Of a DNA stretch of 64,000 bases, positions 1-64,000 are shown one piece after another. The translations under genes were made by a program, and so were the position numbers. Location: the NCBI GenBank assembly GCA_951406725.2, contig OX597818.1, positions 58,590,001 through 58,654,000 of the forward strand. Direction: 5' to 3'. The notes below the pieces were generated by a model. It searched no databases, was not told where the DNA came from, and saw only the letters and a list, made by a program, of their open reading frames with translations. Position 1 is the stretch's first letter; each line of letters opens with the position of its first letter. This stretch comes from Octopus vulgaris (taxonomy: Eukaryota).

Positions 1-588
1 ATATGCTATATGATTGCCGCTATTGCATGTATACAGTAAAAATCCCAAAATGAAAGTGAAAGTAGAATAGAATAGAATAAAACAAACTATTTTAGCAGCG
101 TGTAAATGTACAGGAAAAAAAGGTAACTGATATTAACGAGTTTCTGCTTGCGTGGGCGGAAACCGTATATCAATGTGAAGAATAAATGTAATCCGTAAGT
201 GGCCATCCAATTTAACAATCCTCAGTACAAATACACTCCCTGATTTACGGTATTTCCTAGCCTGCAACTGTACATAGGAACGTTTTCGGCGTCCATTAAA
301 CAGCTTAAAGTACTCGTTACCTCTTTCGCTGTCGTTAATCTTTTTACGCGCTCAAATTATTATGCATCGTTTTAGGTTATAATCAAGGAACAAATAATAA
401 TATATTGCGTCAGTTCACGACCAATAATACTCGTTGGGACATATGGAAATGATATTCCATCCATATATTATTAGTTCTCGCTCACACACTAAGCGTACAC
501 ACGTCACTGACTCCTTCCCTATCGATAAACGTTTGTGAATCTGATCGCGGGTGTGTATGTATATCGTGGTATATCTCAGTCCTTTGAA

Positions 589-993
589 GGCGGTGAGTTG
601 GTAGAAACGTTAGCACGCCGGACGAAATGCTTGGCGGTATTTCGTCTTCCGCTACGTTCTGAGTTCAAATTCCGCCGAGGTCGACTATGCCTTTCATCCT
701 TTCGGGGTCGATAAATTAATTACCAATTACGCACTGGAGTCGATGTAATCGAGTTAATCCGTTTGTCTGTCCTTGTTTGTCCCCTCTATGTTTAGCCCCT
801 TGTGGGTAGTAAAGAAATAGGTATTTCATCTGCCGTTACGTTCTGAGTTCAAATTCCGCCGAGGTCGACTTTGCCTTTCATTCGATAAATTAAGTACCAA
901 TTACGCACTGGGGTCGATGTAATCGAGTTAATCAGTTTGTCTGTCCTTGTTTGTCCCCTCTATGTTTAGCCCCCTGTAGGCAATAAAGAAAAA
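589..993 (+). mobile_element. SINE family A, partial-tandem dimer
   Basis: tRNA-like head with A box and B box (gagttcaaattc), central gcctttcatcctttcggggtcgataaa domain, diverged 21-bp TSD at 568-588/994-1014. Confidence 0.9.
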
Positions 994-1392
994 GGTATAT
1001 ATTAGTCCTTCGAAACTTCGTTCGATCAACTGGCATGCAGTCGCATGTAAGGTTAAATCAATTCTTTTGTAGAATAATCAGCGTCACACTTTCCGTGACA
1101 AGGTGGTACCTACCATTTTATTCTGCTTGCTTTTACTAACATGTTCGGGGCAAACCGAGGGTATTCTCAGATTTACACACAGATTGATCCAACTCGGGGT
1201 CTCAAAGAAACGAAGCGAAGATCTTAACCCCATTCGGGTGTTTGAATACATGTGTGTGTGTGTATGTGTGTGTCTGTCTGTCTCTGTCTGTCTCTGTGTG
1301 TACGTGTGTGCGTGCGTGTGTGAATATTTCTCGGAAACTAATTTTCCTGTGGATAGCAATGTAATTCTTAATAATTTACAATGGTAAAGTGG

Positions 1393-1620
1393 AATGCGGG
1401 CAGAATCGTTACCACACCGGGCGAAATGCGTGGCCGTATTTCGCCTGCCGTTACGTTCTGAGTTCAAATTCCGCCATGGTCGACTTTGCCTTTCATTCTT
1501 TCGGAGTCGATAAATTAAGTACTAGTTACGAACTGGGGTCGATCTAATCGACTTAATACGTTTGTTTGTCCTTGTTTGTTCCCTGTGTGTGTAGCCCCTT
1601 ATGGGTAGTAAAGGAATAGG
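1393..1620 (+). mobile_element. SINE family A
   Basis: Aligns end to end with 589-820. Confidence 0.88.
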
Positions 1621-3174
1621 CAGTTTGTCCGGCTATACGGTATGGGTATAACTTCCACCAAAGTCGATTCTGCCATTCATCCTTTCATGGTTCATTAAAC
1701 TATGTACCAGTTGTGTACTGGGATCAATGTAATCCACTTACACCTTCCCCGAAATTGCTGGCCTTGTGCCAAAATCTCAAAATAATAATTTAGAAAGTCA
1801 GAATTTATATTAGAATAACTTCCTAGTATTTATGGTTGAAATCGTGTTAATGTTAGAGAAATGTTTGACTCCTACATGCCTTGAATGTAGATTATAAACC
1901 ATTTCAACATCTACCTTGGGACATGTCATCCATTATATAAAATACGTTCTGTCTGTCTGTGTGTGTGTCTTCTAGGATATCAAGCATCCTCCATGCATTT
2001 GTGCTCAAATATAATATGTAGATACCGATGGTATCAGGACGTGTATAAATCTTGAAAAATAACAAAAATCGATTCCAGGTGAGAATGCGATCGATAAAGC
2101 CGTTTTTGTCCTGCTTTCCTTCCGTCAACCTGTACATAACTGCACCTTCCACTTTTTGTTGTTTTTGTACTGCTTAAAGGCGCGTTTCTTTCCTGCCAAG
2201 CTTACTGTTTAAACCATGTTTGTGTTCTCCCAGCCAACAGCCTTATCATTACTGGTACTTTAAACTCATCGGTTGCCTATATTTGTGTGAATAAAATCGT
2301 TTTTCTTTGGAATAGAAAAAAGGCTATCTTTATTTCTTCTTTTGCTGGTGTCTCAAATTTAGGTTAAATCAGTGTTTCTGAAAGGGGAGGCCTATAGGAC
2401 GGTCGGACAAGTTGTTTTGAGAAAATTTGGTTGAAATGTTTGACAACTCAGCACCGTCCATTGGACGGGGGCGTTTTGCTCGTGCTATATAATATTAATG
2501 TAAACATACTTTACTGGGTATTAGATGTGTTTACTTATGCTTTTGTATTTTGATGACGAATTAGTTGCACACCCACTGTACTATGTATTAAAATTTATCA
2601 GATTCTAGAGATCTGAGCATGGAAGAAAGAATCCATTATATATATATTATATACTGTTATTTTTGTATTTACGCTTTTACTATTCAGCAATACTATAGTC
2701 AACGCTAGTATATTTGACTCATAGTCTGTATCTGGTTCCTAAAATCAATGTTTTTTTATTTAATTTTATATAATCCACGATACAATTCAATATTACAGAA
2801 TATTCTGAATATCAAAAATAATCAAATATGGCGCCTGTTATCGATGTGTAATCAGGATTGGTATTTGGTATGATTAGTCACCTTTACAAAGATTTGTAAT
2901 TTTGCTTCACAATGGATATTCATTATTCAACGTTTTCTGCAAGTCAGCTTCATTGAATATTAAGATTGTTCTTGCAAAACTGAAGCACAGTTGAGTGGTC
3001 GGCTAGACTATTGGGGGTAAACTCTCATTTTTGCCAACTCTTGTCTTTGTAAATTCTTCGCTGTACGAAATCAAATATTATTAGATGAGATGTTTTAATG
3101 CCGTATCCCTTCTTTAAGTTTGATGAGAGGGATCGATATACAAAATCAATGGCTACCTTTTGATTGTAGTTTAT

Positions 3175-3620
3175 ACTATCAAGTAGAGACTTCAAACTTG
3201 AAATCTTCAAAGCCACAGTCGAACCAATTCTACTATATGGCTCAGAAACCTGGACGTTATCAAAGAAGCTTGAGAGGCGGTTGGATGGAACCTACACTCG
3301 CCTCCTTATGAGAGCTCAAAATCTCGAGTGGAAGCGCCATCTAACCAAAATTCAAATATATGGGAAACTACCACATGTGTCATCTCTTGTGAAAAGTAGG
3401 AGAGTCCAGTTTGCTGGACATTGTTGTAGAGCTTAAAAAGAAGTAATTTCTACTCTTCTCCTCTGGAAGCCCTCTACTCGCAATACCAGAGGGCGCACAC
3501 TCTCCTACCCTGATGTAATCTCCAGGGATACAGGCATCCAGCAACAAGACCTCCGTAATGCCATGATGGACCGTGAAGTCTGGCATAGCATGGTAAATTG
3601 TCTCGACCATGGTCGAACAA
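3175..3620 (+). mobile_element. RTE-group LINE 3' fragment
   Basis: A frame absent from the ORF track reads EIFKATVEPILLYGSETWTLSKKLERRLDGTYTRLLMRAQN...RRVQFAGHCCRA*...MMDREVW, typical of the region C-terminal to RT. Confidence 0.85.
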
Positions 3621-4645
3621 AAATATACTATCAATAAGAAGAAAATAAAAAAAACATACTGCTCTTCTTCCCAAGGTTGTTATAACATTGCTAGGACCCA
3701 TAAAATCGGCCTTACACTGCTTTCTACCAAAATCTCCATTCACAAATCTACAGAATCATTGAATGACTCCATGTTTGAAGTAACATAGATGTATGATGTA
3801 TCAGTTACTGTCAAACGAAGTGAGGATATGAACAAGTTCCCCTATCCATTCTAAGCACTCCGACCGCCACCAAAGCTAAACAGAATTTGTCTGAAAAATC
3901 GGTAACTCCAATCGCACAGAATCACAGTATTCTTAGAATATGTTTCTGTTACTTTTTCTCCGAATTATATATTACAAGTGTCTGCACATTTTCTTTTTTA
4001 AATTATTTCAATCGAAGCGGAATATTGGACCTAGTAGAATCAGACGGATGTGTTTTTCAATAGTTGGACCTTGGATGTTAATGTTTAAGCAGATAAGAGT
4101 AGAAATATATTTTTGCCTCTTATGTAGATCTAGAGACTAATGACAAATGACGGTTCATCTGATATCCTAATTTACTTTTTACACAAAGAAGTAATATTTC
4201 TTGCAATATTCAGCTGAATATTAAATATTGCTGCCTATACAAATGTCAGCAATAACATTTTCATTAATGAAAAATAATATAATACACAATTATATTATCT
4301 GGGGTATTATTTGTTTACGTCTTTCGATTGATGAAGCGCAATTCATACGTAGGAATGCGTATACAGGTATACAGTGTATAAAACTTATAAGGAGCTAAAC
4401 CAGACGATATTTAAATAATATAAAATATAATAATGTCATATTTAACTAATGATATGCAAAGGTAGAATTTTAACACCTTTCCCAATCAGGACCTGCATGT
4501 ATAGAGATTACACACACACAAGCATACACACACACACATATATATATACAGCTTTATACGTACCCTTCGAGATATTCGAGTACATATACATATATATATA
4601 TATATATATATACAGCTTTATACGTACCCTTCGAGATATTCGAAT

Positions 4646-4688
<43 letters not shown>

Positions 4689-4693
<5 letters not shown>

Positions 4694-5011
4694 ATAAGAT
4701 TTTATAATATCGATCATATCAAAAGGCCAGCATGGGAAAAAATCCTTATAGGTAATATTTATTATTAAAATTATAATTAAGGGTATCCAAAAGATTTTTT
4801 GCTAGTATATTTGTGTAGTTGTCTTCTCCCCTGGTGCTGTATGAAGACTCGATGTGGTTTTAGAGTCAAGTTTTGACTGCAATCTCTAGCATGATGGTAT
4901 CTTTTAGACACCTTTAATTATAATTTTAATAATAATTATTACCCATAAGGTTTTTATTCCTATGCTAGCCACTAGATATGATCGGTATTTAAAACAACGA
5001 TCTTATCCGTA
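4689..5011. mobile_element. AT-rich fold-back element (~110-bp imperfect arms) in (TA)n
   Basis: 4689-4795 is inverted at 4899-5011. A related fragment lies at ~7905-7990. Confidence 0.7.
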
Positions 5012-5157
5012 TTTATATAAATTTATATATATATTTACTTCGTCATTATATTCACTGCGGGGCTTTTTAACGTGAAGTTTAGACGGGCAATTAAATCGTT
5101 CCTATGCATACGTACATATATATTGTGTATACGTGCGTATATGTAAGTATTCGTATG

Positions 5158-5213
<56 letters not shown>

Positions 5214-5242
5214 ATTTGTAATTATGTACTATCTGTGTTTAT

Positions 5243-5291
5243 CCCACTGATGAGGCAGAGTATATGTTTATGCCAGAAACCTAGATCTGGG
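5243..5291 (+). ncRNA. Slightly degenerate minimal hammerhead motif
   Basis: ccca-CTGATGA-ggca(13 nt)tgcc-a-GAAA-cctaga-TC-tggg. Stem III is one change from the palindrome acctaggt, and the motif lies between (TA)n tracts. Confidence 0.65.
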
Positions 5292-6507
5292 AATAACTAA
5301 TAATTTTATTGCTAGTTCATTTGTCTATAGTGGTATCTATTAGATAGCCTTAACTATAATATTAAATATATATATATATATATATATACATGCACGCACA
5401 CATGCACCAATATACACACGTGCGCCTCTATATGTGTGTGTGAGTACGGATGTGTCTTTGTGTCTTAGTATATGTAAAGAGGATTGACTGATGGAAGTAT
5501 ATATGTGTTTTAACTTTATTTTATTTTGCACACCAGCGAATACAATTAAGGGGAGTAAGCATAATTATTTAATCGAACGATCTAGGACATTATTTCTCTT
5601 AATTTAATATGCATAGGTTTACGTTTTATTAGTCAAAATGCTGACCTATAATTCCACACTTCGTTAAAAAAAGTACCCGACAAAATTAATGGTATTATTT
5701 TATCAGCCGAATTGAGTAGGAAGATTATGAAAATCGATCGTGGTTTCATCCGAAGACAGAATCTAAATTGATGTAGGTAATTTCTTTAAGCTATTTAGTT
5801 CTAGGCTATTGAATATCTGCCCGGACTACTTGCTATATATTGATCATAGAATATGCAAACACTCAATGAACGAGAGAGCCTGTTAGGGAACAAGGTTAGC
5901 AAAGTGGAGTAAGTTGATTGGAATAAATATAGACGTGGATATGTGTCTTCGGCATTCTCTCCGCCATATGCGTGTTCAGATAGCTTTCGCACACATATTA
6001 TCATTATAACTTTCCCTATTAGATATTGGATTCTTTACCATGCATCATGATTAGCCTATCATATGTTTCACTGATCAACTTAAAAGAACATGCATACGTG
6101 AAACGTTGGCATAATAAGCAGAAATGGAGAAATGTAGATTGTGTCGAACAGCCATGCGTACATACATTCATGATACACACACGCATACGCACAGACACAC
6201 ACAAACACACACAACGCGCTCACGCATCTGCTCATATGAATATATACATATAATAAAATATATGGTATACTATAATGTAATATGTGTATGTATGTTTATA
6301 TTTATGCATTTATGTATGTGCAGAGCAGAATAGCAGAACCTATACTGATTGGTATTTGAGAAGAAGTGCTATTTTCACTCAAACATCTGCAGCTTAAATC
6401 TCATTTGCGAAAATATGTGATGCACAAAGAAAAATATATCATCTATACCTACATAATATGATATTATATATCTATCTATCTGTCTATCATATCTATCATA
6501 TCTATCC

Positions 6508-6592
<85 letters not shown>

Positions 6593-6719
6593 CACATATA
6601 TATACATACATATATTTCCTTTTATCTACTTATCTATCTATCTATCTGTCCATCTGTCTGTCTAGCTACCTGTCTGTCTGTTTATCTATCTATCACTCTC
6701 TCTCTCTCTCTCTCTCTCT

Positions 6720-6764
<45 letters not shown>

Positions 6765-7772
6765 TACATACACATACATACACGCATACGCACTTGCTCG
6801 TGCATTCGGGTTATTTTTCTTATTCTTCCACTTGGAACATCACTTTAACAAATTTTAGTCGAAGAAATCGACCTCACAACTTAGTGTTTGTAAACCTATT
6901 ACATAGGTTGTTTTTTTTCCGCACAGCTAAGTTACAGGGACATAAACAAACCAGCATCGGTTGTGAGGCGTTGGTGGGAGGAACAAGCACAATTACACAA
7001 ATCCATCTACCAAATCTGCCAATATCGTCTACGAAATCCACCCACTAGTCTTTGGTCCGCCCAAGATTACAGTGGAGAACACTTAGCCTAGGTGCCACTG
7101 AGTGGGACTGAACCGTATGACTGGGAGACAAGTGTCTTACTACCTGGCCACATCTTGTATACTTTTACGTTCTATGTTTGCTTGTTTTAACATTTGCACA
7201 GCGGTCATGCTACGGCAGAGCCTTCAAAGATTCAGTCAAACGAATCGACCCAGCAAATTACTACTTTAGCTACGGTAGGATTGCGTCTTCTTTTCCCCCC
7301 GAACTATCATGTTAAGGGATATAAATAAAACAACATTAGCAATCAGTTGATGAAAGGAGAAACACAAAGACACTCATACTCAAAAGAGGACGGATATATA
7401 TATATATGTGTGTGTTTGTGCATATATATTTATGTGTTTAATTCAAATTACAATGAAAGTAAACAAAGTTTGCTTTAGAAGCGTTGAGATGTATTGAAAG
7501 ATACAGATAAGGAAATAATTATATATCCTCAAACGCAGGATAGTGCTATTAATATAGCATTAACTGGATAAACTACATATATTTTGCAGAAAGATGTGTT
7601 GGCAGCCAGCCATGAGACGCGATTCATCCCTGTGATTACGCGTTTAGTGCTTTACCTTTAAGCTAAACTGACCAAACAACAAAAAATTCTTCTGCAAATT
7701 TAGGACATATAAATTTAGCATTATAAGACTCTATCTTACGTTAAACTCAAATTACGCTGAAAAAAATACATC

Positions 7773-7887
<115 letters not shown>

Positions 7888-8023
7888 CATATGGTATATA
7901 TATAGTCATAGTATTTTGGTTTTATAGTCAAGCTTTGGCTGCTATTTCCAGCGTGGTGGTATCTCTTAGATACTCTAAATTATAATTTTACACACACACA
8001 CACACAGATATATATATATATAT

Positions 8024-8080
<57 letters not shown>

Positions 8081-8220
8081 TGGGTTTTTATTTCACTGGT
8101 AATCTAAACGTATATGTACGCTGGGTGAGTGATGCAACCGATTATCAGGGTCTCAAGCTCGCAACTGAGATGGGAGCTATGGATCACTTTTAAGTTCCCG
8201 ATTTAAAATAGACATATACT

Positions 8221-8253
<33 letters not shown>

Positions 8254-9321
8254 ATGTATGGATGTATGCATAAAAGAATGTGGAGAGTGAGGAAATAGCT
8301 TCTAACAATAAAGAAAGTTTAGTAAAACCTAAATATATTTCGTGCTCAAACTTCAGAGTTAAAGAAATATACCAAGGTTTTATTCAACTTGCTCTATTGT
8401 TAGTAGGCGTCTATTTTCTGTCTTCCCACATTCTTCGTCGTCAAAATGTTTTAAGTGCACTGCAACGCTGTTTTTTTATATGTACACACAACACAAACAC
8501 ACACACACACGCACACATGGACACACACACACACACACATACAAACACATACAAATCAAGGATTGGACAGAAATAACACAACCATGAGAAAACACAGTAA
8601 GGGGAAAAGCAAGAGAAAACACAACAGCGGGAAAACCTGATTATAAAAATAACAAACAGAGAACCACACAAAAACAAGAAACATGGACCAATGTCCGAAC
8701 TGTATGCTCTCTGTGCTCCTTGCTCCCCTTCCTCTTCTCTAGCCTTTTCTCTGTTTCCGGACGAAGAGCCATGCTCGAAACGCTAACTCCATTTTTCTAT
8801 TTGTAACTTTCACTGTGCACGTCCAATTGACATTTGTAACTTTTTCCAGTTCTTGTTGTAACATTGGATATGACTCGCATACATATACACACGTACACAT
8901 ACACACGCACTCACACACACACACGCACATGCAACCGCATACGAACACACATACACACACCACATAATTCTGTATAGGATACTTAACGTGGGTATAATGT
9001 AGAAAGCCGTAGAAGTACAATATAAACGTGTACTACTAAAAAATCAGAAGTCTATTACTAACAGAAGCCATAGGCAAAGCGTCCAACTGCGGCATTAGGA
9101 TGCGTAAATCACGATTTCTGTGTTTTTGCACGTCATCAGTAGTAAATATTTGCTATCAACCACATACAAACACAAATTTCGCATGTACGTGTACTGGCAA
9201 AGCAATGACTCACGTATCACTTATTTCATAAAAAGCTGGCGGGTTGTGTAAGAATTCTTTTGTAGCTACGAAAGTAGTTTCTGTACAGCACAACATCATC
9301 TTTATTTTACATTACAATGAT

Positions 9322-9733
9322 AGGTACAGGAGTGGCTGTGTAGTAAGTAGCTTGCTTACCAACCACATGGTTCCCGGTTCATTTCTACTGCGTGGCATCT
9401 TGGGCAAATTTCTTCTACTAGAGCCCTCAGGCCGACCAATGCTTTGTGAGTGGATTTGGTAGACTGAAACTGAAAGAAGCCCGTCGTATATATGTATATA
9501 TATTTATGTATGTGTATGTATACGTTCGTGTGGCTGTGTTTGTCCTCCCAACATAGCTTGACAACCGATAGTGGTGTGTTTACGTCCCCGTAACTTAGCA
9601 GTTCGACAAAAGACACCGATAGAATAAGTACTAGGCTTCCAAAGAGTAAGTCCTGGGGTCGATCTGCTCGACTAAAGGCGGTGCTTCTAGCATGGCCACA
9701 GTCAAATGACTGAAACAATTAAAAGAGTAAAGA
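9322..9733 (+). mobile_element. SINE family B (internal TA/TG microsatellite)
   Basis: Head caggagtggctgtg..ggttca, CORE-like cttgggcaa, tail ggcggtgct..agcatggcc.cagtcaaatgactgaaac and (taaaagag)n. Confidence 0.88.
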
Positions 9734-9861
9734 GTATATATTATTAAAAAAGCACAAGACGGCTGCTGTTACACTTTCGTGCATTTTAGAACTGGGAATC
9801 TATACGAAACGCCTTCAGGAGACAAATACTGCAATTTTGTGGCTTTCTTTTGTATATCTAA

Positions 9862-10260
9862 CTAGTATCGCCCGACGTTGCTCGGGTTTGTAAGGGAAAT
9901 AACTATATAAGCATTTTTAGAGAGTTTTAGCCAAAAAATAGTTTAAAAAATGCATTAAAAATGGGAAAAAATGATGGTAATTTTTTTTTTAAATCGTTGA
10001 CTCATCGTAGACATTTTTAGAGAGTTACTTCCCTTATAAAATAGCGAAAGAAATGCATTAAATTGGGAAAAAATGATGGTAATTTTTTTTAATAAGCGTA
10101 GTCTCATCGTAGACGCGCGCTAATACCCAGAAGGGCTCGATATGAATCACGACTATAAGATACCCGGTTTTGGTTAAACTGCACCGCAAAATGTGGGAGT
10201 AGTTAGGAATCTAAATCGTAGGAGACAGACAGCACACAACCTCACTTTTATATATAAAGA
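9862..10260 (-). mobile_element. Non-autonomous Helitron (399 bp)
   Basis: Minus strand reads A|TCtttatatataaaag...cccga(gcaacg)tcggg-cgata-CTAG|T: 5'-TC, subterminal hairpin, CTAG-3', A/T target, no TSD. Contains an internal ~100-bp tandem duplication. Confidence 0.85.
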
Positions 10261-10478
10261 TTTAAGTAAGAATTAAAGCATGCCGTTCCACAGCGATATT
10301 TTTTATCGCCGAGAGAACGAATTGTACCATGTTCATTAGCTATATGTGACGTCAGAGATTTGTTTATCAACATTTTTTAATGTGACTGATAATGAGTACT
10401 TAGTAATGTGGATGAACAAAGGATAGTATTTCTGATTTAGTAATTCTGCCAACGCTACGTTGGTGTTGTAGTTTAATG

Positions 10479-10901
10479 AGCGCAGGAGTGGCTGTGTGGT
10501 AAGTAGCTTGCTAACCAACCACATGGTTCCGGGTTCAGTCCTACTGCGTGGCATCTTGGGCAAGTGTCTTCTGCTATAGCCCCGGGCCGATCAATGCCTT
10601 GTGAGTGGATTTGGTAGACGGAAACTGAAAGAAGCCTGTCGTATATATGTATATATATATGTATATGTATGTGTGTGTTTGTGTGTCTGTGTTTGTCCCC
10701 CTAGTATTGCTTGACAACCGATGCTGGTGTGTTTACGTCCCCGTCACCTAGCGGTTCGGAATAAGAGACCGATAGAATAAGTACTGGGCTTACAAAGAAT
10801 AAGTCTCGGGTCGATTTGCTCGACTAAATGCAGTGCTCCAGCATGGCCGCAGTCAAATGACTGAAACATGTAAAAGAGTAAAAGAGTAAAAGAGTAAAGA
10901 G
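10479..10901 (+). mobile_element. SINE family B
   Basis: Full-length match to the other B copies. Confidence 0.9.
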
Positions 10902-11056
10902 TACTGCTTTGTGTGGCTCTTTTGTTTTAATTATAAGGTGAGTTTCTTAACCATGCTAATCCTTTCCATTGCTTCCAGTCGGAGGCAAAGGAAATGGTTC
11001 GCCTTCTCGTCATCGATCGACAAAGATTCGAAGACCAGTAGAGAGACGAGGTATTC

Positions 11057-11450
11057 TTTTCTATTCTAGGCACGAGGCTCGAAATTCTAGGGGATGAGGC
11101 CTGTCGATTAGATCGACTCCAGTCCACAATTGGTACTTAATTTATCGACCACGAAAGGATGAAAGGAAAAGTCGACTTCGGCGGAATTTGAACTCAGAAC
11201 GTAAAACCAGACGAAATACCTATTTCTTTACTACCCACGTGGGGCTAAACACAGAGAGGACAAACAAGGACAGACAAACGGGTTAAGTCAGTTACATCGA
11301 CCCCAGTGCGTAACTGGTACTTAATTTATCGACCCCGAAAGGATGAAAGGCAAAGCTGACCTCGGCGGAATTTGAACTCAGAACGTAACGACAGACGAAA
11401 TACGGCTACGCATTTCGCCCGTCGTGCTAACGTTTCTGCCAGCTCTCCGC
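11057..11450 (-). mobile_element. SINE family A dimer with two different tails
   Basis: Reverse-complement match; flanked by gaggtatt on both sides. Confidence 0.85.
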
Positions 11451-12868
11451 GAGGTATTGCTATGCAATTGAATGCGTCTGTCTATGCTTCTACTCTGCTT
11501 GACAGATCAGGTGGTTGAATGCGCAGGTGTTAGTGATGATAGTGATCAGGTGGGTGCGCAGGTGTTAGTGACAATAGACCCTCATTTGTTGACTGATTTA
11601 TTCGTAGCACTTTGTTTTATTATTCATTCTGACGACAGTGCTCTTCTTGCTTTCTCGTCGTTGTTTTCAGTACATGTAAGGTACGTTATGCTATGAATTC
11701 CTTTTTTTATCTTGTTTATCTTGTGGCAATATTTTAGGCAACAATAGAACCCTACGTTTCCCCCACTTTAATGCGCACAGAAGCCCTTCAATGGTTATTA
11801 CCACGTGTATGGAAATGTAACCTTCTGCTTCCAAACGCTGCGCACGGTAGCGAACCACTAGGCAGGTCGATAAGGCCAGCGATTCCTTCCGCGAATTATT
11901 TGTCTACTTAGATTAACGGCTCCAATCTCTACCCATTAATTTTCTTTTCAAAGCCTGTAGACCTTTAGCGCGGATATTATTGTTTGACCTTGAATATCTG
12001 TATGAGAAATATTTCTTAATATTTCTAAGCGTATCACAATATTTCCACTGCTGTCCTCTTCAGTATCACCTCAACTTTTCCCATCATTCATCCTCGAGCG
12101 ATATAGTTTCCGATGTCCTACATTGCTTTGGGGCATATTTCAACTTAAACTTGTGTCGTTCGCTTCACATAACTGGACATCAGCCACGTGGACATAGACC
12201 TATACACTAATTTTCATTAAGTATCTCCTCGTTTATTGCCGTTGGTACTTGTAAGGACACTATCCCCCACTCACCAATTCTATGATATCGTAGATATCTT
12301 GCAGTGATAAAAAAAATATTAGCATTTTCCATCGGCGAAACCGTTAGCAATTGTTCTGCTTACCGCGTTATGCTACAGGTTACGTCGTTTGTATTTATGG
12401 CCGTGATAATGGTGCTATTTTTTTTAAAGCTTTCTAGCGCTACCAAAATCTATTTCTCGCTGCTGTGCTTGTCGTTATGTTTGCTGGTGTTATTATCGGA
12501 CGAACCATCGCCTTTGTTGCAGTTGTCACGGCCACTGCTACTGCCACTGCTGTAAATTTTACGAGCGTGTTATTGATTACATATATTTATGTGTGTGGGA
12601 GTGTATGGATGGAAATCCCATTGCACAGCAAATCAATCTCATGGAGTAATTGACACGTGTAATTTACCATGGCAATGTATATGGCTACGTAGAGTTAGTG
12701 TAAATGACACAGTCGATGGTGAATTAGGAAATAAAATTGCGAACATCTTCCAATAAACTATGTTACCGATCATTCCCTCTTACTTCGGAGACGTTGGACA
12801 AAATACTTAGCCACCTTTCCTCTAGCTCGTTAGGTTCTGAGTTCAGATTCTGCCAAGGTTGATTCTGT

Positions 12869-13405
12869 GGAGGCACATGGCCTAGTGGTAGGAGCAGCGG
12901 ACTCGCGGTCGAAGGACCGCTGGTTCGAATCTCAGGCCGGGCGATGTGTGTGTTTATGAGCGAAACACCTAAGCTCCACGCAGCTCCGGCAGAATGTAAT
13001 GGCGAACTTCTGCTGACTCTTTTGCCACAACTTTCTCTCACTCTTTCCTCCTGCATTTGCAGCTCACCTGCAACGGACTGGCTTCCAGTCCAGTTGGGGA
13101 AACCTATACACCAATGGGAAGCACGTGACGTAGTGGTTAGAGCAGAGGACTCGTGGTTGAGGGACCGCGGGTTCGAATTTCAGACCGGGTGATGTGTGTG
13201 ATTATGAGCGAAACACCTGAGCTCCACGCGGCTCCGGCAGAAGGTAACGACGAACTTCTGCTGACACTTTCGCCACAACATTCTCTCACTCTTTCCTCCT
13301 GTATCTTGCAGCTCACCTGCGACGGACTGGCGTCCCGTCCAGGTGGGGAACCTATACGCCAAGGAAACCGGAAACCGGCCCTATGAGCCAGGCGTGGCTC
13401 AAGAA
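12869..13405 (+). mobile_element. SINE family C tandem pair, tail type 3
   Basis: tRNA-like heads (tggcctagtgg...ggttcgaatc) at ~12870 and ~13117; tail cctgcgacggactggcgtcccgtccagg. Confidence 0.85.
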
Positions 13406-14302
13406 GGAACAAAGAACAACAGGATCGATTCTACGGTTCATCAATTCGGGAATGATATATATCATTACCATTCAAATATTTGGATCGATTTTATCAATTC
13501 CTCACCCACTCAACATACCTGGCCTTATGCCGAAATTAGAAGGAATTATTTCTGTCTGCATTAAATATATATTGTATGCCATACCCTGGATATTGTTTGA
13601 AGATCAAAAAGATCATAAATACATGACAATTACAATTATTTTATAATTCTGTAACTGTTAAGAACTATTGAATTCCTCACGGCTACTGTAATCTTTCTAA
13701 TAAACAAATGTGAATTTAAATGAAAATGAAAATATGCATAATTCAGACTAATTAGTTTAAACGAACAACTGTATTCTCAAAGTATCTTTCGTAAGAGCAA
13801 TTAACGAAGAAGAAGCAAAACAGTCACCAAGCACAAACAGGAAATAGAGCTAAAGGGTAATATGCGAAACACGTATAGAAGGTCTAAAAATCTACTTTTA
13901 TGGAACCTACAATCTTACAAACTACCTAACGGAAATACCTGGGATAATTTCTGAAAAAATACAAAATATGAAAAGAAAGTCATGACAAATTATATAGATA
14001 ATTGGCTTGTATTTGTAAATCATAAGTTAATTACGCTCGGTGTTGCTGTAAAGTTTGAGAAGTTTTAAGCGTAATCAACGACATAGATGTGGTAACGAAG
14101 ATAAAAAGTACGAAAGACAAGATCGATTTACATATGTGAAAGAGGAAATAGTTTGGCGAAACTTAAACTATGTGAGAAAACAACGGGGCTTTGCGTAATT
14201 TGATTCAGAAGCAGAGCTAAATAAGTTCGGTGGGAGGTGTAAGACAATAGCAGTGAATATACACATATAAAATACACACATAGACAAACATGTTAACTAA
14301 AA

Positions 14303-14335
<33 letters not shown>

Positions 14336-14345
14336 AATATGTGAA

Positions 14346-14665
14346 GGCGCGTGCCTCAGTGGTTAGATCGTGAGGTTGTGAGCCCGAATCCCGGACCGGG
14401 CTGCGTGTTGTGTTCTTGAGCAAGACACTTTATTTCACGTTGCTCCAGTTCACTCATCTTTAGAAATGAGTTGCGACGTCACAGGTGCCAATCTGTATCG
14501 GCCCCTTTGCCTTTCCCTTGGACAACATCGGTGACGTGGAGAGGGGAGACCGGTATGCATGGGCGACTGCTGGTCTTCCATAAAACAACCTTGCCCAGAC
14601 TTGTGCCTTCGAGGGTAACTCTCTAGGTGCAAACCCATGGTCAGTGTCTGACCGAAGGGGGTCAC
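14346..14665 (+). mobile_element. CORE-type SINE (family D)
   Basis: tRNA-like head, then gtgttcttgagcaagacacttta...gaaatgag (CORE-like). A decayed relative at ~23320-23598 (minus) has a tail resembling type 2. Confidence 0.75.
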
Positions 14666-14938
14666 CACCATATCAAGTAGGTACTGTAAATGTAGAGTGA
14701 ATACTTGATAAGTGTAAGCACCTGTATATGCTAGATATTTAACATTTACTCTATGCTGAATGGTGGTAGAGTATGGGCAGATTTTTGAAATCCAATGAAT
14801 CTTTATACATTTATACAGTTATACAATTATACAAATATACTTTATCAAGGAGATATGATAAACCTATTATAATGGGTAATACTACATGTACTTTTTATAT
14901 TTTTTTATATTGTGATGTAATCTTTGGACTAACAATGT

Positions 14939-15033
14939 TTGCGGCTGAAGAGAGCTTTAAACCATCTTTTATATCAATAATACACTGATGTAATAACGGA
15001 TTGTTTATAATACTTGAAACACGTGTACCGCAA
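14939..15033 (+). ncRNA. Type I hammerhead motif with extended stem II
   Basis: ttgcgg-CTGAAGA-[64-nt imperfect hairpin gag...ctt]-GAAA-cacgtg-TA-ccgcaa. Stem I is 6 bp, stem III is the palindrome acacgtgt, and (TA)n starts about 35 nt downstream. Confidence 0.8.
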
Positions 15034-15064
15034 TATCCTTTGTGTTCTGTTTTTAATTTATATT

Positions 15065-15126
<62 letters not shown>

Positions 15127-15129
15127 GCA

Positions 15130-15665
15130 CAGTGCGTCCAACATTATTAGGCAAATCATCCTTCTCTCAATAAATCAAGAAATAAATGTACATTCGTTCA
15201 AAGTTGCTTCCCACTGACTACTTGCAACACAAATCTGCGCACATTCTGTTAAAATAAATCGAATCTACGCAGGCGCCAACAAATGGCGGAAATTTGGGGG
15301 AATTAGCAACATTTTCACTGTCACAAATTATTAGGCAAGTACAATATAATTGATGATTGAATCAAAATTAACATTTAAAAACATAATTCAATAGTAAACT
15401 TTTAACAAAATCATTATTCATGAAGGACATCATGGTAAACACAATAATGCGTTGGAATGAAAATAATCATTGGATTAACATTTTGGTGTACCATCTTTCA
15501 GATGCAATAACATTTCTAACGTGCTGATCCAATGAATTTTTCAAGGTGATAATACCTTCTTGTGTTATGCTTTGGCCAGCATCTACAATAGCATCACAGA
15601 GGGTAACATTACATGAGAGCTACCGTCCATATTGGTAAACGCACCTATCGAGGACACTCCACAGG
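15130..15665 (-). mobile_element. Tc1-type transposon right end with transposase C-terminal remnant
   Basis: Terminus CAGTG...attattaggcaa is repeated about 185 bp inside (IR/DR style). Minus strand reads LWSVLDRCVYQYGR*...LCDAIVDAGQSI...SLDQHVRNVI. Confidence 0.7.
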
Positions 15666-15796
15666 TCTGTTCTTATTTAAACTCATATTAAGATAATGGA
15701 AATCGAATATATATAGTGCGTGTATTTTTTTTTTTTTGGTAAAGAAAATGAGCATATACATACATACATACACGAACACATATTTAACATATATAT

Positions 15797-16205
15797 AGGC
15801 GTAGGAGTCGCTGTGTGACAAGTAGCTTGCTTACCAACCACAGGGTTCCGAGTCCAGTCGCACTGCGTGGCACCTTGGGCAAGTGTCTTCTACTATAACC
15901 TCGGGCCGACCAAAGTCTTTTGAGTGGATGTGGTAGACGGAAACTGAAAGAAGCCCGTTGTATATATATATACGTATATATATGTGTGTGTTTGTATGTA
16001 TATGTTTGTGTGTCTGTGTTTGTCCCCCTAACATCGCTTGACAACCGATGCAGGTGTGTTTATATCCCCGCCAATTAGCAGTTCGACAAGAGAGACCGAT
16101 AGAATAAGTACTAAGCTTGTAAAAAATAAGTCCTGGGGGTCGACTTGCTCGACTAAAGGCGGTGCTCCAGCATGGCCGCATTCAAATGACTGAAACAAAT
16201 AAAAT
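15797..16205 (+). mobile_element. SINE family B
   Basis: Full-length match. Confidence 0.9.
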
Positions 16206-16219
16206 CATATAAGAATATT

Positions 16220-16261
<42 letters not shown>

Positions 16262-16363
16262 GGAGTAAACACATAAATGTGAAACAAGGTGGAAAAAAGA
16301 TTACTCAAATACCAGTGGTAGAGTAATATGCTTTATTTTAAGCAGCAGAAAATTCTACAAAAT

Positions 16364-16401
16364 CTGTTACTCTGAGTTTCTCGTTGCCGTTCATCAGACA
16401 G
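16364..16401 (-). ncRNA. Minimal type I hammerhead motif (mirror copy)
   Basis: Reverse complement of 16443-16480. Confidence 0.8.
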
Positions 16402-16442
16402 TTTTTGCTAGAATTAATATATATGTTCCATTCTAGCAAAAA

Positions 16443-16480
16443 CTGTCTGATGAACGGCAACGAGAAACTCAGAGTAACAG
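16443..16480 (+). ncRNA. Minimal type I hammerhead motif
   Basis: ctgt-CTGATGA-a.cg(gcaa)cg.a-GAAA-ctcagag-TA-acag. Confidence 0.8.
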
Positions 16481-16513
16481 ATTTTGTTGAATTTTCTGCT
16501 GCTTAAAATAAAG

Positions 16514-16546
<33 letters not shown>

Positions 16547-17516
16547 ATATATGCAGGTCAGTGTGTGATTTATTTTTATATCCTATCATACTATACTAAC
16601 TTGCATGTATTTCATAGTTAATAGGTTTTCAAGAATTATACCTTGGGTTATATAACCGTGTAAGTTAAACCCTTGTCTATTATCAATGAATCATGCATGA
16701 AACGTAATTTTTTCCCGTCAAGAAAACGAATGAGATTTCATTAAAATTCATAAAAGAGTCTCTGATACGTATATTATGAAGAATAATCTTCGAAGAAACT
16801 ACCTCTCGGCGACCAAGCATATAATGTGAAATCCAGAACCTTTTTCCTATTCATGTATGTGAGAGATGTTTTTTTACTTTATAAATTGAAAATTTTCCGC
16901 TTCAGAATCACAATTGATCAGAAACGGACGTCCCTTCTGGGAATTATCATGAGCTGAAATAACAATTAGATAGCGTCTTTGGCTTGCTACACAAATGGAA
17001 TTCGCAGTTGTATTTCAACACACAATCATTTCCCAGTCGAACCTAACGTACATAAACCTAACAGAACTGGGAAAAAAAGAAATCCTAATCTTTCTTGACG
17101 GACTATTTCCTCAAACGTTATATTATCTTCCAGTTCTAATCCAGATTTCTGCAACATTCCGTCCTCCTATCTCTTGCAGATGCTATAGGAAAAATATAGC
17201 CTCCGGTCGTCTATGAAAAACGTGAATCTAAACAATAAAACACCGATTTTTAAACTTCATAGCAATTACATTTACCTTCATTCTTCTTTGCTGTCTACAC
17301 CTTATCAATTAAAAAAATGTATACAAACAGAATTCGTACTCTTTCATCACAATGAAACCTGAAACTTCATAACAATATTCTGTGAATTTTATCTGCACCA
17401 TTGTCTGACCTTATAACTTTCATTTCACTACAATCTGTGATATAATCGCTCGTAGAATGTTATGATACCTGTCCCTTTATATGACCCTGAATGGTTCGGT
17501 ATCTATTTCAAAAATA

Positions 17517-17742
17517 GGCGAGCTGGCAGAAACGTTAGCACGCCAGGCGAGATGCTTAACAGTATTTCGTCTGCCGCTACGTTCTGAGTTCAAATTCCGC
17601 CGAGGTCGACTTTGCCCTTCATCCTTTCGGGGTCGATAAATTAAGTACCAGTTACGCACTGGGGTCGATGTAATCGACTTAACCCGTTTGTCTCTCTTTG
17701 TCTGTCCCCTCTGTTTAGCCTCTTGTGGGTAGTAAAGAAATA
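17517..17742 (+). mobile_element. SINE family A
   Basis: Full copy; TSD ggtatctattt at 17498 and 17743. Confidence 0.9.
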
Positions 17743-17902
17743 GGTATCTATTTAAAAACATATCGAAATCAACACCTGGCATTCTTTTGTTAAGAGGAGT
17801 AGCATATACCTTGCCATACTGGACGGCTTCTGTTTTTCATAATCCTCTCACATTAAAATTTAAACAAAATATTAAGACAAATGCAAATATATATGCGCCG
17901 TT

Positions 17903-18292
17903 GGAGGCGCAATGGCCCAGTGGTTAGGGCAGCGGACTCGCGGTCATAGGATCGCGGTTTCGATTCCCAGACCGGGCGTTGTGAGTGTTTATTGAGCGAA
18001 AACACCTAAAAGCTCCACGATGCTCCGGCAGGGGATGGTGGTGATCCCTGCTGTACTCTTTCACCACAGCTTTCTCTCACTCTTCCTTCCTGTTTCTGTT
18101 GTACCTGTATTTCAAGGGGCCGGCCTTGTCACTCTCTGTGTCAAGCTGAATATCCCCGAGAACTACGTTAAGGGTACACGTGTCTGTGGAGTGCTCAGCC
18201 ACTTACACGTTAATTTGACGAGCAGGCTGTTCCGTTGATTCGGATCAACCGGAACCCTCATCGTCGTAACCGACGGAGTGCTTCCACCATTT
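17903..18292 (+). mobile_element. SINE family C, tail type 1
   Basis: TSD tatatgcgccgt at 17890-17901/18293-18304. Confidence 0.9.
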
Positions 18293-18777
18293 TATATGCG
18301 CCGTAACAAAACATCGATTGTGCGCTTGAAAATAGCATTTTTTTAAAGCCATATCATTGCAGGCGCTTCGTTGTAAAACGATGATGATTATGTAAATGCT
18401 ACAAGAGCAATTCGAAGCTGCTTGTATTTCGTACAGAGCCGTGTGGGTGTGCACACATTTGTGACTAAAAATATTCTAAGTCGGATGAAGAAATTACAAC
18501 ACCTACTGTTAGTGGTACAGACCACTATACTGAGTTTTGATAATTTAGTGCTATATGCTTTACTTAAAACTCATGTCTGTAAAATGGATTTCTAATAACA
18601 GACTCAAACGACCACATTCATTCGCACGCAGAAACACGTTAACGCTCAAATGATAATAAAACTTAACGACAAAGACATCATGATCAGAAAAGCTACTTAT
18701 GTTTCGTATATAGAAATGTTTGCAGGCACGCTTCTCCTAAAAAAAATATTCGAAGTCAGATCAAAAGATAACAACCA

Positions 18778-18835
<58 letters not shown>

Positions 18836-19397
18836 AAGAAAGTTAAGAGATGCTAAACTAAATTTATAAAAAGCATTTCAGTACCGGTTTCAGTCATTGA
18901 GCCTTTTTTAACTGTAAGTATGGAAAATAAATTTTGGAAAAAAAAAAACTAAAAGAAAAGGTTTTAAAAGCATATCTGCATAGTATTCAAATACAAGGGG
19001 CATATCCGTTGTTAACTCTTGCGGGTTCGAGGTCGTTGTGAATTCTTGGCATGGAAGAAGAAGGAGAAGACGAAGAAGAAGAAGAGTGGGTAGGAGAAGA
19101 AGAATGCGGGGGGCCATGATAGTAGGAGGATGTTAAATGGTCAAGTTTAGTGAAAGTGACTTGTGGAGGGTAGTAGGGTTCCTTTTCAACCTTCTACAAT
19201 CGCACACACACAAACATATATATATTATTGACTTTAGAGTCCCCTTACAGCGTGTGGTTTTACTTATAATAATAGCTCTTCATAGAATGACGCATTTTAT
19301 ATATAAACTATAATATATACTTACTTTGTAAACATTTTTTCCAGACTACTTGATGAAATCTTATATAGGTTTTATTCTTATATTTTATTTATTATAC

Positions 19398-19430
<33 letters not shown>

Positions 19431-20020
19431 GAGCATTTACGGAGGAATTGTTCGGAACGTTATCCCAACACCGAAAAAACCAAATGACTAAGTGATATTG
19501 TTTTCTTCAGATTCTTTAAACTGTAGCTTAATACATAAAATACAAAGTTAAAGAAAATGGAACCTGGAAAAATTGGCGTGAAACTCGGAGCATTTCTCTT
19601 GTGATTTAAACATTATCAAGTAGTGTCAAACAAATAATAATAATAATAATAATAATAATATAATTATTTAAAGCGCAGGCTGTCTGAATTCTTATTGTAC
19701 CAAGCAGAACTCATGGTGGAACTTCGTCCGTGCCTGCGTTCTGAGTTCAAATTCTGCCGAGATTGGAATCTTTTTTTCCAGGTCTGTAAAATAAGTACTA
19801 GCTCCGCCCAAAACTACTGGCGTTGTGCTAGCATTTGAAAACCATATAGCCGACTGGTGTATTATAGCATGATTTTGTGTGTTTGCGGTTATGTCTTTTA
19901 CACCTGTTAACGTTCTAACAGGATTCTTTCTAATTTTGGCACAAAGCTAGCTATTTTGGGGAGAACGAGTTAGTCGTTTGTTTCGAATCCACTGCTCGAC
20001 TGATAATTATCATATTGATA

Positions 20021-20610
20021 ATGGCAGAAACGTTAGCACGCCGGGCGAAATGCTTAGCAGTATTTCATCAGCCGCCTCGTTCTGAGTTCAAATTCCGCCG
20101 AGGTCGACTTTGCCTTTCATCCTTTCGGGGTCGATTAAATAAGTACCAGTTACGCACTGAGGTCGATATAATCGACTTAATCCGTTTGTCTGTCCTTGTT
20201 TGTCCGCTCTGTGTTTAGCCCCTTGTGGGCAGTAAAGAAATAAGTATTCGTCAACCGCTGCGTTCTGAGTTCAAATTCCGCGGAGGTCGAATTTGCCTTT
20301 CATCCTTTCGGGGTCGACTAAATAAGTACCAGTTACACACAGAGGTCGATATAATCGACTTAATCCGTTTGTCTGTCCTTCTTTGTCCGCTCTGTGTTTA
20401 GCCCCTTGTGGGCAGTAAAGAAATAAGTATTCGTCAACCGCTGCGTTCTGAGTTCAAATTCCGCGGAGGTCGAATTTGCCTTTCATCCTTTCGGGGTCGA
20501 TTAAATAAGTACCAGTTACACACTGAGGTCGATATAATCGACTTAATCCGTTTGTCTGTCCTTGTTTGTCCTCTCTATGTTTAGCACCTTGTGCGTAGTA
20601 AAGAAATAGG
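20021..20610 (+). mobile_element. SINE family A trimer
   Basis: Three ~183-bp units behind one head; TSD taattatcatattgat at 20004-20019/20611-20626. Confidence 0.9.
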
Positions 20611-22071
20611 TAATTATCATATTGATTTCGAAAGGATAAATACGGAGTCCACATCGGTGTTACTTGAACTAATACCACACATAGACAGAACAAATACTTC
20701 GGCACTTTTTTTGTATCGCGATAACTACGATTCTACTAGCTTGCCTATTTCAGTTCAGACAATTTGTGTTGCAGGATTCCCTATGGGAAAATGTATGTTA
20801 AACAGATAATGTTACACCTTGGAACGGTCATATTTTTTTGTGATCTGATAACCTGATGGATTCGAGCAACTAATGACCTCCTCGAGAGATGTCTGACCTG
20901 GTGCAGACAATAGAAATCAATTTACAAGTGATACAGCTAGCACGTTCTATACGATAATAATGCCACTCATATGTACTTGTATTTTAATTTCTAGACGGTG
21001 AGAAAAAATATTCTAGTAAAACTGATGCCTATTTAAGGAACTACGTGTTTTGAAAGATAATAGCTAAAGTCGAAATTATATATCTAATTGAATAAAGTAT
21101 TCATTAAACATTGAAAATTAAATCAGGTATATGACTGTAAGTGAATTCCTTCGATCTCTCTCTTGTTTTTCAGATTTCTTCTCGTTCTTCATTCGCAACA
21201 CACACGCACATACATATACATATACGACATGCTCTTGCTCTCACTCTATTTGTCTCTCACCACTCACACAAACACACAGACATACACACACGTATTTGTT
21301 AAGTCTCACTGTCAATGCACGTGCTTATATTTGCACACACAAACATAGATCGAATCCATTCCTGATTTTATCGATCATCTAGATGAATGAGAAACAAAAC
21401 GGGAATTTGAAATCTGGTCGTAACGGAAAGAAATCTATAAAACGACAGCAGTTCAATGAATACAACTATTGACAAGCTTGCCAAACTCAATCATACTGAT
21501 TTCAAAGTTTGGTACAAGGCCAGCAATTACGGGGAAGAAAGTAAGTCGATTACATCAACTGGTACTTATTTTATCGACCCCCGAAAGTAGAAAAGGTGAA
21601 GTTGACCCAGGTGGCATTTAAACTCAGAGCTTAAAGTCAGAAGAAAACGTACTAAGCATTTTTCCTTGCGAGGTATCGAGTCCGCCATCTCGCCGCCTCC
21701 GCAACCTCATTCGTATTATTAACAATATTTCTCAGGTCTTCGCTTTTTAGAAAATAATTTTTCTCACTATGTGTGACATAGATGTGTGCAAATGTTTGAT
21801 GTGTGCAAATGAGTATAAGTGAAATAAAAAATATTTCAACATACACGCCTGTTTTATTTTGAGATTTGCTTTAAAATCATACATTACTGGATAAAAACCG
21901 ACGTCGATATACTCAGCCAAATGCGTTTTGCGACACAATTCCTTCCACGGTATTCAAACAAGCGAGTCGCATCGTATTCCCGATGTCTTGTGTAGTAGAT
22001 ATAATCCATCAGTGAATTTAACACTACTAGACGTGAAGTGCTTTTGAAGGAAATTCTTATTTTACACATTT

Positions 22072-22660
22072 AGGAGCAGGCTTGGCTGTATGGTTACAAG
22101 ATTATTAGCCACCACATGGTTCTAGGTCAGTCCCACAGCACAGCAACAAAGGCAAGCGTCTTCTACTATAACGTTGGGCTAATCAAAGCCATGTGAATCA
22201 ATGTCGTAGACTGAAACTGAAAGAAACCCGTTGTATATACATACATACATTTATACACACACACATACATAAACGACATAATACATACATACACACATAC
22301 ATTTATACACACACACATACATAAACGACATAATACATACATACACACATGTAAAAATATATATAAATATATATGTATGTATGTGTGTATATATATATAT
22401 ATATTTCCACATCACCGCCACCACGTTTAACAACCGCTGTTAGTGCGTTTACATCCCCGTAACTTAGCGGTTAAACCAAACACAAATAGAATAAGTAACA
22501 GGTTTGAAGAAATTAAGTACTGGGGCTGAATCATTTGACTAAAATTTCTTCAAGACCGTTCCCCATTATGGCACCCAGCATGGTACCCAGCATAGTACCC
22601 AGCATGGTACCCAGCATGCCACCCAGTCTAATGGTGACAGTCCAATGGTTTATACATGAA
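22072..22660 (+). mobile_element. Diverged SINE family B with a 12-bp tandem expansion (cccagcatggta) in the tail
   Basis: Head, body and tail recognisable; tandem repeats at ~22574-22626. Confidence 0.75.
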
Positions 22661-22961
22661 ATAGTTAAAAACAACGATGGGTATTTGAACACATTACACA
22701 TGTAAAATATTCAGCTTTAATTCTCTACAACATCATTTTCATTTCAAATCATTTTAAGAGTGAACACTGGCAAAATAGTTGGTACACCTTATACAATGCT
22801 TGTCGGTGTTTCTTCTGGCCTTACTTTCTAAACACCATTGCAATCGGGGTCGACCTTGCATTGCATCCTTACCAGATCGTTGAGATAAGTGTGAAACGAA
22901 AGGGGTCCATATAATTTATTCCCCACTTCCGTCAAAATATGTTGGACTTGTCCGAAAAATA

Positions 22962-22999
<38 letters not shown>

Positions 23000-23210
23000 C
23001 TTGTGAATTGATACACATAATTGGAATGAAAATGTATTCCTTTCTCCCATATGTTACTCCCGGGATCGCTGTAATTTTTCTTTCAACTATTGTACAACGT
23101 TGTAGAAATGTCTATAATGAAGCCGCGCTGTAACAGATCCATGTAGATATTGTGTTCAATCAGTACGTGCATATTAATGCAGTATAGATTCAGAAATACA
23201 TACATGTATA

Positions 23211-23317
<107 letters not shown>

Positions 23318-24129
23318 CGGTGTTGACCAGACTATCGGATGATACTAAGAATCGCTGGTCCTTTTAGCTTCCACTGACGACACCCCCAACCGCTGGGCGG
23401 GTGAGTAGTCCAACATTTCCCCTGTTTGATAAAAACTAGTCCGTTGCAGGGTGACCTTTATACCGCTAAGTGGACTCGAACAACGTTAAATGTATGACAT
23501 GCTTTGTAGAAGAAAACAGCGCGCGCACGGTCTGGGAATCGATCTCTCAATCTACCGATAGTGAGTCCAGACATCCTGACCGCTATGCCACGCTGCTTCA
23601 GAGACTCACTTTCACGCACACACACACACATACATACACACACACACACAGATAAAAACGCACACACATATGTATATCTGTATGTATGTATGCATATGTG
23701 TGTGTATGTATGTATGTATGTATGTATGTATGTATGTATGTATATATGAATGTATAAATACACGATAGCATGTGTGTGTGTTCATTAAAGTCTTTGTACC
23801 TGCATTTCATGTACAGAATATTTCTTGCCCAGTTTTTATCAACCGAATTCCCGTAGAATTATATTTCTCAAGAGAAGTTCATCATAAAGTCAATTCCAAG
23901 ATTCCATACATTATCGACACATTCATTGCGATAGAAAAACTCACGTCTCTCTACATTCTTAGTAAAACATTATTTTATTCATGGAAGATTTTAAAGCCTT
24001 CAATCAAAGAATTCCATAGATGCTCTATATGGTAATAGAATTAATGTTATATATATATATATATGTGTGTGAGTGTGTGAGTGTGTGTACTTTGAAATGG
24101 ATGGGTGAGTTCAATCAAGTAATAATACG

Positions 24130-24194
<65 letters not shown>

Positions 24195-24221
24195 TATATA
24201 AATATATATATATATATATAA

Positions 24222-24718
24222 CGGGAAGCTTTATGAAAATAAACAAAAGACGAAGGCAGGTGGAAAACAAACGAACAATTGTATTAGTATGGCGCTCAGG
24301 AAATATAAATAAAACAAGTCTTTAACGTTTCGAGCCTACGCTCTTCAACAGAAAGATACACAGAGAGAGAAAAACACAGAAAGAAGGAGAGAAAAAAAAT
24401 GCGTGCAGTAGCTAACGAATCAACATGGCGATCTTTTTTCTTTTTTTCTTTTTTTTTTTTTTTTTTTTTTTGGGAGGGAAGAGATGCCACTAGGGGGGCA
24501 AGGACACGGTCGAGGTATTTAGAGATGAACTCCGTGGGGCAGTTACAGGCGGAGACGATGGGGCGGCCAGGGTTGTTGGGTTTGTGGATTTTGGGGAGGA
24601 AGTAAATGGTGGGGGTACGTGGGGTTCGCACAATTAGGTTGGATGCGGTGCGGGGAGACGGGAGGACGAGATGAGGTCTTGGACAGTAGAGGATACCGTC
24701 TGTTGGTAGCTACGTGTG
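24222..24718 (-). mobile_element. Internally deleted PLE: RT N-terminal fragment joined to an HHR pLTR
   Basis: [41 protein letters not shown] carries the PLE RT motif LPKIHK..PGRPIVS, followed by an A-rich tract and the HHR cassette. (TA)n on both sides. Confidence 0.88.
24319..24356 (-). ncRNA. Variant minimal hammerhead motif (CUGUUGA core)
   Basis: Minus strand reads tcttt-CTGTTGA-a-gagc(gtag)gctc-GAAA-cg-TT-aaaga, directly downstream of a PLE RT fragment. Confidence 0.6.
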
Positions 24719-24752
<34 letters not shown>

Positions 24753-24793
24753 GTATGTATATGTATATATGTATATGTATATATGTATATGTA

Positions 24794-24866
<73 letters not shown>

Positions 24867-24867
24867 A

Positions 24868-25031
24868 AGACGTGCTTCTTTCAGTTCCTGTCTACAAAGT
24901 CCGCTCTGAAGGCTTTGGCCGGCCCAAGGCTATAGTAGAAAACACTTGCCCAAGGTGCCATGCAGCGGGATTGAACCCAGAACCATGTGGTTAGTAAGCA
25001 AGTTACTTACCACACAGCCACTCCTTCGCCT
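24868..25031 (-). mobile_element. SINE B 5' half (other halves or decayed copies at ~6850-7150, 26232-26392, 28876-29035, 30014-30330)
   Basis: Similarity stops at the internal microsatellite. Confidence 0.82.
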
Positions 25032-25110
25032 ATATATATATATATGTGTGTGAGTGTGTGAGTGTGTGTACTTTGAAATGGATGGGTGAGTTCAATCAAG
25101 TAATAATACG

Positions 25111-25155
<45 letters not shown>

Positions 25156-25162
<7 letters not shown>

Positions 25163-25458
25163 ATCACGTGACCGACCAGACCATCAGATGTTGCTACACC
25201 TCGCTGGTCACAATGCGCTTCGCGTTGTTTTAGCCTTCGAATGACGCCACCCCGCTCGCTAAGCGAGCAAGCCAACAGAAGGAAGATGACAGAAAGAGTG
25301 GTGAAAGAGTACAGCACGGATCACCACCCCCTGCCGGAGACTCGGGGAGCTTTTTGGTGTTTACGCTCAATAAACATACACAACGCCCGGTCTGGGAATT
25401 GAAACTGCGATCCTACGACCGCGTGTCCGCTGCCCTAACCACTTGGCCTTTGCGCCTC
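25156..25458 (-). mobile_element. SINE family C, tail type 2
   Basis: Same head and body as 17903; the tail ends ggtcggtcacgtgatcacgtg. Lies in (TA)n. Confidence 0.87.
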
Positions 25459-25459
25459 G

Positions 25460-25530
<71 letters not shown>

Positions 25531-25536
25531 TACACA

Positions 25537-25621
<85 letters not shown>

Positions 25622-26634
25622 TGAAATTATACTTTAGAATACTAATTTATGGTGAGGGAGGAAAAAAAAAATGCATCTACAATAAAAGAAAATCAAAATG
25701 TATTGTATACAAAATCTTCAACAAACGTTGCAGTGCGTTAACTGCACAAGAGCTAATGTTTAGAGGAAGAAGTGCAATAAAACGACGGTATATATACAGA
25801 ATTCAAAAATGTGATGATAGTCGATTGTATCAATGTCCGTTTTTCATTGAGAATAGTATATTGAAATGAAAAATGCCGGTCAAAACGTTTTCTCGCAGTA
25901 ATTCGGCTCATGCTTTCATTAAGTAAATGAAGGTTTTTAAACTGAGCCGAAAATTGAAGAAATCTCCTTCATCAAATTATACATATTATTAGATTGATAT
26001 TTCACAGAAAACTCTGCAGATACCATGTTCGAAACGCACATGGATACAAACACAAAAACACACACAAAGACACACACACACACGCATACACACTTACACC
26101 ATACACGTATATATACATACACACACACACATACACACTTAGACCATACACATATATATATACATACATACACACACACATACACAATTACACCATACAC
26201 ATATATATACATACACACACACATATATATATACGACGAGCTGCTTTCAGTTCTCGTCTACCAAATCCACTCACAAGGTTATGCTTCGCTCGAGTCTATC
26301 GTAGAAGACATTTGCCGAAGTATTCGTAGAATAGATTGAATCTGGAACCATGTAACGTAGAAGCAAGTTTCATACCACACAGCAATGCCTGTACATATTT
26401 GTGTACCTGCGTGTGGGTATGTGTATGTGTGTGTGTGTATGTGTGTGTGTTTGTATGTATATATGTACACTTTTATGTACACTTTTTTATGTAAATTCCT
26501 TTATGTACACTGATTTGTTCTGCTTTTTATATTTAACCCTACAGTCTCTTATATGGTGGTTTAATAAAGTATGTGATTGAGTATTATCTGGTAATTGATA
26601 TTTGATTTAGATGTATTTCTCCATTTTCTTATCT

Positions 26635-26767
<133 letters not shown>

Positions 26768-27244
26768 ATACATATATATATATATATATATATTTCTTTT
26801 ATTTATTTTCTCTTTAATTTCTCTCCTTGTTTCTTTCTGTGTTGTTTTTTGTGGAAGAGCGCAGGCGCGAAACGTTAAAGACTTTTTCACTTCCCGAGCG
26901 TTCTCGTCTTTCGTTTCCTCTTTTTGTTTGAATTCTCCCTATATATATATATATAAGTTTGATATGTGTGTGTGAATTTATATTTATATACACACATAGA
27001 CGCATACATACATACATACATACATACATACATACATACATACATACATACATACAAACATACATACATACATATGTATATGGGTGTATGTGTGTGTGCG
27101 CGCGTTTGTGAGATTTGCAAAGCATAAAGTGCTATTTTGGGTCTTTTTAACGATCAATATAGACAAACCACGAAGCCATTTTTACTAAGTATATAGAGGT
27201 TTTAAATGTATACTTTAAAAAATGCGTATGCATTAACAAAAAAC

Positions 27245-27461
<217 letters not shown>

Positions 27462-28110
27462 CTGTTCCTCATCGATAGCAATTAATCGCATTAAACTATT
27501 TAATCATTAATATTCCAAAAATATGAATAAATTGGACCGGTATTGAAACCTTGGAACAAAGTGCGATATTAATGTTCTACTCTGAAGCGAAAATCTATTT
27601 ATAGCAAAAATTTATAAAAGCTCCAACGAAGGTCACAGCTTCAAGAAATAAAAAAAAAATTATACAAGTCTTAACTAGGCGCAGTGAGATATATGGAAAT
27701 TAAAATAGAACGGTACGTAGGATAACTATGAATGCATCAAAACGTCAAGATAAAAGCTTAAAGAAAATATCATAGTGGATTAGAGTGTTTTAGTGAAGTA
27801 GGACGGAAAAGAAACAAATGCAAAACATGTGATGGTATCGTTAAAAACGAGCAAACATAACGGAGCGTACGCAGAGGCGTATAGAGACACGAATACACAA
27901 ATGGAATCACTCCCACATACGTGTTTCATTCATTCTGCATGTAGTACAAAAAAACATGTGGAGATCTCCATAAGAATGTATACAAGTGTTGTAGCTGTAA
28001 CACACCGGCGCACACGCTCACACAGGTACACACTTATGCCCAGATTCATATATGTGTGTGTGCATCTATGTATATACATATACATGTGTGTCTGTGTGTC
28101 TGCGTGTATG

Positions 28111-28276
<166 letters not shown>

Positions 28277-28420
28277 GAAAATAAGCAACAAGGATATCCA
28301 AAGGTAGTGTAGTACAATCTTTTCATGCTACTTCATTTAATTAAACAATGTAAGTATTATTTCAATTTTAAAATGTAGAGCACTCTTCAGCCACATATGG
28401 AATTATAACAATTAAATTGA

Positions 28421-28473
<53 letters not shown>

Positions 28474-28835
28474 TAAATAGATCTGCGTGTATGTATTACG
28501 TATGAATCTATGTATGACAGAGATAGACAACCGGCGTAGAAAATGTGTATGGTGCGGGTCTCGTGACCAAAATAGCGTTACTGGCGTTCCTGAACTGGCC
28601 GGTGCGTCGAGTCCTTGAGCAAGACATTGTTTTTTGTTGTTGTTGTTGTTGTTGTCTTGTGTTGGCTTACTTCAACTTGGCATTCTTCATCCCTCAGTTT
28701 TCTTCTAATTGAACAGTGTGAGAGTCGAGAGGGAATTCTTGCTTTGCTTGCTGTTACTGCCAGTTTCAACAAAATATATGAAGCAAGGTAAATGCCGCAC
28801 GTGGATTATAAATAAGTATACACATATACTGTACA

Positions 28836-28871
<36 letters not shown>

Positions 28872-29042
28872 TTATCGGCGCAGGAGTGGCTGTGTGGTAA
28901 GTAGCTTTCTTACCAACCACATGGTTCTGGGTTCAGTCACACTGCGGGGCACCTTGGGCAAGTGTTTTCTACTATAGCCTAGGGGGCGACCAAATCCTTG
29001 TGAATGGATTTGGTAGACGGAAACTGAAAGAAGACAGTTATG

Positions 29043-29155
<113 letters not shown>

Positions 29156-29674
29156 CTGTGTCAGTATGTGTATGACTTCAGAAGCATGACTGTAAGGATA
29201 GTTAGTGGACCAGCCAATCTTGTGGTATTAATAAAGCATTTTCTACATCATATATGTATAGATATGCGTGTGTGTGCTTGTACGTGTGTGTTTGAGTGTA
29301 TTTGTGTGTGTATGTGTGTTTGAGTGTATGTTTGTGTGTATGTGTATGTAAGTGTATACGTTTCAACCTAAGGCAATACATCGGTGAATCATAGCGAAGT
29401 TTACGAAACTTTAACTCTTACATGTGTAGCTTAGCCTCTGCACTTCGTGCTTGCATAAGTTCCTTTAGACATCAAATGTAAAAAATATCAAATCATATTT
29501 CGATTTGAAAACTTATTTCGATGTATATAAACTGATTAATTATTGAGACAATGTAGCAACATATATATTTTATACGCAAGTACAAAAACATTGATAACTT
29601 CAACTCTTCTTTTCCTCTCTATTTCTGTATGTGTGTTTGTATATATGTGTGTAAGAGTGTGTGTGCATATGTAT

Positions 29675-29737
<63 letters not shown>

Positions 29738-29930
29738 CTCACACACACACGTGCATCAATATTTTTTTAAGGTATTTGTAATTGATTTATGTATATACAT
29801 GCAAATATGTATGTGTATGTGTGTGTCTATGCGTGCGGTATATGAATATATCTATATCTCTCCATCTATCTATCTATCTATCTATCTATCTATATCTATC
29901 TATCTATCTATCTGTATATATATATATGTA

Positions 29931-30016
<86 letters not shown>

Positions 30017-30501
30017 ACATGGCTCTGGGTTCAGTCCACATTTGTAGTACGGCGGCAGTTGCAGATTAACTATTTACAAACGGATTTGGTAGAATGAACC
30101 TGAAAGTAGCCCGTCATACACTAAGGTGTGTCTTTGCGCGTGTGTGTTCTTTTCGATGAGTTTGTCCGCCACCACTTCTCGGCAACCTGTGTTGGTTGGC
30201 TTACGTCCTCATAATTTAGCAGTTTCGACAACCAAAAAAAAGGGGATAATATAAATAATACTACTGGCGTCGATTCCTGGGACTGAGATTACTCGAAGTT
30301 TTGCTTCAGCATGGCCGCAGTGGCTGTAGCATTGCTGCAGAAACAAGGAAAATATGCGTGCTTATATATATATATATATACACATACATACAAATATGTG
30401 TACATGCATATTGAAATATATATATGTATATATATATATATATATATACATACATGCATATATCTGTACATGCATATTGAAATATATATATGCATATATA
30501 A

Positions 30502-30550
<49 letters not shown>

Positions 30551-32559
30551 TGTATTTATGTACATGATCAAATATCGATATAAGCAATGCCTGCGTTGCG
30601 TGTGTGTGTGTGGTTGCGCATATGTGTGTGAGCATGTGTTATGTCACAGAGTCGCTAGAACGATCACTGCTTGATTATCGTTGTCGTGCACCACTGCTTC
30701 TTCCATGACTTGCTCACAGACACACAGACACACAAGTACACACTCGCCCCCGCGACAGCGCGCACAGACACCCTCCGACAGGTATGCATATACGCAAAAG
30801 TATTGGTTATGATAATAATTAAATTCACAAAAATATGCCGCTGGACTCATTGACTTCGTAAAGCACATTGTTTCAGATTCCGCACGTCTTGTTAATTGCC
30901 CACTCTGGCCTAATCTTTTTTTAATGAACAATTAATCTTTATCGGACTTACACACACACACACACAGCCATACACACAAACACACAAACAGATACACACA
31001 TGAATAAATGTGTGTGCGATCGTGTGTTTATGCTTCCGTGTTGCATGTGTGTATATGTGTGTCTGTACGGGGTGGGTACACATCGTCCATTGATATACCT
31101 ATATATGTATAAAAACAAGCACACCGCATAGACACACACAGAATCCCATACATGAAAGAAACTTGCTGTCCACTTACCTTTCCGTCGTGAAGTTGGCAAA
31201 TAAATATTTCTTCCAAAATATTCAACAGAACATAATATATGTCCACTATAAAAGTTTCGAATTTGTTGAGCGCCTGATTAAACGTGTAATTGAATATTAA
31301 TTGATGAGTAAGTGCTGTCACGTATCCAATTTATCTGTTTGTTTAATATATATTTAGCTGTTTTGCTTGAAATTAAAGTTTTAATGGAACCATAACTTTA
31401 TGGCATATAGACTTAACTATAATATGTAACAACTTTATATAGGTAACTTAACTTTTATTTCCCTTTTTTAAGATTGTTTCCTCAATGTTTTTCATATATA
31501 TATATATATATCTTTTGTAGTAATTAATATATTGTCTTCTAATTAACAAGGTGGATCATAATAATATTTATCATGATCGTGATTATTTTTAAACTCTTTT
31601 CAACTTTTACCAAGAAATTGATAGAATTTCATTTTCCTTTGAGTTTTTTTTTCGTTTTCTTTGTATTTATTTCCAAATATATAATTTGGTGATATACATG
31701 CTGGATGAATAAACTTGTATATGCATGTATATATGTATGTATGAGTGTGAGGGCGAGAGAAAGTGAGTGAGAGAAAGCGTATATGTGTGTTACTATCTTG
31801 TTATTTTTTATGTGTGTGTTATTTTTTTATGTGTGTGTGTGTATGTGTGAATTTATCTGTCTTTCTATTCAGAGTTAATTACGCAATCCAAAATTATAGG
31901 CATCCATATACTTTATTTCATCTTTCATTGCGATGACTGTCATGTAAAATTAGATATGAAAAAATAAATTATAATACCTAATGAACTATGTAACTCTCGT
32001 TTAAAAAAAATATTCCCGCGTTACGGTGTGAATTGAGGCTGACAGTTTCACCTTGTGTAAACGGTATAATGAAACTATAAAATATATCACTTGTGGCTGA
32101 CTGACTAACTTGCAGTTGTAATTTTCGCAACGTGCAGCCTCGTATTTCGGCAAGTACAACTAATAAAATATAGTAGAGTTACTGCTGGGCAGAATGATGC
32201 ATCCTGTTTGTATTACAAGTAATCACATCTTAAACAATATTGCTTCGCTTGGAAAGCGAAGTTCGATGCATAAAGCATGAAAGAGAGACAGATGAGTGAA
32301 AGAAAGAGTAAACAAATGTGAGTGTAAGCCGAACGAATGACCAGCAGTTTGGTTGGTAGGTGTGTGTATGTGCATCGGAAGTGCATACTTTTGTTTGTGT
32401 GCGCGTGTGTGCGTGCTCGGGCACACGTCGAAAGAATGCAGCAAAGAAGCTGTTTAGTTTTGATCACAACGAAAGTATTGAAGTTTATTACGGTATTTTC
32501 TCTCCCAACTGTAGCTGAGAGAGAATGGAGTTCGATGAGAGGGTTGCATGTAGTTGCGG

Positions 32560-33838
32560 AAAGAGAAGGCTAGAACTGAAATGAAAGAGAGACAGAGACA
32601 CAACACAGAGAAGGAGGGAGAGATGCCGGCTTTCTGATAAACAAGCAGAGGAAGGAAGAGTGAAAATGAGAAGGATGTGTGTGAGAGAGAGAGAGAGATA
32701 AGTAAAATGGAGAGACTTATGAGGAAGAGATAACGGAGAGAGAAAAGGAAAATGGAGAAAAATGGATGAATGTAAAGTGGAGGAAAGGAAATATACACTG
32801 CAGCACAACTAATGGAGAGAAAAGAGGTAACGATTTCGTTGACAATTATTAGAAAGTGTATTGGAGAGAAAATGAGAGAGAGAGAGAGTAAGAGGGTGAG
32901 AGGAAGAGGGGAGAGCAAGAGGGCGAGTGAGATATATGTTTATATATCAAATAAGTTTACGTAAAATATAGAACTTGAGGGAGAGAGAGGAGAGAGGGAG
33001 AGAGAGAGAGGATTATGAAGCAAGATATACCGGATGAGTGAGAAAGAGAGGTTGAATATTCTATGGAATGATTTCAAATCGAAGAAAAAATATAGGGAGA
33101 GAAAAATAGAAGAGTTATAACTACAGTGAGAGTACAAAAGCTTAGAGATGTGGTGGGTGGCGAAAAAAAACCTATACATACATACATACATACATACATA
33201 CATACATACATACATACATACATAATACATAGATACATACATACATACATGCATACGTACGTACGTACATATATACATGCATATATACATTTAAAGATAA
33301 AGATTTTTTAAAATATTATAGTATGTATTTATGTGTACGTGCGAGTGTATATCTAGTGTTTGTGATAAAATAGTAATGCAGGAAAGAGATGAAGGAAAGA
33401 GTTCATGGTGAATAAAATATACACAAACGAAGATACATATACAAATGAAAGAAAATGCTAAGTTTCAGGTGAGACGAAGGAAGAGATTAAAGAGAGAAAG
33501 AAAAGTGAAAATAATTGACAGACGACGAGAAAGTGAAAGAAGGAAGAGAAAGAGAAGATGTAAAACTGGAGGAAAAGAGATGGGGAAAGTGTATAAAGTG
33601 ACAGAAAGCGAGGAAAATTAGGTGAATGTGGTATGGAGGGGGGATACGAAGATGAAGAGAAAGATTTAGGAGTAAGGAGATGTGAGAACGAAATTTAAAA
33701 ATAAAAGAGAAAGAGAAAGTATGGAGCTGTAGGAAAGAAAAGCGCGGCGGGAAAGACGGAGAAAAATATATAGGAAAATGGAAATAGATAGATATTGTAG
33801 AGTGAGTGTGTGTGCATGTATGTGCTCGTGTGTGTGTT

Positions 33839-33896
<58 letters not shown>

Positions 33897-34110
33897 TATG
33901 GAGTTATAGTGTAAGGTGAAGATCGTCGTAGATCAAGAAGAGTGACAGGAGGAGGAAGGGTGTGGAGTAAAAGAAAGATAGTATGATTATGAGTGAAGTG
34001 TTGGTAGTGGAGAGACAGAGAGAAGTTTAACAAATGCAGATACCGGCAAACTGAAATGAAAAATAATCACCAAGACACTATGAAAGAGAAAGAGAAGTAG
34101 AAAAAGTGTA
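32560..34110. repeat. Purine-skewed GA-rich low-complexity region
   Basis: About 1.5 kb dominated by A/G on the plus strand. Confidence 0.8.
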
Positions 34111-34226
34111 TAGCGCGGGCTCATTGGAAAATGAGTGCGCAGGGGCATAACGATAAAAAAATACGTCGTCATCAACATCATCATTATCAGCAGCAGTAGA
34201 TGTCATTATTCTAGTATTATTAGTAA

Positions 34227-35062
34227 GGCGGCGAGCTGGCAGAATCGTTAGCACGCCGGGCGAAATGCGTAGACGTATTTCATCTGCCGTTACGTTCTGA
34301 GTTCAAATTCTGCCGAGGTCGACTTTGCCTTTCATCCTTTCGGGGTTGATAAATTAAGTACCAGTGACGCACTGGGGTCGATGTAATCGGCTTCATCCGT
34401 TTGTCTGTCATTGTTTGTCCTCTATGTTTAGCCTCTTGTTGGCAGTAAATGAATAAGAATCGTTAGGACGTTGGGCGAAATATTTACCGATATTTAGTCA
34501 TTACGTTCTGAGTTCAAATTCTGTCGAAGTCGACTTTGCCATTCATCATTTCAGGGTCGATAAATTGAAAAACTGTTGCGTAATGGGGTCCATATAAGTG
34601 AATGGTCCCCCTCCCCCAAAATCGGGCCTTGTGCCTAGAGTAGAAAAGATTATTATTAAGGCGACGAGTTGGCATAATCGCTAGCACGCCGAGCGGAATA
34701 CCACTTTGTTCTCAGTTCAAATTCCGCCGAGGTCGACTTTTGCTTTTCATCCTTCAGGGTCGATAAAATAAGTACTAGTGAAACACTGGTGTCGATGTAA
34801 TGTACGGGTGCCCCGCCCAAATACTCTAGTAGAATACTTCAGTAGAAAGGATTATTCTTAAAGCGGTCAGCTGGCAGAATTGTTAGCACGCTGGGCGAAA
34901 TGCATAGCGATATTTCGTCTGCCGCTACGTTCTGGAGACAAACTACGCTGAGGTCAACTGTGCCGTTCATTTATTCGAGGTTGATAAATTAAGTACCAGT
35001 TAAGTGCTGGGGACGATGTAATCGACGATCCTCCTCACCCAAATTCCAGGCCTTGTACCTAT
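34227..35062 (+). mobile_element. Cluster of four head-to-tail SINE A copies
   Basis: Heads at ~34227, 34457, 34660 and 34863, mostly separated by tatta motifs; two tail types. Confidence 0.88.
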
Positions 35063-35102
35063 AATAAAAATTAATATTATTATTATTATTATGATTATTA
35101 TG

Positions 35103-35164
<62 letters not shown>

Positions 35165-35166
<2 letters not shown>

Positions 35167-35503
35167 TATGTTTGACTTTTGCTTTATGTCTGTACAAGTT
35201 GGCTCCAAGTCTCACCCAGAGACCTCAAGAGACAACAGGTTGGAAGTTCTGTGCCATATATTTGGGGTTTTTTGGGGTTTTTTTGGTGTTGTACTAGTGA
35301 ATGTCTAATACATAAAAATAAAATTTTAAAAAAAGAATTAAAAAAAATATATATAAATAAAAAATAAAAAATAAAAAAATTTAAAAAAAAGTTTGTTTTA
35401 AACCTTGGGATTACATAGAGAGTATTTTGCGTAGGATATGAGCAGTTCCCATGAGCACTATCTTTTGAATTTCTGCCATTTTGGGGTTTCCTGGTATCTG
35501 AGT
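35165..35503 (-). mobile_element. R4/Dong-type RLE LINE 3' end in (TAA)n, family 1
   Basis: Minus strand reads QIPGNPKMAEIQKIVLMGTAHILRKILSM* plus a 3' UTR running into (TAA)n. Confidence 0.75.
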
Positions 35504-35515
35504 TTTATTATTATG

Positions 35516-35551
<36 letters not shown>

Positions 35552-35751
35552 GCCTTTGCACAACTTCTAACGCTGGAGATGTACTACATAGTCAGCTGTT
35601 CACTTACAGTTAACTAAGGTAATAACTCTTAGTTTTCGAGCACGTTCCGGAGTATGCGAGCGGTTCCAAGCAGTGCTGTTTTCTGCAAGTGCTGTACCCT
35701 TATTGCAGCCCCTATTTCTTCCACGGCCTTATTGCAGCCCCTATTTGTTCC
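35552..35751 (-). mobile_element. R4/Dong-type RLE LINE 3' end in (TAA)n, family 2
   Basis: Minus strand reads IRVQHLQKTALLGTARILRNVLEN* with a short UTR. (TAA)n on both sides. Confidence 0.78.
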
Positions 35752-35773
35752 ATTATTATTATTATTATTATTA

Positions 35774-35895
<122 letters not shown>

Positions 35896-36927
35896 GCTGG
35901 GGTACAGATATAAGGAGCCCACTACACCCATCTTTCTGATAAGAGTACACCACGCACGTGCATCACAACCTTATATCGCGACATGTTGAACTCATATCAA
36001 GATAATCGAAGCATGTCCTTTCACGTGGGGCCCAGTTAGAATTCTCCTCATGTGTAGTAGCCCATCCCGCTCAAAATGACTCAGAATAATGGTTGTATAA
36101 TGATAATAAACAAAACAACGATGTTTCCAGTGATGGGTTATTCAAACCCCAAATAATTCCTCCGAACATTTTGCTATGATACTCCCCCGCTATTTCTTTT
36201 CGTGATAAAATATGCAAATATCATGAGCCACTAATTTAAATGCTCAACTGATTAAGGTTAACCAAATGAAAAGTAATGGGCAGTTAAAGTTAACCAAATT
36301 ACTGGTACTGGTCAGAATATATCCTGTAGCCCACCCTGTACATCAAGACAAAAAATACACATAACAATTCCACCAATAAAGTCCGAAGCTATGAGAGTCA
36401 CTGCCTCATACTGCATCAGAGCATGGCTCTGCATAATTGGTCTTAACATAATTCCAAGCGTTATTGATCATTCTTAGACCACATGAAATGATTCCTACTG
36501 AGGAAGCAACGCTGCCGAATCGGAAGAACGAAACCATGAATTCAAAGTCAAGGACTGAACTATAAAACCATTCTGTGGCCATATCCGCGGAGAGGCGCAC
36601 ATACTCACCGATACGTACATACATGCTTACATACATACATACACACAAACACACACACACACGCACACACACACACACACACACAGACACACACACATAT
36701 ATATATATATATACACATATATACGACGGGCTTCTTTTCAATTTCCGTCTACCAAATCCGCTCACAAGGCTTTGGTTGGCCCGAGGCTATACTAGAAAAG
36801 ACTTGCTCAAGATACCACGCAGTGGGACTGAACCCGGAACCATGTGGCTGCTAAGCAAGCTTCTTATCAGACAATCACTTCTGCGCCTACATACATTCAT
36901 ACACACAGACATACAGACACACAGACA

Positions 36928-36976
<49 letters not shown>

Positions 36977-36980
<4 letters not shown>

Positions 36981-37883
36981 TGCTAAGATGATCTGGTTCT
37001 TGACTGATGACTGAGGGCTTCGAATGTCCCGTCCTGTGGTTCTTGTGTCGTCTCTGTGGCGTTTCATGTTCTTGTCCATGTCTGTAATTATTTTTACTGT
37101 TTACCTATATAATCGGCGGCTACGTATCCACAATTGTCCTTATACGATAAGTATATTTTTTTCTCAAGCATTGATACGACTCTTAATCTTTCTTTCTCTC
37201 TCTCTCTCCTCCCTTATTCCCCCTCCTTTCTTTCCCTCTCCATCCGTTTCCCCCCCCCCTTCTACGTTTCTCTATCTCTCTCACCTCCAGCCCCCTCGAT
37301 CTGTCTCTTTCTTCTCCTCCCTCGTCCACCTTCTCTCTCTTTTCATCTGTCCCTTTCTCTTGTCTTTTGTTCTCACGTGACCGCTGACCGCTGTTGAGCG
37401 CTCTTTTCGTTCCAGCAGCCGTTGAAGCAACACGTACTTGTTCGTCTCCCTGTGGCCATTAGGCACAACTTCATAAGCCAGCCCATGCTCAATTCGTCCT
37501 GTCGAAAGACCCTTGTCCTACGTCCTGGTTTTGTTTTGTTGTTTATTTTTTATACTTTATTTTTACCGTTATTGTTTTTACGTTTTTGTATTCTTATTGT
37601 TGTCACGTATTCTGTATTTTTGTTCGTGTACTTCGTTCGTTTTCCGTCCTCGTGTTGTATACATTCGAAGCTTTCTTCCAGGGGATCTAATGCACTTGGC
37701 TTAGATTTCCCGTGGCGGGCTGCCCATATCGGAGCAATCTCAAGATTAATCAGCCGAAATTGCTAAGATGATCTGGTTCTTGACTGATGACTGAGGGCTT
37801 CGAATGTCCCGTCCTGTGGTTCTTGTGTCGTCTCTGTGGCGTTTCATGTTCTTGTCCATGTCTGTAATTATTTTTACTGTTTA

Positions 37884-37891
<8 letters not shown>
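36977..37891 (+). mobile_element. Non-coding partial-tandem (retrozyme/pLTR-like) element, 780-bp period
   Basis: Identical 135-bp direct repeats at 36977-37111 and 37757-37891, with (TA)n on both sides. A related fragment lies on the minus strand at ~62625-62755. Confidence 0.8.
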
Positions 37892-37945
<54 letters not shown>

Positions 37946-37959
37946 TATACATATATATA

Positions 37960-38187
37960 CAGGGTTGGTCATAAGTCGCCGAAAGTAAATTAAAATGCTA
38001 TAAATACCAACTGCAATTCTGTTTTGACACGAATGGTAACATGTGTCGAAGAAGAAGGATTTTAGTTCGAACAATTTTCCTAATGTTTCATATTTAGATG
38101 CTTTATTATATTCATTCTGTTGTTAAACAGAAGTCTTGAAAGTAAGTGGCTTTAATTTACTGGTCAGGTGACTTTTGTCCAAGCCTG
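37960..38187. mobile_element. Tc1/mariner-type MITE
   Basis: TA|cagggttggtcataagtcgcc ... ggtgacttttgtccaagcctg|TA, imperfect 21-bp TIRs. Confidence 0.65.
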
Positions 38188-38696
38188 TACATACATGTGT
38201 GCTCGCGCGCGTGTTTGTGTCTGTGTGTGTACATAGTTCGAAGCAATACGATATTTTTCTGCGTGGATGATTGCGAATATATTAGGGCGACATCGAACTT
38301 TCAAGAAATAGTCCATCTTAATATAATTAACAGGGAGCTAAGTTATATTAAACAGTATTGAATGAAACTTTCCCAAAATGTTTCTGATTATAACGAATGA
38401 ATCACAACATAAATTTTGTTGGTGTCTTTGTCAGAATTGGAGACACAACTAACTTAGACGTAATTCCTGGGCAGAATTAGCATAACTGGCAGTAACTAAG
38501 CTAGCCGCCTTAATTGCATATACAAACCTTCCGATCATTCTTCACAGGAGCTGTCTTACATCTAAATATGAAACATTAGGAAAATTGTTCGAACTAAAGT
38601 CCTTCTTCTTCGACACATTTTTCCATTCGTGTCAAAACAGAATTGCAGATAGTATTTATGGCATTTTAATTTACTTTCGGCGACTTATGACCAACC

Positions 38697-38773
<77 letters not shown>

Positions 38774-39852
38774 CGGCGGTGCATCAGCATGGCCGCAGCT
38801 CTGAGCTGAAACTAGAAAATATATATATATATATTTATATATATATGAGTGTCTGTGTGTATGAATGTATGTAGGCGCAGAAGTGATTGTGTGGTACGTA
38901 GCTTGCTTACCAGCCACGTGGTTCTGAGTTCAGTCCCACTGCGTGGTATCTTGAGCAAGTCTTTTCTAGTATAGCCTCGAGCCAACCAAAGCCTTGTGAG
39001 CGGATTTGGTACAAGGAAACTTGCACATTTATATCATTCTAAAATAGTTATCTATATATCATACGCAATGTATACAAACTATTGAGAGTCCAGTGTCTGA
39101 TGTATTTGTTCTAAGATAACACTTGTTATAAAATTAGGGAGACAAGTTAAACCAAGTTATGCATCAAAGAGAGACAGAAACTCGTCCTAACAGGGGTTAA
39201 TGAGAATGCAGATATTCATTTCTGCCATTCGGGCCTTTACAGTGATGGCATCAGCGATATGAATTTGTGTCTGATTTTTTGGCTGGCTGCAAAGACGCAT
39301 CACCGAAACGGGCCAAAACAATATAAATGCATCTGATGTTCTAGTTGGTCGCAAATAGTTATTGTGTTTCCAAAACAGCAATCCTGAAGGGAAGTTATCC
39401 CAGTACAAATACAGCCGTTCTATAGTGCCTATACATTAAGTATAATGCCTAGATGGATAAATTCTTTGATTTACGTAATGAGGGATTAACACGTTATGAA
39501 AGCTGTTTGGTTCGGGTGTTCCAACTATTCGAATCCTAGCGGTTGGTTTCCGTTCAAAGGATACAACACAACACACAGGTAATATTGTTTTCTCTTTACT
39601 TAAGGAATCGTTAGAATGGGTTTGATAATTAGCTGTAGTCTGCACAGAAAATGTATCTCAAATTAATTGATTGGTGATCTGTCTCCATTTTCTTTATTTC
39701 ATTTGTTGCGAATTATACACTAATATTTAAAAGCACGAAATTTCTATGGGAAATAAATTTTTCGCAAAACGACAGGAAAATGGAAGTGTATATGACCTGT
39801 TATACAAAGCACAAATGTGAAAAACTTGCTTTCTCCATCTTGTTTGTTGTTA

Positions 39853-39896
39853 ACACAGCATTTCGGCTGATATACCCTCCAGCCTTCATCAGGTGT
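39853..39896 (-). ncRNA. Hammerhead motif in the inverted 5' pLTR (stem III mutated)
   Basis: Minus strand reads acac-CTGATGA-aggctg(gagggtatat)cagcc-GAAA-tgct-gtgt. Confidence 0.6.
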
Positions 39897-40447
39897 CTTG
39901 GGAAAATGATCAAGCTCAGTAACAATCTATTAAGCAACAACTACCCCGAAAACATATTGTCCACTCCAATTAAGAAGAAACGAGAGGATGAAACCAATAA
40001 ACTGTCCCCAGTCTGTCTACCCTATGTGAAAAACCTCTGCGAAAAGATACAAAAGATATGCGGTCTATATGACATCAGGACACTATTCAAGAGTAATACA
40101 ACACTTCGCGAATATCTCCTTCGAGTAAAACCACCAATAGAAGAGAGCGTGATCAAGAACTGCGTGTACTCCATCCCATGCAACTGTGGTAGGTTAGACA
40201 AAGGCGAAATATGCTGCCCCCTCAAAGTAAGGGTAGACGAACATCACAAAGCTGTGACACGGGGAGATACTGATAAATGGGTCATAGCTGATCATGAATG
40301 GAAAACTGGAGACCACCTCCCCCAGTGGGATGAAGTTAAAATTATAGGCAGAGAAAACCACTGGAAAATACGAAAACTAAAAGAGGCAGCGCATATGCTT
40401 GGACACAACAATCTCCTAAGCAGACCGAGTGCAGATATGAAAGCATA

Positions 40448-40698
40448 TACTCTTTTACTTGTTTCAGTCATTTGACTGTGGCCATGCTGGAGCACCACCT
40501 TCAGTCGAGCAAGTCGACCCCAGGACTTATTCTTTGTAAGCCTAGTACTTATATCGGTGTTTTTTGCCGAACCGCTAGTTACGGAGACATAAACACACCA
40601 GTATCGGTTGTCGACCGATGTTGGGGGGACAGACACAAACACATAAATACACACACATACATACATATACATATATATATATATATATATACATATTC

Positions 40699-40769
<71 letters not shown>

Positions 40770-40952
40770 CATATTCATATACATATATATGACGGGCTTC
40801 TTTCAGTTTCCGTCTACCAAATCCACTCACAAGGCTTTGGTCCGCCCGTCGCTATAGTAGAAGATACTTGCCCAAGGAGCCACGCAGTGGGACTGAACCC
40901 TGAACCATGTGGTTGGTAAGCAAGCTACTTATCACACAGCTACTCCTGCGCC
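40448..40952 (-). mobile_element. SINE family B inserted in the PLE ORF
   Basis: Full-length reverse-complement match with an expanded microsatellite. Confidence 0.9.
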
Positions 40953-41079
40953 CATAGGAACCGGTATTAAGAAAGGAGAGGAGAATAATAGATTTACAAG
41001 CCCTAATATTCACTCCATAATTGCCCACGGGCATATGGCGCAGAGGTTAAGAGCGCGGGCTATAAACCCAAAGATTCCG

Positions 41080-41151
<72 letters not shown>

Positions 41152-41194
41152 TCGAAAAATACCTTAGAGAACTCAGGTTCGAAATTTCCCCAAG

Positions 41195-41238
41195 ATACCT
41201 GAAGAAGGATGGAGGGTATATCAGCCGAAACTTTGTAT
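41195..41238 (+). ncRNA. Hammerhead motif in the 3' pLTR of a Poseidon-type PLE
   Basis: atac-CTGAAGA-aggatg(...)cagcc-GAAA-ct-TT-gtat. Confidence 0.6.
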
Positions 41239-42210
41239 TAACAACAAACAAGATTAGGACAAATATCCGTCAAATGTAAATAATGTAAATAATAACCATA
41301 ATTCCTCACCTCTTAAATATAGAACTGTATTGCTCTCTCCATTTGGAAACAATGGCCATATAGAAAACAAACTCAGAAAGGCTGTCAGCAAGCAAATCTT
41401 TTCTTAAGCTAAATCTGTGATTTTCACAGATGAAGATATACTGCAAGATATCCAGTCTCCTTGGATTCTCTTTTCGTTTTATTTTGATGCAGAAAGTTGC
41501 AATTTTTTACGGCATTGTTCCATTTGGGTAAAGTTTTCCATTTCCTTCCATAATTACATTTCTTGAAGTGGTAACATACAATTTTCCTGTACTACATTAC
41601 ATATTTCTGTTATATCATCGATATCATTACAGTTTCTGAAAGGTTAAGGTTACTGAAACAACACTTCAACAATAATATAATATGCTTTAATATTATTAGT
41701 GAAGGTACCTCTAGGCATTTCGTTGTCGAAACGTTAACGTGGTTTAAAATTCAATGCAAATCTACCCATTTTGTTTACAGTATTAATAGGCTTCATGGAT
41801 CCTTAAATCCTTAAATCCTTAAAAATGTTTTAGCCCGAAGGCCGCGGCCATGCTGGGGCACCAACGCTGATATATATAACTGACAAATTTCCTTACAGTT
41901 ATCTTGTAAAGTATAAGTGACCTCTACTTAATAAACGGAAACAAATCATCAATATTCATCGAAGTATGAACTTAATGATTTTGTATGTTTTTCTTCGTAC
42001 AATTTAATTATTACAAGAGATATGAAGTAAACAGATGCACCACGCTATTGCCTGTGAACTGAATTTTCAGCTGCTACAAGGCATTTTAGCTACGGGGTAC
42101 ATAACATGAAAATAAGGTACTTCTCAATTCATTCTCGATTCTTGAAATCTGGATCCAAATTGTACAGAGGTCAAATTTAGTTCCTCCATTTGAGGAATCT
42201 GATAAGTAAC

Positions 42211-42363
42211 CTTTAGTCGAGCAAATCTACCCTAGGACTTATTCTTTGTAAGATTAGAACTTATGCTATCGGTCTCTTTTGCCGAACCACGAAGTTACGG
42301 GGATGTAAACACACCAGCATCGGTTGTCAAACGATCTTGGGGGGACAATCACAGACCCACAAG

Positions 42364-42401
<38 letters not shown>

Positions 42402-42403
42402 AG

Positions 42404-42477
<74 letters not shown>

Positions 42478-43340
42478 TACGACGGGCATCTTTCAGTTTC
42501 CGTCTACCGAATCCACCCACAAGGCATTGGTCGGCCCGAGACTACAGTAGAAGATACCTGCCAAAGGTGCCACGTAGTGGGACTGAACCTGGAACTATGT
42601 GGTTGGTAAGCAAGTTACTTACCACACAGCCACTCCTGCGCCTTTTGGAAGTTTGAAAATAAATCTATGTGACAAGCGTTTGTGAAGAACGTATAATATA
42701 CAGGGTTAAAATTAAACGAATGAAAGTAAATAAGACCTTTATATTTGCCAAATACAGGTTCATAATTATTACTTTATACGTTTGTTATCCAGACAAAAGT
42801 TCGCAGTCCTTCAAATCTCAATCTAAGCCACAAAAGTCAATATTCTACTGTACTTATTTCCATAACAGCCATAACGAAAACCTGAAGTTATAATATATAT
42901 CAAACTAATATATTGGCTTCTGATAGGCGCAGGAGTGGCTGTGTGGTAAGTAGCTTGCTAATCAACCACATGGTTCCGGGTTCAGTCCCACTGCGTGGCA
43001 TCTTCGGCAAGTGTCTTCTGCTATAGCCTCGGGCCGACCAATGCCTTGTGAGTGGATTTGGTAGACGGAAACTGAAAGAAGCCTGTCGTATAAATGCATA
43101 TATATATATATATAAGCGTGTGTGTATGTGTTTGTGTGTCTGTGTTTGTCCCCCTAGCATTGTTTGACAACAGATACTGGTGTGTTTACGTCCCCGTCAC
43201 GTAGCGGTTCGGCAAAAGAGACCGATAGAATAAGCACTGGGCTTACAAAGAATATGTCCCGGGGTCGATTTGCTCGACGAAAAGCGGTGCTCCAGCATGG
43301 CCGCAGTCAAATGACTGAAACAAGTAAAAGAGTAAAGAGT
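42211..43340. mobile_element. Two divergently oriented SINE B copies (42211-42642 minus; 42925-43340 plus)
   Basis: Both match the family B consensus; ~280-bp spacer. Confidence 0.88.
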
Positions 43341-44192
43341 ATATCATTAAATTTGCTAAAGTGGCCTTGTATGTATGTTTGTATGAATGTATGTATATGT
43401 ATGTGTGTGAGCATGCGTGTGTGCATGTGTGTATGTGTGTGCACATGTGCATGTACACACATACACACATGTAAATTATAATTGTCAGTTTGAAGATTTA
43501 ATTCTTTGACCAGGTAAAAACGAAATGTCCTTGAACAATGCCCGCAGTCAAATGACTAAAACAAGTAAAAGAGTAAAAGAGTAATATCAAACAAATTGTA
43601 AATATTTACCTGTTGGCAACATAGAAAATCTGTGTCGGTTTTGTTTTTCTGTGATATGTATGACTTTCTAACTTTGCACGTTGAGCAGTGTCTCCAGGTC
43701 TATAAACTTTGATATTTATATCCATGCCTCCATAACAAAATTCTTGGTTTTTATGGATATCGATTTTTCCAGATTTTGCAAAGTTAAGAAAGTCATTCCC
43801 TGCCTGCAGAAATAATTCAATATACTGTTACGAAATTTGAGGAAGTAACTAACGAGTAAATCAAATATTGTAACTCTGATGTTTACATTGTCAGTCCTGT
43901 AAGGGAGAATGTCAAAGATGATCTCAACCATTCCAAATGCCTTGAACCCAATCGATTTCTTACACAATCATATGGACATTAGCCAAGCCTTGTGTTTTTT
44001 GTTTTTTGTTTATAAAAGCTTGCATCCGCTATTTTCAAAGGTGGTATTTTATCACTTCCTTCTCTCCTTGTTGCGGAACACAGAGGAACGGTCGTTTGTA
44101 TTATGCATCGTCAAATTATTTTTTCATTCTCTTCAGATGCTCACATATGATTTCTACTTTTGACTGAAAATGATTATGTACAATACAATATT

Positions 44193-44787
44193 TATTTCTT
44201 GATTGCCCACAAGGGGCGAAACATAGAGAGGAAAAACAAGGACAGACAAAGGGATTAAGTCGATTATATTGACCCCAGTGCGCACCTGGTACTTATTTAA
44301 TCAACCCCGAAAGGATCAAAGGCAAAGTCGACCTCGGCGGAATTTGAATTCAAATCGTAAACACAGGCGAAATACCTATTTCTTTACTACACACAAGGGA
44401 CAAACAATGGCAGACAAACGGATTAAGTAGATTACATTGACCCCAGTGCGTAACTGGTACTTAATTTATCGACCCCCGGAAGGATGTAAGGCAAAGTCGA
44501 CCTCGGTGGAATTTGAACTCAGAACGTAACGGCAGACGAAGTACGGCTACGCATTTCGCCCGGCATGCTAATGTTTCTGTCAGCTAGCCGCTATCTTAAT
44601 TTTTTTTTTTTTTTTGGTGGGGGTGGTGGCTAGTCGATTAGATCTACACCAGTACGCAACTGGTACTTAATTTATCGACCCCGAAAGGATGAAATGCAAA
44701 GTCGACCTCGGCGGAATTTGAACTCAGGACGTAGCGACAGACGAAATACTGCTAAGTATTTCGCTCGGCGTGCCAGCTCGCCGCCTT
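44193..44787 (-). mobile_element. SINE A dimer plus a further copy
   Basis: Reverse-complement matches to the family A consensus. Confidence 0.88.
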
Positions 44788-47202
44788 ATGTAGAATACAA
44801 TATTATAAATTTTGTTTGCCGTACTCTGTAACATACACAACTTGTTATTTACATAATATATATTTACATGATATGTAGAATTGCGTTTAAGTATGAAGCT
44901 TGTGTATTTGAATAATTGCTTCTCCAAAATTTCTTATACGTTGCATCTGTGTTTCATGGATGTACTGCCACTACAATAGAAACAAACACCTATGATTACT
45001 ACTTCAAATGCTCGATATTGTAGCATATGAAATATTGCAAATGACTGTTTCAAAATGAAAAACGTATGCGCAGTTGCAAATATCGTTATATGAAATAATT
45101 GTTTTCTATTTTGCGTCATTTATGACATAGAAATTGCGTGCATATGCAGCATAATATACATAGTAATGAAAATTTAAAATATAAAAATAACATCGTAATG
45201 CAATCTAAACAAAATCATATCTCAGAGATATTTGATTGATATATTATAAAAAACAATGGCAACGTTATTTTAGAATTATTATCCAATTGCCCAAAATTAT
45301 CAACTTATAACGGTGTTTGAATTGAAATAAACAAAATGGGAGTATGAAAGAAAAAAAATACCTGGGCGTAGGGTATGACAAATCTATTAGAAATAATATC
45401 ACAGAAATCAGAGATAATTTTTTACAGAATACTAAATAGACCATCGTTAATATGAAAACGCTCAATTTAGGTTTGTCATATTGAAATCATTCGCATAAGA
45501 CGTGTAGTGTACTTCTCACACACAGAATATATTCATCGCAAATCTTATTAAACCTATTCTTCCAACATGGATTCTTCTCCATCGTTAACTAATAGTTAAA
45601 CAAATTCTCCGTAACGCATATTCTGCGCGATCGCATGGAATATGATACAACACAAAGGACGCTACACATGCGCAATGCATAGTTTAAACAATCTACAAAA
45701 ACGATAGGACACGTAATTCAGATGATTCCGAGTACTCATTCATCACCCGATAACATAACATTGCTAAATCAACAAACTTATGTGCAATACTGTTCTAATC
45801 AAATAAAATACCCAATACACGTGTAACATATTCCACACAACAAACAAAGGCAAAATAACACGAGAAGCATAAAAGCAAATACGCTTCATTTTAAACATCG
45901 TACAGTTTACTTCTCCTGTATTATGTATTTCTGGTTTATCACTAAAAACTGTGGTTCAACGGAATAGATAATGATCATATATTGGCAATTTTTGTAGTTC
46001 GATAGCGTACACTTCGATCACCCAACACGTATGCATGTGTTTAAAGAGATTTAGAATTGAGAAGATATTATTTGCAATGACTAATAAAATTACAATATCA
46101 CTCGGCATTGTAAAAAAGAAAAAGAAAAACCGTGGTTGGTTATCTTAAGACAATGCATATTGTGGGTAAATGCTACGACTCAAAATTCTTTAATATATCC
46201 ATGGAATTATGCTATCTCTCCGATGTTTGTGAATTGATACGATTCCGCTATGTGCTGTTCGATCTCTGAAGGGATTATAAATCTTTCAATTTCCAATGTA
46301 CGGATGACAACACAATGAAAGATTGATCTCTGCAATACATTGTAAGAATTATTTGTCATAACACAGCAGAAAGGAATTTATGAATAGGGAATTTGTCAGA
46401 TTTAGGTAAATCGAGTGTTTCTCCTCTTTCGTAATGCCACTGAATTCCACCAATATTAGATTAGACTATATATATATAGTATTCATGTCAGTATGTATGT
46501 AAATTAAATGCGCAACGCATCGATAGAGCTAATCCGGTGGTACTCATAAACAATCTTATGTAATGTCTCAGGCTAAAAAACACAGTAAGCCAACACAAAA
46601 TAAAAGGATATAATGTATAGTACGATGCAGTTAAAATCCAATACATCCAATCAATAATGATTATTTCATTAGAAATTTATAGAATGTAAAGAAATAGAAT
46701 TATTATAGGATGAGAAAAATTATTTCGCTAATCGACATCAATTAAATACAATTGTTTCGCAGCCTTTATAACATCAAAACATTTGATTTTAAGGCGTAAA
46801 TAATAAGTTGATTTACATATCTGTATTAATGCATATAATATAAATTTTACAATATACCTGTATAGTTTATAAATTACTATAGGTAAAAAGCTTGCTCATC
46901 AGGTTCTGTCATATCACAGTTGCTATGATATATATTTTAATGTTAAATATTCCGTCAGATCTACAACTACATACCTACCAAGCCTTCACAAAAATAAACG
47001 ATAAGGAGAAAGAAGAAAGGAAAATGTCCCACGTATATGAAGACTATGGAAAAATTCATTTAATTTTTCCACAGTTTAATAGTTTTTTATGCTTTGCTCT
47101 ACGATGAAAAAGTCACAAACACTGAAACCGGTTCTAAAATGTTCTTGCATCTACCTATTCGTATTTTCCTTACAAACACACACGTACAATTAAACACACA
47201 CA

Positions 47203-47267
<65 letters not shown>

Positions 47268-47970
47268 GTGTGTGTATCTTTGTGCCTGGGTTTGTCCTCC
47301 CAGCATCGTTCGAGAAACGATGTTCCGATGTTGCTGTGTTTATTTTCCTTAACTTAGCACTTCTTCAAAAGCAACCGATATCATATGTACTAACCTTACA
47401 AAGAATATCTCCTGGATTTGACTGAAGCAAGTGAAAGGATATATATGTATACGTATATACATATCTACAGATACACACACACACACACACACACACGCAA
47501 TTTTAATAGGAGGAGAAAGACTGAATAGGTTTCAGTACATAAGACATTACACGGACAAAAGCGCGAGTGTGTGTTTAAAAATGTCCTGAGATAAAATGTT
47601 AAGGAGAGGCCAAGTTTTTGAAAAATAGATTTCTTTATTTGATAATCACAGACAAAACACTTTGAAAAGAACAAATTCACTCAAAACGTTTCCTCCAGCA
47701 AGCTTTTCCCTCTTTTAATCCTATATGCTTATATAGGCTTATATACCTAAATACAGACATAAATTCATGCATACATACATACATACATACATACATACAT
47801 ACATACATACATACATACATACATACATACATACATACATACATACATACATACATAGAAATTCCATATATATATATAGTTACTCCAAACATGAAAACAC
47901 AAAGAGAAAACACAACAACGCGAGGACGTGGAACAAGTATAGTATTATTGAACGCTCAGGAAAGAAGGAG

Positions 47971-48005
47971 GTTTAATGTTTCGAGCGGAGCTCTTCGTCA
48001 GAAAC
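47971..48005 (-). ncRNA. Minimal hammerhead motif in a short PLE pLTR-like cassette (~47878-48075)
   Basis: Minus strand reads gttt-CTGACGA-a-gagc(tcc)gctc-GAAA-ca-TT-aaac. The cassette is flanked by (TA)n. Confidence 0.7.
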
Positions 48006-48075
48006 ATAGAAAAAGAAAAGATCCAAAGAGGGGAAGACGGATGACAAAAATGCCGCCAACGGTACACACGCGGTC

Positions 48076-48128
<53 letters not shown>

Positions 48129-48521
48129 TATATATACACGCGGTACTACGTGGGAACGTGCATTGCTAAAACTAGACGCCCAAAATATTTCTGTGCCACA
48201 GAATCGTCACAAATCTACTACAGGCTTCGTAGGAAAAAATTCCAGTGAACATTAAAAGCGCCTTATCTCTACTAGGTCAGCACAAATAAAACTGGTCCAC
48301 CTGGTACCATGGTTTCGGAATGAGCCCCAAATAGGGGCCTGTTTCTTCTTACCCAGAATCTGCCACCTAACTACTACTAAAATTTACCCGCAGAATGTCA
48401 GCAAAGTTCGTTTCAAATGTAAAAAAAAAACACAATTTAAACAAATCAAATACATGAAACTACTTATAAATAAGTATAAGAGAGACGGTATTATTAAAAT
48501 ACTATTACAACTACAGGCAAA

Positions 48522-48559
<38 letters not shown>

Positions 48560-48560
<1 letters not shown>

Positions 48561-48793
48561 AATGTAGGATAAAACTTTTTTCGAAAAAAATTATTTCCCA
48601 AAAAAATGTTATCAATGACCAGCATATTAAAAAGTACCTTTAAAGATTAAATTTATAAACAATTCATAGATAAGGGCAAACGAAAAATAGTAGCGTGCGT
48701 ATTGTGAAAAAATCATATGGTTAATGGACGATATGTCCAATTTTTCGGCATATTTGGCATTAGAAATTTTTCGTTTGCCCTTAACTATGAATT
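48560..48793. mobile_element. Related asymmetric fold-back element in (TA)n
   Basis: 48661-48688 is inverted at 48766-48793. The left part resembles 4689-4785 (ggataa, ccagcat, taaggg motifs). Confidence 0.6.
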
Positions 48794-48887
48794 ATATATA
48801 TATATATAGCACAGAAGCATTTTTTACTTCTATTTTTAGCGATGCAAGTACTCATTCTGTACACTCGTGTACACATGCATACACACA

Positions 48888-48977
<90 letters not shown>

Positions 48978-49399
48978 AGTATGTATGTATGTATGTATCT
49001 ACGCACTGATTTTGAAAAAAGTTGAAATAGAAAGACGTGGCTTATGTCGCTAAGATTAGTATGTTTGTTATAGTATTTGATTGGTAGAAGATAGTCACAT
49101 GACTATTCTTCAAAATTTTTCTAGGTTACCCGCTACGTCTGTGTGTTAGTATGAAGTGACGATGTTTGGCGTCGTAAATTAAGGCTGACACAGTTGATTG
49201 AACATGTCCAAACAATCAATGCGCTGAATGATTTCTGTCAAGTGTTTGTAGAAAATGACCATATGATTAAGTTTATAGCCTTTTTTATGTCTCCCGCTAG
49301 TCCGTGCGTTAGTGTCACGTGACAGTATATTTTGCGCCTCAACCTGCTTAGTTACAGTCAAGAAACTCCAAATTTTATCTGTCTGGTGGGAGAGTCGTT

Positions 49400-50160
49400 T
49401 GTATGTAGTCGAATGGATAAAATTAATGTTGTAATTTGAGTAGGTTCCACATGTTACGTGACAGAATGAGTTTTGCGTCTTCATAATTATTTCTGCATGT
49501 AGTCTGTTAAAATTTGTCTTAGTTTGTACTTTTGTATGCAAGCTTTTTCTTTGTTTATCCGTACCTCATCTTTGGTATTCGCTGAACATAGGTAGAGTGG
49601 GAAAATCTGAAGTTCTCAGGGCTTAATTTTGCACATATGTCTATGTGTCCACTCAGAGGAATCTGTTTAGCACTGGGGTCTCGTATTTGTTGTCGATGAA
49701 TGGTCGGTCTATTGCTTAGAGTAAGATTTGTTTGTCCTATATTGTCTTCATTACATCCTTGACATTTGATAGCGTGTATTAAATTCATTGAAGAACATAT
49801 AAAGCGATTTTTTACGGTAAAAATCTGTCTTGATATGAATTGTTATGTTGTGACTTCAATAAGATTAATGCAAGTCCCGCAATTCGGGTGACCACACTTT
49901 CCGATTGTCGGTGTAATTTAGCACTTGTGAGGAATTGTTTCAGTGGCATTGATTGTCTTTCCCTTTTTATTATGTTGTGTATTTCGAATACTTGTTTCCT
50001 TCTTGTGTTTTGCTTTACTAGAGGGGTGTTCGGATGGATAATACTGTAAACGTCTGTGTTTCTTTGTTGTTGTAATACAGGGTAGATTATTGAATGTATC
50101 TGGAGTGTTTGTCGCTCTTCGTAGTTTAACCATGTCTATTTGACAAAAAGTCCGGTGGGC
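49400..50160 (-). mobile_element. Neptune-type PLE 3' fragment (Cys linker plus GIY-YIG), degenerate
   Basis: Minus strand gives GKCGHPNCGTC (~49870-49903), then NLIHAIKCQGCNEDNIGQTNLTLSNRPTIHRQQI...PLSGHI. Frameshifted; ends approximate. Confidence 0.82.
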
Positions 50161-50409
50161 AATATACTGAAGACTGAACCAACATACTGAACACTCCAAC
50201 ATCTCATAGCATTTTGGAGTTAGGCAAACTTTGTGAGTAAATTAAAAACATTCCTGGCCGAATCTGGATCCACAATCCTGAAATTCTGGATTCCTATGAT
50301 CATCATTGGGATAAGACTCTGGAGGAAGCAATTGAAAAATATTCTCCAAAACAAGTGAGAGATCTATTTGAAGATCTCTCCATTCGGGGTCAATCGCTTA
50401 AAAGCTATA

Positions 50410-52592
50410 CATTATACAACGTAACAATAAAAAAAAATTGTTTATTTATTTTGTTTTTATTATTTATGAATCCATTCTTTTTGCTGACTCAAAAAATGAT
50501 ATTATTTTTTGTGTATCCTCAACAGTTAAAAGAATATGTCGATTTTCAATGTTATTATATATTCGGTATTGTTATAATGTTCCGCTACTAAATGTATGTC
50601 TAATTTTCTCTTTCAGATCCATTATTAAGTTCTGCTACTTTCAGAATGGCTACTAGAATATGTAAAAATTCTCTAGATACATTTTGCTATGTGTGTGGTT
50701 ATTACATTGGAAAGAGGCAGGTATTACATAAGACCGTGAAAGGTGCCAAATTGTGGATAGCGTACAGGCTATTTCAGAATGCCCATTGGTGACTAGGACA
50801 AACCATGGGCCCAACATGTGATATGTGGAAACTGTCGATCTACTCTAGAAGGATGGTTAAGTGGTACAGGAAGGTCAATGCCTTTTGCCATTCCAAGGGT
50901 ATGGAGAGAGCCAAAGAACCATCACGATGACTGTCACTTTTGTATGATCGATCTGACAAAGTACAGAAAAGTGGAAGGCAGACAAACTCTTCAGTATCCA
51001 AACATACCATCATCTAGAGCGCCTGTCCCACATGATAACAGTTTATGAGTACCACTACCACCAGAAAATATTTCATCTGAATGGTCAACAAGTAGCAACA
51101 GCCAAGAAATGGAAGAAGCTTTCGTACCAAGAGTGACTTTCCAAATCAGAGTAATTTAATCAGGGATGTGGGTCGTACTAAGTCAGGAGCTGAAATTCTT
51201 TCATCAAGGTTGAAGGAATGGAATCTACTGGGGGAAGACTGGAAGCCATCTCTGTACTGGAAACGCCATGAAAATTTTGAAATTTATATGAAAATATTAT
51301 TGATCTGTGTTATTGTAAAGATGTGATTGGTTTGCTTACTGCTATTGGACTCAGGCATGATTCTGTAGAATGGCAACTGTTCATAGATATCTCAACATGA
51401 AGTCTCAAAGCAGTGTTGCTCCACAATGGAAAAAAATATCCCTTTTTGCCTCTTGCACTCTCCAATGTCAAAGAACTTCTCGACAAAATAAATTTCGCTG
51501 AGTTCAAGTGGAATGTTTGTGGTGATTTCAAGATGCTTGCCTTCCTGCTTGGCTTCGAAGGGGGATACACAAAGTATTCATGTTTCCTTTGCTTATGGGA
51601 CAGCAGAGCTGATGATGATAATTACAAGAGAGTGCATTGGCCCCCACCAGTGGAACTGCAGCCGGGAATGTTAAATGCTCTCAAACAGCCTCTAGTAGAT
51701 TCCAACAAAATCTTATTACCCCCACTTCATATCAAACTCGGATCAGTAAAACAGTTTGCAAAGTCCTTATATTTTTGAGTAGAAGCTTTTCAACAAATTT
51801 GTCTTGTGTTTCTAAAGCTATCTGAGGCTAAAATCAATGGTGGCATATTTGTTGGGCTCGAAGTAAATGCAATGTAAAAGTCGAAGACACTGGAAAAAAC
51901 GTTGACAAACGTTGAAACGGAAGCTTGGTGTGCATTTCGTGATGTAGTTCGTGGATTCCTAGGAAATCACAAGGATCCTAATTACAAAGAGCTTGTAGCA
52001 AAGCTTATTGAAAACTTCAAGCAAATGTGTTCTCGTATGTCCTTAAAGGTTCATATTTTGCACTCTCACCTAGATTTTCCCCCGAAAGCTTGGGTGATGT
52101 CAGTGAGGAGCATGGTGAAAGATTTCATCAGGAGATCGCAACTATTGAAAGAGGATACCAAGGACGATGGGATACTGCTATGATGGCAGATTATATATGG
52201 CCTCTAGTCAGAAGAGATGAAGGTATACACTCCAGAAAAAATCTCGATCGTCAAAGCACTTCTCATCTTAAGGAAAGAGTAATCAAGGTATTTACAGAGC
52301 AGAGTTTTATTGTTTCTTTTTGTTCTAACTAATATTATACTTCCTAAATACCGTTCAATATATGAAACAATACTAAATGTTGTGTAATTATCCTTACAAT
52401 ACTAGAATATATTGAACCAACAAAGTGCTGTAAAGAAAAGTTACAAATTTAACGAGCAAATATGCAATTAGGAATAAATAACTATCGATGTTACGTCAAA
52501 TCGAATGTGATTTCTGAATTTAGTGGCAAAAAATGCATATATGAACATTATAAAAATACAAATAAACAAAACATGTGTCACATTGTGTAATC
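50410..52592 (+). mobile_element. Near full-length Chapaev3-type (CMC) DNA transposon, inactive
   Basis: Imperfect TIRs attatacaacgtaaca...ttgtttattt and aaataaacaa...tgtcacattgtgtaat enclose a transposase pseudogene. Confidence 0.8.
50646..52271 (+). pseudogene. Chapaev3-type transposase pseudogene
   Basis: Motifs across frames: MATRICKNSLDTFCYVCG, WREPKNHHDDCHFC, VCGDFKML, CFLCLWDSR, LLPPLHIKLG, MSLKVHILHSHLDF, EHGERFHQEI..RYQG-like, MADYIW. Several stops and frameshifts. Family assignment is from recalled motifs. Confidence 0.85.
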
Positions 52593-52624
52593 TTAAAAGA
52601 AGCCAAATAGGAGGGGCTTTTAAG

Positions 52625-52672
<48 letters not shown>

Positions 52673-52677
52673 GATAA

Positions 52678-52722
<45 letters not shown>

Positions 52723-52733
52723 TATATAGAAGG

Positions 52734-52784
52734 AGCTTCTACAGGACTAGTACTGTTTCATTCAAGAGAAATCTTCAGGAAGCT
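52734..52784 (-). ncRNA. Type I hammerhead ribozyme motif (mirror copy of 58016-58066)
   Basis: Exact reverse complement of 58016-58066. Confidence 0.8.
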
Positions 52785-53171
52785 ATTTAACAAGAATTGT
52801 ATTAGCATTTATACATTTAGGCAGGTTTAAAGGAGTGGTGGTGGGGGACTTTTGGGGGTAGGCATAGCGCAAAATATCATACTTGGGGGAGTGGTCAAGG
52901 AGTCAGTGGTAAGTTAGATGAAAGAATAGATAAATAAAAAAAATAAAAAAATAAAAAAATAAATAAAAAAAAAAAAAATAAATAAAAAAAAAATAAATAA
53001 AAAATATAAAAAATATATATAAAAAAATATATATATATAAAATATATATATAAAAAATATATATATAAAAAAAGGGGGGATAGAGTTATAGGTAAATAAG
53101 GAGATTCTCACTTATACCTATACACACATGTATACGTATCTACACACACATACATACATACACATATATAT

Positions 53172-53236
<65 letters not shown>

Positions 53237-54104
53237 CACACATACATACATATCTACATACACACATACATACACCCGCCCACATATACAAATTTATACA
53301 CATGCACATGCCTATACCTGTCTACACATACACACACGTATATATGCATACACTCACTCCCATGCATGCACGCATACACACATGTATATATATATATATA
53401 TATACCCACGACCACACATACATATATACACATAAAAATATATATTCATACGCACATACACTCATGCACACACAACACACCTAGTTCCCTATATACACAT
53501 ATTTACACCTATATATACATACACCCACATACACCTATGTACACATATATATATAAACATATACACGCATACATATATATACATGTGTGCACATACATAC
53601 ATACACACATATATACATACACATACACATACACATGTGTACCTATACATACCTACACATACACACATACATACATACAAATATACGTATACATATATAT
53701 ATATACAATCCAATACAGGCCCATTCCCTAATTTTAATTTTATTATCTTCATTTATTACTTTTGTTATCTTTGATCGCTAGAACTAAGAATCCTGGCAAT
53801 GGCTGCATGTCCATTTGTCTGTCTACTAGAAGGCAAGTACTCATTCCCGCACGCACACTCATTAGCACGTACATTCACCCATTCGTACACTCATACACAT
53901 ACACGTACGCACGCGTTATATTCATACATACAAACATCTACATACGTTCACGTATATACACATACGTACTCGTACCTACAGATTCGTGTCTACACTTTAG
54001 GAGGCTAGTCTATACATATACACCAATAAATATACATATATATATATATATACCCACATATACATACACACACACACATATATACTCCTACATACAGATA
54101 CATA

Positions 54105-54152
<48 letters not shown>

Positions 54153-54644
54153 CACACACATACACACATACACATACACACACACATACATACACATATA
54201 TATACATACACAAACATATATACACACATATATATATACATACACACATACACACATACATACGTATACGTACATACATACATCCATACATCCATACTTA
54301 CATGCATTTATACGCATACACACACCCATCTATATATATGTATATATATATATATATATATACACACTCACACATACATATACAAATCTACGCACACACA
54401 TACATACATACACGTATACGCATACACGCACATACACATATACATGCGTACCCATACACATGCACACACGCACGCGCATCCATATATATACACACACACA
54501 CATATATATACACGTGTGCAAGCATACATACATACTCATACGCGCACACATACTTACATATACATATATGCACACACTTACACACATATATATACATACA
54601 CATATACATGCATACATACATATATGCATACATACACACACGCA

Positions 54645-54704
<60 letters not shown>

Positions 54705-54755
54705 TACATATATATACATACATACATATACACATACATACACATACACATACAT

Positions 54756-54802
<47 letters not shown>

Positions 54803-55004
54803 ACATATATACACATATACATACATATACATACACACACACATACATATATACATATACACTGATACACATACCCATACATACACATGCATATACTTAT
54901 ATCACTACATACTCACATATATAAACATATATACATATACACACATACATATATACATGTACATACACATACGTATGCATATATATATATACATATATAT
55001 ACAC

Positions 55005-55041
<37 letters not shown>

Positions 55042-55297
55042 TACATATACACATATACATGTATACATACGCAAAAATGATACACATATATACACATACA
55101 CACACACAGACAGATGCATATACATACATATATATATATAAACTACATATCTATATAAATACATACATAATACACATATACACACACATATATATACATT
55201 CATGCATATACATATACAAGTATACATACACATACACACACACACGCGCACACATACACATACACACACACACACACAAATACATACATACACACAT

Positions 55298-55328
<31 letters not shown>

Positions 55329-55459
55329 CATACATGTACACATATACATATGCATATATATATCAACAAGGGAGGGTAAAGTTAATTAGTTATTAATCAG
55401 TTATTAACTAATTAACTTTACCCTCCCTTGTTATGTATATATATATATATGTATATGTG

Positions 55460-55492
<33 letters not shown>

Positions 55493-55749
55493 ATGTATGT
55501 ATTTGTATATGTGTGTGTGTATATGTATGTGTGCACGTGTGTGTGTATGTATGTGTATGTATACTTGTATATGTATATGCATGATGTATATATATGTGTG
55601 TGTATATGTGTATTATGTATGTATTTATATAGATATGTAGTTTATATTTATATATATATATGTATGTATATGCATCTGTCTGTGTGTGTGTATGTGTATA
55701 TATGTGTATCATTTTTGCGTATGTATACATGTATATGTGTATATGTATA

Positions 55750-55784
<35 letters not shown>

Positions 55785-55989
55785 GTGTATATATATGTAT
55801 ATATATATATATGCATACGTATGTGTATGTACATGTATATATGTATGTGTGTATATGTATATATGTTTATATATGTGAGTATGTAGTGATATAAGTATAT
55901 GCATGTGTATGTATGGGTATGTGTATCAGTGTATATGTATATATGTATGTGTGTGTGTATGTATATGTATGTATATGTGTATATATGTA

Positions 55990-56030
<41 letters not shown>

Positions 56031-56091
56031 GTATATGTGTGTATGTATGTGTATGTGTATGTATGTGTATATATATCTATATATGTATATA

Positions 56092-56141
<50 letters not shown>

Positions 56142-56642
56142 TGCGTGTGTGTATGTATGCATATATGTATGTATGCATGTATATGTGTATGTATATATAT
56201 GTGTGTAAGTGTGTGCATATATGTACTTGTAAGTATGTGTGCGCGTATGAGTATGTATGTATGCTTGCACACGTGTATATATATGTGTGTGTGTGTATAT
56301 ATATGGATGCGCGTGCGTGTGTGCACGTGTATGGGTACGCATGTATATGTGTATGTGCGTGTATGCGTATACGTGTATGTATGTATGTGTGTGCGTAGAT
56401 TTGTATATGTATGTGTGAGTGTGTATATATATATATATATATATACATATATATAGATGGGTGTGTGTATGCGTATAAATGCATGTAAGTATGGATGTAT
56501 GTATGTATGTATGTACGTATACGTATGTATGTGTGTATGTGTGTATGTATATATATATGTGTGTATATATGTTTGTGTATGTATATATATGTGTATGTAT
56601 GTGTGTGTATATGTATGTGTGTGTGTGTATGTGTGTGTGTAT

Positions 56643-56695
<53 letters not shown>

Positions 56696-57567
56696 TATGT
56701 ATCTGTATGTAGGAGTATATATGTGTGTGTGTGTATGTATATGTGGGTATATATATATATATATGTATATTTATTGGTGTATATGTATAGACTAGCCTCC
56801 TAAAGTGTAGACACGAATCTGTAGGTACGAGTACGTATGTGTATATACGTGAACGTATGTAGATGTTTGTATGTATGAATATAACGCGTGCGTACGTGTA
56901 TGTGTATGAGTGTACGAATGGGTGAATGTACGTGCTAATGAGTGTGCGTGCGGGAATGAGTACTTGCCTTCTAGTAGACAGACAAATGGACATGCAGCCA
57001 TTGCCAGGATTCTTAGTTCTAGCGATCAAAGATAACAAAAGTAATAAATGAAGATAATAAAATTAAAATTAGGGAATGGGCCTGTATTGGATTGTATATA
57101 TATATATGTATACGTATATTTGTATGTATGTATGTGTGTATGTGTAGGTATGTATAGGTACACATGTGTATGTGTATGTGTATGTATATATGTGTGTATG
57201 TATGTATGTGCACACATGTATATATATGTATGCGTGTATATGTTTATATATATATGTGTACATAGGTGTATGTGGGTGTATGTATATATAGGTGTAAATA
57301 TGTGTATATAGGGAACTAGGTGTGTTGTGTGTGCATGAGTGTATGTGCGTATGAATATATATTTTTATGTGTATATATGTATGTGTGGTCGTGGGTATAT
57401 ATATATATATATATACATGTGTGTATGCGTGCATGCATGGGAGTGAGTGTATGCATATATACGTGTGTGTATGTGTAGACAGGTATAGGCATGTGCATGT
57501 GTATAAATTTGTATATGTGGGCGGGTGTATGTATGTGTGTATGTAGATATGTATGTATGTGTGTATA

Positions 57568-57622
<55 letters not shown>

Positions 57623-58015
57623 ATATATATGTGTATGTATGTATGTGTGTGTAGATACGTATACATGTGTGTATAGGTATAAGTGAGAATCTCCTTATTT
57701 ACCTATAACTCTATCCCCTCATTTTTTTATATATATATTTTTATATATATATTTTATATATATTTTTTTTTATATATATTTTTTATATTTTTTATTTTTT
57801 TATTTTTTTATTTTATTTTTTTTATTTTTTTATTTTTTATTTTTTAATTTTTTTTTTTTTTTTATTTATCTATTCTTTCATCTAACTTACCACTGACTCC
57901 TTGACCACTCCCCCAAGTATGATATTTTGCGCTATGCCTACCCCCAAAAAGTCCCCCACCACCACTCCTTTAAACCTGCCTAAATGTATAAATGCTAATA
58001 CAATTCTTGTTAAAT

Positions 58016-58066
58016 AGCTTCCTGAAGATTTCTCTTGAATGAAACAGTACTAGTCCTGTAGAAGCT
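58016..58066 (+). ncRNA. Type I hammerhead ribozyme motif
   Basis: agcttc-CTGAAGA-t.ttc(tctt)gaa.t-GAAA-cag(tactagtc)ctg-TA-gaagct: 6-bp stem I, full core, near-palindromic stem III, predicted cleavage after A58060. The closing pair of stem II is a U.U mismatch. Confidence 0.8.
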
Positions 58067-58149
58067 CCTTCTTTATAATAAATTAATTTTACTCTGCTAT
58101 GTATTGAGTACCTTACTTACTGTGGTTAACCCCGAATCAACCCGGGACC

Positions 58150-58184
<35 letters not shown>

Positions 58185-58188
<4 letters not shown>

Positions 58189-58588
58189 CTTTACTGCTCA
58201 CAAGGGGCTAAATATAGAAGTGACAAACAAGGACAGACAAAGGGATTAAGTCGATTACATCGACCCCAGTGCGAAACTGGTACTTATTTAATCGACCTCG
58301 AAAGGATGAAAGGCAGTCGACCTCGGCCGAATTTGAACTCGGAATGTAACGACAGACGAAATATCTATTTCTTTATTACCCACAAGAGGCTAAAAATAGA
58401 GTGGACAAACAAGGATAGACATAGGTATTAAGTCAATTACATCGACCTCGTGCGAAACTGGTACTTATTTAATCGACCCCGAAAGGATGAAAGGCAAAGT
58501 CGACCTCGGCGGAATTTGAACTCAGAACGTAACGGCAAATGAAATACCGCTAAGCATTTCGCCCGGCGCGCTAACCTTTCTGCCAGCT
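58185..58588 (-). mobile_element. SINE family A dimer
   Basis: Two units; another head fragment at ~58720-58830. Confidence 0.88.
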
Positions 58589-59341
58589 CAATGCGAGTGT
58601 TTCAGAATGATGCAACACTTTTAAGACTAATTAACTCACTATCTGTCTTTTAAATTTTTCTTTCTTTTTAAAAATTATTGTACAGGTGTGTCAATTTAAA
58701 CCACTGCAACTCTCATTCCGAAAGGACGAAAGATGAAGTCGAGCTCGGCGGAATTTGAACTCTGAACGTAAACACAGACGAAATGCAACTAAATATTTCG
58801 CTCAGCGTGCTAACGATTCTGCCAGCTCTCCACCGTTCCCAGATAAAATATCACATTATCGATCTTCTATAGCTCGTAGCAGAAGTCATTTTTTTTTTAC
58901 TCTTGTGATTTTTTTTCTCAAGCTTAATGAATTTTATTTGAAGCATGGTTTTCAACTCCGTTCTTCTTTCTAACCATCTTCCACATATGCTTTCCTGTCT
59001 AACTCCAATCGTTTGTGTTTTACTTCTCATTAATAACGTCTCACACATCTAACTGTAATAATTTATTTGATATTTGACCCATAATGGAGCTAATGTACTT
59101 CATTATTTTATATATAATTTCATCTTTAGTGAAATACAGCTAAACACACAGACACACACCGACGCTGACACAGACACAGGACACACACACACAAACACGC
59201 GTATATGTCTATATACACATAAATATATGTGTGTCTGCATTGTGTTCTATTTGTTATTTGGTTCTAACAAACCAATATACATATATGCATGTATCATACA
59301 TACACACCTGTATATATATATATATATATATACATACAGTT

Positions 59342-59611
59342 GTAGGATCACGGTTTCGATTCCCAGACCAGGCGTTGTGAGTGTTTATTGAGCGAAAACA
59401 CCTAAAAGCTCCACGAGGCTCCGGCAGTGGGGTGATGGCGATCCCTGCTGTACTCTTTCGCCACAACTTTCTCTCACTCATTCTTCTGTTGGCCTGCTCG
59501 CTTAGCCAGCGGGGTGGCATCATATGAATACTAAAAACAATGCGAAGCGCATTGTGATCAGTGATGTGTAGCAACAGCTGATAGCCTGGTCGGTCACGGT
59601 GATCACGGTGA
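59342..59611 (+). mobile_element. SINE family C, tail type 2, 5'-truncated
   Basis: Aligns with 25156-25420. Confidence 0.87.
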
Positions 59612-59816
59612 TATATAGACACATACACCTTTAGATACATATAATTTTTCTTCTTTCATTTATTTGTTTGGTTGGGCTGCTGATACGCTGTGACACACTA
59701 TGGTAGGTTTTGTCGAACAAATCGACATCAAGACTTATTTTTCAGTTTCATACATTTTATATCGGATTCGTTTGCCAAACTGCAAACGGAAGGTTATGCA
59801 AATCAACAGAAAAACC

Positions 59817-60167
59817 GAATCTTTTCGGTTTGAACGGCAGTTTTTTTCTAGCTGTGTCATATGAAATTGTCACCCATAATTATGACCCTAGTATCGATCG
59901 ATTGCATTTCAATCTATTATAGGGTTAGGGTAAGGAGTGGGGGAAGGGTATTCTTCACAAATGTAAATAAACCCAATCTGTTTCTTAAAGGAATGACATA
60001 TTCATACGGCACAGAATGTTTTCACCTCAATAGACAGTCATTGATTGGTTAAAATTGCCGAAATGCAAGAAATTAAAGACGAAATATGTTACAAACTATA
60101 CGAAGTTTAAAATTTTTTATTTACATAGAAATTATGTTAAAAACTGACGTTCAAACCGAAAAGATCC
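59817..60167 (+). mobile_element. TIR element with a short internal telomeric-like motif
   Basis: TIRs g(g/a)atcttttcggtttgaacg.cagttttt and aaaaactgacgttcaaaccgaaaagatcc; internal tagggttagggtaagg. Confidence 0.8.
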
Positions 60168-61082
60168 TACGAACTGACTAAAATACAAATTACTAGTTAT
60201 TTTTTGAACAGTCTTCCATAATATATTCACAAAACAACCATACTATATAATATTAAAGTCAGCGACCTAAGCCAGAATTCTCATAAAAGAAACCACGTGT
60301 TGCCTTGTCAACAAGTGGCCCTGTGTAAAAGGAAAGCGTTATCTCTTTGAAACAAAAGAAGCTTAATATATTATATTAAAGTGGTAGTATGATATATTCG
60401 TAAAATAGGGTCAATATATTATATCAAACTCAGCGATAACAGCCTGAGTTATCGTAGAGGAAACCACGTGCTGAGGGGAAAAAAATAAACTGTCAACAAA
60501 CGAACGTGTGTAAATAGAAAACGAATTTTTTTTTTAAGAACAAAGATTGGAATTTTTGCCTCTCGGGAATGAATATCCTTTTCATTTGTTTATCTTCTTT
60601 CCTCTTGTTTATGTTCTTTATAGAAAATTTGAGTTTAAGGGATTTAGTTTGTTTCTAATCCTCTGTTTTAAAAAAATTAAGGCAGCAATTTTGTCACGGA
60701 ACCTCTCCCTCCTTTTTTTTCTCCTCGCTATCGTTTTTCATGTAACCTCTCTCTCACACAGCGGCCATTTCCGTTTCATACTCTTTATTTTTCTCTTTCC
60801 CCTCACATCCTCGTTACCTGGACTACCCCTCTCTCCTTCATATCTACTTCCTTTCCCTCCTTTCTCTCCATCTTTCTCCCTGCTATCGTATTATGTGTAA
60901 AAGCTCACTCAAATCGGTGTTCCATAACCTCTGTTTTTCTCTTTCCTTCGTATTTTCTTTACCTGCCCTCCTTCTTTCACTTTCATATCTTCCTCTTTTT
61001 CTCTCCTCTCTCCCCCATTCTGTTCCTCCCTCCATTTCATATCTTCCTCCCTTTCCCACTTCTCCCTCCCCCGAATACACTA

Positions 61083-61670
61083 GTGACACAACTGGTCTCG
61101 ACTGCAGCGTCCCAAAGGTCCAAGCAATGCCATCGTGCCAGTTACTGCATCAAGCTGGGTTCCAGGGGCCACAGCTTTTTAATATTCTCCCAAAGAGCCT
61201 GAGGGACCTACACAAAGTAGCTGTAGGTGTTTCCAAATCAAAACTAGATCTTTTCCTGTCGAGAATCCCAGATGAACCTACCGCACGACAGGAGATGCAA
61301 ATGAGTCTAGCGACATCAAACACACTTGTTCACCAAATACCTATTTCTTTACTACCCACAAGGGGCTAAACACAGAGAGGACAAACAAGGACAGACAAAC
61401 GGATTAAGTCGATTATATCGACCCCAGTGCGTAACTGGTACTTATTTATCGACCCTGAAAGGATGAAAGGCAAAGTCAACCTCGGTGGAATTTGAACTCA
61501 GAACCTATCGGCAGACGAAATACGACTACGCATTTCGCCCGGCGTGCTAACGATTCTGCCAGCTCGCCGCCTTTGTTCACCAAATATCACATATCAGAGG
61601 AGGCTCTCAATAATAGCAGTGTAAGAAAACGGCCATGCCCAAGCATGGCCACAGCTTTCAGCTGAAACTG
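61083..61670 (+). mobile_element. CR1-group LINE 3' fragment interrupted by a SINE
   Basis: GFQGPQLFNILPKSLRDL...KSKLDLFLSRIPDEPT. The 3' tail reads gcccaagcatggccacagctttcagctgaaact. Confidence 0.75.
61340..61572 (-). mobile_element. SINE family A inserted in a LINE
   Basis: Perfect 14-bp TSD ttgttcaccaaata at 61326-61339/61573-61586. Confidence 0.92.
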
Positions 61671-61944
61671 ATGAATATATATCTGTGTGTGGGTGTGTGT
61701 GTGTGGGTGTGAGTGCATATATGTATATACAATTTCCCTACACATCTCACACCTATTTTATTTCCGACACCTCACTCTCTATTTTGTATCTTATCTAAAT
61801 TAACTATTACGTAACCATCTTCTCATACCGTCTCAGATGAAGGGATATGATAATCACCCTTGGAAAAGGTGTAAAACCATCTATCTATAAATGTTCTAAA
61901 ATCTACGCAGCCTTGGTATTTTTATGTCATAACGAAAAAATGTG

Positions 61945-62002
<58 letters not shown>

Positions 62003-62005
<3 letters not shown>

Positions 62006-62548
62006 TAAGGGTGAGAGAATTAGATACTAATTTAATAGTATATCTATTCAACACCAAGTGGCCTAGTGCTCCGAGAAACCTGGATTATTATAATATTTTA
62101 TAATATATTATAATATTTTTACAAAATAAATATAAGAGAGTGGTCACTATATGGCTCACTCTAGCACCAGTTAATCCAAAAGGTTTCAACCACAAAAATA
62201 CATGTTTCCCATGAAAGTCAGTACGATTGTTAGCTCACACGGACAGGGCAAATAAAAAATAACAAAAATACAGATTATTTTGGGACAATTGTTTCGCTAT
62301 TAATGAATTAAATGTAATTTTACTTACAAAAAAATCCACTTGTAGCTCGTCGGCTTTTGTAAGTAAAATTACATTTAATTCATTAATAGCGAAACAATTG
62401 TCCCAAAATAATCTGTATTTTTGTTATTTTTTATTTGCCCTGTCCGTGTGAGCTAACAATCGTACTGACTTTCATGGGAAACATGTATTTTTGTGGTTGA
62501 AACCTTTTGGATTAACTGGTGCTATAGTGACTACTCTCTTATATTTAT

Positions 62549-62551
<3 letters not shown>
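62003..62551. mobile_element. HHR fold-back element (170-bp core arms, 23-nt spacer) in (TA)n
   Basis: 62162-62331 and 62355-62524 are inverted, with a weaker match out to 62123/62551. Minus strand reads g-CCGACGA-gcta[long loop]tagc-GAAA-caattg-TC-c (62283-62354). Confidence 0.85.
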
Positions 62552-62607
<56 letters not shown>

Positions 62608-63120
62608 AATGTACGTATATATATTATATGTAGAAAAATACAAACTAGGACAAGAACGTAAAACATTTAGAAGACGATAAAAAAAACACGGACGGGACAT
62701 TCGAAGCCTTCAATCTTCAGTCAAGAACCGGATCATCTTAGCAATTTCGGCTGACACGTATAATTTGAACGTATACTTTTGCCACATATGAGTAATATCG
62801 GCAAATATGGATAATAGACAATAATTATATGTTAACTCTTATCAAACTTTTTGCTGCTTATTTCTCATTGATATATTTTCAATAAACGTATATAATAATT
62901 ATTTTTCTAATATTATCAATATAATCGGAATATACTGCACTGAAAAACCTATCCTTGCCATATTTCATAATTTGCTAGTGTTGTGTGGACGATGAAGTAG
63001 GCTAGCCCAATATGTAGATATACAGGGAGAAGTCTAGACGTCGAGAGAAGAGCAGAGTAGCAGGTGTTGTATTTGAAGTTGTCGAAGACGTAGTGGTTTT
63101 TTTTGTGAGGGAGCGTTGAA

Positions 63121-63560
63121 GGATCTTTTCGGTTTTTTCTAGCGGTGTCATATGAAACTGTCACCCATAATTATGACCCTAGTATCGATCTATTGCATTT
63201 TAGGGTTAGGGTTAGAGTTAGGGTTAGAGTTAGGGTTATTTAGGGTTCGGGTTAGGGTTAGGGTTAGTGGTGGTGGTAGCGTATCTTTTTTTCTTCAGAA
63301 TTGTAAGTAAACCCAATATGTTTCTTAAACGAGGGACATATTCATACGGCACAAAATGTTTTTTAAGACGGTCATTGATTGGTTGAAGTTGCAGAAATTG
63401 AAGAAAAACAACAACAAATATCTTACAAACTATAGAATTTTCTCAATAAAGCCAAGAGGAAAAGATATTTTATAAATACATTCTACCAGTATACGAATTT
63501 TATTTTTTACTAGTTGCCTAGATATTACGTTAAAAACTCCCGTTCAAACCGAAAAGATCC
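63121..63560 (+). mobile_element. Second copy of the TIR element, with an expanded (TTAGGG)n tract at 63200-63267
   Basis: ggatcttttcggttt ... aaaccgaaaagatcc; the body aligns with 59817-60167. Confidence 0.82.
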
Positions 63561-64000
63561 GTGTTAAATAATTGTTCATTGTTGCTTTTTATTGATATTG
63601 TTAAGTATTGTTGTTGTTGAGATTTTTCCCATTGAGGAGAGTGGAGGGGGCGCCAGCGGGCGGCCAAGGTTGTGCGGCCGCAGCTGGAGGAGGAGGTGAA
63701 GATGGAACGTTGGAGAAGTTCGAAATCAGGGTTGAACATGGAAAAGTGGAAGCATACGAGGGGTTGCTGGAGAAGGAGGGGGAGATGTTCAAGTTGGCGC
63801 CACCTGCGGAGCTGACAGACAACATAGCGAAGCGAACAGTCACCTGTGGAACTGTGAGAATTCCAACAGGAAAAATGGAGATTGCGACGGTGGAAGGGAT
63901 GGAGGTGGTATTGAAGGATATTGGGGGTGGGGGTTAATAAATTTTAGAACAAGAGGAGGAAAGCGTTCCACCGTGGATGTGCGCTTCAAGTCGGAGGAAG

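Follow-up and report, generated by a model that had tools for sequence, protein, structure and literature searches.

A palindrome in the Octopus vulgaris genome unites two truncated copies of the 3′ end of a Penelope-like element head-to-head

A palindrome between two (TA)n runs

The window analyzed here, that is, the whole stretch of 64 000 nucleotides from contig OX597818.1 of Octopus vulgaris, contains a long palindrome with the following features.

52626–52716, no strand: left target flank, a (TA)n-(GA)n-(TA)n microsatellite sequence
52717–55399, minus strand: left arm, an inverted copy of the element 3′ UTR and pLTR that ends at the short (A) site and is tail-less
52734–52784, minus strand: left-arm hammerhead motif, predicted to cleave between 52740 and 52739
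55400–55404, no strand: head-to-head junction, five bases that are absent from the family reference and repeat the adjacent left-arm sequence
55405–58153, plus strand: right arm, a 5′-truncated sense copy (distal 3′ UTR, pLTR and tail) of a putative Hydra-clade Penelope-like element (PLE) that ends at the tailed (B) site
55432–57870, plus strand: microsatellite-rich 3′ UTR body (TA/TG) with unique islands, common to sister copies
58016–58066, plus strand: right-arm hammerhead motif of the Hydra type, with U.U at the stem II base and ACAG/CUGU as stem III, predicted to cleave after 58060
58084–58153, plus strand: 70-nt tail between the fixed end sites A (∼58083) and B (58153)
58154–58186, no strand: right target flank, (TA)n

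The two arms are inverted copies of each other between two (TA)n runs, with ∼95% identity, and turn around a 12-nt loop (55393–55404) that is closed by self-complementary stems and sits at an AT-rich quasi-palindrome. Compared with the family reference, the junction reads as the left arm, five extra bases and the right arm. In a global alignment of the arms, for which slightly different inner boundaries were used, 2579 of the 2724 columns are matches, with 62 substitutions and 14 gaps, and nearly all the differences fall within simple repeats; outside the repeats, only 4 of the 1236 compared bases differ. The original prediction, made from this stretch of DNA alone, had described the inverted arms, the loop and arm differences that consist of repeat-length changes and a few substitutions, all of which are borne out, and the particular difference that it cited (∼54559 versus ∼56227) is real. 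It was also correct in placing an outward-pointing hammerhead at each end of the palindrome and in assigning the complete 3′ tail solely to the right arm. The two flanks do not mirror each other. The body had been said to lack a credible ORF, and indeed, a tblastn comparison of the family protein with the window gave no match; the copy in the window breaks off ∼0.6 kb behind the stop codon of the element. The palindrome is confirmed as real; it joins, head-to-head, two truncated copies of the 3′ end of a young PLE that codes for protein.

The hammerhead motif contains the full core CUGAAGA...GAAA...GUA, with a 6-bp stem I, a 3-bp stem II and a 4-bp stem III, and the G10.1-C11.1 pair is missing, with U.U in its place. 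Many of the Hydra ribozymes listed by Craig et al. 2021 share U.U at the base of stem II (PMC8557442), and the motif of one relative of the element (L194) is the same as that listed there for the Hydra member Penelope-1_NV. Among 77 contigs of relatives, the motif is present in 14, in 13 of these at pLTR positions, compared with none of the 231 shuffled sequences. The predicted cut lies 133 nt before the ATG here and 142–147 nt before it in the relatives. The hammerhead was not detected in an Rfam scan with the gathering and E-value thresholds, and the fold shows no gain in stability over shuffled sequences (z = 0.26), so that the call rests on the motif and its position. The complete core, the location in the pLTR and the likeness to the listed Hydra ribozymes argue for a predicted ribozyme. 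The duplex between the arms over the ribozyme was calculated at –128 kcal/mol compared with –8.7 kcal/mol for the ribozyme fold, and a read-through transcript would fold back, burying the predicted ribozyme. The earlier idea that such a transcript provides dsRNA as a substrate for ADAR or for siRNA production is geometrically possible; in the copied templates, there is no A>G excess that would be the signature of A-to-I editing (9 A>G versus 21 T>C among 99 variants).

A Hydra-type element with a long microsatellite 3′ UTR

The microsatellite body recurs in sister copies at other loci, as the original prediction implied, and is not single-copy local sequence. With a 281-nt end of the element as the query, 939 candidates were found in the 2.8-Gb assembly, and the 40 that were scored are all ∼100% identical. 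Exact patterns yield 2203 tailed (B) ends and at least 539 short (A) ends, the latter number being a floor because a frequent variant of the loop escapes the pattern used for short ends. Longer copies run from the body into an ORF that combines RT and GIY-YIG. A tandem copy gives a unit length of 5187 nt, with the ATG at 42, the stop near 2180, the ribozyme near 5050–5100 and the tail extending to 5187; the 3′ UTR of this unit is TA/TG-rich and 2.9 kb long, and reaches ∼3.2 kb in the variant that is present in the window. Judging from this sequence context, the element is autonomous, with RT and GIY-YIG, and the microsatellite body belongs to it as its native 3′ UTR.

The frame is open over 718 aa at one locus (L077) and over 722 aa at another (L219), and in most copies with the ORF, the reading frame shifts by one base at a C-run (112 versus 22 sites), so that the number of intact copies is uncertain. 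This shift is likely, if unproven, to be a read error; programmed frameshifting at the C-run is not favored given that both run lengths occur and that, at one locus (L072), the left and right arms do not agree in this respect. The protein has 1086 homologs of ∼700 aa, and for some of these, PF01541 is among the precomputed annotations. When the ORF and its alignment were scanned against Pfam and PDB sequences, nothing meaningful emerged, and the domain calls, therefore, rest on motifs. In the 718-aa frame, these are RWR at 43, where most of the aligned homologs have RWK, DKT at 121, YRDD at 352, the linker CNCHDKTTC at 572, which corresponds to CxCx5C, YIG at 608, CDLC (CxxC) at 672 and CMH (CxH) at 700. 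The CX2-5CxxC form of the linker is absent, no cysteine pair is seen by inspection between the GIY and YIG strands, and a loose CCHH regular expression hit solely the C-terminal CxxC...CxH stretch, an internal CCHH being absent.

The Hydra PLEs are defined by RWK, DKT, CxCx5C, CxxC/CxH and a (TA)n target, and are ‘generally' shorter than 3 kb (PMC8557442). The element described here shares with this clade, as presented by Craig et al. 2021 and including Hydra-1_Obim and Penelope-13_HM (PMC8557442), the single ORF with RT followed by a C-terminal GIY-YIG, the RW[K/R] motif, the replacement of DKG by DKT, the CxCx5C linker, the CxxC and CxH motifs around the conserved E and N, the insertion into (TA)n and the hammerhead motif in the pLTR. 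It departs from the clade in length, the excess of the 5187-nt unit being all UTR: the 27 Hydra families listed in the same paper span 1.1–3.0 kb (PMC8557442), whereas the unit here, at 5.2–5.5 kb, is about double the described length. Likewise, in the metagenomic relatives, 128–218 nt separate the stop codon from the ribozyme cut, compared with 2.9–3.2 kb of microsatellite here, which is more than 10 times longer. On the strength of the shared motifs, the element almost certainly belongs to the Hydra clade of PLEs; its ribozyme differs from that of Hydra-1_Obim, and hence, it represents another family. The same genome harbors a second Hydra-like family (hereinafter, family 2) with a 3431-nt unit, a 1.1-kb UTR and many open 727-codon frames. 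A search of sequencing runs identified 20 holders in 10 studies, all of these short-read contigs and, among those listed, none from RNA.

Ends, arms and haplotypes across the insertions

The ends of the element are fixed at two sites. Site A lies ∼23 nt beyond the predicted cut and site B another 70 nt on; at each of them, a short TA-like motif adjoins (TA)n. Among the best 39 other B-ended matches, a set that is biased to long copies (34 viewed over 10 kb and 5 over 1.5 kb), an inverted arm is present in 33, and this arm is of the A type in all 33. The first 24 exact B ends on one contig (C1) include 15 that are inverted, 4 that are not and 5 that are unclassified; the inverted ones are mostly 0.2-kb mini-palindromes, and one of the 15 was paired by coordinates only. 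When loci were picked on the RT ORF alone, 14 of the 16 turned out to be inverted, with 11 A/B, 3 A/A and no B/B combinations. In family 2, also picked by the ORF, 14 of the 20 loci are inverted, all 14 are A/B, which has a chance probability of 6e-5 at p = 0.5, and the tail is 72 nt long. Thus, there are no B/B palindromes among the ORF-picked loci of either family; one B/B candidate on the contig mentioned above (L108) was resolved as an A/B palindrome and a separate B end. Unpaired A or B ends also occur. The palindromes of the family that is present in the window reach ∼8–9 kb, and head-to-head landing in (TA)n is the usual insertion form of this family rather than a one-off.

Either arm can be the longer one. 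The 30 B-selected loci comprise 7 in which the A arm exceeds the B arm by more than 100 nt, 12 with a difference of this size in favor of the B arm and 11 in which the arms are within 100 nt of each other; of the 14 palindromes in family 2, 8 have the longer arm on the tail-less side. Near-symmetric junctions (30 nt or less) were found in 9 of the 30 loci compared with 1.2 expected by permutation, with the reach of the arms measured at unique anchors, so that junctions inside repeats are blurred. The junctions in unique sequence consist of short palindromes (AGGCCT, AGCT, ATAT), overlaps of 0–6 nt or short inserts. The mini-palindromes have a hotspot where the fold is at the AGCT of hammerhead stem I, and two palindromes (L033 and L031) have zero-loop centers. 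Target-site duplications are mostly unreadable in (TA)n; the 30 loci include one that is clear (L037) and two simple-repeat matches.

The two arms of one locus carry a common haplotype. Over 29 868 bp in 30 loci, 20 private and 29 minor alleles are present in both arms of the locus concerned, with differences between the arms at 23 private sites and one segregating site; the mean distance is 0.0009 within loci versus 0.0039 between loci. On account of these shared alleles, an origin of the arms from separate RNAs was rejected. Copying of one arm from its partner, gene conversion or polishing of the assembly could also have produced the sharing. When microsatellites are included, the signal weakens: the closest arm is the partner from the same locus in only 13 of 22 loci, the window not being among these. 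In family 2, 8 of 12 loci contain k-mers that are private to the arm pair; as an exception, one locus (L233) shares more with another locus. The sole segregating difference between arms is that in the window, where the left arm has the allele of its own haplotype and the right arm has the majority allele, a situation that could be due to gene conversion, a template switch or polishing.

Probable priming of both target strands on one RNA and its alternatives

The palindrome probably is a 5′-truncated head-to-head insertion into (TA)n, in which both cut target strands were primed on one element RNA; we estimate the probability of this scenario at about 0.65. Under this scenario, the GIY-YIG domain would cut both strands of (TA)n, and synthesis would begin at start site B for one of the target 3′ ends and at start site A for its counterpart, the two sites being short TA-like motifs within the pLTR RNA. 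Both cDNAs would run 5′-ward and often halt at the same obstacle, for example, ribozyme stem I, after which they would be joined head-to-head via short self-complementary or microhomologous ends, with the second strands filled in by repair. Twin priming from A and B on one RNA would result in a single tail, in either arm being the longer one and in a single haplotype. The earlier suggestion that an inverted dimer arose at insertion, taking the inverted 5′ copy of PLEs to an extreme, is retained here, and the palindrome is best viewed as a by-product of transposition, with no host function implied.

In the twin priming of LINE-1, both target ends prime on one RNA, and the 5′ part ends up inverted, with microhomology at the join; as the second primer pairs with the RNA at a distant upstream position, no sequence is duplicated. 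Here, in contrast, the primers would start at the 3′ end with only 70 nt between them, and all of the copied stretch would be duplicated as a palindrome. Several observations are less comfortable for twin priming: 3 of the 14 ORF-picked palindromes are A/A, unpaired ends of either type exist, the arms in the window differ at a site that is diagnostic of haplotype, and the excess of near-symmetric junctions implies that the two cDNAs need a shared stop point, whereas fold-back accounts for this excess as easily.

Under the fold-back alternative, a single B-primed cDNA snaps back, is copied to site A and pairs with the other (TA)n end, and the asymmetric copies arise later, through deletion at the center, a process that is known for palindromes. 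Apart from the excess of near-symmetric junctions, the junction in the window among them, the hotspot of mini-palindromes at the AGCT of stem I and the private alleles common to both arms speak for this route. Nevertheless, it appears unlikely because the plain fold-back of a B-primed cDNA cannot yield a longer A arm, and an A-primed cDNA has no tail to copy. Given that copies with a long A arm and a short B arm are common and that several A arms exceed the whole unit, much larger original palindromes and multi-kilobase deletions would be required, and the zero-loop centers are hard to obtain from an intramolecular hairpin. Still more doubtful is self-priming on an antisense template, which would create a hairpin intermediate where a staggered endonuclease cut leaves the tail on one end, a combination of models that come from the previous work on PLEs (Arkhipova 2013, PMC3846280; Craig 2021, PMC8557442). 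This pathway also would yield one A end, one B end and a single haplotype, and splice-like signals can be seen by eye on the antisense strand of the UTR islands, but its fixed polarity predicts that the longer arm always has the same end type, when in fact both types occur, and furthermore, the tail maps in vitro to two RT start sites rather than to an element cut (PMC11167929).

The remaining alternatives concern the nature of the sequence itself. The original prediction took the palindrome for a non-autonomous PLE derivative with microsatellite cargo; the PLE origin stands, whereas the non-autonomous status and the cargo do not because the body is the element's own 3′ UTR in a copy that is cut behind the stop codon. 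A separate derivative of this kind is highly improbable: the copy in the window itself lacks an ORF, and the capture of a spacer behind a PLE ORF is known in the rotifer Pen1 (PMC3846280), so that the UTR may originally derive from captured host DNA, but in the longer copies, the body is collinear and contiguous with the ORF, and the truncation points vary by locus. For a similar reason, namely, that the copies are variable truncations of the ORF-bearing unit, a separate non-autonomous PLE family or a non-LTR retrozyme, with an ORF-less defined short unit or a tandem array, was rejected. The least credible possibility is that of a fold-back read or assembly artifact, or of a plain local inverted duplication. 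The homopolymer-type frameshifts do suggest residual read error in the assembly, but the flanks are not mirrored, the 70-nt asymmetry of the ends is repeated in dozens of loci and in two families, and the body is multi-copy.

Priming of both target strands from two sites on one RNA fits the in vitro data on the Poseidon element PAc of Anolis, which come from another clade and pertain to a start site without target homology (Frangieh et al. 2024, PMC11167929). This element, which is modeled as a dimer, cuts and extends both strands of an AT-rich target. It starts at two fixed internal positions in the RNA that delimit the tail and lie downstream of the hammerhead, with no strand preference for either one; the later insertion steps are left unvalidated in that work (PMC11167929). 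In the octopus element, by contrast, the start sites precede the ATG and have TA-like microhomology to the target. Inverted insertions are not discussed in the main text of the PAc paper (PMC11167929).

Inverted 5′ copies, junction palindromes and the one-sided tail are already known for PLEs (PMC3846280, PMC8557442), an example within the Hydra clade being the 966-nt inverted 5′ copy of Penelope-13_HM (PMC8557442). The described PLE insertions with an inverted pLTR and a one-sided tail (PMC3846280; Craig 2021, Fig. 2) contain the same inverted 5′-truncated copy, junction palindromes and partial tandems. Compared with those insertions (PMC3846280), the tail here is 70–72 nt rather than 30–40 nt long, the inverted copy is kilobases long and is present in most of the long insertions, and the A/B pairing, the arm lengths and the arm haplotypes are counted. 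What is new, then, is the doubling of the element length via the microsatellite UTR, the palindromes of up to ∼8–9 kb as a common insertion form and the link between tail and inversion, expressed as rules that were counted in each of two families. In the literature covered, with Repbase and most subscription papers outside its scope, neither twin priming for PLE inversions nor this family was found, and a prior description may exist. The origin of the tandem and inverted structures of PLEs has been named as an open task (PMC8557442).

We are somewhat inclined to the broader view that head-to-head insertion is a normal Penelope-type outcome, produced by a dimeric RT-endonuclease that primes the two ends of a double-strand cut on a single RNA, each end at its own one of two start sites, with the tail, the inverted copy and the kilobase-scale palindromes making up one signature, and that a Hydra element with a 3-kb microsatellite UTR seeded hundreds of near-perfect palindromes of up to ∼9 kb. 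Two young families in a long-contig assembly provide countable rules, namely, A paired with B, either arm longer and one template, that link two-site initiation in vitro to inversion and give specific predictions for mutating each start site. Double priming from A and B, if right, would explain a long-unexplained feature of PLEs. The element is a source of long near-perfect palindromes in the genome and also contributes to the spread of microsatellites: each long copy brings ∼3 kb of TA/TG repeats, including (TA)n runs of the kind that these elements target.

A second Penelope-like family and nested insertions

The same genome (G000) harbors, at loci L230-L249, a second young family of Hydra-like PLEs, with a unit of 3431 nt (for example, the copy L239:2956-6386) and, in many copies, open frames of 727 codons. 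The tail of this family is 72 nt long, and its inverted copies obey the same rule as those of family 1, that is, one short (A) end is paired with one tailed (B) end.

The locus L037 has a clear target duplication: about 38 nt are repeated together with TA runs. At L053, at least 20 nt of the right flank are present as an inverted copy beside the A end. At L050, L083, L120 and L244, copies have landed either where an earlier insertion joins its (TA)n or in the (TA)n of the element's own UTR, and the nested cases among these loci include family 1 next to family 2.

Other repeats in the window

Besides the palindrome, the window contains the following features:

37889-38770, MITE-like element with terminal inverted repeats of about 210 nt and (TA)n on the flanks
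39678-40472 (+), open stretch of 265 codons
58187-58590 and 20059-20612, further abundant dispersed repeats in partial tandem copies

The open stretch resembles a decayed RT C-terminus of a retroelement; in a tblastn search of the window, the family 1 protein had no match there. The right (TA)n target of the palindrome adjoins one of the two partial tandem repeat stretches.

Variation and possible origin of the family 1 sequence

Two exon-like islands, described below, raise the possibility that the family 1 UTR consists of captured intron-exon DNA or, alternatively, of an antisense spliced transcript. The arms of the palindrome differ at a 2-base haplotype-diagnostic site (about 54559 versus about 56227), the sole segregating difference between partner arms across 30 loci. 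Four loci (L127, L135, L136 and L139) represent an older, diverged subfamily of the family 1 element, in which another AT-rich stretch precedes the pLTR.

By eye, two UTR islands on the antisense strand of the element (52810-52915 and 53730-53840, +) look like small exons, with a pyrimidine tract-AG followed by GTAAGT or GCAAGT.
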